Origin: Spirochaetia bacterium
GTDB taxonomy: Bacteria > Spirochaetota > Spirochaetia > DSM-2461
Reading direction: 5' to 3'
Assembly (NCBI GenBank): GCA_963666985.2
Contig: CAXXIA010000001.1
Location: 32,001-96,000 of the forward strand
Length of the DNA stretch: 64,000 bases
Shown: piece by piece, positions 1 to 64,000 of the stretch
Position numbering within the stretch: position 1 is the first letter of the stretch
Layout of the letters: each line of letters opens with the position of its first letter
Position numbers and translations under genes: made by a program
The notes under the pieces: model-generated
What the model was told of the DNA's origin: nothing
Databases searched by the model: none
The model's input: the letters and a program-made list of their open reading frames with translations, nothing else

Positions 1-2
1 GG

Positions 3-2750
3 CTGGAAGGAGCGGCGGCGAAAGGCGGCGAAGAAGCTTATTTTCTTCATCTGAGGGAACAATGCGAGCTGTATTCGGGAAACCCGTCTCCGGAGTATCG
101 GAAAAGGCTGTTCGAATTGATTTCCCGATACAAGAAACTCCGTCCTTCGGATGCGAGAGCCTTTGTTCTTGAGGGGGACTTGCTTCGTCATGAGGATCCG
201 GCGACGGCGAATATCGCATGGCGGAGCGCTTTGGTTTTGAACGAACGTCATGCGGACTCCTGGAACCGTTTGGGGATTCTTTATCGGGATTTATGGGAAC
301 GGGGAGATGATGAGTTCCGGGAAAATTGGCTCGAGAACTCCCGCGATGCGCTCACGAAAGCCGTATTCTTGAATCCTCTGGATTCTTACAACCGGATGCT
401 CTTGGGGATGGTGGAGCGGGAATCGGGCCGTTCGGTGAATGCGGTCGCCGTTCTTCGGGGAAGTTTGGCTCTGAACGATACCGATGAGACGGCACGCAGG
501 TGGCTGGCGATGAGCTGGCTGGATTTGTGTTATTCGGAAGATTTGGATGCATCGGCAAGAAGGGCGGCGGCCGAACGGGCCGCCGAGGAATGGAAACGTC
601 TGCTTAAAGACGAAGCTTCAACTTTTGACGTTTTGGGTTATGCGCGTTCTTTAGTGCTTTCGCGTGATGGAATCGAGGAATTGAAGGATCTTCTGAACGA
701 AATAGAAGACAATCTCGATCAATACAATCCGGCCGATCTTGTGATTTTGGCCGAGGACTGCATCGGCATGGAAGAAAGGGATCTCGGTTCTTATCTTCTG
801 GATCTTATTGAAGCGGTCTTGCCGCAGGAGCCGCGCATTCATGCTCTCAGAGGTGCCTTGGCGGAAGAAGAAGATCCGGCCGAATCGGTCCGCAGGTATT
901 TGACGGCCGCGAGCTCGGTTGATTCGGAGAATGAATTCTTTTGTGATTGGCTTTTGGGAGCGGCCTCGGCCGCACGAGCCGCGGCGGGAGCTGCGGATGC
1001 CGAGGCGATTCTGCGCGACGGTTTGAAGAGGAAAAAAGCCGACAGGACTCTTTTAAGGGCTTTGGCGTCGCTTCTGCTGGAAACCGGGCGCGCCCGCGAT
1101 GCCTTTGAAGAGTACCGGAAAGCGGTTGAGAGAACTCCGGAAGATTCGGATCTTTTGGAGGACGCCGTTTGGTTCGGCCGGGAGGCGGATTTGCCCGGGG
1201 ATGCCGAGACTCTGCTGCGGAAAATTCTGAAACTGCGCCCGGAAGATTCCCGTCTTTGGAATCAGCTTGGAATCCATCTGATGGAAAGCGGCTGGGATGA
1301 ATCGGCCGATTCGATGCGAAAGGAGATTCTTGAGGACGCCGTCGAAGCGTATGGAAAGGCCGTGGCTCTGTTTCCTGAAAATAAAGTGTACCTCGGTAAT
1401 CTCGGCGACGCATTAAGGCAGGCCGGCCGATGGATGGAATCGGCCGAACTGCTGCACCGAGCGGTGGCGGACACGGATGATGACGGGCCGGGTGCGTTCG
1501 CCGTGAATGCTTTGGCACGTTTGGAGGATGAAACTTCTTATGCGTTCGAAGGCAGTGATGAAGCGGCGGAGGATTGGATTTCCGCGGGGAACCATTATAG
1601 AAGAGCCGTAGAGCTCGATGGAGAAAATGTCGATTTCATCAAGGATTACGCATGGTGGCTGTACCGGGAGCGCCGTGTTGAAGATGCTCTTGATGTGTAT
1701 ATGCGTGCCGAAGAAATGGATCCTTCGGACGAAAGCATCCCCTACGGTATTTTTTCCTGCCGCCGCGATTTGGGCGATGAGGTTCGTGCCGCGAACGATT
1801 TGGATCGGGCCTTGGCCATAAGACCTGACGATCCTTTTTTTCTTGCGGACAAGGCTGATTTAACGGCGTCTTTGGGAGATTTCGAAAAAGCCGATGCGCT
1901 TTTCGATTCCATTATTGCGATTACGGAAAATGCTTCTTGGGCCTGGGAACGGCGGGCTCAGCTTCGGGAACGGTGCGCGGCGGAAGCCTCTGAAGCCGTT
2001 GTTCCTCCTCGTCTTTCTTCCGACTCGACCGGCGGTTTCGAATGGGATTTCGTTTCCCTTCCCGGACGAACCGCCGAAGGCGACCGGCGTCGTCGTGCCG
2101 CTTTGGAGGCATGGGGGCGGGTTTATTCGGCAAATCCGGATAATTCAAGAGTTGAAGGGCGTCTCGGCGCGGTTCTGATGGATTTGGGGAGGACTGAAGA
2201 AGCGCGAAAGCTGCTGGAAGCCTCCCTGGCACGGGGCGTTCATCCCTGGGATGCCGAATCGTTAAATCGTTTGGGACGGCTGGATATGTCCGACGCCTTG
2301 GCAACGGATGATGGAAGCAAATGGAGTTCCTCCGGGGAGCGGTTTGCCGCCGCCGTGCTTTCCGATCCTCTTACGGCTTCTTATTATGCGGATGCCGGGT
2401 ACAGGTATTGGCTGAAGAGGGAATTCGATGCGGCGGCGGATTCTTTTCTTAAAGCCCATGAACGTGAGTCTCAAATTCCCGAATACGCCGCGAACGCGGG
2501 TATCTGCGCCTCGGCGGCCGGACGTTACGAAGAGGCGGAAGTATTGCTTCGCCGGGCCTTGGCCCTCGGAGGGGAAAACGGTGAATGGGAGAATTCCCTC
2601 GGTTTGGTTCTTATGGCTTTGGGGGAAACGATCGGCGCGATAGAAGTGTTTCGAACAGCCTGTTTGAGCAATCCTGAAAACGATGTTTTCACCGCGAATC
2701 TTACAATGGCTCAGAGTTCTCTTTATATTCCTCATGGGCCTCTTCAGTAA
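3..2750 (+). CDS. Large tetratricopeptide-repeat protein, 5'-truncated by the window edge
   Basis: Many TPR-like helical repeats (e.g. ADSWNRLGILY, SRLWNQLGIHL, YLGNLGDAL, WENSLGLVL). The frame is open from position 3, so the TTG at 117 is not the true start. Confidence 0.8.
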   Translation: MEGAAAKGGEEAYFLHLREQCELYSGNPSPEYRKRLFELISRYKKLRPSDARAFVLEGDLLRHEDPATANIAWRSALVLNERHADSWNRLGILYRDLWERGDDEFRENWLENSRDALTKAVFLNPLDSYNRMLLGMVERESGRSVNAVAVLRGSLALNDTDETARRWLAMSWLDLCYSEDLDASARRAAAERAAEEWKRLLKDEASTFDVLGYARSLVLSRDGIEELKDLLNEIEDNLDQYNPADLVILAEDCIGMEERDLGSYLLDLIEAVLPQEPRIHALRGALAEEEDPAESVRRYLTAASSVDSENEFFCDWLLGAASAARAAAGAADAEAILRDGLKRKKADRTLLRALASLLLETGRARDAFEEYRKAVERTPEDSDLLEDAVWFGREADLPGDAETLLRKILKLRPEDSRLWNQLGIHLMESGWDESADSMRKEILEDAVEAYGKAVALFPENKVYLGNLGDALRQAGRWMESAELLHRAVADTDDDGPGAFAVNALARLEDETSYAFEGSDEAAEDWISAGNHYRRAVELDGENVDFIKDYAWWLYRERRVEDALDVYMRAEEMDPSDESIPYGIFSCRRDLGDEVRAANDLDRALAIRPDDPFFLADKADLTASLGDFEKADALFDSIIAITENASWAWERRAQLRERCAAEASEAVVPPRLSSDSTGGFEWDFVSLPGRTAEGDRRRRAALEAWGRVYSANPDNSRVEGRLGAVLMDLGRTEEARKLLEASLARGVHPWDAESLNRLGRLDMSDALATDDGSKWSSSGERFAAAVLSDPLTASYYADAGYRYWLKREFDAAADSFLKAHERESQIPEYAANAGICASAAGRYEEAEVLLRRALALGGENGEWENSLGLVLMALGETIGAIEVFRTACLSNPENDVFTANLTMAQSSLYIPHGPLQ

Positions 2751-2753
2751 TTT

Positions 2754-3677
2754 TTAGAACTTCCGACTCCGATCTTTTTTCTTTTGGCTCAAGAGAACAC
2801 CTAAGAGAACAACGGCGCTTCCGGTGATTTGAATCGGTGTAAGCCGTTCGTCCAGGAGCAGCCAGGCTCCGCAGGCGCTGACTACGGGAACCAAGTTGAT
2901 GAAAGATGAAGCCCTTGCGGCCGGGATGCGTCCCATGCTCCAGTTGTAGAGCCCGAAAGCGATGAGGGACGAAGCTGTTCCAAGGTAGAGGATGGGAAGA
3001 ATCGGCAGAGCGGAGAGTTCCATCCCGGATCGGATAATGCCGAACAGACCCGGGAGGAAGAAGAGTGCTCCCGCGGCCGTTTGAAGCGCCGTGAGCACCC
3101 ATGTACTGTATCGCCGGCATAATCCCCGTACGGCCACAAGATTTCCCGCGGCACAGATCATGGCAAGAAACTCCAGGGTATTTCCCAGAAACGGCCGGGA
3201 TGCCTTGCCGCCGGGATTCCCGCCGAACGTGATAATGGCGATTCCCGCGACGGCCAGAACCATGCCGAGGACCAGACGCTTGCCGAAAGGTTCCTTCAGA
3301 ACGGCCCATGCGCCCAATGCCGTTAAAATGGGTACCGTCGCCGATACCATTCCCGCCTGTGATGCCGTTGTAAATCGCAGGGCGTTGGATTCAAATAGAA
3401 AATAGATACAAGGCTGAAGCAAAACTGTCGGAAGCAGCAGTTTCCAATCGTTCTTTTTGTATGAGGATTGGAAGCTGAGGATGAATTTGGGCGTCAGAGG
3501 AAGAATGATGATGAAGGCGGTGAGTGATCTGAGGGACATCAGCCCGAAAGCACCGATTTCGGCAATCCCGCTTCTCATCGCCGCGAATGAGCCTCCCCAG
3601 AGGATAACCGCGGTAATGATGGCGGTATAGGGCAAAAGGGAAGATGAAGAGTTGGAAGTCGGTGCCTGTTTGTTCAT
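2754..3677 (-). CDS. DMT/EamA family transporter
   Basis: Ten hydrophobic segments, ILWGGSF, two EamA-like halves, 'ASSFINLVPV'. Start placed at ATG 3677. Confidence 0.85.
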   Translation of the reverse strand: MNKQAPTSNSSSSLLPYTAIITAVILWGGSFAAMRSGIAEIGAFGLMSLRSLTAFIIILPLTPKFILSFQSSYKKNDWKLLLPTVLLQPCIYFLFESNALRFTTASQAGMVSATVPILTALGAWAVLKEPFGKRLVLGMVLAVAGIAIITFGGNPGGKASRPFLGNTLEFLAMICAAGNLVAVRGLCRRYSTWVLTALQTAAGALFFLPGLFGIIRSGMELSALPILPILYLGTASSLIAFGLYNWSMGRIPAARASSFINLVPVVSACGAWLLLDERLTPIQITGSAVVLLGVLLSQKKKDRSRKF

Positions 3678-3770
3678 ATGGATTCGATTATGGCCTGAAA
3701 GCCTTGAGTCGGCCATCCCCGTATTCCGGAGAAGATTCCATGTTTATTATTCGAAGAAGCCAAAAGGGAT

Positions 3771-3818
3771 TTGACAATACAGGTTTTCTATAAGAAACTG
3801 AGTTTCTTATAGAAAACC
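3771..3818 (+). promoter_or_regulatory. TTGACA -35 element plus perfect 18-bp inverted repeat (putative IclR operator pair)
   Basis: TTGACA 3771-3776; ggttttctataagaaact (3782-3799)-g-agtttcttatagaaaacc (3801-3818). Confidence 0.75.
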
Positions 3819-3851
3819 GTCCTGTACGGTTTTCTTCCGATGGAGTTTTTT

Positions 3852-4619
3852 ATGCCCTCATATATCATCCCCGCTTTGGTTCAGAGTTTTTCCGTTATTC
3901 AATGCATCTCCGAAAATTCGGACGGGATTACTTTTTCCGACATCGTAGCGGAAACCGAAGTGCCGAAGTCCACGGTTTTCAGAATCCTTCATACTTTCGA
4001 GAATAATTCGTGGGTTGAAAAACGGGGGGATCGCTACCATCTCGGGTATATGTTTATCCACTACGGGCTTACAACGCTTTCGGGCCGTAGAATCGTCGAT
4101 ATAGCCGTACCGGTGTTGGATACTTTGGTGGAAAAGGTAGGGGAAACCGCGCATTTAGCCGTTTTGTCCGGTAAAAATTCCATGATTCTCGAAGTCCGTG
4201 AATCGAACAAACACATCAAATTAACCTCTTCGGCCGGCCAATTGCTCCCCTTATACTGCACTTCTCACGGAAAAATCTTTCTCGCGTACATCATTGGAAA
4301 CGATCTGGAAGGATTCTATTTCGGTGAAACCCTCGAAAAGCGTACTGAGCATACAATTACGGATTTATCGTCACTCAGAACCGAACTCCGGAAGATCAGG
4401 GTTCAAGGGTATTCGGTGGACAATCAGGAATATCACGAGAACGTCCGATGCTGCGCGGCTCCGATTTTCGACCGCAGCGGCGGCTGTATCGGGGCCATAG
4501 GAGTAACGGGAACAACGATGACGTGTACGAGTGAACGGATGGAGGAGATTTCCGTTTTGGTAAAGGATGCCGCCGCGGGAATCTCCAAACAGATGGGTTT
4601 AATAAAAAATCAACATTGA
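3852..4619 (+). CDS. IclR family transcriptional regulator
   Basis: N-terminal HTH (VPKSTVFRILHTF), 'GETAHL', 'PLYCTSHGK', 'CCAAPIFD'. GGAG at 3842-3845 favours ATG 3852. Confidence 0.92.
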   Translation: MPSYIIPALVQSFSVIQCISENSDGITFSDIVAETEVPKSTVFRILHTFENNSWVEKRGDRYHLGYMFIHYGLTTLSGRRIVDIAVPVLDTLVEKVGETAHLAVLSGKNSMILEVRESNKHIKLTSSAGQLLPLYCTSHGKIFLAYIIGNDLEGFYFGETLEKRTEHTITDLSSLRTELRKIRVQGYSVDNQEYHENVRCCAAPIFDRSGGCIGAIGVTGTTMTCTSERMEEISVLVKDAAAGISKQMGLIKNQH

Positions 4620-4685
4620 CATCCTGTTTCTATGGAATTACGATGGTGTATCCCACATATGAAACATGGTTTTATATATGAAACC
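4616..4685 (+). promoter_or_regulatory. Sigma70 promoter of the TRAP operon with tandem IclR-like boxes
   Basis: TTGACA 4616-4621, 17 bp, TACGAT 4639-4644. Box ggttttatatatgaaacc (4668-4685) matches the 3782 box at 15/18; a weaker box lies at 4649-4666. Confidence 0.75.
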
Positions 4686-4699
4686 AAAAGGAGCGTTTT

Positions 4700-5719
4700 A
4701 TGAAAAAATCGGTACTCGGGCTGTTCGTTCTTTTTGCCTTGGCCGGGTTCGCTTTCGCCGGCGGCAGCGAAGATGCGGCATCCTCATCCGAGGCTCAAAG
4801 TTATGTTTTTAAGTATGCTCATACCCAATCACCGGAGCATCCTCGAAGCAAATCAATGGAATTCTTCAAAGAACAGCTGGAGAAGGCCTCCGGCGGCCGA
4901 ATCCAAGTGGAACTCTACTTCGGCGGTGTTTTGGGAAAGGAAGCCGAAGTCCTCGATATGGTCAAACTCGGTAATGTTCAGGGATGCCGGGGCGGTCTGT
5001 TTGAACGCGCCAACAAAAAGTTTCTCATCTACACGCTTCCCTTTATTTTTGAGAATACCGATCAGGTCCTGAGAGTCATGGACAGTGAGTTCGGCGATAA
5101 AGTGAATGCCGGAGCACGGGAAAACGGTCTTTACATTCCCGCGACCGGGGTTGCCGGCGGCTTCCGCAATATCACCAACAACGTTCGTCCCGTTGTTACG
5201 GTTGCCGACATTAAAGGTCTTAAGATGCGCACTCCGCCTATCGACATGACCATCAAGACCTTTGCCGCTCTCGGCGCCAATCCTCAGCAGGTTGCTTATA
5301 CCGAAACCTACATGGCGTTGAAAAACGGCGTTGTGGACGGCCAGGAGAATCCTTTTTCCAACACCGTCGATATGAAGTTCTATGAAGCGCAGAAATATCT
5401 TTCGGTTGTGAATTGGCAGGTTCATCCGGATCCGCTGTATGTATCGCCCGATTGGTACGACGCACTCCCCGAAGATTTAAAGAATATTTTCGACTCGGTA
5501 GCCGATGCTACGATGAAGTATTCCAATCAGATCTGGCTCGGTTCGGAAAAAGATTACTTCTACGTTCTTAAGGATCACCTGGCGGTCAACGAATTGACTT
5601 CCGCGGCCCGCGCCGGATTCGTCGAAGCGGTCAAGCCCGTTTGGCAGGGCTATGTCGATGATGACTATTTCACCTGGGATGAAATCAACGAAGTGATCGC
5701 CATCGCCTCCGGAAAATAA
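4700..5719 (+). CDS. dctP: TRAP transporter substrate-binding protein (DctP family)
   Basis: Signal peptide; GFRNITNN, DIKGLKMRT, ALKNGVVDGQENP. Confidence 0.93.
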   Translation: MKKSVLGLFVLFALAGFAFAGGSEDAASSSEAQSYVFKYAHTQSPEHPRSKSMEFFKEQLEKASGGRIQVELYFGGVLGKEAEVLDMVKLGNVQGCRGGLFERANKKFLIYTLPFIFENTDQVLRVMDSEFGDKVNAGARENGLYIPATGVAGGFRNITNNVRPVVTVADIKGLKMRTPPIDMTIKTFAALGANPQQVAYTETYMALKNGVVDGQENPFSNTVDMKFYEAQKYLSVVNWQVHPDPLYVSPDWYDALPEDLKNIFDSVADATMKYSNQIWLGSEKDYFYVLKDHLAVNELTSAARAGFVEAVKPVWQGYVDDDYFTWDEINEVIAIASGK

Positions 5720-5735
5720 CCTGATTTTTTAATCT

Positions 5736-5766
5736 TCTTCGGCCGGGAGCAAAAATCCCGGCCGAA
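5736..5766 (+). other. Intergenic stem-loop after dctP (mRNA stabiliser or partial terminator)
   Basis: cttcggccggga...tcccggccgaag inverted repeat. Confidence 0.55.
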
Positions 5767-5796
5767 GCCGGCACTCTCAAGGAAGCGGTTCAGCTC

Positions 5797-6282
5797 ATGC
5801 AAAGTCCGAAAAAAATTCTTACCCGTATTCTGCATACAATCGTCACGGTGTTTTTCGGCGGGATTATCCTGCTCACCATTCTGCTTGTGATACTGCGGTA
5901 TCTCTTCAATTCGTCCATCATCGGCGGCAACGAGCTTATGGAGTACCTGTTCATCTATACCACGGCTTTAGGGGCCGCTGTCGCCATAGGGGAGCGGGAA
6001 CATATTTCCATATCTTATTTTCTGAACAAGATGCCCGAACCGCTCAGGACGATTGTCGATATTCTGGGATTGCTTCTTGTCGCGGCAATCAACATTCTGA
6101 TCGCCGTACTCAGCCGTCATTGGATATCAAAGGTGGGAACGGCCGAATCGCCGGTAATGCGTATCCCGATGTGGAGTGTTCAAATCAGTGTTCCGACCGG
6201 ATGTCTGCTTGCCGGTCTCTATTGTTTCTTCGTTATCATCGAGGAAATCCGAAACTATCGCGACGGAGGATCCGCCCGATGA
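5797..6282 (+). CDS. dctQ: TRAP transporter small permease (DctQ)
   Basis: Four TM segments, 'VILRYLFN', 'EHISI'; lies between dctP and dctM. Confidence 0.9.
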   Translation: MQSPKKILTRILHTIVTVFFGGIILLTILLVILRYLFNSSIIGGNELMEYLFIYTTALGAAVAIGEREHISISYFLNKMPEPLRTIVDILGLLLVAAINILIAVLSRHWISKVGTAESPVMRIPMWSVQISVPTGCLLAGLYCFFVIIEEIRNYRDGGSAR

Positions 6283-7556
6283 CTATCCTGCTCTTAAGTC
6301 TGATTCTGCTTGTTATGATCGGTGTTCCCATCGCTTATTCTCTGGGTATTTCCGGATTTCTTTATTTCGCGCTTATACATCCGGAATTAATTTCCATTTT
6401 GCCGCAGAGATTGTTTTCGGGAATGGAATCCTATTCCATGATTGCTTTGCCCCTGTTTATCCTGATGGGGCTCCTTATGAATGCCGGAGGGATAACGGCG
6501 AGGCTGATTGATTTTTCATTGCTTTTCGTCGGCAGGTTTCGCGGCGGACTTGGACTGGTTAATGTTCTTGCCAGCATGATTTTCGGGGGGATTTCCGGAT
6601 CGTCGGTCGCGGATACCGCTTCGGTGGGTGCCGTCCTTATCCCCGAGATGAAGAGAAAAGGATATACGGTCGAGTATGCCAGCGGTATTACCGTCGCTTC
6701 CTCGACGATGGGGATGATTATTCCGCCCAGTGTGCCTGTTGTTATCTATGCCTTGGCCGCCGAGGAATCTGTGGGACGACTCTTTTTGGGAAGCGCCATT
6801 CCCGGCCTTCTCATTGGGGTGGTTATGCTGTCGATTACACTCGTGATTTCTTATGCAAAAAAGCATCCGAGGGAAGAGATAAAGCTGAGTCGGCGTGAAA
6901 CGATGATTTGTATCCGCAGGGCCTTTTTGGCCGTCATCATGCCGATTTTTGTTATCGGTTCGGTGGTGCTGGGCATCGCCACGGCCACCGAATCCGCCGG
7001 TATCGGCGTTTTTTACGCGCTGATCCTCGGCCTTGTGGTTTTCAGATCGATGAAGCTGCGCGACGTTCCGCCTTTAATGAAGAACGCCATCATGACCAGC
7101 GCGCAGGTGATGATTATTATCGCGTTATCGAAGCTCTACATTTGGATACTGGCGATTGAGCGTGTACCCGAGGCCGTTGCCTCCGGTGTTCTGGCTTTAA
7201 GTCTGCCGCCTTTCCTCGTTTTACTTCTCGTGGATGTGATCATTCTGATCGCGGGAACCTTTATTGATGTGAGTCCCGCCATATTGCTGCTGACTCCCGT
7301 GTTTCTGCCTTTGGTGAACGCTCTTGGAGTTGACGGCGTACAGTTCGGAGTCATTCTTATTTCCGGCTTGGCTGTCGGTCTTGTTACGCCGCCGGTCGGT
7401 ATGTGCCTGAATGTCGCTTCGGCGATATCCAGATTGGAAATCGGTACCATATTTAAAGCCGCGCTTCCCTTCCTTGCGGCGAATCTGATTGTTCTCTTGG
7501 CTATTACGTATATTCCTTCCCTTACCCTCTGGCTTCCTGGCGTCTTAATGAAATAG
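6279..7556 (+). CDS. dctM: TRAP transporter large permease (DctM)
   Basis: GGISGSSVAD, IIPPS, GLVTPPVG motifs; ATGA overlap with the dctQ stop. Confidence 0.93.
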   Translation: MTILLLSLILLVMIGVPIAYSLGISGFLYFALIHPELISILPQRLFSGMESYSMIALPLFILMGLLMNAGGITARLIDFSLLFVGRFRGGLGLVNVLASMIFGGISGSSVADTASVGAVLIPEMKRKGYTVEYASGITVASSTMGMIIPPSVPVVIYALAAEESVGRLFLGSAIPGLLIGVVMLSITLVISYAKKHPREEIKLSRRETMICIRRAFLAVIMPIFVIGSVVLGIATATESAGIGVFYALILGLVVFRSMKLRDVPPLMKNAIMTSAQVMIIIALSKLYIWILAIERVPEAVASGVLALSLPPFLVLLLVDVIILIAGTFIDVSPAILLLTPVFLPLVNALGVDGVQFGVILISGLAVGLVTPPVGMCLNVASAISRLEIGTIFKAALPFLAANLIVLLAITYIPSLTLWLPGVLMK

Positions 7557-7566
7557 AATCTGCCGG

Positions 7567-8448
7567 ATGACTCAAACGTTTCAGAACCGGCCGCGTCTGA
7601 TGGTTTTTATCGTTGCCCTTCTTTTCAGTACGGCGGCCCCCGTTACGAAATTCGTCACCATGCCGGCCATAAGTGTTTCATTCTACAGGAGTCTCGTAGG
7701 CATTCCGTCCCTTCTGCTTTTAACTCTTCCCCGGTACGGACGTTCCCTTTTTCGCTTTTCTCCGCCGGACCTTTTTCAGGGGATTTTTTATGCGATGACC
7801 TCCCTGAGCTTTTTTTTGGCCCTGGGACGTACGAGTGCCGCCAACGCGACGATTTTATTTCAAACGACTCCGGTTTTCCTGATTCCCATGGGGTATCTGT
7901 TTCTGAAAGAAAAGACCGACATTTGGGATCTTGTAACCATCATTTTAATGATGATCGGCATCATTTTATGTTTCCAGGGTGATGTGGATACGCACGGGCA
8001 TTCCGGGGATCTTATCGCTCTGGGAGGTGCCGTTTCTTTCGCGTTTATGAATATCTTGATGAGAAAAACCGATTTTGTCGGCAGCATCAGGGGATTGCTG
8101 ATTGGAAACATTCTCATCGTTCTCATCGCCCTGCCGATGCAATTCGGAACGGCTCCCGTTCCTCGGGACCTTATCTTGGCGGGCTCCCTGGGCTTTATCC
8201 ATATGGCGCTGCCTTTTGTGATCTACAGCAGAGCCATATTGAGTTTACGGGCTTTGGAGGCTTCCATTTATAAGAATCTTGAAACCGTTACCGCGCCTTT
8301 GTGGGTGGCGCTTGTCGTTGGAGAAGTTCCGGGACTTTGGACGATTGCGGGATTCTTGTGCGTATTCTGCGCCCTGATCTTAAGAGCGCGGATGCATTCG
8401 TCCGTAGGGCTAAAAGCAAGGCTGAAAAGCAGCGCCGGTCAGAAATAG
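7567..8448 (+). CDS. DMT/EamA family transporter
   Basis: Ten TM segments, 'TSAANA', 'FLKEK', 'GEVP'. Confidence 0.85.
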   Translation: MTQTFQNRPRLMVFIVALLFSTAAPVTKFVTMPAISVSFYRSLVGIPSLLLLTLPRYGRSLFRFSPPDLFQGIFYAMTSLSFFLALGRTSAANATILFQTTPVFLIPMGYLFLKEKTDIWDLVTIILMMIGIILCFQGDVDTHGHSGDLIALGGAVSFAFMNILMRKTDFVGSIRGLLIGNILIVLIALPMQFGTAPVPRDLILAGSLGFIHMALPFVIYSRAILSLRALEASIYKNLETVTAPLWVALVVGEVPGLWTIAGFLCVFCALILRARMHSSVGLKARLKSSAGQK

Positions 8449-9344
8449 AGCTTCAGCACGATATCCTGGTCGAAGTTGCCGAAACCGCGTCCGAAAATAT
8501 TAATGCCTCCGACATGCTCCGCATCTTCACGAACACCGATTGAAACACGAATGGAGTGATGGCTTTCCAATCTCAGATCGGTAAGTGAAATGTCGGACGT
8601 CTTTTTTCCGTTGATGAACGAACCTTCCGAAGTAACCGACCAAGTGGTTAAAAGTCCGTATTGCGAACCTTTGAGCTTCCACCAGTCCGGTGTGTATTTA
8701 CCGCGTTTGTCGCCGAAATCCCCCGGTGACGTCCAGGTACCGATTTCATCATCATTAATCGTCATAGTAATGTCCGAGGGCCATTTCGGATCGGTCCCAG
8801 GAGTCTCCGAAGAGAGCTCCAGGGAAATCTCCAGCCGTTTGAGAGGTCTCTCGACATTCAGAGAGTTGTTCGGGAATTGGTATTTAACCGAACCTTTTTC
8901 AAACCACAGAAGGCCCGCTTTCACGCGGTCCGGCTCCAGAAAAGATTCGGGAGCGTCCAGAAATCCGATGATTTTTCGGGGACTGCAGAGACCGCAGGGG
9001 GGAGAGATGGAGCAGTTGATGTAAAGGCCGATGGGCATTTCCACGGTAATCACATCATCGCTTCGTATCGGATCGTCATGGAAGCGGACGATAAACTCGG
9101 TGAACGGCGCCCGGCAGATTTTCTGCATGCCTTTTGTGGCCTTCTGAACTTCCGTTTCGATCAATCCGCATTTTTCCAGAGTCAGAACGTTGGTGGCCAC
9201 CGTCGATTGGGGAAGTCCCAGTTTCTGGGCTATGTCGTTAATATTGAGAGGGCCGTCCTGCAGTGAATTGAGGATATTGATTCGTATTTCCGATGCCAGA
9301 CCTTTGAGAATATGGACATCCTGCTTGGGATTCAGAATCAGCAT
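8439..9344 (-). CDS. ArsR-like HTH transcriptional regulator with C-terminal domain, divergent from the arabinan operon
   Basis: N-terminal 'KGLASEIRINIL...LGLPQSTV' HTH; C-terminal 'PPCGL', 'WTSPGDFGDKRG', 'QYGLL'. Start is 9344 or 9365. Confidence 0.8.
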   Translation of the reverse strand: MLILNPKQDVHILKGLASEIRINILNSLQDGPLNINDIAQKLGLPQSTVATNVLTLEKCGLIETEVQKATKGMQKICRAPFTEFIVRFHDDPIRSDDVITVEMPIGLYINCSISPPCGLCSPRKIIGFLDAPESFLEPDRVKAGLLWFEKGSVKYQFPNNSLNVERPLKRLEISLELSSETPGTDPKWPSDITMTINDDEIGTWTSPGDFGDKRGKYTPDWWKLKGSQYGLLTTWSVTSEGSFINGKKTSDISLTDLRLESHHSIRVSIGVREDAEHVGGINIFGRGFGNFDQDIVLKLYF

Positions 9345-9379
9345 GTTGTTGTTATAGTATTCCATAAGTAATGAAACAA

Positions 9380-9407
9380 ATTGTATCATGATTTGTGATA
9401 TAATCAA
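9380..9407 (-). promoter_or_regulatory. Promoter of the regulator with an embedded operator-like motif
   Basis: Minus strand TTGATT-16bp-TACAAT; spacer holds tgtatcatgatttgtgata (9382-9400). Confidence 0.55.
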
Positions 9408-9581
9408 GAGGGGAGGGGCCGCAATCGTCTTCATTCCTCTTTCTTCAGCGGACCTTAATGCCGGGAAACCTTGTAACTATTTCTATTTAAAGAATATAAG
9501 ATAAAAATCCGGAATCTCAGTTTGATTTGGAATAAGGATTGTTGCGGTTCCATAGTCGGTGATAATGGCTGTATTCTTTTC

Positions 9582-9642
9582 TTGACATCAGGGAATTGGG
9601 AAAGTATGATGAAATACAATATGAATCACATAACGTGATACA
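9582..9642 (+). promoter_or_regulatory. Sigma70 promoter of the ara operon with a downstream operator-like motif
   Basis: TTGACA 9582-9587, 17 bp, TATGAT 9605-9610. aatcacataacgtgataca (9624-9642) is the inverse of the 9382 motif. Confidence 0.7.
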
Positions 9643-9660
9643 AATAGAGGAGGCATAATT

Positions 9661-10956
9661 ATGAAAAGATTTCTTTATGGGATTGCGGCTCTCTTTCTTC
9701 TGATTGCCGTTGTCGGCTGCGGCAATAAGGAAAAAGAGGCGGCCGCTGAAGAAAAAGGGCCTGTAACCTTGTCGCTTTGGTCGTTCCAGGAGATTCATGT
9801 TAAGTATTTTCAGGATGCCGTAGGAAGATGGAACGCGGAGAATCCGGATCGTCAGATTACACTGGATGCTCAAGTGTATCCCTATGACGATATGCATAAT
9901 AAGCTGCTTCTGGCTCTTCAGTCCGGTTCGGGCGCACCCGATATCGTCGATATCGAATTGGGTAAGTACCCGCTGTTCTTAAAAGGAACACCGCAGCTTG
10001 TTCCCATGAACGAGTATGTGGAACCCGAAGCGTCGCAGTTCATTATGAGCCGCTTCGATATTTACAGTAAAGACGGCAAGTACTACGGCGTTCCTTTCCA
10101 TGTGGGCGCGAGTGTTATTTACTACAACACGGAAATCCTGAATGCGGCGGGTGTGGATTACAAGAGCATTAAAACCTGGGACGATTATGTAAAGGCGGGG
10201 AAGAAAGTCAAAGCGGCCACGGGAAAACCCATGGTTACCGTTGAATCCACCGACGTTTGGTCCGTTTGGCCCATCCTCTCGCAGTCCGGCGGTGATTTCT
10301 TTGATGAAAACGGAAAATGCGTCGTGGACAATGCGCATAACACCGAAGTGTTCCAGTTCCTTTACGACATGGTATGGGATTCTAAAATCGCCATCGCTTC
10401 ACCAGGGGGATTTCATCATTCCGAGGAATACTATGGTTTCATGAACGGCGGCGGCGCCGCTTCCATCTGGATGCCGATGTGGTACATGGGACGGTTCACC
10501 GACTATATGCCGGATTTGAAAGGAAAAATCGTCGTGGCTCCGATGCCCGAATGGCCGGGCGGATTTAAGTCGGCCGGTATGGGCGGAACCGGTACCAGCA
10601 TTACCAACCAGTGCAAAAACCTCAAACTTGCCCAGGACTTCCTGTACTCTGCCAAGATGTCCAAGGAAGCCAATGTTAAGCTTTGGGAAGAATTGGGATT
10701 CGATCCTCCGCGCTGGGATGTCTGGGACGATCCGCGAATGAATGCGCCCAACAAGTTTACCGACTACTTTGAGAATGAGAATATCTTCGGAATGCTCCTT
10801 GCGGTAAAGGACAGCATGAACGGCGTCCGCATCACCGAGAACCTGCCTCGTATTCATGAGCAGATTAAAACCACGATTAATCCTCAGCTGATTCTTGAAG
10901 GTAATCCCGATGTCCATGGCGTTCTTGCCACTGCGGCGGCGGACGTAAACCGTTAG
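9661..10956 (+). CDS. araN: Arabino-oligosaccharide ABC transporter substrate-binding lipoprotein (AraN-like)
   Basis: Lipobox VVGC; 'PYDDMHNKLL', 'GAPDIVDIE', 'SAGMGGTGT'; adjacent to GH51 and GH43 genes. Confidence 0.85.
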   Translation: MKRFLYGIAALFLLIAVVGCGNKEKEAAAEEKGPVTLSLWSFQEIHVKYFQDAVGRWNAENPDRQITLDAQVYPYDDMHNKLLLALQSGSGAPDIVDIELGKYPLFLKGTPQLVPMNEYVEPEASQFIMSRFDIYSKDGKYYGVPFHVGASVIYYNTEILNAAGVDYKSIKTWDDYVKAGKKVKAATGKPMVTVESTDVWSVWPILSQSGGDFFDENGKCVVDNAHNTEVFQFLYDMVWDSKIAIASPGGFHHSEEYYGFMNGGGAASIWMPMWYMGRFTDYMPDLKGKIVVAPMPEWPGGFKSAGMGGTGTSITNQCKNLKLAQDFLYSAKMSKEANVKLWEELGFDPPRWDVWDDPRMNAPNKFTDYFENENIFGMLLAVKDSMNGVRITENLPRIHEQIKTTINPQLILEGNPDVHGVLATAAADVNR

Positions 10957-10976
10957 AATCTTTTTTAGAACGACCA

Positions 10977-11010
10977 ATCCGCGGGGTGCAATTTCGCGCC
11001 CCGCGGATTT
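10977..11010 (+). other. Intergenic stem-loop after araN
   Basis: aatccgcggggtgc...gcgccccgcggatt. Confidence 0.55.
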
Positions 11011-11024
11011 ATCTGGAGCAGACC

Positions 11025-11906
11025 ATGAACCGGTATTTTTTTCGGGTCAGGATGGTTCCCTATCTTTTCATCCTGCCTTTTATCCTCACATTCCTGGTGA
11101 TTTACTCGTATCCGATTATTCATTCGGTTGTGATGAGTTTTCAGGAAATCGTTCCGGGAGAAACCCGGTTCATCGGACTCAATAACTACTTGCTTCTGAA
11201 AGATCCGCGGTTTCACAAAGCCCTCTGGAACAGTCTGAGGTACACCTTCTGGACACTGGCGATTCTTATTCCGTTTCCCATACTTCTGGCCGTTATGCTC
11301 AATGCTCCCGATCAGAAGGGGCGGACGGCTTTTCGGTCGATTTTCTTTGTTCCGTCTTTGGTTTCGGTTGTGGTGGCCGGTACGGTTCTTCGGCTGATTT
11401 TCGCCGGAAGCGAGAGGGGCATGGCCAATCAAATCGTGGCGGCCTTGGGGCTGCCCATCCATGATTGGCGCCTGGAAGGACCGGGACTCGCCATGTTCCT
11501 TTTGGTTCTTCTGGCCACGTGGCGATGGCTTGGAGTCAATATTGTTTATTTTCTCGCGGGCCTGCAGAACATTCCTATGGAACTCTATGAGGCCTCGCGA
11601 ATCGACGGAGCCAATCGTTTCCAGCAGTTCCGGCGTATTACACTGCCGCTTCTGAAGCCGACCATCGTTTTCGTGGTAACCATCAGCATCTTCGGCGGAT
11701 TCGCCATGTTTGAAGAGAGCTATATCTTCTGGCAGGCCAATTCTCCCAATTCCATCGGTCTGACCATTGTCGGTTATCTCTGGCGCAAGGGATTCCAGCA
11801 GGGAGAACTCGGGGCGGCAGCGGCCATCGGAGTGGTCCTTTTGTTTATTATCCTGGCGTTCAACATGACCAGTCTGAAGCTTTTCGGATTCGGTAAGGAG
11901 GACTGA
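11025..11906 (+). CDS. araP: Sugar ABC transporter permease (AraP-like)
   Basis: EAA loop 'ELYEASRIDGA...FRRITLPLLKP'. Confidence 0.88.
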   Translation: MNRYFFRVRMVPYLFILPFILTFLVIYSYPIIHSVVMSFQEIVPGETRFIGLNNYLLLKDPRFHKALWNSLRYTFWTLAILIPFPILLAVMLNAPDQKGRTAFRSIFFVPSLVSVVVAGTVLRLIFAGSERGMANQIVAALGLPIHDWRLEGPGLAMFLLVLLATWRWLGVNIVYFLAGLQNIPMELYEASRIDGANRFQQFRRITLPLLKPTIVFVVTISIFGGFAMFEESYIFWQANSPNSIGLTIVGYLWRKGFQQGELGAAAAIGVVLLFIILAFNMTSLKLFGFGKED

Positions 11907-11909
11907 CGA

Positions 11910-12752
11910 ATGCTCCGACGTCCTTTCATTGAAAGAATCCTGCGAACGCTCTTTCTCCTTATCATTGCGGTTATTATCCTTATTCCCCTGTATTCTCTGT
12001 TATTGGCTTCCTTAAGGCCGAGCCGTGATCTTCTGCGGTTCGGAATTACGCTTCAAACCTTAAGTCCGAAAGGACTGGAACTATCGAATTTTATCTATCT
12101 CTTTACCGGAGAACGGGTTTATTACGGATACTGGTTTCGAAACAGTGTTTATATAACGGCACTGCAGACGGTTGTCTCCTGTTTTCTCTCTTCCGCGGTT
12201 GCTTATGGACTTTCGGTCTACCGGTTTAAGGGACGGAAAACCGCTCTGGGCGCGGTGCTTTTTCTCTTGATGGTTCCCCTGCAGATCCTGATTCTGCCGC
12301 TCTATAAACTCATGATCGGCCTGCATTTCATGAACACGGTTTTCGGAGTGATACTGCCGTTCGCGGTTTCTCCGTTCGCCGTATTTTTCTTTTATCAGTA
12401 TCTTCGCGGAGTCAGTCGGGATTTTATCGATGCCGGCCGTGTGGATGGAGTCGGGGAGTTCGGAATTTTCCTGCGGATTATTATGCCCATTATGAAACCC
12501 GCATTGGGCGCTATGGTGATTTTTCAGTCGCTTCAGGCCTGGAACAGCTATCTTTGGCCTCTGATTGTTCTTCGGGATAATTTGAAATTTACGATACCCA
12601 TAGGGCTGAACAGCCTGCTGACGCCTTATGGAAATAATTACGATGTTTTAATCTCCGGAGCGGTTGTTGCGACCGTTCCCATCATCATCGTTTTTGTCTT
12701 CTTTCAGAAGTATTTTATTGCCGGTCTTTCCGCCGGCGGCGTGAAAGGTTGA
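11910..12752 (+). CDS. araQ: Sugar ABC transporter permease (AraQ-like)
   Basis: 'DAGRVDG...IIMPIMKP', 'WNSYLWPLI', 'FQKYF'. Confidence 0.88.
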   Translation: MLRRPFIERILRTLFLLIIAVIILIPLYSLLLASLRPSRDLLRFGITLQTLSPKGLELSNFIYLFTGERVYYGYWFRNSVYITALQTVVSCFLSSAVAYGLSVYRFKGRKTALGAVLFLLMVPLQILILPLYKLMIGLHFMNTVFGVILPFAVSPFAVFFFYQYLRGVSRDFIDAGRVDGVGEFGIFLRIIMPIMKPALGAMVIFQSLQAWNSYLWPLIVLRDNLKFTIPIGLNSLLTPYGNNYDVLISGAVVATVPIIIVFVFFQKYFIAGLSAGGVKG

Positions 12753-12765
12753 ACGAGAGGAAAGA

Positions 12766-14262
12766 ATGAAAGCAAAACTGCTTCTTGATAAAATGCACCG
12801 AATCGGTTCGATTGATAAAAGACTGTATGGTTCTTTTATCGAACATTTGGGCCGAGCCGTGTACGGCGGAATCTATCAGCCCGGTCATCCGGCCTCCGAT
12901 TCGGAAGGATGGCGTGAAGACGTTTTATCGCTCATTAAAGATTTGAACGTTCCGATTATCCGTTATCCCGGAGGTAATTTCGTTTCCGCGTATAACTGGG
13001 AGGACGGCGTCGGCCCAAGGGAAGATCGTCCTACCCGGCTGGATTTGGCTTGGAAGACCGTTGAAACGAACGAGGTGGGGCTTAACGAATTCGCCCGATG
13101 GGCGGATAAATCCGGGAGCGAGGTGATGATGGCCGTGAACCTCGGAACACGGGGAATCAACGCGGCGCGGAACCTCGTTGAGTACTGTAATCATCCCGGA
13201 GGTTCCTATTGGAGCGATTTGCGGCGCGAACACGGCAGAAATAATCCCTACGGTTTTAAGGTCTGGTGTCTGGGCAACGAGATGGACGGTCCCTGGCAGA
13301 CCGGCCATAAAACCGCCGACGAATACGGCCGGCTGGCAGCCGAATGCGCCCGTGCTCTCAGGCAGTTTGATGATTCTTTGGAACTGGTGGCCTGCGGCAG
13401 TTCCACGGGCGAAATGCCCACCTTCCCCGATTGGGAGGCGACGGTTCTTGAACATACTTATGAGTTCGTGGATTACATTTCGTTGCATACGTATTTTAAA
13501 AATCACTCCGATAATCTTTCTTCCTTTCTGGCCAAGTCCGTCGGTATGGATCGCTTCATAAAGACCGTGGTCAGTACGGCGGATTACATCAAGGCCAGAA
13601 AACGCAGCAGGAAAACCATGATGCTTTCCTTCGATGAGTGGAACGTTTGGTACCATTCGGAGGAAGCCGACAGCAAGCAGACTCCCTGGACCACGGCGCC
13701 TCCGCTTCTTGAAGATATCTATAATTTCGAGGACGCCCTGGTTGTGGGCTGCATGATCAACTCTCTGATTCGGAACGCGGACAGGGTGAAGATGGCCTGT
13801 CTGGCTCAGCTGGTGAACGTTATTGCGCCGATTATGACTTCCGATTCCGGCTGCTGGCCTCAAACAACCTACTGGCCTTTTTACTATGCCTCGAAGTACG
13901 GACGCGGTATTTCCCTCGGCGTGGAAATCGACGTGAACGTCTATGAAGATTCGGATATGGGTTCGGTTGACTATTTGGACGCGACGGCAACGTATGATGA
14001 AGAAGCCGGTGAAATTTCCGTATTTTTAGTAAACCGCTCCCAATCGGAAGCGGTTGATCTGGATGCGCGTTTGGGCGGATTTTTGCCCGCAGGAATCGCC
14101 GAGCAGGTTGTTATGATTTCCGATAATCCCAAGGCGGTGAACGATGAGGAGCATCCGGATCGAGTGAAGGCCGTTCCGACAAAAGCGTTCGGCATTGAAG
14201 GCGACCGCCTGAAGGGCCGCATTCCTCCGCTTTCCTGGATGATGGTGAGGATTTCTCTTTGA
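12766..14262 (+). CDS. abfA: Alpha-L-arabinofuranosidase, GH51
   Basis: YGSFIEHLGRAVYGGIY, RYPGGNFVS, WCLGNEMDGPWQ, SFDEWNVW, AQLVNVIAP. Confidence 0.95.
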   Translation: MKAKLLLDKMHRIGSIDKRLYGSFIEHLGRAVYGGIYQPGHPASDSEGWREDVLSLIKDLNVPIIRYPGGNFVSAYNWEDGVGPREDRPTRLDLAWKTVETNEVGLNEFARWADKSGSEVMMAVNLGTRGINAARNLVEYCNHPGGSYWSDLRREHGRNNPYGFKVWCLGNEMDGPWQTGHKTADEYGRLAAECARALRQFDDSLELVACGSSTGEMPTFPDWEATVLEHTYEFVDYISLHTYFKNHSDNLSSFLAKSVGMDRFIKTVVSTADYIKARKRSRKTMMLSFDEWNVWYHSEEADSKQTPWTTAPPLLEDIYNFEDALVVGCMINSLIRNADRVKMACLAQLVNVIAPIMTSDSGCWPQTTYWPFYYASKYGRGISLGVEIDVNVYEDSDMGSVDYLDATATYDEEAGEISVFLVNRSQSEAVDLDARLGGFLPAGIAEQVVMISDNPKAVNDEEHPDRVKAVPTKAFGIEGDRLKGRIPPLSWMMVRISL

Positions 14263-15227
14263 AAAAGGCCTTCGTCCTGATGTTTTGCATCGGGGCGACG
14301 CTGCCGTTCTCTTCACTTCTGGCGGCCATGCCTCCGTACGTGCACGATCCTGTTATAATCGAGTCGGACGGCCTGTACTATCTTTATGCATCAGGGACGG
14401 GGATTGCCTGCTACCGTTCGGCGGATTTGGCCGAATGGGAGAGACTCGGCGCCGTATTGGAGATCCAGCCTTCCTGGCTTTTCGAGACTGTTCCCGGGTA
14501 TGCGGGAAAGGCCTGGGCTCCGGATATTACTTACGGAGATGGTCTTTACCGACTTTACTACAGCGCCTCCACATTCGGTTCCAATAATTCGGCCATCGGA
14601 TTGGCCGTATCGCCGACTCTGAATCCCGATGATGCCGACTATGGGTGGAAAGATTTGGGGCCGGTGCTGATTTCCAAAGACGGAGAGGATGATTGGAATG
14701 CCATTGATCCCGCCGCATTCGAAGATGCGGACGGTGGCGCCTGGCTTGCTTGGGGATCGTTCTGGAGCGGGATTTGGACGGCGAGGATCGATCCTGTGAC
14801 GGGGAAGCTTTCGGAAGGAACCGAGCCGGTGCTGTTGGCCGCCCGCCCGGACTCGCCGGATAACGCCGTCGAAGCGCCTTTTATTTTTAGGCGCGGGAAG
14901 TTCTACTATCTCTTTGTCTCTTGGGATTACTGCTGCCGCGGATCGTTCAGTGATTACAAGGCGGTCGTGGGACGTTCCCGGCATCCGGATGGGCCCTATC
15001 GCGATCACCGCGGCCGCCGCATGACCCGCGGAGGCGGTATGCCCCTCTTGACCGGCGATGAGAGATATCCGGGGAAAGGGCATATCGCCGTGTTTTCATC
15101 GGAAGGCCGCGAGAGGATTGTTTATCATGCCTATGATTCACAGCGCAGCGGAATCTCCGTTCTTCAAATTGACGAACTCGAATGGGATTTTTGGGGCTGG
15201 CCGCATGCGGTTGAGACCCTTGAATAG
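14259..15227 (+). CDS. abnA: Secreted endo-1,5-alpha-L-arabinanase, GH43
   Basis: Signal peptide; VHDP, WAPD, WNAIDP, GSFWSGI, EAPF, YYLFVSWDYCC. Confidence 0.88.
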   Translation: MKKAFVLMFCIGATLPFSSLLAAMPPYVHDPVIIESDGLYYLYASGTGIACYRSADLAEWERLGAVLEIQPSWLFETVPGYAGKAWAPDITYGDGLYRLYYSASTFGSNNSAIGLAVSPTLNPDDADYGWKDLGPVLISKDGEDDWNAIDPAAFEDADGGAWLAWGSFWSGIWTARIDPVTGKLSEGTEPVLLAARPDSPDNAVEAPFIFRRGKFYYLFVSWDYCCRGSFSDYKAVVGRSRHPDGPYRDHRGRRMTRGGGMPLLTGDERYPGKGHIAVFSSEGRERIVYHAYDSQRSGISVLQIDELEWDFWGWPHAVETLE

Positions 15228-15256
15228 AAAACGCAAGGGGAATCCCGCTTGAGTTT

Positions 15257-15327
15257 CACCCCCCGGCGCCTATGGCGCCGGGGGGTCACTTAAAACAAAG
15301 CCCCTCCGAAGCGAATCCGGAGGGGCG
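15257..15327. terminator. Two GC-rich hairpins between the convergent abnA and prx genes
   Basis: ccccccggcgcc-tat-ggcgccgggggg and gcccctccg-...-cggaggggc. Confidence 0.65.
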
Positions 15328-15348
15328 TAGGGCATTGTTTTCTCGAAA

Positions 15349-16062
15349 TTATTTCTTAAGGACTTTGCTTAAGACTTCTTCCTTGGGAATGGGCCTCTGG
15401 CAGAAGAACCAATCCTGGCACTTCATGTCTTCTTTGCCGTCCATGCGGTTCTTGGCCGTTCCGCAGGATCCGGCGGGACCGATAATCACATCATCACCGG
15501 GTCTCCAGTCGGCCGGAGTGGCGATGTTGAAGGCATCGGCCGCCTGCATGGCGATAAGGGCCCGATAAATTTCGTCGAAGTTCCGGCCGAGACTCAACGG
15601 GTAATAAATAATGGCGCGGATAACGCCTTTGGGGTCGATAAAGAATACGGCGCGGACGGCTTTGGTGGAATCCTCGCCGGGCTGAATCATTCCGTATTTC
15701 TTCGCCACATTCATGGTGATGTCTTCGATGAGCGGAAACTTCACTTCGACGTTTTTATGGCCTTTGTACTCGATTTTTTCCTGTATGGTCCGAAGCCATG
15801 CGATGTGGCTGTAAAGACCATCCACGGAAAGTCCGACAAGCTTGCAGTTGGCCTCGGCGAATTGTTTTTCCAAAGAGGCGAATGTGATGAATTCCGAAGT
15901 GCATACCGGTGTGAAGTCGGCCGGATGGCTGAAGAGGATCACCCATTCTCCGGCGTAATCTTTCGGAAAATTGATTTCTCCCTGGGTTGTAACCGCTTTG
16001 AACTCCGGAGCTTTATCACCGATGCGGGGCATCGCCGTAACTTCTTCCTGAACGTTTTCCAT
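15349..16062 (-). CDS. Peroxiredoxin (Prx6 subfamily)
   Basis: FSHPADFTPVCTSE, VRAVFFIDP, GRNFDE, TPADW. Start ATG 16062 follows GGAG. Confidence 0.93.
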   Translation of the reverse strand: MENVQEEVTAMPRIGDKAPEFKAVTTQGEINFPKDYAGEWVILFSHPADFTPVCTSEFITFASLEKQFAEANCKLVGLSVDGLYSHIAWLRTIQEKIEYKGHKNVEVKFPLIEDITMNVAKKYGMIQPGEDSTKAVRAVFFIDPKGVIRAIIYYPLSLGRNFDEIYRALIAMQAADAFNIATPADWRPGDDVIIGPAGSCGTAKNRMDGKEDMKCQDWFFCQRPIPKEEVLSKVLKK

Positions 16063-16105
16063 AGTGTTCTCTCCTTCCTTAATATTGGAAACCAAATGTA
16101 AGAGA

Positions 16106-16158
16106 AGTGTAATAAAATTAGCTTTTCTTGGCAAGTTAATAGGAATGGTTCCTATTAA
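16106..16158 (-). promoter_or_regulatory. Peroxiredoxin promoter with an abutting perfect palindrome
   Basis: Minus strand TTGCCA (16134-16129), 17 bp, TACACT (16111-16106); ttaataggaa-tgg-ttcctattaa at 16136-16158. Confidence 0.65.
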
Positions 16159-16227
16159 GAAGTGTCTGAAATTCGTATTCGGCAACTTTTGGGTGCATTA
16201 ATATGGAAAGAATTATATATTTATTTA

Positions 16228-17241
16228 ATGATTGACTTCTTCCAAGGTAAACGCCCCTTCCCTTATGACGAAGGATATTCGGGACCGGCCAAACAGGTTC
16301 GTTATTTCGAAGGCTGGTATCAGCGTCAGGTAACCGCGGACAAATCCCGTTCTCTGGCGGTTATCCTCGGCTTGTCTTTATCGCCCGATCCGCATGCTTT
16401 TATTCAGATTCTCGCCGGTCCGGAGAGCCGTGTGCTCAAAATCCGTTACGAGCTGGAGGATCTTCGGGCCAGGCGGGATCGGTATGAGGTAACTTTGGGG
16501 CCGAACCGCTTTTCCGCTTCCGGATTTGAATTGGATATCGAGCATGAAGGAAATCGGATTGCCGGCCGCGTTGAGTTCGACAACAGGGCGGTATATCCGG
16601 TGAATTTTTTTTCTCCGAGTATCATGGGCCCCTTCGCCTGGGTTCCCGGGATGGAATGCATCCACGGCGTGGTATCGATGGATCACGGAGTTCGCGGAAG
16701 CGTCCGCTGGAATGATGAGGCGATCGATTTCACCGGCGGGCGGGGGTACATCGAGAAAGACCGGGGCCGTTCCATGCCGAAGCAGTGGATTTGGGTTCAT
16801 ACGAATCAGTTTGAGACGGCCGGCGACAGTTTGATGATTTCGGTTGCCCGCATACCATGGATGGGATTTTCTTTTACCGGTCATCTGGGCTTCCTGCGGT
16901 TTGACGAACGCCTTTACCGAATCGGAACATATGCCGGAACTCATTTAACCGGAAGGGTGGAGGAGAACGGCCTGGAGCTGTGTTTCTCGCGGAGGCGATT
17001 TGAGTTGGACGTGGAAATGGAGTGGGAAGGCCGCGGCGGTCCTTTGGATGCCCCCGTGAAGGGATCCATGTCCAGAGAAATCCTCGAGGCGCCCTCATCC
17101 CGGATTAGGGCGTCCCTTCGTGATTCGGGCACCTTACTCTGGGAGGGAGAGGCTTCTCCCGCAGCCGTTGAAGTCGTCGGCGATGCGGCGGCGCTGTTTA
17201 AGTCCTGCGCTAAAAAACCGGGCGATGGAAATCCTCGATAG
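16228..17241 (+). CDS. Tocopherol cyclase family protein
   Basis: YFEGWY, MGPF, MECIHGVVSMDH, GYIEKDRGRSMPKQWIW. Confidence 0.8.
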   Translation: MIDFFQGKRPFPYDEGYSGPAKQVRYFEGWYQRQVTADKSRSLAVILGLSLSPDPHAFIQILAGPESRVLKIRYELEDLRARRDRYEVTLGPNRFSASGFELDIEHEGNRIAGRVEFDNRAVYPVNFFSPSIMGPFAWVPGMECIHGVVSMDHGVRGSVRWNDEAIDFTGGRGYIEKDRGRSMPKQWIWVHTNQFETAGDSLMISVARIPWMGFSFTGHLGFLRFDERLYRIGTYAGTHLTGRVEENGLELCFSRRRFELDVEMEWEGRGGPLDAPVKGSMSREILEAPSSRIRASLRDSGTLLWEGEASPAAVEVVGDAAALFKSCAKKPGDGNPR

Positions 17242-17437
17242 GCCAATGTGAAATCCTCCGGATGAACCCCGAGCATTGGAGCATTGGAAATGAGGAGACG
17301 GCACAGGCCGTTGAGGGGGATTTTCGGATCGGAGATGAGAAGAACCTTATTTCTTTTCATGCATAAATAAGGCGTTTCTCAAAAAGATAAAAAGATTGGA
17401 CGGAGACCCTCGATCCGCTATATTGATAACAAACAAT

Positions 17438-19354
17438 ATGAGAAACAATCCCAACGGTTCTTGGTTCATTATTATTGCTATTTCCGTATTCATTCTTGCC
17501 GGATGCGCCGGAAAACCGGAAGTTCCCGTTCCTCATGCTTGGAATGGAGTATTGGATCTTCGAAATTGGGATTTTGATGATGATCGTATTGTGGAACTGC
17601 GGGGGCAATGGATGTTTCTTTGGAAGCAATTCGCCGATCCTTCGGAATTTCCCCCCGAAGCAGGATCGTCCGGAACCATCACGGTTCCCGGGTATTGGGA
17701 TGATTATCCTATAGGAGGAGAAAACGCGGGATCCATCGGATGGGCTACTTACGGATTGGTGATTCTCCTTCCCGAAACCGAAGAATCACTGGCCGTACGG
17801 ATGAAGGGCATCCAGTCGGCTTGGACGCTTTATGTAAACGGTAAGCGGGCGGATTCCGTGGGGGCCGTCGGAACATCTTCGCGGGATTCGATACCCCGGG
17901 ATGCCGTTCGAATCGTTCCCGTTGTTCCGGATAACGGTATTGTTCGCCTTACCCTTCATGTTTCGAATTATCATCATCGAAACGGCGGTATGTGGGAAAT
18001 CGCAAAAATCGGCCGAGAGAATTCTCTTCGGTCTTATCATGAGCTGCTGCTCGTTGTTGATGTTTTCCTTTTCGGTTTCATCATAACAATGGGGCTGCAT
18101 TATTTGATTTCTTTCTTTATGCGCCGTACCGACATGATTTCTCTTTTTTTCGGATCGTTTTGCATCTTAATTGCTCTGAGGGCGGCGGCCATCAGCAATC
18201 TGGATCATGAAGCACTGGTTTCGTTTCTGAATTGGACTCTTTTAAGAAAAATTGAATATACGTGTTTTTATGCCGCAACCGCTTGTTTCTTGAGTTATCT
18301 TCATGCCGTTTTCCCGGACGAATTTTCCCGCAAGGTACTGCGTGTTTTTCAGGTTGTCGGGATTGTTTTCGCCCTGTTCGTTCTTGTCACTCCGCCGTTG
18401 ATTTTTGAGAGGACATTACAGATTTATCAAACCATTACTCTCATCGGCGGGCTTTATTCGGTAGCGGTGCTTATTCTCGCGGTCGGTCACAAGCGGGACG
18501 GAGCCGTTATGCTTCTTTGCGGTTTTATTTTCTTGTTTATCTTGGTTATCAATGATGTCCTCTACGCCGATCAGATTCTCCATACGGGACATTGGCTTCC
18601 CTGGGGACAGCTTGTTTTCCTGATGTCCCAGGCTTATTTAATCAATCATATCTCCAACAAAATGTTCCACACGGTGGAAGAGCAGAATATCCAATTGAAG
18701 GTGAACGCGGAACTTCTCGCCGAATCCCGGCTGGGCATTATCCTTGGACTTGCCAAACTCGCCGAATATCGTGATGAGGACACCGGAGCCCATCTGGAAC
18801 GGATTCGGGAATACTGCAGATTATTGGCGAATCACCTTGCCGGTAAGGAAGAGTATCACGATTATATTACTTCCGATTATATCGACGATCTTTTCGACTC
18901 CTCGATTCTTCACGATATCGGAAAAGTCGGAGTTCCCGATGCCGTTCTCTTGAAGCCCGGTTCTCTGAGCAAGGACGAATTCCTTGTAATTCAGAAACAT
19001 ACAACGCTTGGAGGAGATGCCATCAAGAATGTTGAGGCGACCATGCGAAAGCAGTCTTTTCTGACTTTGGGTAAGGAGATCGCCTACAATCATCATGAAA
19101 AATGGGACGGCAGCGGTTATCCCAGAGGCTTGAAAAAATCTGAGATTCCCCTTTCCGCGCGGATCGTGGCTTTGGCGGACGTGTATGACGCCCTGACTTC
19201 CAAACGGCCCTATAAAGAGGCTTTCAGTCATGAAAAAACCGTGGAAATTATTATCGAAGGTCGGGGATGTCATTTCGATCCCGTCGTGGTTGATGCTTTC
19301 TTGGAAGTTGAGGATGAGTTCAGAAAAATACGCGCCGGATGGAACGAAGAGTAG
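17438..19354 (+). CDS. 7TM-DISM sensor / HD-GYP cyclic-dinucleotide phosphodiesterase
   Basis: Lipobox-like LAGC; extracellular 'VPGYW..GWATY' domain; 7 TM; LHDIGK, HHEKWDGSGYP, ADVYDAL, RPYK. Confidence 0.88.
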   Translation: MRNNPNGSWFIIIAISVFILAGCAGKPEVPVPHAWNGVLDLRNWDFDDDRIVELRGQWMFLWKQFADPSEFPPEAGSSGTITVPGYWDDYPIGGENAGSIGWATYGLVILLPETEESLAVRMKGIQSAWTLYVNGKRADSVGAVGTSSRDSIPRDAVRIVPVVPDNGIVRLTLHVSNYHHRNGGMWEIAKIGRENSLRSYHELLLVVDVFLFGFIITMGLHYLISFFMRRTDMISLFFGSFCILIALRAAAISNLDHEALVSFLNWTLLRKIEYTCFYAATACFLSYLHAVFPDEFSRKVLRVFQVVGIVFALFVLVTPPLIFERTLQIYQTITLIGGLYSVAVLILAVGHKRDGAVMLLCGFIFLFILVINDVLYADQILHTGHWLPWGQLVFLMSQAYLINHISNKMFHTVEEQNIQLKVNAELLAESRLGIILGLAKLAEYRDEDTGAHLERIREYCRLLANHLAGKEEYHDYITSDYIDDLFDSSILHDIGKVGVPDAVLLKPGSLSKDEFLVIQKHTTLGGDAIKNVEATMRKQSFLTLGKEIAYNHHEKWDGSGYPRGLKKSEIPLSARIVALADVYDALTSKRPYKEAFSHEKTVEIIIEGRGCHFDPVVVDAFLEVEDEFRKIRAGWNEE

Positions 19355-19453
19355 GGGATAAGACCGAGGCGAATCATCCTTGGCCGCAGGAGAATCTCGC
19401 AGCGGCCGATTACCGAAGGGAATTAGCGAGCATCCCGTGAGAGTCCGGTGAAT

Positions 19454-19485
19454 AAAAAAAAGGCTTTGCGACCTGCGCAAAGGCT
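19454..19485 (-). terminator. Intrinsic terminator after the duplicated tRNA-Asn 3' end
   Basis: Minus strand gcctttgcg-caggt-cgcaaagcc followed by a T tract. Confidence 0.65.
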
Positions 19486-19708
19486 CTTCTCCCCCGGACA
19501 GACTCGCCCTTCACTTCGGGAACATCGTGTTCCCTCGTTTAGGGACGCCTCGTCATCTTTCGCCGCATCCTGCGGGCTCAGCGCTCCAAGTATTCGCGCC
19601 CGACTCCTCACTTCGAGTCTTTCAGAGAGGTCCGTTACATACGAATTGTTATAAAAAAAAATAAGCCTGACACTGCTGTGTCAGGCTCTTCTCCCCCGGA
19701 CAGACTCG
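19481..19708. repeat. 26-bp direct repeat (tRNA-Asn 3' end plus 8 flanking nt) enclosing a structured element
   Basis: aggctcttctcccccggacagactcg at 19481-19506 and 19683-19708. Confidence 0.9.
19653..19687 (-). terminator. Intrinsic terminator of tRNA-Asn
   Basis: agcctgacac-tgct-gtgtcaggct stem with a T-rich tail on the minus strand. Confidence 0.8.
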
Positions 19709-19763
19709 AACTGCCGACCTAGTGGTTAACAGCCACCCGCTCTACCAACTGAGCTACAGGGGA
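19691..19763 (-). tRNA. tRNA-Asn (GTT), CCA not encoded
   Basis: Cloverleaf TCCCCTG/CGGGGGA acceptor, GGTGG-CTGTTAA-CCACT anticodon arm, TTCGAGT T-loop. Promoter TTGACA (19806-19801)-17-TATATT. Confidence 0.97.
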
Positions 19764-19959
19764 ATGACGTGATGCCGAATATATCGAAATCCCGAATTCG
19801 TGTCAACACAATCATGTTCAATAGCTCGATTTCCCTTGCAGGGAAGGATTAAGCCCCCCTGCATGCGAGCCGTTTCGTCCTATATCCGGCCGGTATTTCC
19901 GGAGAAGCGCAAAAGCGGTTAACCGCGGACGCTTTCCGCCGGATCATCTTTTTTTTCGG

Positions 19960-20316
19960 TTAAGAAACTCCAAGCTCTTCTTTGATAATTTTCTCAAATG
20001 TCGCCTTTGGAAGAGCTCCCGCAGCCATTTGAGGCTGCCCCTCAACGGGAATAAACAGAATGGAGGGAATGCTTTGGATACCGAAGGCTCCCGCGAGTTC
20101 CTGCTGTTCCTCGGTATTGACTTTCCAGACATTCAGTTTACCGGCATATTCTTCGGAAAGCTGTTCGATAATGGGCGCCACCATTTTACAGGGCCCGCAC
20201 CAGTCGGCGTAGAAGTCGATGATTCCGGGGATATCGCCTTTATAGTTCCATTCCTTTTCCGCTGTATAGTCGAAAACCTTTTCTTTGAACGTTTCGACGG
20301 TCAGATGTTCGGCCAT
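19960..20316 (-). CDS. trxA: Thioredoxin
   Basis: DFYADWCGPCK, SIP cis-proline loop. Confidence 0.95.
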   Translation of the reverse strand: MAEHLTVETFKEKVFDYTAEKEWNYKGDIPGIIDFYADWCGPCKMVAPIIEQLSEEYAGKLNVWKVNTEEQQELAGAFGIQSIPSILFIPVEGQPQMAAGALPKATFEKIIKEELGVS

Positions 20317-20444
20317 CCTAATCTCCTTCGGCGGTCATGCCGCGGTTTGTATATATAAAAATATATATAACGGATCGATTCGGCAAGACAAAGATCAACG
20401 GTTCTGCCGAAACCTGCCGCAATCCGACCGGCCGATAACGTTTT

Positions 20445-21743
20445 TCAAGAACCGAGAAAGGTTTTAATCGCCTCGGCCAGCGTTCGGTAGGTTCGGCGCC
20501 TTTTTTCGTCATCGTTCTCCAGCAGCGTCATGCGGAATCCGTGAAGTTCGCTGCAGAATCCGCTTAAAGGAACCGCGCAGATGCCGGTGGCGCCAAGAAG
20601 CCAGTAGACGAACCGTTTGTCGGGGGCGACTCCGGCGGCGATTTCCGCAACCTTTTTTTCCACGGCCGGAATGGGACAGGGCGGAAGCGGATGATTCACC
20701 GGAAGTTCCTTGTCGAATACGACCGTCAGGTAGAAGGCTCCGCTGGGTTTGATGCAGGTGATTCCCTGAACGCCTTTGAGGATGGAAATCACTTCATCCG
20801 CCCTGTCGGAGAACATGGCGGCGCGGCGTTCCAGATGCTTCGGATAACGGGGATCGGAATAAACCCGGGGAATGGCCAGTTGAGGCAATGTGGTGGAACA
20901 GACTTCCAGACGTTTGGCGTCCAGAAGACTGGTTATATAGCGCCGGAAGATATCGTCCTTGTTCTGATTGAAGATTTCCATCCAGCCGCAGCGGGCGCCC
21001 GGCCACGGAAATTCCTTGGAAATGCTTCTCATGGCTATTCCCGGGACATCTCCGATGACTTCGCTGAGCGCCGCGGTGTTGATTCCCGGATAAACAATGT
21101 TCGCATAGGTTTCGTCCGCCAGGACGAAAAGGTCGAACTTTCGGGCTATATCGACGATGCCTTCAAGGATGGGACGGGGATAAACCGCTCCGGTGGGATT
21201 GTCCGGGTTGATCAAAAGGATGCCCGCTATCGAGTCGTTATAGCGCGCTTTCATCCTGATGTCGTCCAAATCCGGAAGCCAGCCGTTGTTCGGGTCCAGC
21301 CGGTAGGTTAAATGCTCATAACCCGAATGAGAGGCCTCGGCCGAGGAAAGCGTGGAATAAGCGGGGGATGGGCCCAGAACGCGCGCCTCTCTTCTCAGAT
21401 GAGCGAACAGGGTGGATACGGCGTCTCCCAATCCGTTGAAGAACAGAATGTCGTCCTCGCCGATGGCGGTTCCTCCGCGCTTGTTGACAACCTCGGCCAG
21501 AAAAGAGCGGGTTTCGGCATCGCCCGCCGAAGCCGTGTAGCCGTATGTTATATCTTCGTTAACCAGTCCGGTCACGATTTCTTTAATCCAATCCGGCATC
21601 GGCTCGCCTTTATGGATGGGATCGCCGATATTCTCCAGGATGATTTCCGTGCCCATGGCCGCGAAAGTCTGCGCCGTTTTTACGATTTCCCGGATTTCAT
21701 AGCGGAGCTGACCCGCCCCCTCGTGCACGATGTCTCGTCTCAT
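20445..21743 (-). CDS. PLP-dependent class I/II aminotransferase, AlaA-like (probable alanine transaminase)
   Basis: YEIR...NIGDP N-terminus, INPDNPTGAVY, DETY, SISK...PGARCGW. AAGGAGG precedes ATG 21743. The upstream poly-Ala leader supports an alanine link. Confidence 0.8.
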   Translation of the reverse strand: MRRDIVHEGAGQLRYEIREIVKTAQTFAAMGTEIILENIGDPIHKGEPMPDWIKEIVTGLVNEDITYGYTASAGDAETRSFLAEVVNKRGGTAIGEDDILFFNGLGDAVSTLFAHLRREARVLGPSPAYSTLSSAEASHSGYEHLTYRLDPNNGWLPDLDDIRMKARYNDSIAGILLINPDNPTGAVYPRPILEGIVDIARKFDLFVLADETYANIVYPGINTAALSEVIGDVPGIAMRSISKEFPWPGARCGWMEIFNQNKDDIFRRYITSLLDAKRLEVCSTTLPQLAIPRVYSDPRYPKHLERRAAMFSDRADEVISILKGVQGITCIKPSGAFYLTVVFDKELPVNHPLPPCPIPAVEKKVAEIAAGVAPDKRFVYWLLGATGICAVPLSGFCSELHGFRMTLLENDDEKRRRTYRTLAEAIKTFLGS

Positions 21744-21800
21744 GTTTCCTTCCTTAAGATCCATGACCGCGGCCGTCCGATGCTTGCTTCGGCCGGGCAT

Positions 21801-21839
21801 AAAAAAAGACCGCGGCCGTCGGAACGTCGGCTACGGTCT
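21801..21839 (-). terminator. Attenuator terminator (3:4 stem plus U tract) upstream of the aminotransferase
   Basis: Minus strand agaccgtagccg-acgttccga-cggccgcggtct-tttttt. Confidence 0.85.
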
Positions 21840-21864
21840 GAATTTCTTAAAACTCACCGCAGCC

Positions 21865-21924
21865 CTATATGGCGGCCGCGGCGGCGGCGAATAGAGATCT
21901 TATAGATCGTTGATTCTCCGTCAT
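21865..21924 (-). CDS. Leader peptide MTENQRSIRSLFAAAAAAI (six tandem Ala codons)
   Basis: ATG ACG GAG AAT CAA CGA TCT ATA AGA TCT CTA TTC GCC GCC GCC GCG GCC GCC ATA TAG; directly after promoter TTGACC-17-TATGGT. Confidence 0.8.
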   Translation of the reverse strand: MTENQRSIRSLFAAAAAAI

Positions 21925-22100
21925 GTGCACACCATACAGGCGGGCGGCCTATGGGTCAAGAGAAAGGTGTGCCGGCCGATCCGATATTATTCAGATCCTC
22001 ATTTTCCGAATGAAACGGGAAATTGCGGGAATCGCCGCGTAAATCCGTAAAGCCGGGAATCGCGCGAAGCTCAAAGGAATCGGCTCAATGGGAAATAAAT

Positions 22101-22193
22101 AATGCAATCCCGCATTAAACGGTGATGCGGCAATGCATTAAAAATCTCTTTTACCGCCTTTAAACGGCTCTTTTGCTCAGGCACGTTTTTTGC
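22101..22193 (+). promoter_or_regulatory. Sigma54 (-24/-12) promoter with two upstream enhancer-like palindromes
   Basis: caGGCACgttttTTGCa (GG 22180-81, GC 22192-93); ATGC-N6-GCAT at 22101-22116 and 22124-22139. Confidence 0.8.
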
Positions 22194-22222
22194 ATTATGC
22201 GGCATGACCATAGGAGGAATCC

Positions 22223-23065
22223 ATGAGCGATCTGAAGACAAAGACGATTATCACTGTGGCGCCGACCGGTGCATGGCCCGGTAAAAAAGACAATCCGGCG
22301 ATTCCGTTGACTCCCGCGGAAATCGCCGATGATGTTGTTGCCTGCCGGAAATCCGGAGCGGCCGTTGCCCATCTGCATATGCGAAACGATGAGGGAAAGG
22401 GCAGTATGGACAAGGGCAAGTTCATCGAAACGGTAAAGCGAATCCGTGATCGGTGCGATATTGTACTGAATCTCACCACATCCGGCGATTTGGATGCCAC
22501 CGATGAAACACGTATGGCTCACTTCATCGAATTGAAGCCGGAATTCGCGTCATACGACTGCGGTTCAATGAACTGGCTGCACAGCAGTTTGTTCCTGAAT
22601 CATCCGAAATTTCTGGAAAACCTTGCCGTCGCGATGAAAGAGAACGGCGTAAAACCCGAAATAGAAGTTTTCGACGCGAGTTTTCTGTATAACGCCCTGT
22701 ATTACGAGAAGAAAGGATTTTTGCAGGCTCCGCTGCACTTTCAGTTTGTGCTCGGAGCGGCGGGCGGAATCGCCGCCACGGTAGAGAATCTGGTTTTCTT
22801 AAAGAGCCTGCTGCCTCCGGGGGCCACATGGTCCGCGTTCGGGATAGGACGCGGGCATCTGCCCATTTTGCTGACCACGATTGCCTTGGGCGGGCATGTC
22901 CGCGTGGGGATGGAAGATAACGTTCTTTACGCCAAAGACCGCTTGGCCTCATCCAACAGCGAATTTGTCGAACGAACGGTCCGAATCCTGGCCGAAGCGA
23001 ACAGAGAGCCCGCTACACCCGAGGAAGCCCGGGAAATCCTGGGCGTGAAGCGGAGAGCCTCATGA
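22223..23065 (+). CDS. Beta-keto acid cleavage enzyme (BKACE / Kce, DUF849)
   Basis: IITVAPTG, GAAVAHLHMR, KPEIEVFD, GGHVRVGMEDN. Confidence 0.92.
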   Translation: MSDLKTKTIITVAPTGAWPGKKDNPAIPLTPAEIADDVVACRKSGAAVAHLHMRNDEGKGSMDKGKFIETVKRIRDRCDIVLNLTTSGDLDATDETRMAHFIELKPEFASYDCGSMNWLHSSLFLNHPKFLENLAVAMKENGVKPEIEVFDASFLYNALYYEKKGFLQAPLHFQFVLGAAGGIAATVENLVFLKSLLPPGATWSAFGIGRGHLPILLTTIALGGHVRVGMEDNVLYAKDRLASSNSEFVERTVRILAEANREPATPEEAREILGVKRRAS

Positions 23066-24033
23066 TTCGCACGGTGGGTGTTCTCGGTGCGGGAACCATG
23101 GGGCACGGCATCGCCGAAGCCTTCGCGATTCACGGATATCCGGTCAATCTTTATGAACCGAATTCGGCGATTCTCGGGAGCGTGAAAGATGTTATCGGCG
23201 ACGAGCTCCGGCTTCTGGCCCGCGAAGAGGTGATTGAGGAATCGGCCGTTTCCGATATTTTGGATCGAATCACTCTCTTCGATAATCTTGAAGATGCACT
23301 CCGGGACAGGGATTACGTTATCGAAGCGGCGCCGGAACGCATCGAAATAAAGAAAGAACTTTTTAAGCGAATGGACGATGCTTGTCCGGCCGAATGCATT
23401 CTGGCCAGCAACACATCCAGTTTGAAGCTGATGGATATGGCCGAGGATCTTCCGGAAGAACGGAAGAAGAGAATGATGGTTTGTCATTGGTACAATCCCG
23501 GCCATATCATGCCCATCGCCGAGCTGTCGTTTTTCGGCAACATGCCGGAATCACTCTATAACGAAGTTCGGGATCTCTACCGTTCCATCGGAAAACAGCC
23601 GGTGAAGGTTCTGAAGGATATTCCCGGTCTTTTGGCCAACCGCATTCAGCAGGCCGTGGCTCGGGAAGTGTTCTCTCTGATTGAGATGGGAGCGGCATCT
23701 CCTGAAGACATCGACAAGGCTCTTATTTTCGGACCGGCATTTCGATATGCAACGTCCGGCCAGCTTGAAATCGCGGATTTCGGCGGTTTGGATATTTGGG
23801 CCGTTGTCGGCGACAACCTTCTGGCGGTTATGGACAACAGCCGCCGGGCGAATCAGCTCATTAAACGACAGGTAGAGGAGGGCAAACTCGGACTGAAAAG
23901 CGGAGAAGGTTTTTTCACCTATCCCGAGGATCGTAAAGCGGACATCCGGGAGCGTTATATGCTGAGACTTATCCATCAGCTTAAGGCTTCGGATTATTAT
24001 GTAACTTCTCATAATGAAAAGGAGAAATCATGA
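23062..24033 (+). CDS. 3-hydroxyacyl-CoA dehydrogenase family protein
   Basis: GAGTMG Rossmann motif, IEAAPE, LASNTSS, HWYNP, PGLLANRIQ. Confidence 0.9.
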   Translation: MIRTVGVLGAGTMGHGIAEAFAIHGYPVNLYEPNSAILGSVKDVIGDELRLLAREEVIEESAVSDILDRITLFDNLEDALRDRDYVIEAAPERIEIKKELFKRMDDACPAECILASNTSSLKLMDMAEDLPEERKKRMMVCHWYNPGHIMPIAELSFFGNMPESLYNEVRDLYRSIGKQPVKVLKDIPGLLANRIQQAVAREVFSLIEMGAASPEDIDKALIFGPAFRYATSGQLEIADFGGLDIWAVVGDNLLAVMDNSRRANQLIKRQVEEGKLGLKSGEGFFTYPEDRKADIRERYMLRLIHQLKASDYYVTSHNEKEKS

Positions 24034-25403
24034 CAGCTGCTGCAGCAAAAAAGGAGAAGACGGGAACACCGTTGTGGCGCCTTTCGAAAAAATTCAATTT
24101 CGCGGCGGACAAGGTTATTCCGGAGTCCTTCGTCTTCTGTATCATCCTGACGTTTATTGTCTTTATCTTGGCTTTGATTTTCACCAAGTCGGGACCGATG
24201 AATCTCATTACCTTCTGGTTCAATGGTTTGTGGTCCATGATCGGTTTCGCTTTCCAGATGACCATCATGGTTGTTCTGACCAGCATGGCCGCCAAGTCGC
24301 CCCAATTGGAGAAGATCCTTTCGAAAGTGGCCGCCGCGCCGAAGACTCCCGCCGCCGCTTATGCGGTTCTTATCATCTTCGCCACCGTCGCCAGCTGGAT
24401 TAACTGGGCTTTCGGAACCATCCTTTCTCCCGTTCTTGCCATGTACCTCTCCAAGAACATCAAGAAGGTCCATTTCCCTCTGATGATCGCCGCGGGATAC
24501 GCCTGTATGGTAATGATTCAGCCGATCTGTCCGAGCATCTCCGCCGTGGCGCTGCTGGCCTCTCCGGATCATTTCATGGTGGATAAGATCGGTGTTCTGC
24601 CCGTTTCATCGACCGCGTTCAATCCCCTGGGCCTTATCATGGTCGGCGTTCTTTTCGTCGTAACCCTTATCGTCACCATTCGTACGATACCGCCGGACGA
24701 TGAGCTGGTGGAATTCACCGGTGATATTCGAACCGGAAATGATGTATTCAATGAAAAGGGAGAAATTATTACTCTCGCCGACAGGATGAACAGCAGCCGC
24801 ATCATCATGCTGATTACGGCCCTCATCGGAACCGCCTATATCGTTTTCCATGCCGTAAAAGGTCAAAGCTTGTCGCTGAACTTCATCATTTTCCTGTTTC
24901 TCATTTTGGATCTCTACCTTTACAAAACTCCCAAAGGTTTCATAGACGGTGTGAAGGAAAACATGCACCTGGCCACAAACGTTATGATTCAGTTCCCCTT
25001 CTACGGAGGCATTATGGGCGTTATGGCTTCCTCCGGACTGACCATGGTGCTGGCCAACGGTCTTGTGTTCCTTTCTTCCGAGAAAACCATCTACTGGGCG
25101 TCTTATGTCTCGGCTTCCATCGTCAACCTGTTTGTACCTTCCCAGGGCGGTCAGTGGATTGTACAGGGGCCCATCCTCGTGGAAGCGGCCAAATCCTTCA
25201 ACGCCCATATGCCCTCCATCGTTACGGCTTTCATGCTGGGAGATGAGGCCACCAACCTTATTCAGCCTCTCTACATTATTCCCGCTTTGGCTCTGGTGGA
25301 TATGAAGCTGAAAACGGCCTGGGGATTTATGGCCTTCATCTGGTTTATCTGGTTTATCGTAACCACCATCGGACTTCTCGTTCTGCCCATGATTCTTCTT
25401 TGA
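24030..25403 (+). CDS. Short-chain fatty acid transporter (AtoE family)
   Basis: Polytopic; 'FAFQM', 'AAGY', 'QFPFYGGIMG', 'NLFVPSQGGQW'. Confidence 0.85.
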   Translation: MTAAAAKKEKTGTPLWRLSKKFNFAADKVIPESFVFCIILTFIVFILALIFTKSGPMNLITFWFNGLWSMIGFAFQMTIMVVLTSMAAKSPQLEKILSKVAAAPKTPAAAYAVLIIFATVASWINWAFGTILSPVLAMYLSKNIKKVHFPLMIAAGYACMVMIQPICPSISAVALLASPDHFMVDKIGVLPVSSTAFNPLGLIMVGVLFVVTLIVTIRTIPPDDELVEFTGDIRTGNDVFNEKGEIITLADRMNSSRIIMLITALIGTAYIVFHAVKGQSLSLNFIIFLFLILDLYLYKTPKGFIDGVKENMHLATNVMIQFPFYGGIMGVMASSGLTMVLANGLVFLSSEKTIYWASYVSASIVNLFVPSQGGQWIVQGPILVEAAKSFNAHMPSIVTAFMLGDEATNLIQPLYIIPALALVDMKLKTAWGFMAFIWFIWFIVTTIGLLVLPMILL

Positions 25404-25418
25404 TTCCAAGATCAATCG

Positions 25419-25476
25419 AACCTTCCGATTTTCGTCCCCCTTTCATTAAGGGGACGGAACGGAAGGTTTTTCTTTT
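25419..25476 (+). terminator. Intrinsic terminator after the AtoE-like gene
   Basis: aaccttccg..tcgtcccc...ggggacgga..cggaaggtt followed by a T tract. Confidence 0.7.
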
Positions 25477-25509
25477 GTCCGCCGCAGGCTTATCGTACAA
25501 TAGGGTGTT

Positions 25510-26970
25510 ATGAATTCAATCCGTGTATCGGACATTGCTCTTTCTGAGGCCGAATCTTTTGCCCGCTGGAGTACCTCCGACAGCCGAAGGATGCTCGGAA
25601 TCGATTCTTTCGCCATTGCCGATGCCGTCGGATACGGAATCTATGTTATCAACGATCAGTCCGTTATTACCGATGCAAACCGCACCTACCGGGAACTTAC
25701 CGGAATGTGGCCCAAGGAGTTTCTGGGGAAAAGCGTTCGGCAGGTTCTGGACGGATTTTTCGTCAACAGCCGGGCGGTGGCGGTGCAGGCGCTGGAAACC
25801 GGCCGTAAGGCCACCGGACTGGGGCGGCCGAAGAGGGTGGATAAGGATCTGCTGGTTACCGCCATTCCGGTTTTCGACGAACAGGAACACGTGGTAAGTG
25901 TCGTAACGGTCCTTCGTGATGTTACCGAAGAACTTCGGTTGCAGCGCCAACTCGATAAGAATTTGGAAATTACCGAAATCTATCAGCAGGAATTGGATTA
26001 TTACCGATCCCGCGAGCGCGGAACACGGCTTCTGATGGGAATCACCGAGGGGATGGAACAGATTAAAACCCTCATCACTCAAGTGGCGCCGGTGGATACC
26101 ACCGTTCTTATTTCCGGAGAAACGGGAGTGGGAAAGGAGGTTGTTTCTCATGAGATTCATAACCGCAGTCACCGGAAGGATTATCCGTATATCAAAGTGA
26201 ACTGCGCGGCCATCCCCGCGTCGCTCATGGAAAGTGAACTTTTCGGCTACGAGAGGGGAGCCTTCACGGGAGCCGACAGCAAACGGAAGCTCGGATATTT
26301 CGAAACGGCCAACCATGGGACCATTCTTCTGGATGAAATCGGGGAAATCCCCTGCCTCTTCAGGCCAAGCTGCTGCGCGTTCTTCAGGAGAGGGAGCTCA
26401 GACGACTGGGAGGTTCTTCTCCGATAAAAGTGGATGTCAGGATTATCGCGTCCACCAATAAGAACCTAAAAAAAGAAGTGGCGGACGGCCTTTTCCGAAG
26501 GGATCTGTATTATCGTCTCTGCGTTATTCCCATTGAGATTCCGCCCCTTCGGGAACGAACCGGCGACATCCCTATCTTGGCCGAGCATTTCCTGAATGAG
26601 TTCAACAGCCGTTACGCGGCGACCAAGAAGATTTCCCTGAAAGCCTTTGAAGTTTTTAATAGGTATGAGTGGCCGGGGAACGTCCGGGAACTGGAAAATA
26701 TCATTGAGCGTTTGGTGGTAGTGACAAAATCTGATATTATCGATGAAAATGATGTATGTGGTGTTCTTTTCGGAATGGCCGGCGGAACCGCCCCCGGTGA
26801 GGCCGGTTCGACGTCTTTCCAAGACACGGTAAACCATCTGGAGAAGACCCTTATAGAGAAACGCCTTAATGGAAACCGGGAGTTCCTATAAAGCCGCCGA
26901 AAGATTGGGGATGAATCAATCCACCGTCATTCGTAAGGCTCAAAAGTATGGAATTGCACGATGGCGATAA
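25510..26970 (+). CDS. PAS-domain sigma54-dependent activator, split by two frameshifts (~26350, ~26865)
   Basis: PAS, GETGVGKE, ESELFGYERGAFTGA; continues in other frames as LQAKLLRVLQE, WPGNVRELEN and HTH 'AAERLGMNQSTVIRKAQKYG', stop at 26968-26970. Confidence 0.85.
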
Positions 26971-27082
26971 AATCGTCGTCTTGATATATATCTTATTTTT
27001 TTGTCCCAGGTTGGGCGAATAAACAAAATGAAGACAACTCATCCCGGATAAAATCCCGGGAATTAGGAAATGGAGTACATTC

Positions 27083-29148
27083 ATGTTAAAACTGACTATT
27101 TTTTGCCGGTATTGCCGCCGGCACGGGAGCCCTTGCGTATGCGGCTTTCAGGTCTCTCTGGATACGGAAGAAACCGGTTGAGAACGATCGTCTGGAGCAG
27201 ATTTCAGGCTTTATCAGCTCCGGTTCCATGACATTCCTGAAAAAGGAATATCAGTCGCTTTTGCCTTTTGTTTTGGTCGTGGCCGGATTCCTTTACATAG
27301 GGAATGACGGTCCCATTCGGTATCAATCGATATCGTTCCTGAGCCGGTGCCTTTACCAGCGCTTTGGCCGGTTTTATCGGTATGCGGGTGGCGACGATGT
27401 CCAACAGCAGAACCACGCATGCGGCTCTTGGAGGAATCGACTCCGCGCTTTCTGTTTCTTTTGCGGGAGGATCGGTTATCGGTATGAGTGTCGTGGGGCT
27501 GGTTCTTTTCGGGATGGCGGCGACTCTCTGGGCATCCACCGCCGCATTCGGAATATCCGAAGTGGTTATGGGTGAGGTTGTGATGCCGATTTTGAGCGGA
27601 TTCAGCCTGGGCGCCTCCCTCCATCGCCCTTTTTGCACGTCTCGGCGGTGGAATTTTCACCAAGGCCGCGGATGTCGGAGCCGATCTGGTTGGTAAGGTG
27701 GAAGCCGGCATTCCGGAAGACGACCCGCGGAATCCCGCTACCATCGCGGATAACGTCGGTGATAATGTTGGGGATGTTGCAGGCATGGGGGCCGACCTTT
27801 TTGAATCCTTCGTGGGTTCTCTTCTGGGAGCCATGATTCTTGCCTTTTGCCGTCGGCTCGTCTCTTGAAGAAAAGTTCAAGCTGATGGCTATTCCGATCA
27901 TTCTTGGAGCCGTCGGAGCCGTCGCTTCTATTATTGGAACATTTTTTGTTCGTACCCGCGGGAAACGTTCGCCTCAGGCCGCTTTGAATATCGGAACATT
28001 CGGGGCCGCCATCCTTTCCGCCGCTATTGCTTTGCCTATTCTGCTGGCACTTTTCGGCCGGGAAGAAACGGCCGGAGGTATAAGTGCTTACCGCATCTAT
28101 TTCTCTATACTTGCCGGTATGATTACCGGAACGGGAATCGGACTGACAACCGAATGGTTCACAGGAACCGGAACAACGGCCGGTAAAGAGTATCGTTAAA
28201 TCATCGGAAACGGGTCCGGCCACAACCATTATCACCGGTATCGGAATGGGAATGCTCTCCACGTTTTTCCCCATTATTCTTATTGCCGCCGCGGTCATTC
28301 TGGGGAATGTGTTTGCCGGATTGTACGGCGTGGCCATCGCGGCGGTCGGTATGCTGATAACCTTGGGAATCCAGCTGGCGGTTGACGCCTACGGTCCCAT
28401 CGCCGATAACGCCGGAGGTTTGGCGGTGATGTGCGATTACCCGGCCGATGTCCGGGAGATTACCGATAAGCTTGATGCCGTGGGAAATACAACCGCCGCT
28501 GTGGGAAAAGGATTCGCCATCGGTTCGGCCGCACTGACGGGTATTATTCTCCTCAACAGCTTTCGGGCCACTCTGGGCATGGGAGCCATCGATCTTTCTT
28601 CGGCTCCCGTTCTTATCGGCGTTATTCTCGGTGCGATGCTGCCGTATGTTTTCAGTGCTTTGGCCATGAATTCCATCGGAACCGCCGCCTTTGAAATGAT
28701 TGAGGAAGTCCGCCGGCAGTTCAAGGAAAACCCTGAAATCCTTGACGGAGAAAAGCTGCCCGATTACGACCGATGTATCGGTATTTCCACGCAGAGCGCG
28801 CTGAAACAGATGCGGCTTCCGGGTTTGATTGCCCTTGCCGCCCCCCTCCTTGTCGGCTTTCTCGGCGGGGCTTCCATGCTTGTCGGACTTTTAGTGGGTG
28901 TAACGGCCAGCGGCGTTGTCTTAGCGGTATTCCTGGCCAATTCCGGCGGCGCATGGGACAATGCCAAGAAGATGATTGAAGCCGGTGAAGGCGGCGGCCG
29001 GGGAAGCGATGCTCATAAAGCGGCGGTTATCGGCGATACCGTCGGAGATCCGTTTAAGGATACCGCCGGTCCGGCATTGAATATCTTGATCAAGCTGATG
29101 TCGGTTGTTTCCCTGGTGATTGCCCCGATGCTCACCCGGGGTTTGTAA
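27083..29148 (+). CDS. hppA: Membrane-bound K+-dependent (probably Na+-translocating) pyrophosphatase with about five frameshifts
   Basis: Across frames: [86 protein letters not shown]. Confidence 0.9.
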
Positions 29149-29161
29149 AAAGGAGTCCTCC

Positions 29162-29953
29162 ATGAATGATAGTTATGAAAAGCGTCTGTATGCCATTTTT
29201 CATCCGAGTCCGTCGCTTATCGGTTCGCAGCTGAATCCCCAGGCCTTCGCCCGGCATTATCTGGCCGGTTCTGTGCGGCATTACACGGGAAAAATCATCT
29301 TCGCTGAAATTGATGCGAATTTCCGGAATGCTTATTTTCCGATTGACGAATATCTGGATCAGATTGTCCCCCATGAAGACGGACGTCCCAAGGCCACCAA
29401 ATTTATTTCCGTTTACCGTGTCCTTGAGCATCTGGATCTTTCGGCCATAAAAAATCTGTACTTAACCAGTGCCGAAGGTGCCGTTCTGGAACTCGAAGCC
29501 GGCGAGGATGTTCACACCAGGGATTCGGATATTCTGCGGATTTTCGCGCAGATAAATCCGACCAAAATGCTGGTTCTCACCCGGATGAATTTTCTTGAGT
29601 TCGGCGAAGACGCCACCAGCGGACTGCATGCGAAAAGCGTTCCCTCTTTGCTGTATACCCAACTGGCGTTCGACGCGGAGCAGTTCCTGGAAGATTTCGA
29701 AATGAATCCGATGCTGGCTCTTCCCATTACCAAACTGCACCCGTCCAAACTGCGGGATGCCATTCTGGAACTCACCACATCCCGATCGAAAGGTTCCAAA
29801 GGACTGATGCTGAATTCTTCTTTTGACGAGATTCCCTATCGGATGATCCGGCATGGATTCATGTTCGCAAGACCCGGAGAAAGCAAGTTCTTCCCCATGC
29901 CGGATTGGCGTGAAGTGGAGAAAACCAATTATCGGTTCTGGCGGGCGATGTAG
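29162..29953 (+). CDS. Hypothetical protein downstream of hppA
   Basis: 263-codon ORF with an AGGAG SD and globular-looking composition; no family recognised. Confidence 0.75.
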
Positions 29954-30046
29954 AGACTCCGCATAGGATTCCATAACACGCTGAGCGATTCGGCTGTTTT
30001 GCCCTTTGTGCGTCTTAAAGTCGTTTGCTCAAACAGCCGGATGGAA

Positions 30047-30082
30047 AAGACACCGGCCGGTTCATTCCCGGCCGGTGTCTTT
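30047..30082. terminator. Bidirectional terminator
   Basis: aaagacaccggccgg-ttcatt-cccggccggtgtcttt between convergent genes. Confidence 0.8.
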
Positions 30083-30944
30083 ATCTGACCAGAGATACGG
30101 AGGCATCGGCATCCCATTCAAGTCCGCCGGGTTTGAATGCCGGAGTGTCGAAATCCACGTCCATGTTTCCCGTCATGGAAACATCCAATTTAGAGTTCCC
30201 CGTTAAAAGATTCCAGGCCGAGCGTCCGATTTCACCGAAGTCGAGGCTGATGCCGAACGCCACAGACTTTTGATTTTTGGCCGAAACCTCGACGGCTTGA
30301 AGTGTTTCGATTTGTCCCCAGGATTGTCCGGCCACCGAGAGTTCGCCGATCAAGCTGCTGACGACCATACCGAATCCGTTCGGATTTTTTATATCGGCGA
30401 GTACCGTGATGGACGCACCGCTGAGCTTGATGCTTTCCACGCGAATCCCCGAAGGAAGGAGAATCGGCGGTTTGATTACGGGGACCTCTATGGAACCGGA
30501 GACATCAAGACGGACCGTTCCGACATACGGAAGTGCAACTTCAAGTCCCAATGCCGCGGTGACGGGCAGGGAATCATCATTGAGCGGAGATGATCCTGCG
30601 GCCGCCAAATCGCCGAACTTGAGTTCTATGGGGATGGGCAGAATCGATTTTCCATTGGCTTTCAAGGAAACCGACTCTTCCCGGCGTCCGGTAACGATAT
30701 TCTTTTCTTCCACGATCAGGGAGTAATCGTAAGCGTCCAGAGTCAGTCCGACGGAATTCGGATTGTCGATTTCGACGTTTACCGTTATCTCAACGCCGTT
30801 CATGCTTACACCGATGATTTCCACCGAATCCACGCGGGCCGTGGGTTTGGAGATGATGTCTCCGAGTACTTCGCAAGAGGTTATTCCAAGAAGTATGACC
30901 GCCGCGGCCGCAGCAATCAGGATGAGTATTTTGGGCTGTTTCAT
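30081..30944 (-). CDS. LEA_2/WHy tandem-domain lipoprotein
   Basis: Lipobox ITSC; two repeats containing NPN motifs (IDNPN, IKNPN). Confidence 0.8.
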   Translation of the reverse strand: MKQPKILILIAAAAAVILLGITSCEVLGDIISKPTARVDSVEIIGVSMNGVEITVNVEIDNPNSVGLTLDAYDYSLIVEEKNIVTGRREESVSLKANGKSILPIPIELKFGDLAAAGSSPLNDDSLPVTAALGLEVALPYVGTVRLDVSGSIEVPVIKPPILLPSGIRVESIKLSGASITVLADIKNPNGFGMVVSSLIGELSVAGQSWGQIETLQAVEVSAKNQKSVAFGISLDFGEIGRSAWNLLTGNSKLDVSMTGNMDVDFDTPAFKPGGLEWDADASVSLVR

Positions 30945-31324
30945 CCTCTTATTATAACACCAATAACACCGAAAGCCGCCTCATGGAGACGGCTTTCGGC
31001 TTGAAGACTTTTTTAAATACGGGAAGCGGAACGAAAACTTCGCCCGCTTCCTCCAACCAAAACGCGGAAAAGGAGGTCTCATGAAACGGCACGATCAACG
31101 AAGCGCGCCATCCAAAAGGTCTTGGAACTTTCCTTTCCGGAGAGTCCCTCCCGTCCGGCGCCGATTTCTTATATAAAAAATCTTTCACCGGACCGGAGGA
31201 ACCGCCGTAAACTTAATCTTACGGCCGTCCCGTATGCTCTTTATTCGGGGCATCTCCGGCTCCATTCCGCCGGCCTCCTTACGACTCGGCCTCGGCCGGA
31301 TAATGATTTCCCCGATATTTATTT

Positions 31325-31666
31325 TTAACCGATGGCCGCATCTCCGGTTTCACCGGATCGAATCCTGATGGCCTGTTCAATGGGCAGTATGAAGATCTTT
31401 CCGTCTCCGATTTCTCCCGAACGGGCACCCGCAATAATCGCATCCACGGTTTTCTGAACAAACGGTTCGGTAACCGCGATTTCGATACGGACTTTTTTCA
31501 GAAGATTCACCTCAACCTCAACACCGCGATACGTTTCCGTATAGCCTTTCTGCTGGCCGCATCCCATGGCGTTGGTAACCGAAATCTTGAAAATCTCCTG
31601 TTTGTACAGTTCCTGCTTAACGCTGTTCAGCTTATCGGGCTGAATGTAGGCAATAACAAGTTTCAT
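31325..31666 (-). CDS. glnK: P-II nitrogen regulatory protein
   Basis: GCGQQKGYTETYRG T-loop, GEIGDGKIF; adjacent to amtB. Confidence 0.93.
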   Translation of the reverse strand: MKLVIAYIQPDKLNSVKQELYKQEIFKISVTNAMGCGQQKGYTETYRGVEVEVNLLKKVRIEIAVTEPFVQKTVDAIIAGARSGEIGDGKIFILPIEQAIRIRSGETGDAAIG

Positions 31667-31680
31667 CTCTTTCTTCCTCC

Positions 31681-33006
31681 TTACATGTTCTGGAAGATCT
31701 GGAAACCGGCGTAGGCTTCGGTTCCATGCTCATCAATATCCAAGCCGGCGAGTTCTTCTTTCTCGGTAACACGGAGACCGACGGTTTTCTTCACGATGAA
31801 GAAGAGAATCATGCCGAGTCCGAAAGCCCAAGCGAAGACCGAAATGGCGCCGAGTGCCTGGATGCCGATCTGACCGCCGCGGGTCAGTTCCACACCCGTG
31901 AAACCGGCGAGGGAATCAAGGTTGCCGAAGATTCCGGTCGCCAGAGTACCCCAAACGCCGCAAACGCCATGAACGGAAACCGCACCGACCGGATCGTCGA
32001 TATGAAGCACTTTGTCGATGAACTCGACCGACAGAACAACAAGAATCCCGGCGATGGCACCGATAACGATGGCCGCACCGGGAGAGACGAATCCACATCC
32101 GGCGGTAATGCCGACCAAACCGGCCAGGGCGCCGTTAAGGCTCATTGAAACATCGGGCTTTCCGCTCATAATCCAGATCGTGAACATGGCGAACACCGCG
32201 GCGGCGGCGGCGGCCAATGTTGTCGTAACGGCGACGGTCGCCATCGAAGTATCCGTTCCGCTCAAAGTCGAACCGGCGTTGAATCCGTACCACCCGAACC
32301 AGAGAATGAAAACACCAAGGGCTGCCAGGGGCAGGTTATGGCCCATAATGGCCTTCACGGTAACCTTGCCGTCTTTCTTCACGTATTTGCCGATCCGCGG
32401 TCCGAGCGTGATGGCGCCGGCCAGCGCGAACCAGGCGCCTACGCTGTGGACGACGGTGGAACCGGCGAAATCGGCGAAACCTCTGCTGATGAGCCAGCCG
32501 CCGCCCCACATCCAGTGGCCGGATATCGGGTAGAAAACGCCGGAGATGAAAACGGAATAAATCAGGTAACTGGTGAATTTGGTCCTCTCGGCCATGGCGC
32601 CGGACACGATGGTGGCGGCGGTGGCGGCGAAGACCACCTGGAAGAACCAGTCGCGCATCAGAGAGGTATCGCCGGTTACGGCGAAATCGCTCCAGCCCAG
32701 GAATCCGCCGATGGAATCGCCGTACATCAGGGCCCAGCCGATGGCCCAGTACATAATGGCGCCGACGGAAAAGTCCATAAGGTTTTTCATGATGATGTTT
32801 CCGGCATTCTTCGCGCGGGTCAGTCCCGTTTCAACCATGGCAAAACCGGCCTGCATGAAGAACACCAGCGCGGCCGCGAGAACAAGCCAGATGGCATCGA
32901 AAGCGGCTTTGATTTCATCGCCGGAAAGCTCTTCGGCAAATCCTCCGGATATGGGAATCAGGAGTAATACGGCGAGAACCGCCAGGAAACGTATTTTTCG
33001 GTTCAT
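31681..33006 (-). CDS. amtB: Ammonium transporter
   Basis: FFMQAGFAMVE, FAATAATIVSGAMAER, DFAGSTVVH, WFGWYGFN, IDDPVGAVSVHG. Confidence 0.96.
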   Translation of the reverse strand: MNRKIRFLAVLAVLLLIPISGGFAEELSGDEIKAAFDAIWLVLAAALVFFMQAGFAMVETGLTRAKNAGNIIMKNLMDFSVGAIMYWAIGWALMYGDSIGGFLGWSDFAVTGDTSLMRDWFFQVVFAATAATIVSGAMAERTKFTSYLIYSVFISGVFYPISGHWMWGGGWLISRGFADFAGSTVVHSVGAWFALAGAITLGPRIGKYVKKDGKVTVKAIMGHNLPLAALGVFILWFGWYGFNAGSTLSGTDTSMATVAVTTTLAAAAAAVFAMFTIWIMSGKPDVSMSLNGALAGLVGITAGCGFVSPGAAIVIGAIAGILVVLSVEFIDKVLHIDDPVGAVSVHGVCGVWGTLATGIFGNLDSLAGFTGVELTRGGQIGIQALGAISVFAWAFGLGMILFFIVKKTVGLRVTEKEELAGLDIDEHGTEAYAGFQIFQNM

Positions 33007-33047
33007 ACTTTCCTACCTTTTTTATTTGTATTCTTGCCGGCTTAGAA

Positions 33048-33063
33048 GCTAAATGCGTGCCAA
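33048..33063 (-). promoter_or_regulatory. Sigma54 promoter of amtB-glnK
   Basis: Minus strand TTGGCACGCATTTAGC (GG-N10-GC). Confidence 0.8.
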
Positions 33064-33162
33064 GTTTAGGTTGGAAAACAAATGGTATTTCTTAAATATT
33101 TCTATTGTAAGGAAATAATAAATGACCCCCGAAGCTTCGCCGTTACCGCCACATCCCAAACG

Positions 33163-33195
33163 AAAAAAAACCGACCCCGGAGAGGGAGTCGGTTT
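33163..33195 (-). terminator. Terminator of the NifA-like activator gene
   Basis: Minus strand aaaccgactccc-tctcc-ggggtcggttt followed by a T tract. Confidence 0.7.
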
Positions 33196-33238
33196 CCTAC
33201 GTTTATGTAGCAGTTAAAGAAGTTTCCTACATTTATGT
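33192..33238. promoter_or_regulatory. Tandem enhancer-like sites upstream of the amtB sigma54 promoter
   Basis: gtttcctac(g/a)tttatgt at 33192-33208 and 33222-33238, 30 bp apart; pseudo-palindrome CTAC-N6-GTAG. Confidence 0.65.
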
Positions 33239-34792
33239 GCGGTATTTTTTCGGATCGATTTCGAACTTATCAACGCGCAGGCCCATGATGCGCTCCGAGA
33301 TTCCCAGATGCCGTGCGGCTTCGGCGCGGTTCCCCCTGGAGGTTTTCAAAGCCTCACGAATCAGTTCCTCTTCAAGCTTATCGAGCGCTTCGGGAAGCGT
33401 GCTTGCCAGGCCCGTATTGGTGGATTCCGCGGACTGCAGACTCGGAGGAAGATGATAGGCATGCACAACATCGTCGGTGGAGAGCAGAACCGCCCGTTCG
33501 ATGCAGTTTTCCAGTTCCCTGACATTTCCCGGCCAATGGTAGCTTGTCAGAAGATCGATGGCCGAACTCGAAATGCGCCGAACCGTTTTTCGGTTTTTAT
33601 TGGAATACTTTTCCACGAAGTGGTCGGCCAACAGCATGATGTCGCCGTGTCTTTCCCGCAGGGGGGGAAGATGAATGGGAAAAACGTTCAAGCGGTAGAA
33701 AAGGTCTTCTCTGAATTTCCCTTCGATAATTCCGTCTTCCAGGGATCGGTTGGTGGCGGCGATGATGCGGACGTCCACCGGAATGGTTTCGCTTCCGCCG
33801 ACGCGTTCGATTTCCCGTTCCTGCAAAACCCGCAGGAGCTTAACCTGAATAAGCGGCGAGAGTTCTCCGATTTCGTCCAGAAAAATGGTTCCGCCGTCGG
33901 CCATTTCGAAACGGCCTTTACGGGTTTTTACGGCGCCGGTGAAGGCTCCTTCCTCATGACCGAAAAGTTCGGATTCAATCACGCCTTCGGGAAGGGCCGC
34001 GCAGTTGACTTTGATGAAGCTCTTTCCTGCTCTGGGACTGTTGTAATGAAGGGCATTGGCGATCAGTTCCTTCCCCGTGCCGCTTTCACCGCGGACAAGC
34101 ACCGTGGCTTCACTGGGAGCAACCTGTTTCACCAGATCGTAAACCTGCTTCATGGAGCGGTTGTTTCCGATCATATTCTGCGGCTGGAAGGATTCCCTGA
34201 GGGCTTCCTGAAGTCTGTTGTTTTCTTCTTCCAGGGCCTTCTGGGCCTCTTCCGAATCCCGGCGGAGCTGGACCGCGCGGGCAATCATGCTGCCGATGAT
34301 GGTCAGTAGGCGGACATCTTCGTCCAGAGCGATTTCATCACCGAATAAACGGTCGCTGGAAAGAGCGCCGACGGTATCCTGGCCGATTTTGATGGGCACG
34401 CAGATGAAGCCCGTGGATATGGCACCGGAGCGTGCTCCGGTTCTATCCAGGAATCCGGGTTCCGTGGAAATATCGGGAACGACGATGTGTTCTCCGGACT
34501 GAATAACGCGGCCGGTAATGCCTTCACCGAGTTTATAGCGTCCTTTGGCCTGCTCTTCTCCCGTCAGTCCGTAAGCCGCTGAGATTCGGATTTCACCCGT
34601 ATGGCGGTTCAGCAGGGTTACCGTGCCCCGGTGCATGCCCATATGCTCGGCAATAGCCTCCAGAACCGGTGAAATGATTTGATTCAGATCGAGACTCATG
34701 TCCAGAATCTGGCTGATTTCGAAAAGGAGTGTGAGTTCTTGGATTCGACGGCGATAATGACGCCCGTCAATGCGTTCTTCTGTTTCCAGCAT
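33233..34792 (-). CDS. GAF-AAA+-HTH sigma54 activator (NifA-like)
   Basis: GAF 'YKLGEGITGRV', GESGTGKE, GAFTGA, WPGNVRELEN, Fis-type HTH. Confidence 0.9.
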   Translation of the reverse strand: MLETEERIDGRHYRRRIQELTLLFEISQILDMSLDLNQIISPVLEAIAEHMGMHRGTVTLLNRHTGEIRISAAYGLTGEEQAKGRYKLGEGITGRVIQSGEHIVVPDISTEPGFLDRTGARSGAISTGFICVPIKIGQDTVGALSSDRLFGDEIALDEDVRLLTIIGSMIARAVQLRRDSEEAQKALEEENNRLQEALRESFQPQNMIGNNRSMKQVYDLVKQVAPSEATVLVRGESGTGKELIANALHYNSPRAGKSFIKVNCAALPEGVIESELFGHEEGAFTGAVKTRKGRFEMADGGTIFLDEIGELSPLIQVKLLRVLQEREIERVGGSETIPVDVRIIAATNRSLEDGIIEGKFREDLFYRLNVFPIHLPPLRERHGDIMLLADHFVEKYSNKNRKTVRRISSSAIDLLTSYHWPGNVRELENCIERAVLLSTDDVVHAYHLPPSLQSAESTNTGLASTLPEALDKLEEELIREALKTSRGNRAEAARHLGISERIMGLRVDKFEIDPKKYRT

Positions 34793-34871
34793 GCACGGAT
34801 CTTACGGAATTGTAGGAATTGTAGCAAGACCATCTTTGTCTGAAAAGCGACACTGATGTAGGATTCCGTTA

Positions 34872-35648
34872 TCAGCCCGCGGTGAAACCGGTAAAAAGGG
34901 CGGCGGCCGCGGGCGGTCCCATGGCCGCCAGGAAGAGAAGCCGATCACCGGCACGGACGGAGAGATTCGGTCCCGTCGGATCTTCCGTAAAACATCGGGA
35001 GAGGAGGGCTTCAGCCGTCAGATCCGAACGCTTCAGAGCCGATTCGGCCATCGGCAGCGCCAGGACGGCGGCTCTTCGGAAAATCGATTTGCGGTTTTGC
35101 AGTCCGCGGCTTAAGGCCGCATCCCGGATGGTCGCCGTTTCATCCATAATCAGCGGGAGAAAGGAAATGGTGAGCATTAGGGCGGAGGCGACGGCGCCCG
35201 ACCACTTTTTGGGTAAAAACGATAAAATTTTCCGGACGGCGCCGGCCAGATCCGCCGGATCGGTCGAGGAGGCCAGAAGCTGGCCGGCAAGGAGTATGAC
35301 CAGAAGCCGGCCAGCGCGAAGCGTTCCCGTTAGCAGACCCGTTATTCCTATCGGAAACTGTATCCCGCCGATTATCAGAGGCGGCGCGGGTTCGGCGAAG
35401 CCCGCCGAAACGATGATGGCGGCGGCCATAACGGCCCAAAAGAGCAGGGGACGGCGCATGCGTTTCGGAGACGTTCCCGCCGCCGCATGAAAGCCGAGAA
35501 CGGTTATTCCGACGGCGGCCGTAACCGTTCCGTTCCCCGCCAATGCGAGAATGCTCCAAGCGGCCAATTCAAGCAGCTTTAATCGCGGATCGTGCCGGTG
35601 CCATATGGACACCCCCGGCTTATAGTGGAGAAATTCGAGTTCTCTCAT
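34872..35648 (-). CDS. ECF transporter T component (BioN/CbiQ family)
   Basis: 'HRHDPRLKL', 'AALSRG', 'ALLSRCF'; operon with bioY. Confidence 0.85.
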   Translation of the reverse strand: MRELEFLHYKPGVSIWHRHDPRLKLLELAAWSILALAGNGTVTAAVGITVLGFHAAAGTSPKRMRRPLLFWAVMAAAIIVSAGFAEPAPPLIIGGIQFPIGITGLLTGTLRAGRLLVILLAGQLLASSTDPADLAGAVRKILSFLPKKWSGAVASALMLTISFLPLIMDETATIRDAALSRGLQNRKSIFRRAAVLALPMAESALKRSDLTAEALLSRCFTEDPTGPNLSVRAGDRLLFLAAMGPPAAAALFTGFTAG

Positions 35649-36460
35649 AATGTCGGCTTCTCTGGTTTTTTATCCGGCGCATCCGCGGCCGAGCCGGCGG
35701 GGAAATCCCGCGGTTCGCGGGCCCAGCTCATCGTGCTTACATCACCTTCGGGCCTGCGAACGCCTATTTCTTCAACTTCATTAATTATATCGAGGGGATT
35801 TCCTTCGGCATGGATGCGTCCGCCGTTCATGAGAATCAGACGATCCGCATGAGAGAGAATCTTCGCCAAATCATGAGTAATCAGAAGAATGGTGGTGCCT
35901 CCGGTTCGGAGACGATTCAAGACGGTGATGAGATCGGCGCAGCCCGGCCAGTCCAGACCCGTAAACGGTTCGTCCAGAACCAGAATGTCCGGTTCCATGG
36001 CCAGGACTCCCGCCACCGCCAGCCTCCGTTTTTCTCCTCCCGAGAGTGTATGGGGACGGCGTTCGTCGAATCCGATAAGGCCCGCGGCGGCCAGCGCCTG
36101 CCGCACCCGCTTCTCGATTTCGGGCCGAGAGAGCCGCAGATTCTCCGGACCGAAGGCCGCATCGCGGGCCACGGTCTGTCCGACAATCTGAGCGTCGGCG
36201 TCCTGGAACACAAGCCCGATTCTGCGCCGGGTAAGGGAAAGATTCTCCGTAATCGGGATACCGTCCAGAAGAATCCGACCGGAGGTCGGACGCATCAGGC
36301 CGTTCAAATGACGCATAAAAACCGTTTTCCCGCTGCCGTTGGGACCGGCAAGGATGGTGAATGACGCTTTCTCTATGCATAGGCTGATGTCATTCAATAC
36401 GGCCGTGCCGTCGGGAAACACATGGCGCAAATTCTGAATCGCCAGAAGAGGAGGAATCAA
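35645..36460 (-). CDS. ECF transporter ATPase (BioM/CbiO family)
   Basis: GPNGSGKT, LSGGEKRR, LVLDEP, AFGPENL. Confidence 0.9.
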   Translation of the reverse strand: MIPPLLAIQNLRHVFPDGTAVLNDISLCIEKASFTILAGPNGSGKTVFMRHLNGLMRPTSGRILLDGIPITENLSLTRRRIGLVFQDADAQIVGQTVARDAAFGPENLRLSRPEIEKRVRQALAAAGLIGFDERRPHTLSGGEKRRLAVAGVLAMEPDILVLDEPFTGLDWPGCADLITVLNRLRTGGTTILLITHDLAKILSHADRLILMNGGRIHAEGNPLDIINEVEEIGVRRPEGDVSTMSWAREPRDFPAGSAADAPDKKPEKPTL

Positions 36461-37023
36461 CTTTCGGCGCTCCCGGTACGGATGCGGTCTTTCAACGCCG
36501 CCCCAACGGCAACGGCCGCGGCCGCTTTAACAGCGTCGCCGATAAGAAAGGGAACGGTGTATTTGGTCCACGTGGCGGCCCAAGACCAATCCTCCACGCG
36601 GCCCATGAGCTGCCGGTGCATCCAGGGCAGACCGGGAATATAAATCGCAGCCGTACCGGCCAGGGCCGCAAGGATGAGGGCGGGGAGGGCCGCTTTGCCG
36701 GCCCGTGAGATCAGTCCTGTTAAAAAGGCGGCCAGGGCATATCCGACGAGGAATCCTCCGGTAGGCCCGGCGATGACCTGAGGTCCTCCCGAACCGCCGG
36801 CGAAAACAGGAAGTCCTATGGTTCCGAGAAAAATGTAGAGACCGACAACGGCAAGACCGAGCCATGGTCCCAAAAGCATTCCGGAAAGAATGATGAAGAG
36901 GGTGGCCATGGTGAACGGGACCAAAGGATTCCAAGGCGCGGGAAAACTGAAAACGGCTCCGATAATCACCAGGGCCGTAAAGGCCGCACAGAGAACGATG
37001 GATTTTACTGTTGTGTCTTTCAT
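36457..37023 (-). CDS. bioY: Biotin transporter S component
   Basis: VPFT, IGLPVFAGG, GPTGGFLVGY, PFLIGDAVK. Confidence 0.93.
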   Translation of the reverse strand: MKDTTVKSIVLCAAFTALVIIGAVFSFPAPWNPLVPFTMATLFIILSGMLLGPWLGLAVVGLYIFLGTIGLPVFAGGSGGPQVIAGPTGGFLVGYALAAFLTGLISRAGKAALPALILAALAGTAAIYIPGLPWMHRQLMGRVEDWSWAATWTKYTVPFLIGDAVKAAAAVAVGAALKDRIRTGSAES

Positions 37024-37041
37024 TCAGGTTCCTTAGTCAAT

Positions 37042-37977
37042 TTATTCGATGTCGCCCGCGCCGATGCGCCGAACGCTGCCGTCTGATCCCCGAAGGCGCA
37101 AGCGTCCGAGTCCGTCGGCGCCGACGACGGTTCCCGAGATTTTCAGAGAGTCCACGAAGTAAGCGGCCTTTTCGCCTTTACCGGTCATAAGGCTGTTCCA
37201 CCAGCGCGGAGTTCCATCGAGACGGAAATCCTCCGATGAGGTCAGAATGTCCATGGTTCCGATCCATTCCTTAAGAAGCGTGCTCCGGTCTACCTCGCGG
37301 CCGAGGAGGGCTTTCATCGAAACGGTGCCGTCCGCCGGGCCGTTGTTGGCGTTGACTCCCAGGCCCAGTGCCGCATAGTGAATCAGGTCTCCCGAGATTT
37401 CCGCTTCACCGAGAACTCCGGCGATTTTTTTCCCGCCGACCAGGACGTCGTTGGGCCACTTTACGTTCGCGGGGATGCCGTAACGGTCCCGCAGGAGCCG
37501 AACCAATCCAGCGGCCGCGGCCATAACGTAGCGCTGGATGCGGAGAGCCGATCCTTTAGGGTGGATCACTCTGGTAACCCAAAGACCGCCTTCCGGAGAC
37601 ATCCATGTCCGCTCCCGGCGTCCGCGGCCGCGGGTTTGCCTCAGAGCGGCAACGATGAAATCCTCCTGCCGCGGACCGGATTCAAGGCTATGGGCTTTAT
37701 CCATTGTCGATGCCGTTTCCCGAAGAACGGTGATGTTTTCCCTCTCCGCGAACTCCCAGGAGGTCAGCAGCGGGATTTCGGTTTCTTCGATGCGGTATCC
37801 CCGGTGTTCCGATTCGATGCGGTAACCGTATTCCCGTAAGGTGCGGACGTGCTTGTGTACGGCGACGCGGCTTATGCCCAGGGCCGCTCCGAGGGTTTCT
37901 CCGGAAAGGGGCGCGGAAGAATCTCGGAGGATTTCGAGAAGTACGCGCTTCGGATCTTGTTCGGATTCGTTAACCAT
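37042..37977 (-). CDS. birA: Bifunctional biotin ligase/repressor
   Basis: N-terminal HTH (SGETLG..LGISRVAVHKHV), QTRGRGR, KWPND, KKIAGVL. Confidence 0.93.
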   Translation of the reverse strand: MVNESEQDPKRVLLEILRDSSAPLSGETLGAALGISRVAVHKHVRTLREYGYRIESEHRGYRIEETEIPLLTSWEFAERENITVLRETASTMDKAHSLESGPRQEDFIVAALRQTRGRGRRERTWMSPEGGLWVTRVIHPKGSALRIQRYVMAAAAGLVRLLRDRYGIPANVKWPNDVLVGGKKIAGVLGEAEISGDLIHYAALGLGVNANNGPADGTVSMKALLGREVDRSTLLKEWIGTMDILTSSEDFRLDGTPRWWNSLMTGKGEKAAYFVDSLKISGTVVGADGLGRLRLRGSDGSVRRIGAGDIE

Positions 37978-37999
37978 CTACGATTGTAAGGTTAACGAA
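37966..37999. promoter_or_regulatory. BirA operator overlapping the birA start codon and -10 box
   Basis: ttcGTTAACc-N14-gGTTAACgaa, matching the GTtAAC-N14-16-GTTaAC BirA-box pattern. Confidence 0.8.
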
Positions 38000-38046
38000 A
38001 GTGGGAAAGCCCGTCTACCCGGAGAAAGCGCGGAGTTTTTTGATCA

Positions 38047-39081
38047 TCAGAGCGGCGGCCATCTCAGACGGGGACTTTTAAGCACTTCCGGATTTATAAT
38101 CGAATCCGGAAGGCGGCCTTCGGCGGCGTCCAAAATATCGGAGACGATGGCCTTCCTCATTCTTCCGAGCGCATCTTCGCTGTACCAGCCCATGTGCGGG
38201 GTGATGATGACATTGTCCGTAAAGAAGAGGGGATGTCCTCCCGGCAGCGGTTCGGGATCGGTGGAGTCCAAGGCCGCGCCGGCCAAATGGCCATTTTTGA
38301 GAGCCTCCGTCAGCGCTTCGGTGTCCACGAGACTGCCCCGCGCCGTGTTCACCAGGAGTGCGCCTTTTTTCATTCGGCCCAAAAGATTCCGGTTGAACAT
38401 CCCTTTTGTGTCTTTGGCGGCGGGAATATGAATACTCACCAAGTCCGAGCGGGCGATTAAATCATCAAAGGAAGCGGGTTCCGCACCGAGTTCCCGAATC
38501 CGGCCCTCTTCCATATAAGGATCGCAGGCCAGCACCCGGGAGGCCACCGGCTTCCAGAGCCGGGCCGCCTCGGTTCCGGTTTTCCCGAAACCCACCAAAC
38601 CTACCGTCAGCGATCCCAAACTGCCGTAGGGCATGATTCGCTTCAGGTTCCACCCGGCGTCGGTGCCCATATGCGGCGAGGATGCCACGGACTGCTGAAG
38701 AGGGATTCTTAAGGCCAGGGAGAGCCCCAGGACAAAGGCCTGTTCGGCGGCCTCGCGGCTCCAGAAACCCGGTTCGTTGATGCACACGATGCCCGCTCGG
38801 GTCGCCGCGTTCAGATCAAGATTGTCGTATCCGTCGCCGTGGCGGATGATGAGCCTGCATTCCGAAAGCCCCCGGAGAACCTCCGCCGTTATGTGCGCCT
38901 GGTCCACGACGAGAATGTCGGCATCCTTAACCTCGTTAAGGAGTTCTTCGGCCGGCGCGCCGCGAAGCTGGTGGTGGCGGTAGGCGATGGAAGTCCCGGC
39001 GAATTGTTCTTCTTCCCAATTTAAGTTTTCTTCGACGTAGTCCGTGACGGCGCAAAGGATTTTTTTCTTTTCGGAATCCAT
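38047..39081 (-). CDS. D-isomer-specific 2-hydroxyacid dehydrogenase (SerA/CtBP-like)
   Basis: GLVGFGKTG, LVNTARG, GAALD, ITPHMGWYS. Confidence 0.88.
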   Translation of the reverse strand: MDSEKKKILCAVTDYVEENLNWEEEQFAGTSIAYRHHQLRGAPAEELLNEVKDADILVVDQAHITAEVLRGLSECRLIIRHGDGYDNLDLNAATRAGIVCINEPGFWSREAAEQAFVLGLSLALRIPLQQSVASSPHMGTDAGWNLKRIMPYGSLGSLTVGLVGFGKTGTEAARLWKPVASRVLACDPYMEEGRIRELGAEPASFDDLIARSDLVSIHIPAAKDTKGMFNRNLLGRMKKGALLVNTARGSLVDTEALTEALKNGHLAGAALDSTDPEPLPGGHPLFFTDNVIITPHMGWYSEDALGRMRKAIVSDILDAAEGRLPDSIINPEVLKSPRLRWPPL

Positions 39082-39173
39082 TGCGCCATTATACAGATCG
39101 GGGAACTGAAAAACGATCCCAAGACGGGTAATGAGGTTTCACTATCGGTATTCGGCGTGATTGCGCGTGTATG

Positions 39174-40190
39174 TCAGGCTTCGAAAATCTTCGAAAAGCG
39201 CCGCGGCTCCCTCGCTTTCCATACACCCGAATGGAAAACGGAACTGATCATCAGGGGCAGAACCGTCGTGGCCTCCGCGTACACCATCTGTTCGGCGACG
39301 GTGTCCACCTTTCCCCAGCTGGAAGCTTCCTTCAGAGTCGAGCTGGAACAGGCCCCGTCCCGCACGTCGGCCACGGTAATCTGAACGGCGTAGGCATGCA
39401 TGGGAACTTCCCGGCCCAGAACCTCCGCGCATACCACGGTATCCTGAGCGAAGTTTTTCGGAACGCCGCCGCCGATCATGATCAATCCAGTTTTCTCTGC
39501 GCGGATTTTTACTTCCGTGAGTTCCCGGAAATCCCGTACGCTGTCGATGGAAACGTACTTGTCTTTGCCTTCCTGATGGAGAACCAGCCCGAATCCCGCG
39601 CTGGAGTCGGAGAAGGCCGGACAGAATATCGGAACGTCCATCTCGAAACAGGCCTGCACCAGAGAATCGGCCTTTTTGGCGTTTTTCGTCAGGTAGCGGC
39701 CCATCTCCCGGATAAAAGCGCGGGAACTGTAGATGCCCGGAGGCAGAGAATCGGCGATTTCGCAGATGGTGCGGTCCACAACCTGCAGCTCTTCCTCGTC
39801 GATGAACGTATCATAGATGCGGTCCACATAGTTCTCTCTGAGCACCGAATCGTCGATGAACGGAGTCCCCCGGTAGTGGCGGAATCCCAAGGCTTCCAGG
39901 AAATCCATATCCACGATGGAGGCACCCGTGGCCACCACGGCGTCCACCATTTTGGAGCGGACCATGTCGATGTAAACCTGCATGCATCCGGCCGCCGAGG
40001 TGCTTCCGGCCAGGGTGAGAATCACCGAGCAGTCCTTATCGCCGACCATGTTTCGGATGATTTCCGCGGCCCGTGCCGTATCCCGCGAAGCGAAGGACAT
40101 TTTCGCCATGGCGCCGATGATGGGCGTCGCGTCGAAATCCTTAATGTCGATATGCTCGATGGTTTCCTGAAGCAGATCTTTTTTATTCAT
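39174..40190 (-). CDS. Deoxyhypusine-synthase-like protein (probable homospermidine synthase, SpeY-like)
   Basis: RIYDT, PIFCPAFSDSS, GGGVPKNF, DGACSSSTLKEASSWGKV. Confidence 0.88.
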   Translation of the reverse strand: MNKKDLLQETIEHIDIKDFDATPIIGAMAKMSFASRDTARAAEIIRNMVGDKDCSVILTLAGSTSAAGCMQVYIDMVRSKMVDAVVATGASIVDMDFLEALGFRHYRGTPFIDDSVLRENYVDRIYDTFIDEEELQVVDRTICEIADSLPPGIYSSRAFIREMGRYLTKNAKKADSLVQACFEMDVPIFCPAFSDSSAGFGLVLHQEGKDKYVSIDSVRDFRELTEVKIRAEKTGLIMIGGGVPKNFAQDTVVCAEVLGREVPMHAYAVQITVADVRDGACSSSTLKEASSWGKVDTVAEQMVYAEATTVLPLMISSVFHSGVWKAREPRRFSKIFEA

Positions 40191-41067
40191 GATTCTCTCC
40201 ATAGGCATGGCGGTAGGCCATGATTTTATAGGCGAGCTTGGCCGCCGTGAATTCGGGCGCGGAATCTCCGTTCGGACAGAGTTCCACGATATCCGCGCCG
40301 ATAACCTTATTCGTTTTGAACAGAGCCGCCAGGGCGCCTGTTAAATGATACCAATTCAGTCCTCCCGGTTCCGGTGTTCCCGTGGCCGCCATAACGGAAG
40401 GATCCAGAACATCGAGATCGACGGTAATATACAGAGGACCCCGGACGGCGTTCGTCATTCGGGTTATCCAGCCGCCTTTTCCATGCGGGCCTTTCTCAGC
40501 GGCGGCATCGGAAGCGATTTCGTCGGCGAATATAACCCGGCTTCGGTCCATTCGTTCGTTTTCCGATCGGTCCATGGACCGGATGCCCACCTGAAAGATC
40601 TTCGCAACTTCCAGGGCCCGGGCCATCACGCAGGCATGGTTGTAGCGGCTTTCCTCGTATTCGTCCCGAAGATCCGAATGGGCGTCGAATTGAACCACCG
40701 TCAAATCAGGATAGCGGGCTGCGGCCGATTCGATGATTCCGGCGCTTACCGAGTGTTCGCCGCCGAGGAACATCGGAAACGATCCGGAATCCCAGATTGA
40801 ACCGCAAAAATCCCGAACCGAAGAGGCCATCGCCTCGGGGGATGAAAAATCATACGCTTTTTCGGCGATTCGAACTCCGGCCCTGTACGGTTCGCTGTCG
40901 GTTTCGATATCGTACAGCTCCACCTGAGAGGACGCTTCAATGAGGGCCCTCGGTCCCCCATCGGCCCCTTTCCTGTACGTACTTGTCCCGTCGTAGGGAA
41001 TCGGTACAATCAGGAAACCGGGATTTTCGGCGGTTTCCGGGATGTCAAGAAAGGGCGAATACGGCAT
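40183..41067 (-). CDS. speB: Agmatinase (ureohydrolase family)
   Basis: GGEHS, FDAHSDLR, DLDVLDPS, TGTPEPGG. Confidence 0.9.
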   Translation of the reverse strand: MPYSPFLDIPETAENPGFLIVPIPYDGTSTYRKGADGGPRALIEASSQVELYDIETDSEPYRAGVRIAEKAYDFSSPEAMASSVRDFCGSIWDSGSFPMFLGGEHSVSAGIIESAAARYPDLTVVQFDAHSDLRDEYEESRYNHACVMARALEVAKIFQVGIRSMDRSENERMDRSRVIFADEIASDAAAEKGPHGKGGWITRMTNAVRGPLYITVDLDVLDPSVMAATGTPEPGGLNWYHLTGALAALFKTNKVIGADIVELCPNGDSAPEFTAAKLAYKIMAYRHAYGENHE

Positions 41068-41236
41068 CGGCGCTATCCCGGCGCGGACGGCAAAAAAATC
41101 CGGCCAAGATTGTTCGGCCGTCCGCATGAAAAAAGTGAGTAACAATAGACTCCCGATTTAGACGTGTCAATAAAACTTCACGCTGAATTTGTCCCGCAAG
41201 AGAATTGACCGAGACTCATTTCAAGTGCTTAATGAA

Positions 41237-41317
41237 CGGTGCAATCCGGGACTCTCATCAGCTTTGCGGAATTGATACAATGAAGCAAGGCCGGTGAGAA
41301 CTCCGGATGAAATGCCG
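41237..41317 (+). ncRNA. Candidate structured 5' leader of speA
   Basis: Nested pairings cggtg/tgccg, atccgg/ccggat, ctca/tgag, gctttgc/gcaaggc, attg/caat; ends just before the GGGAGG SD. Confidence 0.45.
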
Positions 41318-41338
41318 CATTCGGGAGGCGCGATTCGC

Positions 41339-43270
41339 TTGAATAAAAATCAATCGCTGAGCAGGTGGTCCGTGGACGATTCGGCCGAGCTCTACGGACT
41401 GAATCTCTGGGGACGGGATTATTTCACGGCATCCGACGAAGGTCATGTCGTGGTGAAACTTCCCGACGGTCGAGGCGGGCACTGCCGGGCCGATCTGTAT
41501 GAAATCGTTAAGGGGATTGAAGAGCGGGGGATTTTGTTTCCCGTACTGCTTCGTTTCCCCGACATTATCAGACAGGAGCTCGGCGAACTGAACGAGTCGT
41601 TCGCCGAGGCGATCAAAGAAACGGGATACTCATCGGAATATCGCGGCGTTTTTCCCATCAAGGTTAATCAGCAGCAGCAGATTATCGAAGAGATTGTGAA
41701 GGGGGGATTACCCTATCACCACGGACTCGAAGCCGGAAGCAAGGCCGAACTGTTCATTGCTCTGGCCATGCTGGACGATCCGGATGCCCTGATTGTCTGC
41801 AACGGATATAAAGATTCCGAGTTCATCGATTTGGCCCTTCTCGGCTCCCAGGCGGGAAACCGCGTGATTCTGGCCGTGGAGCGGCCGGGGGAGATTGATC
41901 TTATTCTGGAGCGGTCCGAAATTCTCGGTATTGATCCTGTTTTGGGAATCCGAGCGAAACTTTCTTCCTACGGAGGGGGGAACTGGTCTTCCTCGGGGGG
42001 GGATCATTCGATTTTCGGCCTGACGGCCTCCCAAATACTCGATGCCGTGGAAACGCTCGGCAAGGCGGGGCGTCTTGACTGCCTTCGGCTTCTTCACAGC
42101 CATATCGGTTCTCAGATACCGGATATCCGCTCCATTCGGCAGGGAGTCCAGGAACTTGTCCGCTACTACGTGTCTCTCGTCAGGGAAGGCGCGCCCATGG
42201 GGTACCTCGACATCGGCGGCGGTTTGGCCGTGGACTATGACGGTTCGAATACGAATTATGCCTCCAGCAGGAATTACAGCACGAAGGAATACTGCGTCGA
42301 CGTTGTGGAAGCCATTCAGGGCATCTGCAATGAGGCAAAAATCGCAGAACCGGTTATCATCACCGAATCGGGACGGGCGATTACGGCCTATTCGTCCGTC
42401 CTGCTTTTCAACATTTTGGATGTAAATCGCCTTGATCCGGAATCCGACGACATCGGAATCCCCGAGAACGCTCCCGCGGCCCTGCAAAATCTCGCGGATC
42501 TCGCCCGTGAGGGGATCAATATTAAAAATCTCCAGGAATCGTTCAACGATGCGTTGTTTTACAGAGATGAAATCAGAGGGAAATTTCTTCTCGGAGATTT
42601 GGACCTGAGAACCAGAGCGCTCGGCGACCGGTGCTTCTGGCGCATCTTGAGAACCATTAACCGGCTGCTTCCTTCGGTGAAACGCGTTCCTGAAGAACTT
42701 CAGGAACTCGATCAGCTTCTTGCGGACATATACTATGGTAATTTAAGTATTTTCCAGTCTTTGCCCGACAACTGGGCGATTGAACAGCTCTTTCCCGTTA
42801 TGCCCATCCATCGCCTCGACGAACGGCCGGAAAACGCGGCCGTGGTCGCCGATACCACCTGCGACAGCGACGGGAAAATCGACCGGTTCATTAATGTTCA
42901 CGACGTCGATCGAAGTCTGCTGCTTCACGATCCCCGCGAGGGTGAGCCGTATGTCGTCGGCGCCTTCTTGGTCGGAGCCTATCAGGAAACATTGGGAGAT
43001 CTTCATAATCTCTTCGGCGATACTCATGTGGTCAGCATTGTCGTGGACGAGAACGGTGATCTGGATTTTCAGAGGGAAATCACCGGGGATTCGGTCGCGG
43101 ATGTGCTCAGCTATGTGGAATACGATCCCAAAACTTTGGCCGGAGGATTCCGCGATCGACTGGAACGGGCCGTCAGGCGGGGTCGGATTACTCCCGGATT
43201 ACGCCGCCGAATTCTGAAAGCTTATGAGGACGGGCTGCAGGGCTACACGTATTACGAGCAGGAAGAGTAG
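41339..43270 (+). CDS. speA: Biosynthetic arginine decarboxylase
   Basis: VFPIKVNQQ, GLEAGSKAEL, HIGSQI, GGGLAVDYDG, TCDSDG, GAYQETLGDLHNLFG. TTG start follows GGGAGG. Confidence 0.95.
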   Translation: MNKNQSLSRWSVDDSAELYGLNLWGRDYFTASDEGHVVVKLPDGRGGHCRADLYEIVKGIEERGILFPVLLRFPDIIRQELGELNESFAEAIKETGYSSEYRGVFPIKVNQQQQIIEEIVKGGLPYHHGLEAGSKAELFIALAMLDDPDALIVCNGYKDSEFIDLALLGSQAGNRVILAVERPGEIDLILERSEILGIDPVLGIRAKLSSYGGGNWSSSGGDHSIFGLTASQILDAVETLGKAGRLDCLRLLHSHIGSQIPDIRSIRQGVQELVRYYVSLVREGAPMGYLDIGGGLAVDYDGSNTNYASSRNYSTKEYCVDVVEAIQGICNEAKIAEPVIITESGRAITAYSSVLLFNILDVNRLDPESDDIGIPENAPAALQNLADLAREGINIKNLQESFNDALFYRDEIRGKFLLGDLDLRTRALGDRCFWRILRTINRLLPSVKRVPEELQELDQLLADIYYGNLSIFQSLPDNWAIEQLFPVMPIHRLDERPENAAVVADTTCDSDGKIDRFINVHDVDRSLLLHDPREGEPYVVGAFLVGAYQETLGDLHNLFGDTHVVSIVVDENGDLDFQREITGDSVADVLSYVEYDPKTLAGGFRDRLERAVRRGRITPGLRRRILKAYEDGLQGYTYYEQEE

Positions 43271-43361
43271 AAGGCGCGCTGAGGGATTTATCGATATTTC
43301 AATGAGTGACTGAAAAGCCACGGGAAGAGCGCCATCTTTTTAATTAAGAAGGGGGCCGGAG

Positions 43362-45452
43362 TCAGTTCATCGCGTATGTATGGCGAGAAATGATCTGTTC
43401 TTGATATTCCGGACTCAATTCACAGAAATAACCGCTCCAGCCCCAGACTCGGACAATCAGGTTCTTGTGATTCTCCGGATGCTCCAGGGCGTCCTTCAGC
43501 GTCTCCGGATTGAGCGTATTGAGCTGCAGTTGCTGACATCCGAGTTGGGCGAAGGTTCGGATGAACAGGGCGACTTTCTCGAGCGCATCATCGTCTGAAA
43601 AAATCGTTTGTGAGAGTTCCATGGTGATGGGGCCGCCGTTGCATATTCGATGGTAGTCGATTTTGGCGAATGACTGCAGGACACTAATCGGGCCGCGAAC
43701 TTGTGCTCCGGGCGAGGGGGCTAGGTTGGCGGCGAACATGCTTTCTTTTCTTCTGCCGTCGGCTGTGGCTCCGACGATTCGGTCCTGTGTGTCTCCGCAA
43801 TCTCGAGCTAACCATAAGTAGTACATTGCGGACCCGCTGCCGGGCCTGAAGCGGCCGCCCCGGCTGTTATCGCCTTGTCGATCGCATGCGTCGGCCATGT
43901 ATGAAAAGAGACGGGTGAGTATCGAATCGACGGCCTCATCGTTGCATCCCACTTTTTGGCCGGTAGCGAGGAGTTGACGTACATCCTCGAAACCTTTGAA
44001 ATCGGTTTCGAGAGCGTTCAGGAGTCTTTGAGAAGAAAGGCACTTGTCCTCGAAGACAAATTTCTTCACATTGATCAGTGCATCGGCGGCGCTGCTACAT
44101 GCCGCACCGTGAATGCCGTAGTTGTTGTAGGCTGCGCCCTGGGAGATATCTCGTCCCTGTTCCAGACATCCTGTCATAAGGACTGAATAGAATGGTGCGG
44201 GGGGAAGGAGCAGATCGCGTTTCCCACGGGCCAATTGCTCGATTTGTCGGTCGATGTTCCGTTCCACTCGATCCATGATGTTTTCGAAGTTGCGGTCGTT
44301 CTCGGTTAAACCATCAACGATGGCTTCATGAGCCGCCAGAGGAAACGAAACGGCTCCGATGTTTACGACTTCCATGCCCTTACCGGGAATAATGAATTCC
44401 CAGCAGGCCGCGACGGTATAGTCTCTTGCGTCTTTCAAATCGTATCCCATGGCGGTCAGAGCCGGGATTATCACATCGTCGTTGGAGTATTGAGGAAATC
44501 CTAAGCCTATTTGTGTCAGGCGGGCCGCTGTCATAAGGAGATTTTTATCCGTATCGGCGTTGATTCTCAGATTGATCTTGGGATCTATCATGGCGACGTC
44601 ACGGGCAACCCGCAGAACTATATGAGTGAGTTCATTTACGGCGTTTTTCCCTTGTCTCGTCACCCCGCCCAGCATAAGGGACTGGCCGTTGTCCCCCTGC
44701 TGGACGCCGGGATACAGGTCTGAGTCTCTATTTAGGGAGATGAAAAACTCGGCGAGGAGTTCTTCGGCTTTGGGAAGGGACAGAGCACCGGATTGGAGAT
44801 CGTTTCGGAGATAGGGCCACATGTATTGGTCGAATCGTCCCAGGCCGACATGGTAGTTCCCGCTCATCCAGACAGCGGCATGAAGCAGGCGGAGCGATTG
44901 GAGCGCCTCGTGAAAGTTTCGTGCGGAGAAGGCTGGAACACGGGACAAGACGATCGCCAGGTCCATACGGCCAATGCGCTCCGCTTCTTTTTCGTATCGG
45001 GCGGCCAAATCGAGAACAGCGTCCATGGTTTCGATTGCCGCTGTGAGAAACTCCACGGCGTCCCTGTCGTGCTCATGGCTCCGGAGGCTCTTTTCGGCAG
45101 CCGCCTTCCGGCCGGAAAGCCCCTGGGAGAGAACCATGCCCCAATCGGCGCAGATATTGCTGATCGGTCCCGATTCATGGCGGCTCCGGCCAGCAAAAAA
45201 GGCCTCCCATTCCTCGGGAAGGTACAGCGGCGCGATGCCGGGAACGGTCCTGGTGAAGGCTATCTTCTGGTCGGGTTCGATTACGGGGAATTCCGCTTCA
45301 CATTGCCGCCGAGTCAGCCTGGCGGCCCTCATGGTCCATGACAGGTTCTCCACTTCGCATTCGGGAATAATATCCGGGACGCTTTGAAGGCGCCATTTGC
45401 GCTGTTCCCGGTTTCTGACCCGATTTCTCATTGCTTCAAGCCGTTCGTTCAT
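43362..45452 (-). CDS. Glycyl radical enzyme, non-PFL, substrate unknown
   Basis: LGRFDQY, Cys loop VAACWE, GATADGR, QLQLN, Gly loop VRVWGWSGYF. Confidence 0.9.
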   Translation of the reverse strand: MNERLEAMRNRVRNREQRKWRLQSVPDIIPECEVENLSWTMRAARLTRRQCEAEFPVIEPDQKIAFTRTVPGIAPLYLPEEWEAFFAGRSRHESGPISNICADWGMVLSQGLSGRKAAAEKSLRSHEHDRDAVEFLTAAIETMDAVLDLAARYEKEAERIGRMDLAIVLSRVPAFSARNFHEALQSLRLLHAAVWMSGNYHVGLGRFDQYMWPYLRNDLQSGALSLPKAEELLAEFFISLNRDSDLYPGVQQGDNGQSLMLGGVTRQGKNAVNELTHIVLRVARDVAMIDPKINLRINADTDKNLLMTAARLTQIGLGFPQYSNDDVIIPALTAMGYDLKDARDYTVAACWEFIIPGKGMEVVNIGAVSFPLAAHEAIVDGLTENDRNFENIMDRVERNIDRQIEQLARGKRDLLLPPAPFYSVLMTGCLEQGRDISQGAAYNNYGIHGAACSSAADALINVKKFVFEDKCLSSQRLLNALETDFKGFEDVRQLLATGQKVGCNDEAVDSILTRLFSYMADACDRQGDNSRGGRFRPGSGSAMYYLWLARDCGDTQDRIVGATADGRRKESMFAANLAPSPGAQVRGPISVLQSFAKIDYHRICNGGPITMELSQTIFSDDDALEKVALFIRTFAQLGCQQLQLNTLNPETLKDALEHPENHKNLIVRVWGWSGYFCELSPEYQEQIISRHTYAMN

Positions 45453-46207
45453 TATCGAATTCGTACCTCCAGTCCTAATTCTTGAAATGGTTTCGGGTCG
45501 GCGTTTACCTCCCCCTTTTCATCAAATCCCGGCTTGAACGCCATACCGAGTCCTGCGTATTTCCCTCCGGCGGCGCGGTTGTATCGCAGCAAATCGATTC
45601 GTCGGAGATTTTTCATCCGCGAGGCCGTCCGAGCGATCCTGTGGAGATTATCGTCCGTGTCGGAGACGCCGGGCACCAGGGGCACGCGGATGATCAGCGG
45701 AGTCTCCAGGGCATTCATCTGGTCAAGATTCGCCAGGATCGCCTCGTTGCCGCATCCCGTGAACCTCTTATGGAGGGCTTTATCCATGATTTTCAAATCA
45801 AAGAGAACCAGATTACATTTTGAGACGATTTTTCGGAAAAGCTTCGGCTCGCCGTATCCGCTTGTATCCAGGGTGACGTGCAATCCATGGAGTCTGTCGA
45901 TAACCTCGATGAGGAACGGGACCTGGCAAAGTGGCTCTCCTCCCGAGAATGTTACTCCGCCGTCGTTCGCTTGGAGTATCTCCGATTGACGGTTGAGCAA
46001 CTCCGCAAGATCCTCGGATGAGTATCGTCGGCCCACGAGGCGATCTCCCAGGGGACGGTGCATAAATTGCGGCTCAGGTGATTGGCTTTCCGGGTTATGG
46101 CACCAAGTGCACCGCAGCGGGCAGCCCTTCAAAAAGACCGTTGTCCTGATTCCCGGTCCGTCATGGACGGCCAGTTCCTTGATATCGAAAAGCATTCCGG
46201 TTTTCAT
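45452..46207 (-). CDS. Glycyl-radical-enzyme activating radical SAM protein
   Basis: HDGPGIRTTVFLKGCPLRCTWCHNPE, GGVTFSGGEP, DTSG; no ferredoxin insert. Confidence 0.93.
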   Translation of the reverse strand: MKTGMLFDIKELAVHDGPGIRTTVFLKGCPLRCTWCHNPESQSPEPQFMHRPLGDRLVGRRYSSEDLAELLNRQSEILQANDGGVTFSGGEPLCQVPFLIEVIDRLHGLHVTLDTSGYGEPKLFRKIVSKCNLVLFDLKIMDKALHKRFTGCGNEAILANLDQMNALETPLIIRVPLVPGVSDTDDNLHRIARTASRMKNLRRIDLLRYNRAAGGKYAGLGMAFKPGFDEKGEVNADPKPFQELGLEVRIR

Positions 46208-46233
46208 GGAACAAATGCTCTTCCGTCCGGCAT

Positions 46234-48628
46234 TCAGGCCGGATAAGGCAATTCGACGATGCCGAACGGAACAATGTCCCCTTCGTATCGTTTTCCGCCG
46301 ATTTTCAATCGATAGCTCGACGCCGTTCCGCATGTTTCGTTCAGCACAAGGAGGTTCTCCGCATGTCTGAATCCCTCCAGGACGACATTGGAAGGTGACA
46401 AATCGTAAAGCGGGATAGCGGGAACCGCCGGAATCTCGATGGATTCGATGATGCCGGTCCCGAAACCGTAAGCACGTCCCCAGGCGGGCATGAGCGCGGC
46501 CGACGACGGCTCGGAGAATTTTCTGATGACGAATCGATGAACGTATTCACCGTAGAACGGCTCCTTGTACCATTCGGTTTCCGCCCTCACATCATCGACG
46601 TCGTTCCCGACGTGGAAGTTGAGTTTTCTTCGGCCTCCGCTGGTCGTCGAGCGTCCGAGACACAGGGATATTTCTCCGGTCTTCCCGCATACTCGAAAGG
46701 ATTGAGCGCCGGTTTGGGATGCCAGAAGGTACCCGGTGCCGTCTTGTCGGCAGAGGACGTGAGAAAGGGCCGCGATGTACGCCGGCTCCTCCCGGGGATG
46801 ACGGATTTCCCCAAAGGGTCCGTCGTACCAGATTTCTCCGGCGTCGCCGGTCTCCAGGCGAGCCTTGATGCCGCCGGGAGCAAAGTCCATCTCGCCGAGG
46901 GTTTCGGGTAATTCCGCGTCCACCAGGGCGGGTGCCGTGAAATGGAATTTCCACATCACGTATACGGCGTCCCCGTCCGTCGTATAGACGGCTTTGTGAT
47001 GAACGTGCCAATCGATTTGCTTTTCGATGATAAGAGACGGAGATTCCCCCGGAATAACGCTGACTCGGGGAGAGCCTTCCGGGCGGCAGGGACGTTTTCG
47101 GTCATCGAGTCTTTTCACGAGGATCTCGAAAGGCGCCAGAGCCAATGTCGCTTCCTGTCCATCTCGGCGAATGACGAGGGCGCCGTCCCGTTCCTCGAGT
47201 TCCATTGTTCCTTTGGTGATTTTCTTGCCGCCCCGGCACTTAGCCGTTTCCGGCGAGGACTCGCGGCGGAACAGGATGGGGACGGCATGGTAGGGGGAGG
47301 CGTCGAATCGGATGAGGTGTTCATAGCCTTCCGGAGACCTTCGAATGGAAATAATCTTCGCCATTTCCGTCCCATGGACGATTTTTAAGGGCTCCTCGGC
47401 TGTATGGGTCCGCAAAAATCCACTGAACGGCGTGTTGTTGATGAACCAGAATCCGGATCCCGTCGTGCATTCTTCGTCCGCCGCCGACGACAGCCGTCCC
47501 AAGGCATAGTCGTCCGCGATTCGGGACGCTTCAATGAAGCTTTCCCGCCGTTCTATGGTTCTCTCGTACATCGGATACCATCCTCGGGCATCCGAATTTG
47601 TTCCCCATACGAGCAGATGCCGCGACCTTTCCAGCGGATGGACGCGGTCCGAGAAGCGGAAGTAATTCCGTTCAACATCGGGATAGTCGTTAAGACTTTC
47701 GACGTTCCAGGTGATATCGGACCGGGGATGCCCCGCGGGTGCTTCCGTTTCGTCATTCTCCGCGCCGACGGACAAGATACCCGCCCGTCGGTAGGCTTCC
47801 ATCGCTTTCAGGGTCAGGCGGTGGGTTTCGATGTCGATAGGCTTGGACACCCAACGTGAATGGCTCGGGGACCGGGTGCTTCCTTCCGCCTTGTTGGTGG
47901 AGGGCCCGGGCTTCTTCGATCCCTTTAAGCCGTGTTTCCGAATGTAATCCGAGACGAACGTCCATTCGGCATCGATTTCGGCGTCGATCAGAGCCTTTCG
48001 AAGTTCCTCGCTCTTTTTGATCGTATCGGGGATTTCTAAGTCGTTTTGGAAGGTCAAAAGTGCATTGTCGGGAATGGATGCCGGATCCAAAGACGCGATG
48101 TCGTCGACGCCGAGTGTGGGAACTCCGACACATCGGCTGCCGTCGAGGCCTTCAAGGGTGTAGGGAAAAAAACGGTTTGCCCTCCCAGTTTTTGATAATA
48201 ACCCATTGGACGTCAAGCCGGTCGATGATGTAGGGGAGTTGCGGATAATACGCGACTTCCTGGATAAAAAACCCCTCTGGCGGGCCAAGTTCCTTCTTGG
48301 TGATCGACGTTCCCAGCATAGCGGAATCGAGTGCCGTCATTCCGTTTAGACACATTCCCACGGGTTCCGAATAGTAAGTTCCCATATAACGAACGCGCTT
48401 TTTTTCATAAAGGCGGTGGATGCGATCCAGGACATCGGGAGCGCAGATTTTCAGAGACTCAAATGTCTGCCCCGGCAATTGGAAATGAACTTTGGTCGCA
48501 GGATTGGCCTCGACATAGTCCAGGAACAAACGATAGATCGCCGGGAATTTTTCCCAGATAATCGACTTGCTTGATCTGTCGTAATTCATGTTGGGGTGAA
48601 CCGTATTCGTTATGTACACTTTCTTCAT
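46234..48628 (-). CDS. Large putative carbohydrate-active enzyme (GH38/GH57-like N-terminal barrel), one frameshift at ~48166-48172
   Basis: MKKVYITNTVHPNMNYDR...LPYII joins FFPYTLEG... if one base is removed from a 7-A run; 'NSDARGW'. Family assignment is tentative. Confidence 0.6.
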
Positions 48629-48793
48629 GTGCGCGCAATCCTGTGGATAAATTTCTTGATTGAAGACTGAAACGGCCGTTTTTTCGTGAATGGGGAGCAT
48701 CGAAAGGAACAGTTCTTTCAGTCTTCGAAATACCGGTTCCTTGACCGTCGATTCCAACCCGGTTCAACATCGTTTCCTTCGGGCTGAAGAAAA

Positions 48794-48830
48794 GGGCAGA
48801 AGATTCCCGCGAAATGGAGAATCCTCTGCC
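48794..48830. other. Stem-loop downstream of the substrate-binding gene
   Basis: ggcagaagattc...gaatcctctgcc. Confidence 0.5.
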
Positions 48831-48856
48831 TCCTTGATTTTTTCCGACCTTTCCGG

Positions 48857-50098
48857 CTATGGTGCCAAGTTTGACACGATTTCGTCGGCGGTCGTCTCGC
48901 CGTTGATCAGCGATCGAATGCCGGCTCCAAGACCGTCCCGAATTCGGGACGGCAGATAGTCTACCAGCATGCCGGAATCCTTGGTCGTTTCTTTCAGATG
49001 GGCCAGGGCAATCTTATAGATGTCCTGGTTCCACATGCCGTTTGCTGCTGACGAGGAACTGAGCATGTTTCCTTCTTGTGCGATCGAGATCTGCGATTCA
49101 TCGGAGAACATATGAAGCAGGAACGCGACGGCCGCGTCTTTGTTCTCGGTGTTTTTTGGAATGACGAAAACCTGTCCGCCGGAAGCGCTCCAGGGAGCGA
49201 AGGGCTTGTCGGTGAAGAGAACGGGCTCATCGAAAGAGGAATACCGAAAGTCGGCCGGTTTCGCCGCTTCGAAATTCGAAATAACCCACGATCCCATGGG
49301 AAACATGGCCACCTTGCCCTTGATGAAGAGGTCGATGCTGCTTTCGTAACTCACGCCTGTCATCGAAGGATCTATGACGCCCGAATCACGAAAATCCTCG
49401 ACGATGGCCAGAGCGTCGCGCAGGCCTTGCAGATCCCAATCACCGGATTCAACGGCCGCATTGACGGGATCGAGACCCATGATCTGCGCCGTGATCATTC
49501 CCAGGACGGCAGTGCCGGTCCAGGTATCCTGGGCGCCCCACATCACCGGAATGTATCCGGCATCCGCGATCGTTTTCGATACGTCGATCAGCTCATCGAG
49601 GTTTTTCGGTTCCGAAAGCCCGAGTTTTTCGAAGATATCAACGTTGTAGTACCATTCGATAGGCGCGGGACTGTCGGCGATTCCGTAGATTTTATCGCCG
49701 AATTTTCCCCAGCCGGCGCACAGTCCGTAGAGGCTCGCATCCAGACCGTTTTCGTAGAACACGTCCGTCATGTCCATCAGCATACCGTTGCGGGCGTAGT
49801 CCATGAACCGATCATGAGTGGTCCCAACCACATCCGGCGCCTCGCCGGCGGAGAATTGAGTCCGGATTGCGTCATGGTAGCCGGTATTCGTCGCCCAGAG
49901 ATCCACCTCCACTCCGGGATTCGCCTCCTGGAACGCCTCGACGACGCCGGGATAGCCCTTCGCCCTGGCGACGGTCGTGTAATATGTCGAAACCCGTAGT
50001 GAAACGGTTTTTGCCGAATTGTCATCTGATGATCCGGTTGCAAATGCAGAGCCGATGGTGACGGCAAGAACGAAAGCCGTCATGAGTCCTTTCTTCAC
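48857..50098 (-). CDS. Sugar ABC transporter substrate-binding protein
   Basis: Signal peptide, FQEANPGVEV, GEAPDV, YYNVDIFEKLGL, GKVAMFPMGSW. Confidence 0.9.
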   Translation of the reverse strand: MKKGLMTAFVLAVTIGSAFATGSSDDNSAKTVSLRVSTYYTTVARAKGYPGVVEAFQEANPGVEVDLWATNTGYHDAIRTQFSAGEAPDVVGTTHDRFMDYARNGMLMDMTDVFYENGLDASLYGLCAGWGKFGDKIYGIADSPAPIEWYYNVDIFEKLGLSEPKNLDELIDVSKTIADAGYIPVMWGAQDTWTGTAVLGMITAQIMGLDPVNAAVESGDWDLQGLRDALAIVEDFRDSGVIDPSMTGVSYESSIDLFIKGKVAMFPMGSWVISNFEAAKPADFRYSSFDEPVLFTDKPFAPWSASGGQVFVIPKNTENKDAAVAFLLHMFSDESQISIAQEGNMLSSSSAANGMWNQDIYKIALAHLKETTKDSGMLVDYLPSRIRDGLGAGIRSLINGETTADEIVSNLAP

Positions 50099-50250
50099 GC
50101 TATACTCCTTAATTTCATTTTTTCGTTGTCATGATCAGATAGAATTTTTATTGCGATTTCATGTTTTGTTTGACCTCCTTATCCGCTGTTCTCAATGTTG
50201 CCTATTGATTCATGGCATCCGATTTTCCGATTGTTTTGTTGTTCTTTCAG

Positions 50251-51060
50251 TCATCCCTTGAGCGAGCCGGTGAGTCCCCCGATAAACTGTTTCTGAAAAA
50301 AGCCGAAAAGGATAATTACCGGGAGACTTGCCAAGATGAGCCCCGCGAAAAGCATGGGATAATCGGTGGAGTATTGCCCCATTGTCGAATAGATTCCGAT
50401 ATTCAATGATTTGAGCTGCTCCTTGAACAGAAGGACGAGTGCGACGATAAATTCGTTCCAAAGCCAAACGGATTGGAAAATGATTACGACGCTCAGCCCC
50501 GTTTTGGAGACGGGCAGGACGATTCTGAAGAAAATAGCCGGTTCCGAGCATCCGGCAATCCTAGCCGAATCCAAAAGATCGTCCGGAAAATCCCGGAAAA
50601 ATCCTTTAAGAAGGAACACCGTGAAAGGCAGGCCCAGCGCGATGTACACCAGGATAATCCCGATGCGTGTATTTACAAGGTGAAGCATTTTCAGGTAGTA
50701 GAAGAACGGTACCAGAAGCGCAACGGCCGGCGTCATTTGTCCCATGAGCAGCAGTAACTGCAACCGTTTTTTGCTTTTGATCGGGTATTTCTCCAGAGAA
50801 AAGGCGGCCAGGGAGCCGCAGAGGACCATGGCTCCGACACCGGCGGAGGAATAGATGATGCTGTTTAAGGAATAACTCAAGACATTTACGTTGTTCCAGA
50901 TCCCGACATAGTTGTCGAAGCCGAAAGATCCGGAGCCGGTACGGAACGAGCCGATAAGCATTCTCACCAACGGCATAACCGTGATCAGCGATGCAATCGC
51001 GAGAACGGCATAAATAAGGATATCGGCCGCCGTGTTTTTTTGACTTTTCTGCGTTTTCAT
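50251..51060 (-). CDS. Sugar ABC transporter permease
   Basis: 'LLDSARIAGCS..IFFRIVLP', 'WNEF', 'FQKQF'. Confidence 0.9.
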   Translation of the reverse strand: MKTQKSQKNTAADILIYAVLAIASLITVMPLVRMLIGSFRTGSGSFGFDNYVGIWNNVNVLSYSLNSIIYSSAGVGAMVLCGSLAAFSLEKYPIKSKKRLQLLLLMGQMTPAVALLVPFFYYLKMLHLVNTRIGIILVYIALGLPFTVFLLKGFFRDFPDDLLDSARIAGCSEPAIFFRIVLPVSKTGLSVVIIFQSVWLWNEFIVALVLLFKEQLKSLNIGIYSTMGQYSTDYPMLFAGLILASLPVIILFGFFQKQFIGGLTGSLKG

Positions 51061-51075
51061 ATCCGACGTTCCTTT

Positions 51076-51978
51076 TTAACGGCCATGCCGGTTCTGTAAT
51101 TTGAAATAGACCGACGATATCACGACGACGATGAGCAGCATGACAATCGATAAGGCGGCCGAGTAACCCAATTTGTAATAATCGAAACCCGTCTTGTAGA
51201 TATACGTCCCGATGACCTGAGCGGATTTCGGCGGGACGGCCGTCGCCATCACGAGGAAGGGATCGATGACCCGGAACGCGTCGATGAGGTTCAGCATGAC
51301 TACAATGCCGATGAAAGGGCGAATAAGCGGCAGAGTAATCAATGAGGCGATTTGCAGCCGGTTTGCGCCGTCTATTTTTGCCGCTTCCATGATTTGTCCC
51401 GGGATGTTTCTGATGGAAGCCGAATAGACAACCAAACCGAACCCAAAACCTTTCCATACGGACGCCGCGGCGATCGAGAGCATGGCCGTGGAAGGATCTC
51501 CGAGCCAGTTGCGCGTTAAGGCCGACAATCCTATGGTCCTGAGGGCGATGTTAAGCATCCCGTCGTAGGGATTTAGGAGGCGTTTCCACAAGAAACCGAC
51601 AACAACCCATGACAAGATGAATTGGCTGAACAGCAGGAATCGATAAACCTCGCGCCCCTTTACATTCCCGGTCGAAACATCGCTTTCCAGGAGAAGCGCC
51701 AGCAGAAGGGCAACGATATTCCCGATGACGATTGTATACAGTGCATAAAGGGAATTATTGAGAAGGGATGTCCAGAATGTTCCGTCCGAAAAAATCTGCA
51801 GGTAGTGGTCCAATGCAACGAAATCCATTTTCCCGAGTCCGTTCCACGAGAAGAAGCTGAGAACCAGAGAACAGCAGAGGGGAATGATGAAAAAGAGACC
51901 GAATATCGCCAATGCAGGAACGAGGAATAATCGGCCCCAAAAGACCGTTTTCTGTATCGGTTTACTTGTATTTTTCAC
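51076..51978 (-). CDS. Sugar ABC transporter permease
   Basis: 'EAAKIDGAN...ITLPLIRP', 'NWLGDP', 'LGYSAA'. Confidence 0.9.
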   Translation of the reverse strand: MKNTSKPIQKTVFWGRLFLVPALAIFGLFFIIPLCCSLVLSFFSWNGLGKMDFVALDHYLQIFSDGTFWTSLLNNSLYALYTIVIGNIVALLLALLLESDVSTGNVKGREVYRFLLFSQFILSWVVVGFLWKRLLNPYDGMLNIALRTIGLSALTRNWLGDPSTAMLSIAAASVWKGFGFGLVVYSASIRNIPGQIMEAAKIDGANRLQIASLITLPLIRPFIGIVVMLNLIDAFRVIDPFLVMATAVPPKSAQVIGTYIYKTGFDYYKLGYSAALSIVMLLIVVVISSVYFKLQNRHGR

Positions 51979-52155
51979 AAAAAGCTCAATTAGCTCTAAA
52001 TGGTATATGGTATATTATATGGTAAAAGTGTATGTTTCAAGTGTTTTTGAATAAATTATTGAGATATTCATCGAATTTCCCTAGAATATCGCATCAGTGA
52101 TGCAGAAGCGGCAGGAAGCCTTACCTAAAATTTCTGAAGCAATCGGAAACAGTTA

Positions 52156-53211
52156 ATGCCAATAGAAAACAAGCAAAACGGAATCGTCAGAATCCTGGAA
52201 CAGCGTATCGCGGATGGCATATATACGAACTCTCTTCCAAAGACCGGCGACCTTAAGGAAGAATTCGACGTCAACCTCAAGACCTTGAACAAGGCGATTC
52301 TTCGATTGGTCGATAGGGGGCTCGTTTACAGAAAGCCCGGTAAGGGCACGTTTGTCGCAAAAGCTCCCGAAAAGGTTGAAGACACTCTCATCGAACTACT
52401 GTTCGTCGGTTCTTCCGAAATGTTCATCCATCCGTTTTACAGCGACATGTGGAGGGGGCTTCTCGATGGAATTGAAGGCGCCGGATATAAGCTTGTCTTG
52501 ACGTCTCTCGAGGAGAACGAAAAGAGGGGAGGCCTGAAACGAGTCTGCCAGGATACGATTTCGTCCGCAGCGAAAATTCTCGTTGGAACGAATAACGCGG
52601 AGCAACTGAAGATCCTGAAGAAAAGCAAAGTTCCTATTTTGCTCGTGGGGGAAAAAACGGACCTTCCGGATGTCGTGGCCGTGTATACCGATATCAGGGA
52701 AGCGGTTTCGGAGGCCGTCCGTTATCTTCGGAAGAAGCGGATCGACGATATCGCCTTCATCGGTCAGACCGCAGCCGACGGTGAGCATCTTTGGAATCTG
52801 GACAAATTCCATTCGTACTTGGAAGAGATCCAAAGAAAAGGCGGCATCAACAGCGACCTCATCATCAATACGCCGTCTTTCGCCCGTTTCGGATATTCGT
52901 CCATGAAGGCAATACTGGACAAGCAAATCCCCCAGGCGGTCATTTCTGCGTATGATCATCTTGTTCCCGGAATCTATGAGGCGATCAAGGAACGAAATCT
53001 GTCGATTCCGGACGACATCAGCGTCATCGGGATCGACGGCTTGGATTTAAACTTGCACCCCAAGTTGACCAGCATCCCCGTTAATCGATATCAAATCGGC
53101 TTGACCGCCGGCCGGCAGATTGTCGCCATGATCCGGAATCCGCGGAAGAAATATCAATCGACCATCTTATCAACGACCTTTGATCCGAAATCCGGAGAAT
53201 CTGTAAGATGA
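52156..53211 (+). CDS. GntR-HTH / LacI-type sugar-binding domain regulator
   Basis: 'EEFDVN..TLNKAI..L...GLVYRKPGKGTFV'; C-terminal 'IPDDISVIGID','PKLTSI'. Confidence 0.88.
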   Translation: MPIENKQNGIVRILEQRIADGIYTNSLPKTGDLKEEFDVNLKTLNKAILRLVDRGLVYRKPGKGTFVAKAPEKVEDTLIELLFVGSSEMFIHPFYSDMWRGLLDGIEGAGYKLVLTSLEENEKRGGLKRVCQDTISSAAKILVGTNNAEQLKILKKSKVPILLVGEKTDLPDVVAVYTDIREAVSEAVRYLRKKRIDDIAFIGQTAADGEHLWNLDKFHSYLEEIQRKGGINSDLIINTPSFARFGYSSMKAILDKQIPQAVISAYDHLVPGIYEAIKERNLSIPDDISVIGIDGLDLNLHPKLTSIPVNRYQIGLTAGRQIVAMIRNPRKKYQSTILSTTFDPKSGESVR

Positions 53212-53222
53212 ATATTCAAAAC

Positions 53223-54032
53223 CTATCGATATTCCAATGAGTGACTGAAAAGCCACGGGAAGAGCGCCTCATCCGTATAACAGGGGCCGGGTGTGTGTCC
53301 CATCCCTGTGTATTCACTGTATTTGAACATGGGATGGAAGATGCGTGTGAGTGTGACGGTCGTTCGTTCATATCCTGTGAAGGTATCGGAAGCCGATGTT
53401 TCAAAGGCGCATGCGTTGCATGCATAGGAACGCATGTTTTCCAGGGCTTCTCGGGCAACCTCGACTCTGGTTTCGGTATCGGAGAGACCGATGTGATACC
53501 AAAGGGCGGTTTTCTTTGCAATGTCGTTTCCCAAATCGGACTGACTCTGACCGGCAACCCGAATAATGGCCGCAAAGTACAGATTCTCCGCATACAGCCC
53601 CTTGGCCAAAGGATAGCTGCCCGATTCTCCGGCGGAAAATCCGGTTAAATAGAGACGGTTTGTATCAATCCTGAACCCTGCGTCTATGGCGCTTTTAATC
53701 CATTCTCCCAGAGCCTGTCCGTCGGACTCAGAGGTCTGCTGATAATCAATAACGAAGGCCGGATAGACCTGTGCCGCCCGGCTGTAATAATAACTTTGTC
53801 CCTCTCCCCAGCAGCCGGAAACCAAGAGGGGGTATTTTCGAAAGGCATTTTCGAACTTTTCGTATCCCCAGGGAGTAAAAAAACTCAGCCCTTCGTGAAT
53901 TACTTCCTCCGGAGCATCGGCGTCTTCGAAGGTCTCTTCTTGAGTTTGAGCGAAATTGTTGTCCCACGGATTGACGCATGAACAAAGAGAAGAAAGGCAG
54001 ATGAGGGCAAAGACTCTGTTTCCGATTTTCAT
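53223..54032 (-). CDS. Putative lipoprotein alpha/beta-hydrolase (esterase-like)
   Basis: N-terminal LCSC; IDTNRLYLTGFSAG nucleophile elbow; 'EYTGMGH...WLFSH' C-terminus. Confidence 0.65.
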   Translation of the reverse strand: MKIGNRVFALICLSSLCSCVNPWDNNFAQTQEETFEDADAPEEVIHEGLSFFTPWGYEKFENAFRKYPLLVSGCWGEGQSYYYSRAAQVYPAFVIDYQQTSESDGQALGEWIKSAIDAGFRIDTNRLYLTGFSAGESGSYPLAKGLYAENLYFAAIIRVAGQSQSDLGNDIAKKTALWYHIGLSDTETRVEVAREALENMRSYACNACAFETSASDTFTGYERTTVTLTRIFHPMFKYSEYTGMGHTPGPCYTDEALFPWLFSHSLEYR

Positions 54033-54136
54033 TTTCTTCCTTGTTTCAGGAAAAAATAGCGCGTTTTTTCGTTATGTCCAAGGCCTCAAAGGGGCTTACA
54101 AGATGTGCTGGGGAAAGGTTCGTGAAGTTGTGTTTT

Positions 54137-54341
54137 TGGCGGGAGGGCAGGACTCGCCTTCCACTCGCCGTCGTCGTGACGGCTCCTTCCAGGCCGCTGG
54201 TTCAACCTTCCTCGACTTGCTGTCTCGGATCGCTTCCTATTCGGTCGCGACCGGTTTCACCCTTCGAGTCCTTTTTATCGACAAAAAAAGACCGGAAGCC
54301 CTTTTTAGGACATCCGGTCTTTTTAGCAGGGGCAGGACTCG
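54137..54341. repeat. Partial tRNA 3'-end copy and structured element downstream of tRNA-fMet
   Basis: gggcaggactcg at 54145-54156 and 54330-54341; the minus-strand copy ends CGAGTCCTGCCCTCCCGCCA. Confidence 0.75.
54283..54324 (-). terminator. Intrinsic terminator of tRNA-fMet
   Basis: aaaaagaccgga...tccggtcttttt stem with T tract. Confidence 0.8.
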
Positions 54342-54396
54342 AACCTGCGACCTCCGGGTTATGAGCCCGACGAGCTGCCAACTGCTCTACCCTGCG
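54324..54396 (-). tRNA. Initiator tRNA-fMet (CAT), CCA not encoded
   Basis: C1:U72 mismatch, GGG/CCC anticodon stem around CTCATAA, TTCGAGT T-loop. Promoter TTGACA (54437-54432)-17-TATCTT. Confidence 0.96.
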
Positions 54397-54665
54397 GCGT
54401 GCCTGAAGAAGATATCGACGTAAGGAATAAATGTCAACCGAAGCGGAAAATATTCTTGGAATCTCGTTGCGTTTGAGTGTTCTTGAGAGGATTGAAGACC
54501 TTCGGAAACCGAATGGAAGGAGTCTTCTTTTTGAGAATGTAATAATCCTGATTCAGCGGTGCGGCTCGGTGTGTTCCTGAACCGCCGGTCCTCCGGAGAG
54601 AGGTCCGGCAGAAGAGTTTTGAAGTTGAGAAGGCGCTTCAATGGTGCTTAGGGCTTTATTCTCTT

Positions 54666-55355
54666 TTACCGGCCGGAGCGGCCGCTTCTCAAGTCGTCCT
54701 TGCGGGCATTCCGCAGCCGGGCGATAAGAATGGCGTATCCGATGAAAAGGATTGGAACGATCAGAACGGAAGGAACGGCGGAATCCATCAGAAACCAATC
54801 ATAGGTTCCGTGAATGATTACGGCGATTAGAAAAGCCGCCGCAACGCTGCCCTTCGAGGTTACGATAAAGCGGCCGATGGAGAGGCCCATGAGTCCTCCG
54901 CAGAGGGCGTGCAGGGGCACCGCCGTGAGGCCGCGGATTAATGCGACGGCAACAGGGTAGTCTTCTCCGAAAACGTAGAAGATGTTCTCCGTTAACGCAA
55001 AACCCATGGCGACGGCGATTCCGTAGACCGCCCCGTCCAGGACTTCGTCGAATTCCCGGCGGCGGCGGACAAGAATCAGCATTAAGACCTGCTTGACTCC
55101 CTCTTCCACGACGGCGACGCCCAAAAAAGCCGTGGAAATGATTACCAGGGGCTCCGGCAGAAGAGTGCAGAGCGGAACGGAGACCATTTCAAGAAGAGCG
55201 GCGATAAGCGGCGATGCCGTTCCCAAGAAAAAAAGTTTCAGGATAAGCCCGCGCGGTTCTTTTTTAAATCGGTCGAAACGGTCCGCGGCCCAAAGAAAGG
55301 CCAGGCAGGGCAGAGCGGCGGCGGCCAGAATAACGGCGCCGTAGGCGGTGCTCAT
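54666..55355 (-). CDS. prsW: PrsW family intramembrane protease
   Basis: EEGVK, GFALTEN, HA, HGTYD motifs. Confidence 0.88.
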   Translation of the reverse strand: MSTAYGAVILAAAALPCLAFLWAADRFDRFKKEPRGLILKLFFLGTASPLIAALLEMVSVPLCTLLPEPLVIISTAFLGVAVVEEGVKQVLMLILVRRRREFDEVLDGAVYGIAVAMGFALTENIFYVFGEDYPVAVALIRGLTAVPLHALCGGLMGLSIGRFIVTSKGSVAAAFLIAVIIHGTYDWFLMDSAVPSVLIVPILFIGYAILIARLRNARKDDLRSGRSGR

Positions 55356-56407
55356 GAGAGAAGTTCATCCAGGATGGAAAGAAGACGCATGTTGTTCTCC
55401 CTCGTTCCGAAGGTGTATCGGATCATCTTTGGAAGTCCGAAGGATTTTAAGTCCCGAACGGCTATACCGCGCTCGGCGATGGGTTTCCACAAACCGGCAA
55501 TCTCCTGGTTCAGATCGATACAGATGAAGTTGGCCTGTGTCGGATAGTAGGAGAGATTTCTCTTATCGAGTTCTTTGTAGAGAAAGGCTTTCTCGGTTCG
55601 AACCAGATCCAGAGTGCGTTCTTTGTGCTCGGTATCATTCAGGGAGGCCAAGGCCGCGGCTTGGGCCAGATTGTTCACGTTGAACGGCATGGAAGCACGA
55701 TCGGCTCCGCCGATTATTTCCGGATTTCCCACGGCGTAACCGACCCGAAGACCGGCCAGCCCGTAAAGTTTGGAAAAAGTCCTGGTTACAACCAGATTCG
55801 GATACGCGTTCAGCAGGGTGCTCGAATCGGGAAAATCGGATTCATCGGCAAAATCCGCATAGGCTTCGTCCAGGATTACGATTACGCCGCCGGGGATTTT
55901 CTCCAGGAATCCGACGATTTCATCATGGGTAAGATAGGTTCCGGTGGGATTGTTCGGATTACAGAGAAAAATCAGCCGTGTGTTTCCGTCGATAAGTGAG
56001 AGCATGGCTTCCAAATCAAAGCGGCCGTCCGAAAGGTTGGTTTCCCTCATTTCCGCGTTAAAGAGCCTCACCGCGTAACGATATTGACTGAAGGTTTGCC
56101 TGGTGCTTACGGCGTTTTCTCCGGGGCCTATCCAGGCCGCGGCCAAAAGAGCGAAAACTTCATCGCTGCCGTTGGCCACCAGAAGATTGTTCGTCCCGAC
56201 ATCCCAGATTCCGGCCAGAGATTCTTTGAGCAGACTCGATGCGCCGTCGGGATAGCGATGGACACCGTCCAGAACATCCCGGATCGCCTGAACGGCCGCG
56301 GGCGAAGGACCCAGCGGATTTTCGTTTGAGGAGAGCTTCACGGCTCCCGGGATGGTTTTTCCCGGAGCATAGGCTTCCATGGTTTTAATATTGGCTTTGA
56401 GTCTCAT
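55352..56407 (-). CDS. hisC: Histidinol-phosphate aminotransferase
   Basis: KLSSNENPLGPSP, NGSDE, CNPNNPTG, DEAY, RTFSKLYGLAGLRVGY. Confidence 0.92.
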   Translation of the reverse strand: MRLKANIKTMEAYAPGKTIPGAVKLSSNENPLGPSPAAVQAIRDVLDGVHRYPDGASSLLKESLAGIWDVGTNNLLVANGSDEVFALLAAAWIGPGENAVSTRQTFSQYRYAVRLFNAEMRETNLSDGRFDLEAMLSLIDGNTRLIFLCNPNNPTGTYLTHDEIVGFLEKIPGGVIVILDEAYADFADESDFPDSSTLLNAYPNLVVTRTFSKLYGLAGLRVGYAVGNPEIIGGADRASMPFNVNNLAQAAALASLNDTEHKERTLDLVRTEKAFLYKELDKRNLSYYPTQANFICIDLNQEIAGLWKPIAERGIAVRDLKSFGLPKMIRYTFGTRENNMRLLSILDELLS

Positions 56408-56420
56408 GCAAGTTTCCTTT

Positions 56421-58028
56421 TTATTGATTCACATTATTGGTGGATACCATGGGCGGAAGGAGTCTTTCAAGTTCCATGTAAAGTTCATTGGGGCGCAGAG
56501 GTTTGCTGATCCATCCGTCCATACCGGATTCCATCGCCATACTGCGCTCTTCTTCCATGACATGGGCGGTCAGGGCCACGATGGGTGTTCGCTTCATTCC
56601 GCTTTGCCGTTCTAAATCTCTAATTTTTCGAGTCGCCGCAATTCCATCCATAACAGGCATCTGGAGGTCCATCAGAATGGCCGCCGGGGCGTTCCGTTTC
56701 CAGGCGTAGAGGGCTTCGTTTCCATCAAGGCAGGAAATCACGTTGAATCCCACGCGCTTGAGAAGGTTCTCGGCCACCAGCCTGTTGACGCGGTTATCTT
56801 CCGCCAGAAGGATTTTTATTCCGTTCCAGGAAGGCGGTGTTTTTCCGGCCGGCCATTTCGTTTCTTGTGATTTCGTCTTTGCGGTATGCTCTTCATCAGG
56901 AGATTCTCCGATTCCGACACGAATGGTGAATCGGAAGATTGATCCTTTATCCGGTGTGCTTTCGGCCTTTAAGTCGCCGCCCATGAGCTTGGCAAGAGTT
57001 CTGCTGATCGCCAAACCCAAACCGGTGCCGCCGTATTTTCGGCTGATTTCGGCATTGCTCTGCGTAAAGGGTTCAAAAAGAGATTCGAGTTTATCCCTTT
57101 CTATTCCGATTCCCGTATCGATTACCGAATATTCAAGAACAACTTCGGTTTGATCGTTTTCAAGATTTTGCGGCGGACACGAGAGTTTTACCGTAATCCC
57201 GCCTTTATCGGTGAATTTTACGGAATTGCCGACCAGATTGATGATGATCTGCCGAATGCGTGTAGGATCGCCGACGATGTATTCGGGAATGTCGGAATCG
57301 ATCTCGCTGGTCAGAGTGATTCCTTTCTCTTCGGCTCCGGTCCGTAAGAGGACAAGGGATTCTTCGATATGATCCCGAAGGCTGAAAGTCAGCCGTTCAA
57401 GCTCCATCCGTTCGGATTCCAATTTCGTGAAATCGAGGATGTCGTTGATAATCGTCAGAAGCGATTCCGATGCGTTCTTTATCACTTCAAGATACTCGCC
57501 GACAACGCCGGGAGGATCGGCCTGCAGGGCCAAATCGGTCATGCCCATGATGCCGTTCATCGGCGTTCTGATTTCATGGCTCATGCGGGCCAGAAATTTT
57601 CTGCGGGCTTCGGCCTCGGCTTCGGCTATCTCCCGGGCCTGTTCCGTGGCGGTTTCCCGGTGTTCCCAACTGGTAATATCCCTGAACAGATAAACGATTT
57701 TCGGATCAACCGAAACACGGCGATAGGGAAGAATCCGCATATCGAAGTAGCGAAATCCCCATCCCGGAAGGATGATGGATTTCCGTTTCATATAAACGGG
57801 GATTCCCGTGGCCAGAGCCTTGGTCCCCTGATCAACCAGAACGGCGGCAATATCGGGCGGCAGGAGTCTGTTCAAAGGCTTCCCGGCGGCCGCGATACGC
57901 GGAATGCGGACCAGATAGGAAGCCGTTTCATTCATCTGAAGGACGGACCCCTCAATGTCGGTAATGAATACCGCCTCTTCCAAATCGTCGAAAAGACTTT
58001 TAAGAAGTTCCGGAGGAATGTCGGTCAT
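56421..58028 (-). CDS. Cytoplasmic hybrid sensor kinase (PAS-HisKA-HATPase-REC)
   Basis: MSHEIRTPMNG, NLVGNSVKFT, DTGIG, GGTGLGL, ILMDLQMPVMDG. Confidence 0.92.
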   Translation of the reverse strand: MTDIPPELLKSLFDDLEEAVFITDIEGSVLQMNETASYLVRIPRIAAAGKPLNRLLPPDIAAVLVDQGTKALATGIPVYMKRKSIILPGWGFRYFDMRILPYRRVSVDPKIVYLFRDITSWEHRETATEQAREIAEAEAEARRKFLARMSHEIRTPMNGIMGMTDLALQADPPGVVGEYLEVIKNASESLLTIINDILDFTKLESERMELERLTFSLRDHIEESLVLLRTGAEEKGITLTSEIDSDIPEYIVGDPTRIRQIIINLVGNSVKFTDKGGITVKLSCPPQNLENDQTEVVLEYSVIDTGIGIERDKLESLFEPFTQSNAEISRKYGGTGLGLAISRTLAKLMGGDLKAESTPDKGSIFRFTIRVGIGESPDEEHTAKTKSQETKWPAGKTPPSWNGIKILLAEDNRVNRLVAENLLKRVGFNVISCLDGNEALYAWKRNAPAAILMDLQMPVMDGIAATRKIRDLERQSGMKRTPIVALTAHVMEEERSMAMESGMDGWISKPLRPNELYMELERLLPPMVSTNNVNQ

Positions 58029-60226
58029 GAACCGGCCTCCGCTGTCAGAATTTGGTAGGTAAAGTATAACGCGGCCAATGTATTCGCCGAATCGGCCCGA
58101 TCCGTCGGGAATTGCATGAGCGCATGAATCAAAGGAATCAGTTCCGGCGGGGGAGACGCCTCACTCAATGCCTTGAGGCAAAGACTCCATATTTTAACAT
58201 AGGACTTCAATTCCCACAGATCGGCCAATCGTTCGCCGTGTTCCAGTAAAAAGCGTGTGTCCCGCGATTCTTCGAGCAGCAGGTTGAGTCCCTGTCCTTT
58301 TTTGCTCATTTCCTCCCTGTAAAGGGTTCCCAGCGGCGGACTCATGCCGAACTGCCGCGAAACCAGGGTTAGCAAGGTTCGTTCCGATCTTTCTCCCGAA
58401 TCGGCGAACCGTGAGGATAGAACATCATCGAGGTAGCAACGATCGGGGTCCATGTAAAACAAAGCGATCATGAAGTCCAGCCGTTCGTGGAGATCATCGG
58501 TGCTCTTCCAGAGTTCCGAGACTTTCTCCAGGTGTTCCTTGGAACCGATTCGGCCCAGGCTTTTAGCCGCCGAGGCCCTGATTCTGGGATCTTTATCCCG
58601 GAGAAGTTCGGCCAGGAGTTTTTCAGTGGCTTCGCCCGGATACGCCCCCAGGGCGAAAACGGCTTTTTCCCGATGAAAAGATACCGGTTCGGCCGCTTCC
58701 TCTCTGAGAAAGTCGGCCAGTTCCGGCCTTTGTGTTAAAAAGAGGGCGTCGATAAGCTCGCCTTTTTCCTGCGAAAGCGGTTCGGCGAGGATTTTTTCAA
58801 TTTCGGATGAAGCAACGGGTGCCTGACTGTGCCCCACGGAATGAACGAGGATTCTTCGCTTTACCGGATCGGCCGTGTTCTCGAGATTGGAGATGTCCTG
58901 GAGGGTTTTCAGGTTGTCGATATTGAAAATAATCCGGGCCGATTCGGCCAGTCCCAGACTCCCGGGCTCTTCGACGCGGTACGCGATAAAAACTTGCGCA
59001 ATCGATCCGATGGCCGCGGGAAGGAACACCAGGCCGAAATCGTTGATGGGCAGAACGGCCGTCAGATTTTGCGATAAATCCGCCAGAAAACCCGCTCCAA
59101 ATCCCAAAATCAGCGCCAGGACGGATGTTACGAAGGTTTCCATGGAGTTGAATCCCACGGCGCTTTCATCCGGCGTAATATTCACCAGCAGACGGCTTGC
59201 CGTCAGATTCACCGCCTGCAGGAAAAACATCGTGGCGAAACCCGCGATGGCATACACTTCGATATTGAAGTGATCGGGTATGAAGGACCACCACAGAAAG
59301 AGCGGGACACAGGGAATTGCCGTATAGAACAGCATCGGCCGGCTGCCGGATGTATTGGCTATGGAACGGAGGGACATGCTGGAAAGAAACGCCGCGAGAC
59401 CCACGGCGATTGTGTAGAGGAAAATTCGGGCGGCATCCAGTCCCGCGGATCGTCGGAGAAAGGGCACGGCCATGGCAAAGAGAATAACCTGGGAAAGGGA
59501 AATCCATCGGAGAAAGAGGACGCGGCGGGTGGTCTTCGAATGCATGGAGCGGGAGAAAATCACCAGGAGGTTTTCACCTTTTACGTAATCCACTCTGGTT
59601 CTGTTCGGGATTCGCCTGAATGTAAATGCCGCCGCCATATTCGCCGCGAGACCCAATATCGGCAGAATGAGCAGACCGGCCAATTCACCGATTTGCCTGA
59701 TGGAAAGAATCCCGAAGCTGATTAATCGCGAGAGAATGGATGTACCCTGGAAAGAAGATGAATTCCGGAAAATTAAGTCGTTCTGCGTTCGGCTGATCGT
59801 CAGGCGTTTCTGGACGGTGTTTACCATGGAAACACCCGCCGTTCGCGACAGGCAGAAAAGAGCATAAACCGTCATGATAAGGGTAACAGCCGTTTTCCCT
59901 TGAAGATAGGGAAGAAAGACATAGGGCAAACATACGATTCCCCGGCATATCCAGGCCCAGAATCCGACGATAACCACGTTTTTCCCTTTGAAAATTCTGG
60001 GAACGACAAGCAGCACAATCCCCGAGATATACATCATAGCGGAGATGAGTCCCAGTTCCATGTTCCCGGCGCCGAAATAGATGGCTAAAAGCGTAACCGT
60101 CGCATCGCCGAGAAAGGAAATCCCAAGACCGTTGTATCCGGAAAAACGCAGAAAAAGCCGACCTCCGACGCGGCGTTCGGATCGAGAAAGATAAATCGTT
60201 CGCTGAGAATCGCTGAATTCACTCAT
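58025..60226 (-). CDS. MFS-like membrane protein fused to a HEAT-repeat domain
   Basis: About 12 TM segments, then 'REKAVFALG', 'DPRIRASAAKSLGRIG'. Confidence 0.7.
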   Translation of the reverse strand: MSEFSDSQRTIYLSRSERRVGGRLFLRFSGYNGLGISFLGDATVTLLAIYFGAGNMELGLISAMMYISGIVLLVVPRIFKGKNVVIVGFWAWICRGIVCLPYVFLPYLQGKTAVTLIMTVYALFCLSRTAGVSMVNTVQKRLTISRTQNDLIFRNSSSFQGTSILSRLISFGILSIRQIGELAGLLILPILGLAANMAAAFTFRRIPNRTRVDYVKGENLLVIFSRSMHSKTTRRVLFLRWISLSQVILFAMAVPFLRRSAGLDAARIFLYTIAVGLAAFLSSMSLRSIANTSGSRPMLFYTAIPCVPLFLWWSFIPDHFNIEVYAIAGFATMFFLQAVNLTASRLLVNITPDESAVGFNSMETFVTSVLALILGFGAGFLADLSQNLTAVLPINDFGLVFLPAAIGSIAQVFIAYRVEEPGSLGLAESARIIFNIDNLKTLQDISNLENTADPVKRRILVHSVGHSQAPVASSEIEKILAEPLSQEKGELIDALFLTQRPELADFLREEAAEPVSFHREKAVFALGAYPGEATEKLLAELLRDKDPRIRASAAKSLGRIGSKEHLEKVSELWKSTDDLHERLDFMIALFYMDPDRCYLDDVLSSRFADSGERSERTLLTLVSRQFGMSPPLGTLYREEMSKKGQGLNLLLEESRDTRFLLEHGERLADLWELKSYVKIWSLCLKALSEASPPPELIPLIHALMQFPTDRADSANTLAALYFTYQILTAEAGS

Positions 60227-60394
60227 ATCATTTTCCCTAAGTGTACTATTGGGAACTATAGCGAGTGTGGAGCGTTCATGTCAGGTCGCCGGATAAGTAA
60301 TCGCGGTTATTGATGCCGAATGAATGGCCGGTTTCTCAGAGGATTGAAAATGAATATAACGAAACAATCACAATCCTGTTAAAATATGCCGCTG

Positions 60395-61306
60395 ATGAGC
60401 GATCACATTTTATCCATTCTTATCGCGTTCGCGGCCTATTCGCTGATGGATCTCGGGAAGGCCGTTCAAAAGATCGGTGTTACCGTTATCCGCTCAAGAA
60501 GACGGCGGGGACTGATTATTTGGATTGCCGCCTCGGCGGCGACTTCTGCGGCCTCTTTCCTCATTCTTTTCGCCGCCGGTATCGGCAGTGTGGTCGTTAT
60601 CGGAGCCATGGCGGGAACCGGACTGGTGACGGTGACGCTTTTCAGTGTTCTTTATCTTAAAGAATCCATCGGTAAAATTGATTTCTTCGCTCTTGCGGCG
60701 GTGATGATCGCGCCTTTTCTTTTTGCGGGATTCCACTATGAAATGCCCGCCACTTTGGTGGCCGTAGAACATCTGCTTTTTTTCCTGGGCGCCGTATGTC
60801 TTCTTTTTTCTCTTCTTCTGATTCCGCTTTGGCGAAATAAGAAGGTTTTGGGCATTGTCTCGGCCGCCTGCGCGGGAGCCTTTGGGGGGATGGTGGTGAT
60901 GTTTCAGAAGGTTTCGGCATCTCCGTTGGGAAAAAAGACGGCGCTGATTCATTTTGAGATTCCCGATGCGGATCCTCATGGGCTTGTATCCCGGGGAATC
61001 GCCGTGCTTCAAATCCTGACAAACCCTTATGCTTTGGGCTGGGTGGCCTTGTCGTTAATTTCCACGGCGATTCTTCAGTTTTCTTACGGCCACGGTTCGA
61101 CGATTCGGATTATTCCCGCATTTAACTGCGCCTATATCCTCGTTCCCATCTTGGGCGGGACTCTTGTTTTTCAGGAGCCTCTGCATTTCGTTCAATGGAT
61201 CGGTGTTGTCTTCATTCTCGGAGGAGTCCTTATTTTGTCTTTCGGGCGTAAAAAAAGCGCCGTTTCCGATGGGAGCGAAGCAAAAGAAATATCGGCTCAT
61301 CGGTAA
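60395..61306 (+). CDS. DMT-superfamily membrane protein (NIPA-like)
   Basis: About 9 TM segments, 'AVQKIG', 'LYLKESIG', 'LVFQEP'. Start is 60386 or 60395. Confidence 0.65.
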   Translation: MSDHILSILIAFAAYSLMDLGKAVQKIGVTVIRSRRRRGLIIWIAASAATSAASFLILFAAGIGSVVVIGAMAGTGLVTVTLFSVLYLKESIGKIDFFALAAVMIAPFLFAGFHYEMPATLVAVEHLLFFLGAVCLLFSLLLIPLWRNKKVLGIVSAACAGAFGGMVVMFQKVSASPLGKKTALIHFEIPDADPHGLVSRGIAVLQILTNPYALGWVALSLISTAILQFSYGHGSTIRIIPAFNCAYILVPILGGTLVFQEPLHFVQWIGVVFILGGVLILSFGRKKSAVSDGSEAKEISAHR

Positions 61307-61436
61307 ACGGCCGGAATGAGCGAACTCTTTTTCTCATCCTAAAACAATTGGAAAATTCGTTGGAATATATACGTGTTAAGATAACTGCCGGTATATCCAT
61401 TTCTTTATACAAATAGAAAAATGAAAGGAATAGGCC

Positions 61437-62372
61437 GTGAATTTTGAACTTTTTAATACCGTTATGCGGAATATGGCCCGGGTTATTGTCGGAAAAACGG
61501 AAGCAATTGAATTGATTCTTGTCGCCCTGCTGGCCGAGGGGCATGTGCTCCTGGAAGATGTTCCCGGTCAAGGAAAAACACTCATTGCAAAATCTCTGGC
61601 AAAAAGTATTGGAGGCACCTACAAAAGGATTCAATTTACTCCGGATCTTCTTCCCTCCGACATCACCGGTTTTAACGTCTTTAATCAGCGAAGCGGTGAG
61701 TTTACGTTTCAAAGCGGTCCGGTTATGTCGAACATCCTTCTGGCCGACGAAATAAACCGGACAATTCCCAGGACTCAGTCCAGTCTGCTTGAAAGTATGG
61801 AGGAACGGCAGATTACCGTGGATGGAAAGACCATGGAATTGCCCAGACCCTTTTTTGTTATTGCCACTCAGAATCCTATTGAACTTGAGGGAACCTTCCC
61901 TCTTCCTGAAGCCCAATTGGATCGATTTCTTCTTCGAATTAATTTGGGTTATCCGAAAAAGGAGGAAGAAATGGAAATCCTGAGCCGATTTCAGGACTCC
62001 GATCCCCTCGAAACCATCGGGGCCGTCATCAGCCCTGAAGATTTGGCCGGCATGCAGAGGAAACGGAGAACGATAACGGTTTCAGATCATGTTAAGGAAT
62101 ACATCGCCGATATTACCGGAGCCACACGAATCAATACGGCTCTCCGCTATGGATCCAGCCCCAGGGGGTCACTTGGCTTGATGAGAGCCGGCCAAGCCTT
62201 GGCCGCATTGAGGGGCCGAGAGTATGTCCTTCCCGATGACATAAAGTACCTCTCTTTCCCCGTTCTCGCCCATAGGCTGATTCCAAGGGAAGAAGAACGA
62301 ATGAGGGGGCGATCCTCGGAAGATATCCTTACGGAAATCATGGAAAACGTGCCGGTATCCATTCATGCATGA
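61437..62372 (+). CDS. moxR: MoxR family AAA+ ATPase
   Basis: HVLLEDVPGQGKT, RIQFTPDLLPSD, LADEINR, ATQNPIE, FPLPEAQLDRF. Confidence 0.95.
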   Translation: MNFELFNTVMRNMARVIVGKTEAIELILVALLAEGHVLLEDVPGQGKTLIAKSLAKSIGGTYKRIQFTPDLLPSDITGFNVFNQRSGEFTFQSGPVMSNILLADEINRTIPRTQSSLLESMEERQITVDGKTMELPRPFFVIATQNPIELEGTFPLPEAQLDRFLLRINLGYPKKEEEMEILSRFQDSDPLETIGAVISPEDLAGMQRKRRTITVSDHVKEYIADITGATRINTALRYGSSPRGSLGLMRAGQALAALRGREYVLPDDIKYLSFPVLAHRLIPREEERMRGRSSEDILTEIMENVPVSIHA

Positions 62373-63558
62373 CGAGGGCGACGAATCGATCTCTGTTATC
62401 ACAATCCCATTTATCGTGATTCTTATTGCTCTGTTTTGTTTTATCGGTCTGTTACGGAAAGAACGGGACTTGGCCTTATGGGGAATCTGTATCCTATCGG
62501 TTATCGGATGTGCGAAAATTTGGAGTCTTGCCGGTTTGAAAGGACTTACCTGCCGTCCGGTTCCGAATTCTTCCCGACTCTTCCCCGGGGATACGCTGAC
62601 TCTGCATCTGACGGTGGAAAACAGAAAATTCCTTCCCGTTATGGTCAGAACCGGGATTCTTATCGAATCGGGAGGCCTGGAAATTCCGGAAGGAACTCCG
62701 TTTCATAGGGAAAGCGGTCTTCTTTTGCATCAGCGAGCGGATTTCATCTGGACTCTAAGAGCGGCACGCCGCGGAGTTTATCTTTTGGGGCCCTTTACCA
62801 TCGAGGCGGGAGATTTCTTTGGATTTTTTAGAAAAAATCGAAAGGAAAATCCCATAGCCATAATTGTTTATCCGAAGATTTCGGCGTTAACGGATTTCGA
62901 CATACCGAGCCGGGATTTCTTTGGGAAGTCGGGTAAAAGCAGTCCTGTTCAGGATCCGGTCTATATTCTGGGCACCCGGGAGTATCAGCACCAACAGCCG
63001 GCCAGATATATTCATTGGAAAGCCGGTGCTCGGCGGAACAAGCTCATGGAAAAGATTTTCGAGCCGTCCGAACAGAAAAAGATCCTTTTGGCCGTCGATG
63101 CGAAAGGCTTTGCTGAAAGCGGAGCAGAAGATGCTTTTGAAAAAATTCTGGAAGCGGCTGCTTCTCTGGCCGTTCATTTGGAACGGCAAGGATTTATGAC
63201 GGGGCTGATTACAAATGCGGCTCTTTATAACGGCGGGAACACCTTTGTCCGGCCGGGCAGAAATCCGCGGCAGCTGACTCTGATTCTTGAAACCATGGCG
63301 CGTATGAAAATGGATTGCGGTATTGATCTGAAGGATGTGCTAAAAGGGGTGTCTTTTTCTTCAGGTTTGAGTGCCGTTATTTTTGCCCTTTCGGCGGACG
63401 TAATTTCGGCTCAAGGAACTTACTTTATCAGCAGGGGAATCCCCTTTACCGGTATCGCCGCCGAGGTTTCGGAAAAATCCCGTTCGCGGGGGCAGGCTCT
63501 TATCCATTCACTGGAAAGCTTTCTTTTCCGGGATGAAGCACACGATGTCCGGAAGTAA
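62365..63558 (+). CDS. DUF58 family protein
   Basis: RRGVY, 'REYQ...RYIHWKAGAR'; follows moxR. Confidence 0.85.
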   Translation: MHDEGDESISVITIPFIVILIALFCFIGLLRKERDLALWGICILSVIGCAKIWSLAGLKGLTCRPVPNSSRLFPGDTLTLHLTVENRKFLPVMVRTGILIESGGLEIPEGTPFHRESGLLLHQRADFIWTLRAARRGVYLLGPFTIEAGDFFGFFRKNRKENPIAIIVYPKISALTDFDIPSRDFFGKSGKSSPVQDPVYILGTREYQHQQPARYIHWKAGARRNKLMEKIFEPSEQKKILLAVDAKGFAESGAEDAFEKILEAAASLAVHLERQGFMTGLITNAALYNGGNTFVRPGRNPRQLTLILETMARMKMDCGIDLKDVLKGVSFSSGLSAVIFALSADVISAQGTYFISRGIPFTGIAAEVSEKSRSRGQALIHSLESFLFRDEAHDVRK

Positions 63559-64000
63559 AAACAGTCTGTTAACTTTTTTCGGGGGATGCACCTCCTTCCT
63601 CTGGCGATATGTTTGGATTAATTATATTACTATTGCACTTCTGGGCCGATCGTTTCCTTTCCCGTGGGCCGTACTTTTCTTCACTCTTTCCTTCTTGATA
63701 ACTCTCTTCACTTTCGATCGGGGACGGCGGGTTATCGTTATCGGCGTGTCTCATCTTTTCGGATTTTCGCCGGCCGTCTTCGGGACTCTCCACAGCCTCT
63801 ATCATATTCAGACCGGGATTTTGCATCCGATTTGGATCGGTCGCTTTTTCAGCCGCCCCAGAGAGCCGTTGGAATGGCTGATTCTTTTTCTTGTCATGGC
63901 TATGCCTGTTCTGTTTTGGGCGGGAGGCGTACTTCTGGCAAAAAAAAGGGCACGGTATACAAGCCATTGTGCCCGGCTGGACATCGGCATCACTTTTTTC
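63545..64000 (+). CDS. Membrane protein of the moxR-DUF58 operon, 3'-truncated by the window edge
   Basis: Open hydrophobic frame from ATG 63545 (MSGSKNSLLTFFGG...) to the window end. Confidence 0.7.
   Translation, partial: MSGSKNSLLTFFGGCTSFLWRYVWINYITIALLGRSFPFPWAVLFFTLSFLITLFTFDRGRRVIVIGVSHLFGFSPAVFGTLHSLYHIQTGILHPIWIGRFFSRPREPLEWLILFLVMAMPVLFWAGGVLLAKKRARYTSHCARLDIGITFF

Follow-up and report, generated by a model that had tools for sequence, protein, structure and literature searches.

What is the structured stretch that lies behind a tRNA-Asn gene in the 64,000-nt piece of a Spirochaetia genome analysed here (the window, by which we mean that whole stretch), and why is it followed by a second copy of the tRNA 3′ end? 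The answer to which we give an even chance is that the Asn feature is an insertion cassette without genes that targets tRNA 3′ ends and is probably also transcribed with the tRNA. The parts of this locus (copy A) and of a second copy in the window (copy B) are listed below in window coordinates.

19778..19806, minus strand: promoter-like site of tRNA-Asn (TTGACA, 17 nt, TATATT; 11 of 12 matches)
19690..19764, minus strand: intact tRNA-Asn(GUU), CCA not encoded (Rfam tRNA, 66.1 bits)
19683..19708, minus strand: proximal copy of a 26-nt direct repeat, which completes tRNA-Asn
19653..19688, minus strand: terminator 1, part of the proposed inserted unit, with an 11-bp stem (hairpin 19688-19663) and a T9 run
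19624..19652, minus strand: A/T-rich spacer of 29 nt without a conserved promoter
19612..19620, minus strand: "address" AGACTCGAA (tRNA-sense strand), antisense of the T-loop and the first T-stem base
19507..19611, minus strand: conserved core of about 105 nt, with helices P2, P2a, P3, P4 and P5
19582-19600, minus strand: P2a of the Asn copy, a tandem G-A hairpin
19563-19576, minus strand: P3 of the Asn copy, loop AGGAU
19519-19535, minus strand: P5 of the Asn copy, loop ACGAU
19481..19506, minus strand: distal copy of the 26-nt repeat (the "tail"), CGAGTCTGTCCGGGGGAGAAGAGCCT, an exact repeat of 19683-19708
19454..19482, minus strand: terminator 2, unlike terminator 1 (hairpin 19482-19464)
19486..19626 (G000:C1:51486-51626), minus strand: copy A as matched by the covariance model, 79.3 bits
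54324..54396, minus strand: tRNA-Met(CAU), host of copy B
54135..54277 (G000:C1:86135-86277), minus strand: copy B, 97.3 bits

The proximal repeat runs from position 3 of the T-loop through the 3′ strands of the T-stem and the acceptor stem and the discriminator into 7 nt of flank. The address, 9 nt long at this locus, forms the 5′ strand of a closing helix, P1; the 3′ strand of P1 is provided by positions 19500-19506 of the tail, whose remainder is displaced tRNA 3′ end. The closing arms AGACTCG (19500-19506) and CGAGTCT (19614-19620) are part of a 10-nt inverted repeat (19497-19506 and 19614-19623) that is 90% complementary, and the inverted T-loop copy reads TTCGAGTCT at 19612-19620. The preliminary description, made from the letters of the window, had noted the closing arms, the inverted T-loop copy, the 26-bp repeat and the second terminator, and all of them were found where it had placed them; its three hairpins correspond to P5, P3 and P2a of the family model. 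It had also reported that the element contained neither an ORF nor an integrase, and our search agreed, since no credible ORF was present inside the Asn cassette and none had a family match. A search of 19300-19900 for promoter-like sites revealed none besides that of tRNA-Asn itself. Among the contigs of runs X3 and X4, from a related strain, positions 19515-19676 were uncovered, one contig ended at 19506 and none bridged the region. Taken by itself, the fold of the Asn copy is weak evidence (z-score of -1.54, with 13 out of 200 shuffles folding equally well), and its 79.3 bits are the lowest score among the full-length copies of this genome, so that the case for more than chance rests on the family.

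To describe this family, we scanned the 4.86-Mb genome for tRNA genes (48 were found) and looked for direct and inverted copies of their own 3′ part within 500 nt downstream. Both kinds of copies were present at 10 out of 48 tRNA genes (Asn, two Met, Gly-CCC, Leu-UAA, Glu-CUC, Pro-CGG, Leu-CAA, Leu-CAG and Leu-GAG), and three further tRNA genes were followed by the inverted copy and a recognisable core. Iterated nhmmer searches yielded 24 copies in this genome, 16 of which were used to build a covariance model that gave 28 matches in the same genome and more in relatives, as the preliminary description had expected of a true family. The tie to tRNA genes that it had proposed was also borne out. 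Eleven of the 24 nhmmer copies lay directly behind a tRNA on the same strand, at a distance of 22-162 nt, and seven more were located further along arrays, which makes 18; another four were displaced: in three the same 1.7-kb IS lay between the copy and a tRNA-Arg gene, and in one a 6.9-kb island lay between it and tRNA-Val. The remaining two were unlinked to any tRNA. The array behind tRNA-Gly-CCC comprised six to seven units of 187 nt and that behind tRNA-Leu-CAG three units, while at least 10 units were present in genome G001; whether copies form arrays was among the checks suggested beforehand.

The termini of the copies followed their hosts. In the linked copies of this genome, the 5′ end was always antisense of the host T-loop and the 3′ strand of the T-stem over 7-15 nt, and the 3′ end repeated 10-19 nt of the host tRNA 3′ end. 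Copy B, for instance, presented the address GGACTCGAA and a 12-nt tail, CGAGTCCTGCCC, which matches tRNA-Met. The covariation of the termini with the host T-arm, anticipated in the preliminary description, thus held for the copies of this genome and also for the named loci described below, whose tails copy 10-22 nt of their own tRNA. Hosts included at least 24 tRNA anticodons when this genome, its relatives and the named loci were considered together.

The family fold consists of the closing helix P1, formed by address and tail, and two arms. The left arm is made up of P2 and two hairpins inside it, P3 and the small P2a, the latter with tandem G-A pairs and a loop of 4 nt; the right arm contains P4 and P5. 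When the 16 own copies were aligned with MAFFT, 79% of the cells were paired, in comparison with 31-45% when the partners were slid by 1-3 columns, and the covariation score was 0.474 against at most 0.146 for slid partners. In a larger set of 104 distinct sequences from this genome, relatives and named records, whose alignment was fitted to the model and therefore leans towards it, 88.5% were paired against 32-38% for slid partners, 33 out of 35 pairs had changed on both sides, and no shuffle reached the observed values. In these alignments, the five predicted helices covary strongly; stems are free to vary, and loops and junctions are conserved. Outside P1, we counted 40 G-U against about 12 A-C pairs, together with three recurrent tandem G-A / A-G sites, indicating that the folded strand is the tRNA-sense strand. 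A search of this genome for L7Ae, a possible partner of the tandem G-A helices, gave no match. P1 reproduces 7-15 bp of the target duplex: since pairing of address and tail closes the core, the folded strand would carry a stem that is a duplex copy of the target site. The P3 loop reads CAGGAUG in 68 out of 104 sequences and the P5 loop CAGGA(C/U/A)G in 52 and CACGA(N)G in 29 of them, the two loops lying about 45-50 nt apart.

The cassettes were not restricted to this genome. Among its nearest relatives, 28 out of 41 genomes (this one included) had matches, with 21 of the 24 genomes of the same family and six of the 16 other families of the class represented. An even sample across the phylum gave matches in 16 of 150 other genomes and in nine of 85 genera. 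An exact-pattern scan of species representatives produced 58 named loci, nearly all from Spirochaetota, with titles that included Treponema, Spirochaeta, Alkalispirochaeta, Rectinemataceae and other Spirochaetota; titles from outside the phylum were limited to five loci in three "Deltaproteobacteria" MAGs and one in a Christensenellaceae MAG. The named loci contained 89 model matches, a figure that counts six twice because two loci overlap. Fifty of the 89 were located 9-131 nt behind a tRNA on the same strand and 24 further along arrays, so that 74 were tied to a tRNA; the other 15 had no tRNA in the stretch examined, several of them lying at a contig start. A cultivable carrier is among the named loci: in Treponema socranskii ATCC 35535 (KE332515.1:1369216-1372249), the distance from tRNA-Ser(CGA) to the copy is 21 nt.

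Several observations point to turnover of the cassettes. Genome G011, from the same genus, carries tRNA-Asn followed directly by a homologue of terminator 2 and the same flank. This unoccupied arrangement is the empty-site allele that the preliminary description had suggested looking for. Another partial copy of the tRNA end is located about 100 nt further on in G011. In genome G013, the orthologous Asn cassette was present with about 75% identity, and its stem changes were compensated. Such preservation of the fold by compensatory changes in orthologues is as compatible with an RNA under selection in the host as with an active mobile element. Good copies behind tRNA-Cys were found in three relatives, and a decayed remnant, missed by the model, remains at this position in the present genome. 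Cores at different tRNAs of this genome share 62-78% identity, indicating that most copies are old. In young copies (Val-CAC, Pro-CGG, Pro-GGG and Glu-CUC), the direct repeat includes the terminator and reaches about 60 nt, a length sufficient for homologous recombination to add or remove units; across all copies, the duplicated segment ranged from 10 to about 60 nt. Capture of the core by another element was seen in genome G005, where 37 copies are dispersed away from tRNAs and the core is a passenger in a 286-nt element with 16-17-bp terminal inverted repeats and without address or tail.

Different lineages and even different kinds of modules accumulate at the same tRNA end. At the tRNA-Gly-CCC locus, three module types have accreted, the second and third kinds following the array, each bearing a near-antisense address of its own and 10-11 nt copied from the end of tRNA-Gly; these modules and the main core share a GCGAG/CGAGC helix with tandem G-A. 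In one genome, the cores behind Ser-GGA and Ser-GCU were 98% identical. One MAG carries two different core lineages in tandem behind tRNA-Pro(UGG), one of which shares 89% identity with the core that follows tRNA-Leu(UAG); between these near-identical Pro(UGG) and Leu(UAG) cores, the address, the tail and the whole P5 stem have been exchanged. Near-identical cores at different tRNAs could come from gene conversion, not new insertion. We considered P5 as a second guide and rejected it because different P5 stems occur at the same tRNA.

The exchange of address and tail bears on a further explanation, in which the cassette is a programmable, guide-bearing homing element. The address would be a guide that pairs with the target T-arm, the tail would be derived from the target, and a general recombinase or host enzyme would be steered by the folded RNA or single-stranded DNA, much as IS110 bridge RNAs or IS200/IS605 guide sequences do, so that a change of address would retarget the cassette. 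We consider this explanation improbable, and we assign the same low likelihood to the related proposal of self-addressing homing elements, whose antisense address would steer general host recombination to a chosen tRNA T-arm. In its favour, address and tail were swapped together between the near-identical Leu(UAG) and Pro(UGG) cores of one MAG, although gene conversion from a resident cassette can also swap both. The address also reaches over two T-loop bases (complement GAA) to which the tail offers no counterpart; yet GAA opposite GGG may be another purine-purine structural motif. The second, unrelated tRNA-Gly module repeats the address-plus-tail design with a different junction point, and this recurrence speaks for guidance as well. 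The duplicated segment, however, varies in length in a way unlike known guided systems, and no enzyme was found; the only IS110-family gene of this genome (DEDD_Tnp_IS110, C2:2686068) lies near none of the 28 copies.

An insertion cassette without genes would depend on an enzyme acting in trans, and the preliminary description had suggested looking for a co-occurring tyrosine recombinase or HUH nuclease. Neither was linked to the copies. Apart from the integrase of the Val island, no recombinase, transposase or nuclease genes were present in or beside cassettes; seven Phage_integrase genes exist in the genome and, besides that of the Val island, none was seen beside a copy. The single reverse transcriptase gene of the genome had none of the copies near it. 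Cassettes flanking cargo genes, which had also been envisaged, found no support. The Y1_Tnp profile (PF01797) gave no matches in this genome, which is 93.1% complete, while control genomes were positive. This result counts against the idea that the copies are a REP/BIME-like palindrome family mobilised by RAYT or another HUH single-strand transposase, to which we give the least credence of all explanations. Like such palindromes, the cassettes are extragenic, hairpin-rich, multi-copy, placed behind terminators and folded on one strand. They differ in that the cassette is a five-helix fold of about 120 nt instead of a 20-40-nt palindrome, all tRNA-linked copies are oriented sense to their tRNA, and the cassette ends match the neighbouring tRNA.

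The one integrase close to a copy belongs to the island at tRNA-Val-CAC, whose genes include those for an integrase and a PriCT primase, next to an IS and an IS3-type gene. A cassette at the far end of this integrase-primase island, together with the tRNA 3′-end direct repeat starting in the T-loop, which resembles an integrase att duplication, might indicate that cassettes are scars of degraded genomic islands or prophages, the core being an attP arm left after gene loss. We regard this as very unlikely. The far end of the island is marked by a partial tRNA-Val of about 53 nt (anticodon stem to 3′ end), which is its own att repeat, and beyond it follow a terminator, a spacer, the cassette, its tail and a near-identical terminator. 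The position of this att repeat ahead of the cassette indicates that the island integrated upstream of a pre-existing cassette, which rules out the island as the parent; the two are independent, and homologues of its integrase were located at three places, none of them at another copy. The IS copies between tRNA-Arg genes and cassettes are likewise secondary. A scar would also leave unexplained why the stems covary and the loops are conserved, unlike double-stranded protein-binding arms, and why the same unit of about 190 nt occurs at 24 tRNA types. Free, attP-form copies were sought with two core patterns in 2.9 million viral contigs, with no match, and a blastn search with the tRNA-Gly array as query found nothing in plasmids and phages beyond the tRNA-Gly gene. 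Two other apparent associations were not taken as links. One was an 8-kb capsid-bearing island between tRNA-Leu and two copies in genome G033, where the tails match that tRNA over 9 nt only; the other was a seemingly far copy in genome G015, which proved to follow a second tRNA-Met gene.

The sense orientation of the copies raises the question of whether the fold acts as RNA. Spacers had no conserved -10 element: nine out of 82 reached 5/6 matches, at no fixed place. Several copies follow the tRNA without a terminator between them (gaps of 9-22 nt), most are preceded by a good terminator, and a terminator comes after every tail. Because the cassette is always oriented in the sense direction in or behind a tRNA unit and lacks a promoter, the fold is probably also made as RNA by read-through. 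In addition, the two CAGGA(N)G loops suggest that a CsrA-like protein may bind the cassette fold. Given this orientation and the CsrA-type loops, the folded strand acting as RNA is at least as likely as its acting as single-stranded DNA.

These features lead to the alternative that the whole structure is a host non-coding RNA, co-transcribed from the strong tRNA promoter, freed by tRNA 3′ processing and sequestering a protein. The two CAGGA(N)G loops, together with other GGA motifs, would make CsrA the leading candidate for that protein. The RNA would be stabilised by P1 and by the terminator taken over from the tRNA, arrays would act like a multi-site CsrB, P1 would have arisen to hide the second tRNA 3′ end and so keep it from competing in tRNA folding, and the dynamics of the DNA would be ordinary duplication, deletion and gene conversion. 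We judge this alternative to be possible, if on balance doubtful. It accounts for the sense orientation without an own promoter, for the modules without a terminator behind the tRNA and for the compensatory changes that preserve the fold in orthologues; the good terminator that precedes most copies speaks against it. The loop consensus and the spacing of P3 and P5 agree with PMC7652899, in which the CsrA SELEX consensus is RUACARGGAUGU with GGA in hairpin loops and the CsrA dimer bridges sites 10-63 nt apart; the CACGA(N)G loops found at P5 in 29 of the 104 sequences are, however, without GGA. The same source describes Csr sRNAs for Gammaproteobacteria and a protein antagonist for FliW-type systems (PMC7652899), which counts against a decoy RNA here. 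In this genome csrA is present, within a flagellin-fliW-csrA operon. CsrA was found in 35 out of 41 relatives, with or without the cassette, so that its co-occurrence does not discriminate, and one relative, G014 (95% complete), had three cassette matches and no CsrA match.

Comparison with Rfam 15 (E up to 10) of the window stretch and eight strong copies returned tRNA and sub-threshold matches only, the latter being PrrB_RsmZ (14.5 bits; gathering threshold 44) and CsrB (9.4 bits; gathering threshold 71). Such matches to the CsrB/RsmZ clan appeared in two separate scans and could speak for a host RNA, but they are far under the thresholds and arise because of the CAGGA(N)G loops. The expectation that the element belonged to no known REP or Rfam family was thus upheld, with no Rfam match for the cassette and no Y1 transposase. 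A host RNA also leaves unexplained the match of address and tail to 24 tRNAs and the mixed arrays.

We return to the insertion cassette. According to this explanation, the 3′ part of tRNA-Asn would have received a single gene-less cassette of 202 bp, comprising the tRNA 3′ end from T-loop position 3, terminator 1, the spacer, the antisense address and the five-helix core of about 105 nt; beyond it would lie the displaced original tRNA 3′ end, now the tail, and the original terminator. Cassettes would enter and leave tRNA genes through recombination at the T-loop / 3′ end, with the enzyme supplied in trans, and successive insertions would accumulate into arrays. Homologous recombination between the direct repeats (the tail, often with the terminator, about 60 nt) may amplify or delete units, and gene conversion may shuffle cores among loci. 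We infer mobilisation in trans, as well as the recombination step, the transcription and the protein binding. A role at the DNA level is favoured by the address-plus-tail design and by unrelated modules having accreted at a single tRNA end, and the RNA and DNA roles of the cassette do not exclude each other.

Comparison with known systems indicated where the family belongs. The T-loop is reportedly one "sublocation" in the classification of tRNA integration sites proposed by Williams in 2002. The cassette shares with tRNA-integrating tyrosine-integrase elements and their integrase-less derivatives, the cis-mobilisable elements (CIMEs), a direct repeat of the tRNA 3′ end on either side of the insert, beginning in the T-loop, as well as an undamaged tRNA and tandem accretion; like CIMEs, it lacks an integrase. 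In contrast to those elements, the cassette measures about 190 bp, has no parent element or cognate integrase that we could find, carries an antisense copy of its target and a covarying five-helix fold, and occupies at least 24 tRNA types. Integron attC and CTXphi attP are recombination sites formed by folding one DNA strand. The cassette resembles them in being protein-less, in having a strand whose distant segments are predicted to fold into a target-like duplex, in forming arrays and in a structure that is better conserved than the stem sequence; no R/L boxes, integron integrase, attI context or dif-like site were noted for it, its core is much more conserved in sequence, and it is directed at a tRNA T-arm. 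Known folded recombination sites need far less elaboration and conservation than this core displays, which counts against the insertion cassette.

Among RNAs, the repeat consensus of CsrB is CAGGA(U/A/C)G. The cassettes share with CsrB/RsmZ sRNAs the CAGGA(N)G hairpin loops, the purine-/GGA-rich linkers and a tandem amplification that multiplies sites, but each has two such loops, no own promoter and Rfam scores far below threshold, its host has a FliW-type CsrA system, and it is tied to tRNA 3′ ends. 3′ETS-leuZ is a short unstructured sRNA sponge from the 3′ external transcribed spacer of a tRNA, at a single locus. The cassette would likewise be a functional RNA from the trailer of a tRNA transcript, but it is folded, occurs in many copies and comes with a duplicated tRNA end. 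MITEs, IS110 bridge RNAs and IS200/IS605 guides are similar in being non-autonomous, with inverted ends (address and tail in our case) and partial complementarity to the target. Unlike them, the cassette has neither a target duplication of fixed length nor a cognate transposase, and its address and tail overlap on the target instead of flanking a core dinucleotide. Specifically, its inverted ends of 7-15 nt and its duplication of 10 to about 60 nt set it apart from MITEs, and in this genome no cassette is located in the non-coding end beside an IS110 recombinase, as bridge RNAs are.

Full-text literature searches gave no description of such an element, nor did passages from the main texts of the motif catalogues PMC5737381, PMC7160235 and PMC8040213. 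This family of small, protein-less folded elements is apparently undescribed so far, and it is best filed with the tRNA-end-targeted non-autonomous integrative elements, from which it is distinguished by its tiny size, the antisense address, the conserved five-helix fold of the sense strand and the lack of a linked enzyme gene. The cassettes are unannotated; they inflate the "tRNA fragment" and att-site calls of island finders and break assemblies at tRNA loci.

If our explanation is true, the 3′ ends of spirochaete tRNAs would be landing pads not only for integrase islands but also for protein-less cassettes of about 190 bp. How a gene-less element finds 24 different tRNA genes would then become testable, as would two further possibilities: that a folded single strand of DNA or RNA replaces an att site outside integrons and CTXphi, and that RNA decoys exist in bacteria with FliW-type CsrA systems. 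Should the self-addressing proposal be the true one, a dozen base changes would retarget a protein-less element, and the family would represent a tRNA-directed counterpart of bridge-RNA and guide-sequence transposition.

Besides the type-1 cassettes, the main family of gene-less folded units behind tRNA genes, the genome that holds the window (G000) carried second and third module families of 70-80 nt each, whose sequence signatures were GAGAGCGAG ... CGAGCCG and GAAGTTGAGAGCCGCGGGC ..., respectively. These modules were placed inside type-1 cassettes or tandemly behind tRNA-Gly ends, and each terminated in 10-11 nt copied from the tRNA-Gly 3′ end, with a near-antisense copy of that sequence in front of it. 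They were located in G000 at:
C1:976139-976215, second/third-family modules
C1:416600-416884, second/third-family modules
C1:404990-405458, second/third-family modules
C2:2344210-2344448, second/third-family modules

Behind the tRNA-Cys gene of G000, a decayed cassette remnant (L130, C1:543450-544140) retained a recognisable spacer and address, the antisense segment. This remnant was missed by the covariance model, so the cassette copy counts are lower bounds. With the same model, G005, a relative's genome, gave 37 matches, most of them away from tRNA genes, and on its contig C1 the conserved core was the passenger of a 286-nt element whose terminal inverted repeats read AGGAGTCTGTCGGACTT:
L112 261-546, example of the 286-nt element

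Two copies of a DDE-transposase insertion sequence (IS) each split a tRNA-Arg gene from its cassette by their insertion, with an identical relative distance of 1757 nt. The IS encoding a 526-aa DDE transposase (DDE_Tnp_1_6, DUF772) was present in at least four copies in the window's own genome, outside the window:
L001 769-2349, IS copy
L002 574-2154, IS copy
L003 1751-3331, IS copy
L004 494-2074, IS copy

Larger islands were located at two tRNA genes:
L003 154-7065 (G000:C2:2042453-2049364), 6.9-kb island in tRNA-Val(CAC)
L126 11645-19700 (C3 of the relative G033), 8-kb satellite-like island adjoining tRNA-Leu(GAG)
The former combined a 388-aa integrase and a PriCT-type primase with IS copies, and its borders were formed by a repeat of ~53 nt that covered the tRNA's anticodon stem through to its 3′ end. 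The latter encoded an integrase, an HK97-type capsid, a prohead protease and a DnaD/HTH replication protein; beyond it lay two cassette copies whose tails matched that tRNA over 9 nt only. Compared with the window, a related strain's contigs (from runs X3 and X4) had 6539 other letters between position 19329 and position 19432, immediately beyond where the upstream 652-aa ORF ends.

Good cassette copies behind tRNA genes were also held by metagenome-assembled genomes labelled Deltaproteobacteria or Christensenellaceae (L047, L064, L096, L101 and L092), which could reflect either mis-binning or a genuine spread beyond Spirochaetota.

Follow-up and report, generated by a model that had tools for sequence, protein, structure and literature searches.

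The aminotransferase gene and its leader region

The window, by which we mean the whole 64,000-nt stretch of Spirochaetia DNA that was analysed, encodes an aminotransferase preceded by a short open reading frame (sORF) with a run of alanine codons and by four RNA segments able to pair in alternative ways. The features are as follows.

20445..21743, minus strand: PLP-dependent class I/II aminotransferase, 432 aa (NCBIfam NF005334/PRK06855)
21747..21755, minus strand: Shine-Dalgarno region AAGGAAGGA of the aminotransferase gene, ahead of ATG 21743
21765..21777, minus strand: second copy of GACGGCCGCGGTC, after the terminator and ahead of the Shine-Dalgarno region
21801..21838, minus strand: predicted intrinsic terminator GACCGTAGCCGACG / TTC / CGACGGCCGCGGTC, with hairpin 21838-21808 and T7 21807-21801
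21817-21809, minus strand: segment 4 GGCCGCGGT, in the terminator hairpin, T7 after it
21829..21837, minus strand: segment 3 ACCGTAGCC, partner of segment 2 (antiterminator) or segment 4 (terminator)
21856..21864, minus strand: segment 2 GGCTGCGGT, putative 5' strand of the antiterminator, directly after the stop codon; partner of segment 1 or 3
21865..21924, minus strand: leader sORF MTENQRSIRSLFAAAAAAI with its stop, ATG 21924 to TAG 21865, 19 codons
21871..21888, minus strand: six consecutive Ala codons, putatively regulatory (GCC GCC GCC GCG GCC GCC)
21882-21874, minus strand: segment 1 GCCGCGGCC, inside the Ala codons
21931..21959, minus strand: sigma-70-like promoter, TTGACC 21959-21954, 17-nt spacer, TATGGT 21936-21931

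A preliminary description of this DNA had placed the promoter, the sORF with its Ala codons, the four segments with their U tract and a 13-nt copy of segment 4 ahead of the Shine-Dalgarno region, and all are found at those positions. On the minus strand the TATGGT box lies 6 nt from the sORF ATG, and no Shine-Dalgarno motif precedes that ATG, suggesting that the sORF is probably leaderless. Its promoter was the sole promoter-like site between 20000 and 23500 in a simple scan that misses weaker promoters, and with 2.3 such sites expected from shuffles the match by itself is not significant. None of the sites in that scan of 20000-23500, which weaker promoters escape, was a separate promoter for the aminotransferase gene.

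We scanned the 4.86-Mb genome of the window by script for short ORFs with a run of at least four of any one residue followed by a hairpin and T5. Among the 21 candidates, the window sORF had the only run of six and the strongest hairpin (-17.1), and no second homo-residue leader of comparable quality was found in that genome.

The aminotransferase matches NF005334/PRK06855 ('pyridoxal phosphate-dependent aminotransferase') end to end with 631 bits, as well as Pfam PF00155. Its start at ATG 21743 is fixed by the orthologue alignments, which begin at residue 1 and in which M1, R2 and R3 are invariant. The protein had been called AlaA-like, in agreement with its best solved relative, the E. coli glutamate-pyruvate aminotransferase AlaA (4cvq, 1.5e-37). 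The next is the Pyrococcus chain 1xi9 (2.7e-37), which we take to be an alanine aminotransferase; tyrosine aminotransferases are far weaker matches among solved structures. As the closest solved relative is AlaA, the enzyme is predicted to make alanine. The window's genome also encodes an alanine dehydrogenase and 15 other PF00155 matches. A thioredoxin gene lies 129 nt downstream of the aminotransferase gene, and upstream, in divergent orientation, are genes for a BKACE-family protein and a 3-hydroxyacyl-CoA dehydrogenase. The PRK06855 family is found across several phyla; as a term, PRK06855 was not found in the full-text literature. A near ESM Atlas cluster carries the automatic name 'alanine transaminase', which we record as a lead only.

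Alternative structures in the leader RNA

The terminator sits 57 nt ahead of the aminotransferase start codon. RNAfold energies for the three hairpins are nearly equal, at -20.7 kcal/mol for 1:2, -19.3 kcal/mol for 2:3 and -19.1 kcal/mol for 3:4, and the 2:3 duplex alone reaches -18.4 kcal/mol (z = -4.8). The 2:3 antiterminator and the 3:4 terminator are mutually exclusive, segment 3 being common to both. Folded as a whole, the 191-nt leader is more stable than all 200 of 200 shuffles (z = -3.78). The 3:4 hairpin was not reported by a simple terminator scan, possibly because it contains one A.C mismatch. The Ala codons GCC GCG GCC hold the self-complementary motif CCGCGG, which recurs in segments 1-4. 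Directly 3' of the 1:2 hairpin is GAGUUUU, and the two together might form a pause site.

Read-through RNA would contain the second copy of GACGGCCGCGGTC as well, which can pair with segment 1 or 3; in the minimum free energy (MFE) structure of the full leader it is paired to the Ala codons. A comparable complement to the 3' arm of the terminator follows the terminator in 13 of 24 leaders.

Ribosome positions were modelled on a transcript ending just beyond segment 3, as it would stand ahead of the synthesis of segment 4; the masked footprint began at the RNA 5' end and reached 13 nt beyond the first base of the codon in the A site. The 2:3 helix forms when that codon is any of Ala codons 1-5, is partial at Ala codon 6 and is absent at AUA or UAG, where segment 3 stays unpaired and free for segment 4. 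The earlier proposal that a stall on the Ala codons permits 2:3 pairing is thus borne out in this folding model. In equilibrium folding of the whole leader with the mask on Ala codons 1-3, the MFE structure still has 3:4, and ribosome-free RNA of segments 1-4 prefers 2:3 nested in 1:4 (-51.3 kcal/mol) over 1:2 plus 3:4. Masked equilibrium folding of the full leader is ambiguous because 2:3 and 3:4 are isoenergetic, so the attenuator model needs kinetic, co-transcriptional folding, as in classical attenuators.

Ala-run leaders precede orthologous genes in the Spirochaetia

An orthologue of the aminotransferase is encoded in 35 of 61 related genomes. We inspected the best 30 orthologue loci of these relatives, 29 of which had usable upstream DNA. 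In 19 of the 29 the upstream DNA carries an ORF that opens with ATG and includes an Ala run, followed by a GC hairpin and a T-run, as the preliminary description had anticipated for orthologous leaders. These 19 leaders, in which the T-run ends 15-64 nt ahead of the gene, come from the window's genus, from three more genera in the same family and from five further families in the class. Ten loci have no clear leader. Seven are from the same genus, five of them with a promoter directly before the gene and two with an abutting upstream gene; two are further loci, and the last has a degenerate sORF and a terminator.

A second set comprised 80 loci on named contigs, out of 583 confirmed relatives. 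Among these 80, an Ala-run leader was found in nine of the 12 spirochaete loci outside Leptospira (Treponema, Treponemataceae, Spirochaetaceae and Spirochaetia), seven with a called terminator and one lying on the same contig as L004 of the relatives. It was found in none of the 10 Leptospira or Leptospiraceae loci of the set, and no convincing leader was seen among its Planctomycetota or Bacteroidota-type loci. One Planctomycetota locus (L060) has an Ala-rich sORF without a terminator.

We also ran a covariance model of the leader, R1, on 151 genomes sampled evenly across the class. Matches with E <= 0.001 occurred in 46 genomes, many of them terminator look-alikes. Of the best 30 matches examined as loci, 18 have an Ala-run sORF, and in 15 of those 18 the downstream ORF is the same aminotransferase by BLASTP. 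In the other three (L118, L119 and L122) the downstream gene is unconfirmed, owing to a contig end or to another frame having been picked. Partial and antisense R1 matches were set aside as terminator look-alikes, as was a match in the window's own genome (G000:C1:657593-657684), a plain gene-end terminator after an ABC-transporter-like ORF with no leader. In each of the 37 Spirochaetia leaders that we analysed, a short ORF starting at ATG contains 3-8 Ala codons in succession, and a GC hairpin with a T-run is present. Rfam gave no relevant match in the window at E up to 10, and in 20 leader loci no match at gathering score except one tRNA.

The sORF start lies at a conserved distance from the promoter

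The sORF is preceded, in 25 of 26 Spirochaetia leaders, by a -35 box of the TTGAC type, a spacer of 16-18 nt and a -10 box ending 4-10 nt before the ATG. The spacer is 17 nt in 20 of the 25, and the gap between the -10 box and the ATG is mostly 6-7 nt. The exception (L011) fails the filter, though by eye it reads TTGACA-17-TTAACT-7-ATG. A Shine-Dalgarno-like word occurs within the 13 nt scanned before the sORF ATG in only two of 25 leaders; the aminotransferase genes all have clear GGAG/AGGA motifs. The conserved spacing between the -10 box and the ATG implies a leaderless start, and the geometry proposed for the window extends to its relatives. The Ala run begins after 10-18 codons, mostly 12-16.

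Antiterminator pairing among the leaders

Antiterminator pairing was tested in 37 Spirochaetia leaders, L118 being left out as it has no terminator within its contig. For each we took the best partner of the terminator 5' arm between the Ala run and that arm, and compared it with shuffles of the interval. The best duplex, of -13 to -26 kcal/mol, beats 95% of shuffles in 32 of the 37. In 34 of 37 leaders a gap of 0-13 nt separates the last Ala codon from the start of segment 2, and likewise in 34 of 37 segment 2 ends between -7 and +19 nt relative to the end of the stop codon. Segment 2 has 34 distinct sequences, and each complements the terminator arm of its own leader; examples of segment 2 and arm are GGCTGCGGT / ACCGTAGCC, GGAATCGC / GCGGTTCC, GGAGGATCGCGG / CCGCGATCCTCC and GGGACTCGCGG / CCGCGGTCCC.

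The leaders come in two architectures. In the window type, represented by eight examples, the sORF stops immediately after the Ala run or one codon later, and segment 2 lies behind the stop codon. In the longer type the sORF continues for 7-10 codons, through segment 2, which explains its conserved '...GIAG' and '...EDRG' tails ahead of the stop. Pairing between segments 1 and 2 beats shuffles (p <= 0.05) only in the window, L004, L014, L033 and the Geomonas leader L103, and is not above shuffles in most leaders of the longer type. The 1:2 hairpin of the preliminary description therefore stands for leaders of the window type but not for most others.

Covariation was examined in a subgroup of 13 sequences. 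There the terminator has 97.9% of its cells paired (37-50% when slid) and two pairs changed on both sides, and the antiterminator has 91.6% paired (36-52% when slid) and no such pair; for the antiterminator a shuffle control gave no discrimination. The sequences of this subgroup are too alike for covariation to be informative. Support for the antiterminator comes from its diversity between lineages and not from a formal covariation test, and covariation within the subgroup is weak. The covarying stems that had been expected are thus found in part: diverse segment-2 sequences stay complementary to their arms from lineage to lineage, but pairs changed on both sides are few or absent among close relatives.

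The run is of alanine codons, and ilvB has sister leaders

Run statistics were collected for ATG-ORFs of at most 60 codons in 107 upstream regions of 330 nt, with dinucleotide shuffles as the control.

Ala run of at least 4: sense 30/107, antisense 3/107, shuffle mean 0.2
Ala run of at least 5: sense 22/107, antisense 1/107, shuffle mean 0

As related genomes are not independent, these counts show a pattern and not a probability. Runs of at least four of any other amino acid were absent from the 107 regions. The 202 codons in 37 Ala runs comprise 68 GCC, 61 GCA, 57 GCG and 16 GCT, and the tRNA-Ala genes of the window's genome have the anticodons UGC, GGC and CGC.

The R1 model also cross-matched four leaders in other genera in which the sORF is rich in Ile, Leu and Val and the layout is similar; MKRPVSGKSIISILSIIILLNKHTMRED and MTFVIISLISVLVIIIGASAPQGEIA are examples. 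All four have the sORF, segment 2 and the terminator, and a promoter-adjacent ATG is visible in three. All four precede ilvB, encoding the biosynthetic acetolactate synthase (TIGR00118); three of the ilvB ORFs are cut at the end of the locus, yet score above the TIGR00118 cut-off. In these leaders AT-rich codons fill the place of the Ala run, which argues against a run kept merely for GC pairing. A similar scaffold with another codon run and a matching pathway is, as far as these four leaders go, what amino-acid sensing predicts and a structural GC run does not. The ilvB gene of the window's own genome has no leader peptide.

Leaders in Desulfobacterota-type lineages

An Ala-rich sORF also precedes the orthologous gene in 14 of 26 loci titled as Desulfobacterota-type lineages, namely Geobacter, Geomonas, Geotalea, Desulfuromonadales, Desulfobacteraceae and Syntrophobacterales, plus one MAG labelled Dongiaceae; examples are MYTNNVTSRGTVHAAAAARHF and MITTVTASAARAITAAAFHAAGLPAAC. 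Most of these leaders have a hairpin and a T-run. The leaderless promoter geometry is absent from them, the Geobacter-type leaders being led by a Shine-Dalgarno motif. In a crude test, the antiterminator duplex was not significant in four of the five leaders tested, three of Geobacter type and Geomonas L103 (p 0.10-0.29). The Desulfobacterota-type leaders are probably analogous to those of the spirochaetes.

Discussion

Predicted from sequence, the locus combines an sORF, a run of codons cognate to the product of the gene behind it, an intrinsic terminator, an antiterminator exclusive with that terminator, and a geometry in which ribosome position selects between them. We interpret it as a transcription attenuator of the ribosome-mediated, leader-peptide kind whose signal is the availability of charged tRNA-Ala, with a probability of roughly 0.8. 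Most likely, it would turn the aminotransferase gene on when alanine is short. The earlier interpretation as an alanine-sensing attenuator is supported by the comparative analysis.

From the observed anatomy, conservation and geometry we infer a start of transcription, translation of the sORF, stalling and a regulatory outcome as follows. Given the promoter geometry, transcription would start at about the A of ATG 21924, yielding a leaderless mRNA onto which a ribosome would load at the 5' end. When alanine is plentiful, the ribosome would cross the six Ala codons to AUA-UAG and cover segment 2, which adjoins the stop codon. Segment 3 would then be free for segment 4, and the hairpin with U7 would end transcription at a point 57 nt short of the start codon. 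Under a shortage of Ala-tRNA, the ribosome would stall on the first Ala codons and mask segment 1, leaving segment 2 free to capture newly made segment 3. The terminator would be blocked, RNA polymerase would read into the gene, and the aminotransferase produced would make alanine.

The leader could instead sense general translation stress, with slowed ribosomes or antibiotics as the signal, in the manner of the whiB7 uORF, which according to the available part of PMC10274678 answers to many starvations and to ribosome-targeting drugs. Any stall in the first 17 codons would free segment 2, as such a sensor needs. However, only alanine forms runs, the N-terminal codons of the sORF are not conserved, the ilvB leaders of similar layout carry Ile/Leu/Val runs, and the nearest solved relatives of the regulated gene's product are alanine aminotransferases, so we regard a sensor not specific for alanine as unlikely. 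That the GCN repeat serves only as an RNA pairing segment, the sORF being untranslated and a protein, small molecule or sRNA making the decision, is suggested by the CCGCGG motif shared by the Ala codons and segments 1-4. It is a very unlikely explanation of an in-frame ATG whose spacing from a conserved promoter is kept in 25 of 26 leaders, of a stop codon at a fixed place relative to segment 2, of a free third codon position and of AT-rich Ile codons in the same place in the ilvB leaders; nor is there an Rfam match.

We give least credence to the nascent poly-Ala or the product peptide being the effector, as an arrest peptide or as a small protein that has a terminator of its own, with no part for tRNA charging. 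The sORF does have its own promoter and terminator, but outside the Ala run and the residues that segment 2 dictates the peptide is unconserved, its length and C-terminus differ between the two architectures, and the same aminotransferase follows in 15 of the 18 Ala-run R1 matches, with three unconfirmed. A leader peptide through which the ribosome reads charged tRNA-Ala is the reading that we favour.

Classical leader-peptide attenuators govern amino-acid operons, as with trpL, hisL, pheL, leuL, thrL and ilvL of E. coli. Like these, the spirochaete leaders have a leader ORF with a codon run for the pathway amino acid, an intrinsic terminator and an overlapping antiterminator, and ribosome position would decide between the two; the window leader also has the four-segment 1:2 / 2:3 / 3:4 layout. 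They differ in that alanine is the amino acid concerned, that the sORF lacks a Shine-Dalgarno motif and is apparently leaderless, that a spirochaete is the host, that a single aminotransferase gene is regulated, and that no Rfam leader family matches. Alanine specificity, coupling of an apparently leaderless sORF to an intrinsic terminator and the spirochaete host are the three points of difference from the classical systems, the modelling of which is treated in PMC1183508 (available part).

Closer parallels exist in mycobacteria. By the available text of PMC10274678, the whiB7 uORF-terminator-antiterminator, called an 'Ala leader' by its authors, is enriched in alanine codons and answers to alanine starvation; the uORF, of some length and mixed composition, responds to antibiotics as well as to many amino acids, and WhiB7 is a transcription factor that then induces the alanine aminotransferase gene aspC. 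On that account, both systems would use an attenuator with an alanine-codon uORF and have an alanine aminotransferase, here a predicted one, as the eventual target, but here the sORF is only 19 codons long, its Ala run is unbroken, and it lies directly in cis before the aminotransferase gene. An attenuator of the whiB7 type was considered and ruled out, as the downstream gene is an aminotransferase and the sORF is short with an uninterrupted run. The mycobacterial leaderless polycysteine sORFs, as described in the available part of 10.1101/834739, are first cistrons with consecutive codons of the sensed Cys, on which stalling ribosomes prevent the folding that hides the ribosome-binding site downstream, de-repressing a metabolic gene. 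Set beside that description, our leaders share the consecutive codons of the sensed amino acid, their promoter position would fit a leaderless first cistron, and stalling would likewise de-repress a metabolic gene; they differ in the use of Ala, in a hairpin with T7 lying 57 nt before the gene and in a Shine-Dalgarno region (AAGGAAGGA) outside segments 1-4.

In the full-text literature available without subscription, we found neither a cis-acting poly-Ala leader before an aminotransferase gene nor a leader-peptide attenuator from a spirochaete. The statement in the preliminary description that no alanine leader attenuator had been described is thus partly true only: it holds for direct action in cis, but an alanine-tuned uORF attenuator, that of whiB7, is in print (PMC10274678, available part).

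A broader reading, which we offer tentatively and hold to be possible rather than probable, is that the Spirochaetia have a modular family of leaderless attenuators built on one scaffold, in which a promoter is followed by a 5'-ATG, by 10-18 spacer codons and the codon run, by segment 2 located at the stop codon and by a terminator. Its specificity would be reprogrammed by swapping the run, with Ala before the PRK06855 aminotransferase and Ile/Leu/Val before ilvB, and the post-terminator element would add a further, undescribed layer on the read-through mRNA. Taken with the Ala-rich, Shine-Dalgarno-led leaders of Geobacter-type Desulfobacterota, direct alanine attenuation might then be a widespread overlooked regulon, and alanine synthesis might be assigned to an uncharacterised aminotransferase family.

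Alanine would be added to the amino acids for which a leader-peptide attenuator acts as a direct sensor in cis, the whiB7 circuit being indirect. The Spirochaetia would use ribosome-mediated attenuation in a form that appears leaderless and has an intrinsic terminator, and alanine synthesis is predicted for the uncharacterised PRK06855 aminotransferases. The codon-swapped ilvB leaders would provide a natural experiment on the evolution of attenuator specificity.

Leader hairpins and the post-terminator interval

In 24 leaders, we examined the interval that separates the terminator from the start of the gene. It holds a complement of the terminator 3' arm in 13 of them (p <= 0.05 against shuffles): the window and loci L004, L014, L017-L020, L022, L023, L027, L028, L061 and L063 from other genomes. 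The L020 stretch is the reverse complement of the entire terminator hairpin. Two elements of the window leader are:

21765-21777, minus strand: post-terminator stretch, a 13-nt copy of segment 4
21853-21888, minus strand: 1:2 hairpin (-20.7 kcal/mol) followed by GAGUUUU

The segment 4 copy pairs with the Ala codons in the minimum free energy fold. The 1:2 hairpin with its GAGUUUU is similar to the trp leader's pause hairpin, and the terminator filter also caught it, at T4.

Neighboring genes and genes elsewhere in the genome

Genes flanking the aminotransferase gene, and two genes elsewhere in the same genome (G000), are:

19960-20316, minus strand: thioredoxin, 129 nt downstream
22223-23065, plus strand: BKACE (beta-keto acid cleavage enzyme), upstream and divergent
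23062-24033, plus strand: 3-hydroxyacyl-CoA dehydrogenase, upstream and divergent
G000:C1:699412-701064, minus strand: ilvB, outside the window
G000:C2:3039903-3041009, minus strand: alanine dehydrogenase, outside the window, scoring above the TIGR00518 cut-off

As the thioredoxin gene lies on the same strand 129 nt away, its co-transcription with the aminotransferase gene is possible. The region upstream of ilvB has a promoter and an SD, and no leader peptide was found there.

Similar leaders in other genomes

Four cross-matches of the RNA model share the sORF, segment 2 and terminator layout of the Ala leaders:

L125:1501-1596, minus strand: ILV-type leader
L130:1501-1596, plus strand: ILV-type leader
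L133:1501-1588, minus strand: ILV-type leader
L139:1501-1584, plus strand: ILV-type leader

Their sORFs are rich in Ile, Leu and Val (e.g. MKRPVSGKSIISILSIIILLNKHTMRED and MTFVIISLISVLVIIIGASAPQGEIA), with a TTGACA promoter shortly 5' of the ATG in three, and ilvB, encoding the acetolactate synthase large subunit, lies downstream of all four. No description of a spirochaete ILV leader was found in the literature searched.

Model R1, the covariance model of the Ala-run leader, is partly driven by the terminator, as shown by its second match in the window's genome (G000:C1:657593-657684, minus strand, outside the window), an ordinary gene-end terminator, GGCGCGGTTCG..GAACCGCGTC with T7, 3' of an ABC-transporter-like ORF. 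It was rejected as a leader.

In genomes of Geobacter, Geomonas, Geotalea and Desulfobacteraceae type, the orthologous aminotransferase gene also has an Ala-rich sORF in front of it:

L080, L082, L087, L090, L095, L097-L100, L103-L106 and L108: Ala-rich sORF 5' of the match at 1201 (L098, 754)

Most are accompanied by a hairpin and T-run; a promoter-to-ATG check found no leaderless promoter geometry in this group. Three of these sORFs come from named isolates (Geomonas paludis, Geomonas silvestris and Geotalea sp. SG265).

Closer to the window, inspection of upstream DNA in the same-genus relatives L002, L003, L005, L006 and L007 revealed no leader at the aminotransferase gene. An upstream ORF is followed by a promoter-like box, GTATTGACCCC, 30-45 nt upstream of and directly before the gene. 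Given its absence from these five relatives, the attenuator has been gained or lost inside the window's genus.

Follow-up and report, generated by a model that had tools for sequence, protein, structure and literature searches.

The 122 nt that lie behind tRNA-fMet in the window (the whole 64,000-nt stretch of Spirochaetia DNA that was analysed) form one copy, here called copy B, of a genome-wide, structure-conserved family tied to tRNA genes. The original prediction had supposed such a family from two copies alone, and it is borne out by 28 copies with a fold backed by covariation. With a probability of about 0.5, copy B belongs to a multi-copy family of small, non-coding, non-autonomous elements that are, or recently were, mobile and that are specific to the 3' flanks of tRNA and tmRNA genes in Spirochaetota. 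The family is apparently undescribed. A literature search (titles and abstract openings) returned no description of such an element, and only tRNAs passed the gathering score of Rfam in the 2 kb around copy B and at eight other loci.

Copies A and B and their host tRNA genes

Both tRNA genes of the window, tRNA-Asn and tRNA-fMet, are followed by an element that matches the covariance model of the family, as had been proposed, and the motif order common to the two copies was verified in the sequence. The features are listed below; the trailer hairpin, the spacer and the 3' arm with its tail were read directly from the sequence.

54409..54437, minus strand: sigma-70-like promoter of tRNA-fMet, TTGACA-17-TATCTT (sequence scan)
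54324..54396, minus strand: tRNA-fMet (CAU), host gene of copy B (62.1 bits to RF00005)
54283..54323, minus strand: trailer hairpin and T-run, terminator-like (stem 54290-54296 / 54313-54319, 16-nt loop)
54272..54282, minus strand: 11-nt spacer from the terminator-like hairpin to the element
54262..54271, minus strand: 5' arm GGACTCGAAG, antisense of the tRNA-fMet T-loop TTCGAGTCC
54157..54261, minus strand: conserved scaffold, ~105 nt (covariance model and alignment)
54253-54261 with 54199-54211, minus strand: helix P2 of copy B
54228-54252, minus strand: hairpin P3 of copy B, with GA pairs and a GAATA loop
54210-54227, minus strand: hairpin P4 of copy B
54189-54201, minus strand: ACCAGCGGCCTGG junction with P6, copy B
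54167-54183, minus strand: hairpin P5 of copy B, CACGA loop
54157-54166, minus strand: GAGTGGAAGG, scaffold 3' end of copy B
54137..54156, minus strand: 3' arm and tail CGAGTCCTGCCCTCCCGCCA, 20 nt
19494..19627, minus strand: copy A of the same family, behind tRNA-Asn (19690-19764, minus strand); 76.4 bits to the covariance model

Copy B has the same sense as tRNA-fMet and is closed over 122 nt by GGACTCG and CGAGTCC, with coordinates and letters as first described. Within the 5' arm, GGACTCG is the 5' strand of the closing helix P1 and GAAG is a conserved purine motif, while CGAGTCC (54150-54156, minus strand) supplies the 3' strand of P1. The T-loop and 3' end of tRNA-fMet read GGTTCGAGTCCTGCCCCTGCTA; the tail of copy B repeats 12 nt of this gene from T-loop position 57 (CGAGTCCTGCCC) and then diverges, as had been noticed. 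The further suggestion that the diverged part resembles the end of another tRNA was not confirmed: the last 8 nt of the tail match none of the 48 tRNAs of the genome and not its tmRNA, and TTCGAGTCCTGCCCTCCCGC, with at most one mismatch allowed, occurs in none of the 301 genomes sampled from the class. The promoter of tRNA-fMet is the sole promoter-like site on the minus strand near copy B, and the promoter scan gave no such site on this strand between tRNA-fMet and copy B. The trailer hairpin (54283-54323) was missed by the terminator consensus scan because of its long loop.

Copy A has the closing arms AGACTCG and CGAGTCT and shares the motif order of copy B. Its tail is an exact 25-nt repeat of the end of tRNA-Asn (19482-19506 equals 19684-19708), and two terminators flank the copy (19663-19688 and 19464-19482).

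Distribution of the family

Further copies were gathered by a regular-expression scan, BLAST and nhmmer, and a covariance model was built from 31 copies. The 4.86-Mb genome gives 28 matches to this model, behind 17 of its 49 tRNA and tmRNA genes, and copy B (114.1 bits) is among the best. Thirteen copies lie at most 155 nt behind a tRNA gene on the same strand, and eight are further units of tandem arrays (Gly-ccc, Leu-cag and Pro-cgg). Three are parted from the tRNA by a 1.7-kb IS sitting in the terminator, two are parted from their host genes, tRNA-Val(cac) and tmRNA, by integrase islands, and two (C1:405463 and C2:2750261) have no explained position. The orientation of the element is always that of the tRNA.

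The family is patchy among relatives: BLAST finds it in 11 of 41, the own genome counted, and of 151 genomes in a sample of the phylum, 12 have matches to the covariance model. Among the matches in other genomes and at other loci, 69 of 74 have a tRNA or tmRNA gene upstream on the same strand, and four of the other five lie at or near contig ends. The presence of the element behind other tRNAs of the lineage, foreseen in the original prediction, is therefore seen both within the genome and beyond it. A pattern scan of metagenome contigs added 66 matches, with copies on Spirochaetales contigs; a tRNA lies within 700 nt upstream in 50 of these, and seven more have less than 200 nt of contig on the upstream side. 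For a species-genome collection, 2 of the 80 loci among the matches listed are real, both in Spirochaetales MAGs, which has little bearing on other phyla; a weak match in this collection (L131, E = 9e-4) was regarded as chance. In viral contigs, none of the 29 pattern matches is real by the covariance model.

Conserved fold

Against shuffled controls the expected common structure held for the family, though single copies fold as DNA only weakly better than their shuffles (z = -1.5/-1.3 for copy B and -2.3/-2.5 for copy A); per 200 shuffles, 14 and 21 folded as well as copy B, and 5 and 1 as well as copy A. As single copies barely beat shuffles, the case for the fold rests on the comparison between copies. 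When 31 copies are aligned by MAFFT only and a structure of 34 pairs drawn by hand is applied, 83.2% of the cells are paired, against 30-43% with the partners slid, and 205 cells have double changes. The covariation score of this alignment, 0.469 (0.07-0.14 slid), was reached by 0 of 500 shuffles. For 71 distinct copies aligned to the model, an alignment that is fitted to the model and leans to it, 85.2% of the cells are paired (33-44% slid), and the covariation score of 0.512 (at most 0.10 slid) was likewise reached by 0 of 500 shuffles.

A multi-helix fold is thus supported. It consists of P1, formed by the two arms, and of P2, P3, P4, P5 and P6, the closing and inner helices together covering ~120-135 nt. 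P3 is a hairpin with tandem G-A pairs and a (G)AATA loop, the loops of P4 and P5 are C-AGGAT-G and C-ACGAN-G, and P6 is CCY/RGG. The scaffold also contains the conserved purine stretches GAAG, GGAAG and GRAGG.

Arms matched to the host tRNA

Together, the 3' arm and tail repeat the host tRNA in direct orientation, always from T-loop position 57 onwards, after GGTTC. The far end of the repeat is variable (6 to ~85 nt), lying at the discriminator base or continuing on through the terminator. Most copies have repeats of 17-25 nt and copy B has 12 nt; longer repeats are found at Glu-ctc (47 nt), Val-cac (~55 nt) and one G079 locus (~85 nt). The 5' arm is antisense of the host T-loop and of the 3' strand of the T-stem, sometimes also of part of the acceptor strand, over 6-17 nt. 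The terminal inverted arms, of 6-17 bp, thus copy the host tRNA and not an IS end.

The match is specific to the host in 15 of the 28 copies, where the repeat extends over 17-19 nt for the host tRNA and over at most 10 nt for any other. The antisense arm matches the host over 13-17 nt at Gly-ccc, 16 nt at Leu-cag and 12 nt at Pro-ggg, against 9-12 nt for other tRNAs, and at the fMet loci of other genomes it covers 13-17 nt, even where the distal repeat has 6-8 nt. For copy B, several tRNAs match the 10-nt antisense arm to the same extent, and the repeat covers 12 nt for tRNA-fMet against 11 nt for the best other tRNA. The earlier claim that the termini are matched to the host tRNA is therefore sound for the family and thin for copy B, where the matches are short and the claim is carried by the other copies.

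Signs of movement and turnover

Comparison of arrays and genomes shows that the element has been gained, lost and moved from one tRNA to another, its arms being rematched. Behind tRNA-Gly(ccc) stand five near-identical units with a spacing of 187 bp, together with a sixth unit from the other scaffold clade. The scaffold tree has two clades (support 97), which are mixed behind one tRNA in the arrays at Arg-tcg, Gly-ccc and Leu-cag, and relatedness in it does not go with the identity of the tRNA: it requires 43 changes of tRNA label for 26 groups (minimum 25; shuffled mean 48.9). Sister copies occur on different tRNAs of one genome (Met and Gly in G149, Ser-tga and Ser-gct in G079, Val and Glu in G156); in the G079 pair, near-identical scaffolds stand behind tRNA-Ser(tga) and tRNA-Ser(gct), each with the repeat of its own host. 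Five congeneric genomes have an identical tRNA-fMet and no element there, and the sets of occupied tRNAs in three genomes of another genus do not overlap. The arrays, the presence and absence among congeners and the sister copies on different tRNAs together argue for a non-autonomous mobile element.

Direct traces of movement were not seen in the contigs of two samples or in congeners, where neither a circle nor an excision joint nor an empty site with preserved flanks turned up. The contigs of the second sample carry copy B, with 11 other letters and one gap over 53224-54352, and are uninformative on excision. The gene flanking copy A has no syntenic counterpart in 13 congeners, synteny around this copy being lost.

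Neighbouring genes and candidate enzymes

Copy B had been taken for the start of an accessory region of ~11 kb, which is not supported by the genes found there. The ORFs at 43.3-54.0 kb encode a glycyl-radical enzyme and its activase, parts of a sugar ABC transporter, a GntR/LacI regulator and unknown proteins, that is, ordinary metabolic genes. None of them encodes an integrase or transposase, and the tRNA-fMet 3' end does not recur anywhere in the genome as a second repeat. The idea that the element may seed islands is not supported either, since the two integrase-bearing islands of the genome (at tmRNA and tRNA-Val(cac)) both sit between the host gene and a pre-existing element, and their repeats start at GGTTCGA..., as opposed to position 57 for the element. 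Lying upstream of an intact element and having a different repeat boundary, these islands leave the element as a bystander.

The units are 137-210 bp long and contain no ORF. No recurrent gene lies beside the elements, either in the own genome or at six metagenome loci without a nearby tRNA, where the neighbours are IS110, HTH/ParA, ABC transporter, sugar kinase and AEP-TOTE genes. No parent or autonomous, gene-bearing form was found in the own genome, at 80 genome loci among the matches listed, at 29 viral loci or at 80 metagenome loci. The genome has seven integrase-family genes, all elsewhere or in separate islands, and XerC- and XerD-like genes are present.

Several candidate mobilisers were rejected. 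A XerA/integron-like recombinase (C2:1777133-1777966) lies away from the copies, and its homologues do not track the family among the 41 relatives; none of the other tyrosine recombinases lies beside the arrays. Y1 transposase and TnpB are absent, with no matches to PF01797 and PF07282 in the 93%-complete genome. IS110 is represented by a single gene (C2:2685396-2686535), with no model match at its locus, and reverse transcriptase by a single defence-like locus, unlinked to the family. Of IS91/Y2, the genome keeps a truncated N-terminal remnant only, and the occurrence of Y2 in 14 of the 41 relatives has no correlation with the family. At metagenome locus L279, an opposite-strand IS110 insertion separates the tRNA from the elements.

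Proposed mechanism of insertion

A unit of the family comprises the tRNA repeat from position 57 (often through the terminator), a short spacer, the antisense arm and the ~105-nt scaffold with its 5-6 helices. Such units are stacked in tandem behind the tRNA, the array being closed by a last copy of the tRNA 3' end. By analogy with known folded sites, the preferred though quite tentative mechanism is that the element moves as a folded single strand. A circular single strand would fold so that P1, made of the antisense arm and the repeat, mimics the duplex of the T-loop region of the tRNA gene; exchange of a single strand, catalysed by a trans-acting recombinase, would take place at the fixed T-loop junction 56|57, and replication would do the rest. 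The insertion would thereby place the tRNA 3' end, terminator, spacer, arm and scaffold in the gene, the tRNA staying intact. Repeated insertion might then build arrays, with the displaced old 3' end free to decay. The arms might be kept matched or rematched by selection, as only cognate insertions would keep the tRNA alive, or by template switching between closely spaced inverted and direct repeats, which is a known mechanism. Phage CTX with XerCD (PMC3442271) and integrons, at their attC sites (PMC4792948), are established cases in which folded single-stranded DNA exchanges one strand with a duplex target; in integrons the exchange is resolved by replication.

The fixed start of the repeat at position 57 and its variable far end are as a single-strand exchange at a fixed point of a folded site would leave them. 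The order of the parts within a unit, and a closing helix copied from the target duplex, are also as expected from such a route. Further evidence on the side of DNA is that no promoter-like site precedes copy A or copy B and that both lie behind a terminator or terminator-like hairpin. Simple insertion, on the other hand, predicts that the distal tail is the original end of the tRNA, which conflicts with copy B and the G012 array, where it is not. Conservation extends to many unpaired positions of the scaffold, which on the tRNA-sense strand are rich in purines, as is usual for functional RNAs. The score of copy B (114 bits) despite its diverged tail hints at selection on the scaffold in place and not at neutral decay.

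A bolder reading, which is unlikely, would make the family a programmable homing device: the scaffold would present antisense and sense copies of the T-loop region, and a host or trans-acting enzyme would insert the unit at 56|57 of whichever tRNA or tmRNA gene the arms specify, the arms being rewritten from the new target at each jump. If true, this would be nucleic-acid-guided, tRNA-directed insertion by an element with no dedicated gene, of a kind so far undescribed.

Comparison with known systems

The attC sites of integrons are imperfect palindromes of 57-141 nt that work as a folded single strand. The element, with its ~120-135 nt, is likewise an imperfect palindrome able to fold as a single strand, its junction is placed at the base of the closing helix as in attC, and its units, like integron cassettes, form a head-to-tail array beside one fixed primary site. 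Unlike in integrons, this primary site is the T-loop of a tRNA or tmRNA gene and not attI, no intI or other tyrosine recombinase lies beside the arrays, and the cargo is only the tRNA 3' end with the terminator, or nothing (the G012 array). The element has no counterpart of the attC core boxes R''/R' (RYYYAAC ... GTTRRRY); its ends are GGACTCGAAG ... GRAGG(C)GAGTCC and vary with the host tRNA. Its hairpin interior is conserved in sequence, whereas the interiors of attC vary. The proposed single-strand exchange resolved by replication would be a further likeness to integrons (PMC4792948).

The element and the Xer-exploiting elements of the CTX type, which form tandem arrays at their target, have such arrays in common. 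The target of the element is the tRNA T-loop and not dif, and, being gene-less, the element lacks its own means of making single strands. XerC and XerD genes are present in most bacteria, and a role for them here is purely conjectural. As in the CTX-type elements, there is no own integrase, and a folded strand is proposed to mimic the duplex target, with one strand pair exchanged (PMC3442271).

With tRNA-targeting islands and their cis-mobilisable, gene-less derivatives the element shares its position at the 3' part of tRNA and tmRNA genes, a replacement 3' end that keeps the tRNA whole, flanking direct repeats and tandem accretion. It differs from them in being 100 times smaller, in having no integrase inside or nearby, and in its covarying folded scaffold with an extra inverted copy of the target. 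Position 57 as the boundary of the repeat also sets it apart from the integrase islands of the same genome. Phages and islands classically land at tRNA and tmRNA genes, for reasons that are debated.

The target of IS91 is GTTC/CTTG, and the fixed start of the element lies right after GTTC (T-loops GGTTC|R). This junction after GGTTC, found in all copies, is not diagnostic of IS91, because every tRNA has GGTTC. The variable far end, the partial last units and a hairpin (P5) ~12 nt before the 3' end are as in IS91; unlike IS91 systems, the genome has only a truncated remnant, and the Y2 transposases of its relatives do not track the family. A MITE would share the terminal inverted repeats, though those of the element are copied from the host tRNA; unlike a MITE, the element has no short target-site duplication of constant length, its repeat of 6 to ~85 nt having one fixed and one variable end, and no parent IS with the same ends was found at the loci named above. 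An IS110 bridge RNA would differ in lying at the DEDD recombinase gene, where the single IS110 locus of the genome has no element, and the absence of Y1 transposase and TnpB from the genome sets the element apart from IS200/IS605 derivatives and omega RNA.

The combination of tRNA-targeting insertion, cassette-like arrays and a folded recombination site seems to be new. Should a folded single strand be the recombining form, the principle of attC and CTX would reach to tRNA genes, and the element would provide a minimal model of how T-loops are recognised as sites of recombination.

Alternative explanations

The family might instead be a structured non-coding RNA of the tRNA transcription unit, which is rather unlikely. 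The scaffold would bind a protein, and the RNA would control or check the 3' maturation of the tRNA or act in trans. It would arise by read-through of the first terminator, and its 5' arm could base-pair either with the upstream tRNA, from T-loop to acceptor, or with the 3' copy in the RNA itself. The conserved fold with its many compensatory changes would suit an RNA, as would the purine-rich unpaired motifs on the tRNA-sense strand (GAAG, GGAAG, C-AGGAT-G and C-ACGAN-G), the constant orientation with the tRNA, and the RNA folding energies, which in three copies favour the tRNA-sense strand (-43.6, -45.5 and -48.9 against -35.9, -38.0 and -37.7 kcal/mol). The fMet loci of other genomes, which keep 13-17 nt of complementarity even though their distal repeat is 6-8 nt, and the intact scaffold of copy B despite its diverged tail point in the same direction. 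In the well-aligned helices, however, G-U pairs are not in excess (33 G-U against 25 A-C of 1519 cells), which is unlike most RNA families and weakly favours a DNA structure, an argument of little weight because both kinds of pair are rare. The position behind a terminator, with no promoter-like site, the lack of a match to any Rfam family, the absence behind the identical tRNA-fMet of five congeners and the differing occupancy within one genus also speak against a tRNA-linked RNA, and a housekeeping RNA would not be expected to occur as tandem identical units or in arrays of mixed clades. Were the family an RNA nevertheless, Spirochaetota would have in it a widespread class of tRNA-linked RNA. 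Among other RNA types, a retron was rejected for having no adjacent reverse transcriptase, and tmRNA, Y-RNA or another tRNA-like RNA for the lack of acceptor pairing and of an Rfam match. A C/D-box-like guide was likewise set aside, as bacteria are not known to have machinery for it.

It is improbable that the element serves a programmable recombinase or transposase as a guide-type RNA or DNA, in the style of the IS110 bridge RNA or the TnpB omega RNA. Here the scaffold would bind the enzyme, the arms would specify the tRNA gene, and gene-less copies would be mobilised in trans. Such a guide would account for a scaffold with variable, target-matched arms that change with the host while related scaffolds stand on different tRNAs. 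The sense tail directly after the scaffold would resemble the guide that directly follows the scaffold in omega RNA, and the genome does have one IS110-family gene, described as an 'RNA-guided transposase'. Yet the IS110 locus has no model match, no DEDD, TnpB or IscB gene lies beside any examined copy, the genome encodes no TnpB domain, and a promoter-like site is again missing. Moreover, both arms cover the same target positions and pair together, unlike the guides of a bridge RNA, which flank a core.

That the copies are scars of integrase-borne islands, the repeat being attR and the scaffold an attP arm that survived gene deletion, is very improbable: direct repeats of the tRNA 3' end starting in the T-loop are typical of integrase-mediated insertion, and genuine integrase islands do exist at tmRNA and tRNA-Val(cac), but one and the same ~105-nt scaffold, its helices covarying, is found behind 17 genes of this genome and throughout the phylum, no examined copy has an integrase between tRNA and scaffold, the genuine islands use the other boundary upstream of an intact element, and it is implausible that an identical deletion should have happened again and again. 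Repeats of tRNA 3' ends and the arrays can mislead island finders and tRNA annotation, and can break assemblies at tRNA loci.

Integrase islands at tmRNA and tRNA-Val(cac)

The genome under study contains two integrase islands, one on each of its contigs C1 and C2:

C1:798190-837254, tmRNA island, about 39 kb
C2:2042526-2049366, tRNA-Val(cac) island, about 6.8 kb

The integrase gene of the former (C1:835898-837160) adjoins the tmRNA gene. A 22-nt repeat of the tmRNA 3' end (GGTTCGATTCCCCCCACCTCCA) is located at C1:~798190, with the old terminator and a copy of the element immediately downstream of it. The tRNA-Val(cac) island carries an integrase gene (C2:2042612-2043778) and one IS copy, and ends with a tRNA-Val fragment of ~50 nt that begins in the anticodon arm and precedes element copy E.

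Other inserts and enzyme genes

A second type of insert in this genome, distinct from the element and shorter (about 70-80 nt), starts with GAGAGCGAGG... or GAAGTTGAGAGCC... and was found at the following sites:

C1:416800-417200, shorter insert
C1:405380-405500, shorter insert
C1:976138, tRNA-Gly(tcc), with the shorter insert immediately 3' of it

Its flanking direct repeats cover the tRNA-Gly acceptor 3' strand only (CATCAGGCGCT), and it is nested among the element units of tRNA-Gly(ccc).

The same genome harbours 14 copies (99.9-100% identity) of a 1.73-kb IS encoding a DDE_Tnp_1_6/DUF772 transposase of 526 aa, for example:

C2:2634200-2635930, IS copy
C1:337006-338736, IS copy
C1:405610-407337, IS copy

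This IS is inserted inside terminator hairpins with duplication of AAAAGGGGCTGTCTC, and three of its copies separate a tRNA from its element.

Further enzyme genes were identified in this genome and in its relatives:

C2:1836621-1838538 (2122-4039 of extracted locus L201), reverse transcriptase of 308 aa and a 334-aa ORF
G015:C1:1403036-1404829, Y2 transposase and XerA/integron-like recombinase

The 334-aa ORF, located immediately ahead of the reverse transcriptase gene, gave no family match; the two resemble a retron- or defence-type pair, and are neighboured by an IS481-type transposase. In several relatives (G015, G022, G038), genes of IS91-type Y2 transposases adjoin a gene of a small XerA/integron-like tyrosine recombinase.

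Unit arrangements in other genomes and variability upstream of tRNA-fMet

Two loci of other genomes show the following arrangements:

L008 (G012:C1) 1496-2038, four element units spaced at 137 bp
L007 (G019:C10) 1687-1905, tandem pair of tRNA-fMet genes lying 146 bp apart, then element units

The units of L008 have no intervening terminators. The tail of one and the following unit's arm together make up a near-perfect palindrome of 32 nt (CAAGTCCCTGTGCGG TA CCGCACAGGGACTTG), and within units arms and tails are mismatched. In L007, a complete unit comes after the tRNA-fMet pair, and then another one that is truncated about 20 nt into its scaffold.

In the window, the intergenic stretch 54440-54600, on the upstream side of the tRNA-fMet promoter, differs between the two samples by 10 substitutions, a 1-nt deletion and a 21-nt deletion, and is more variable between them than the element region downstream of tRNA-fMet.
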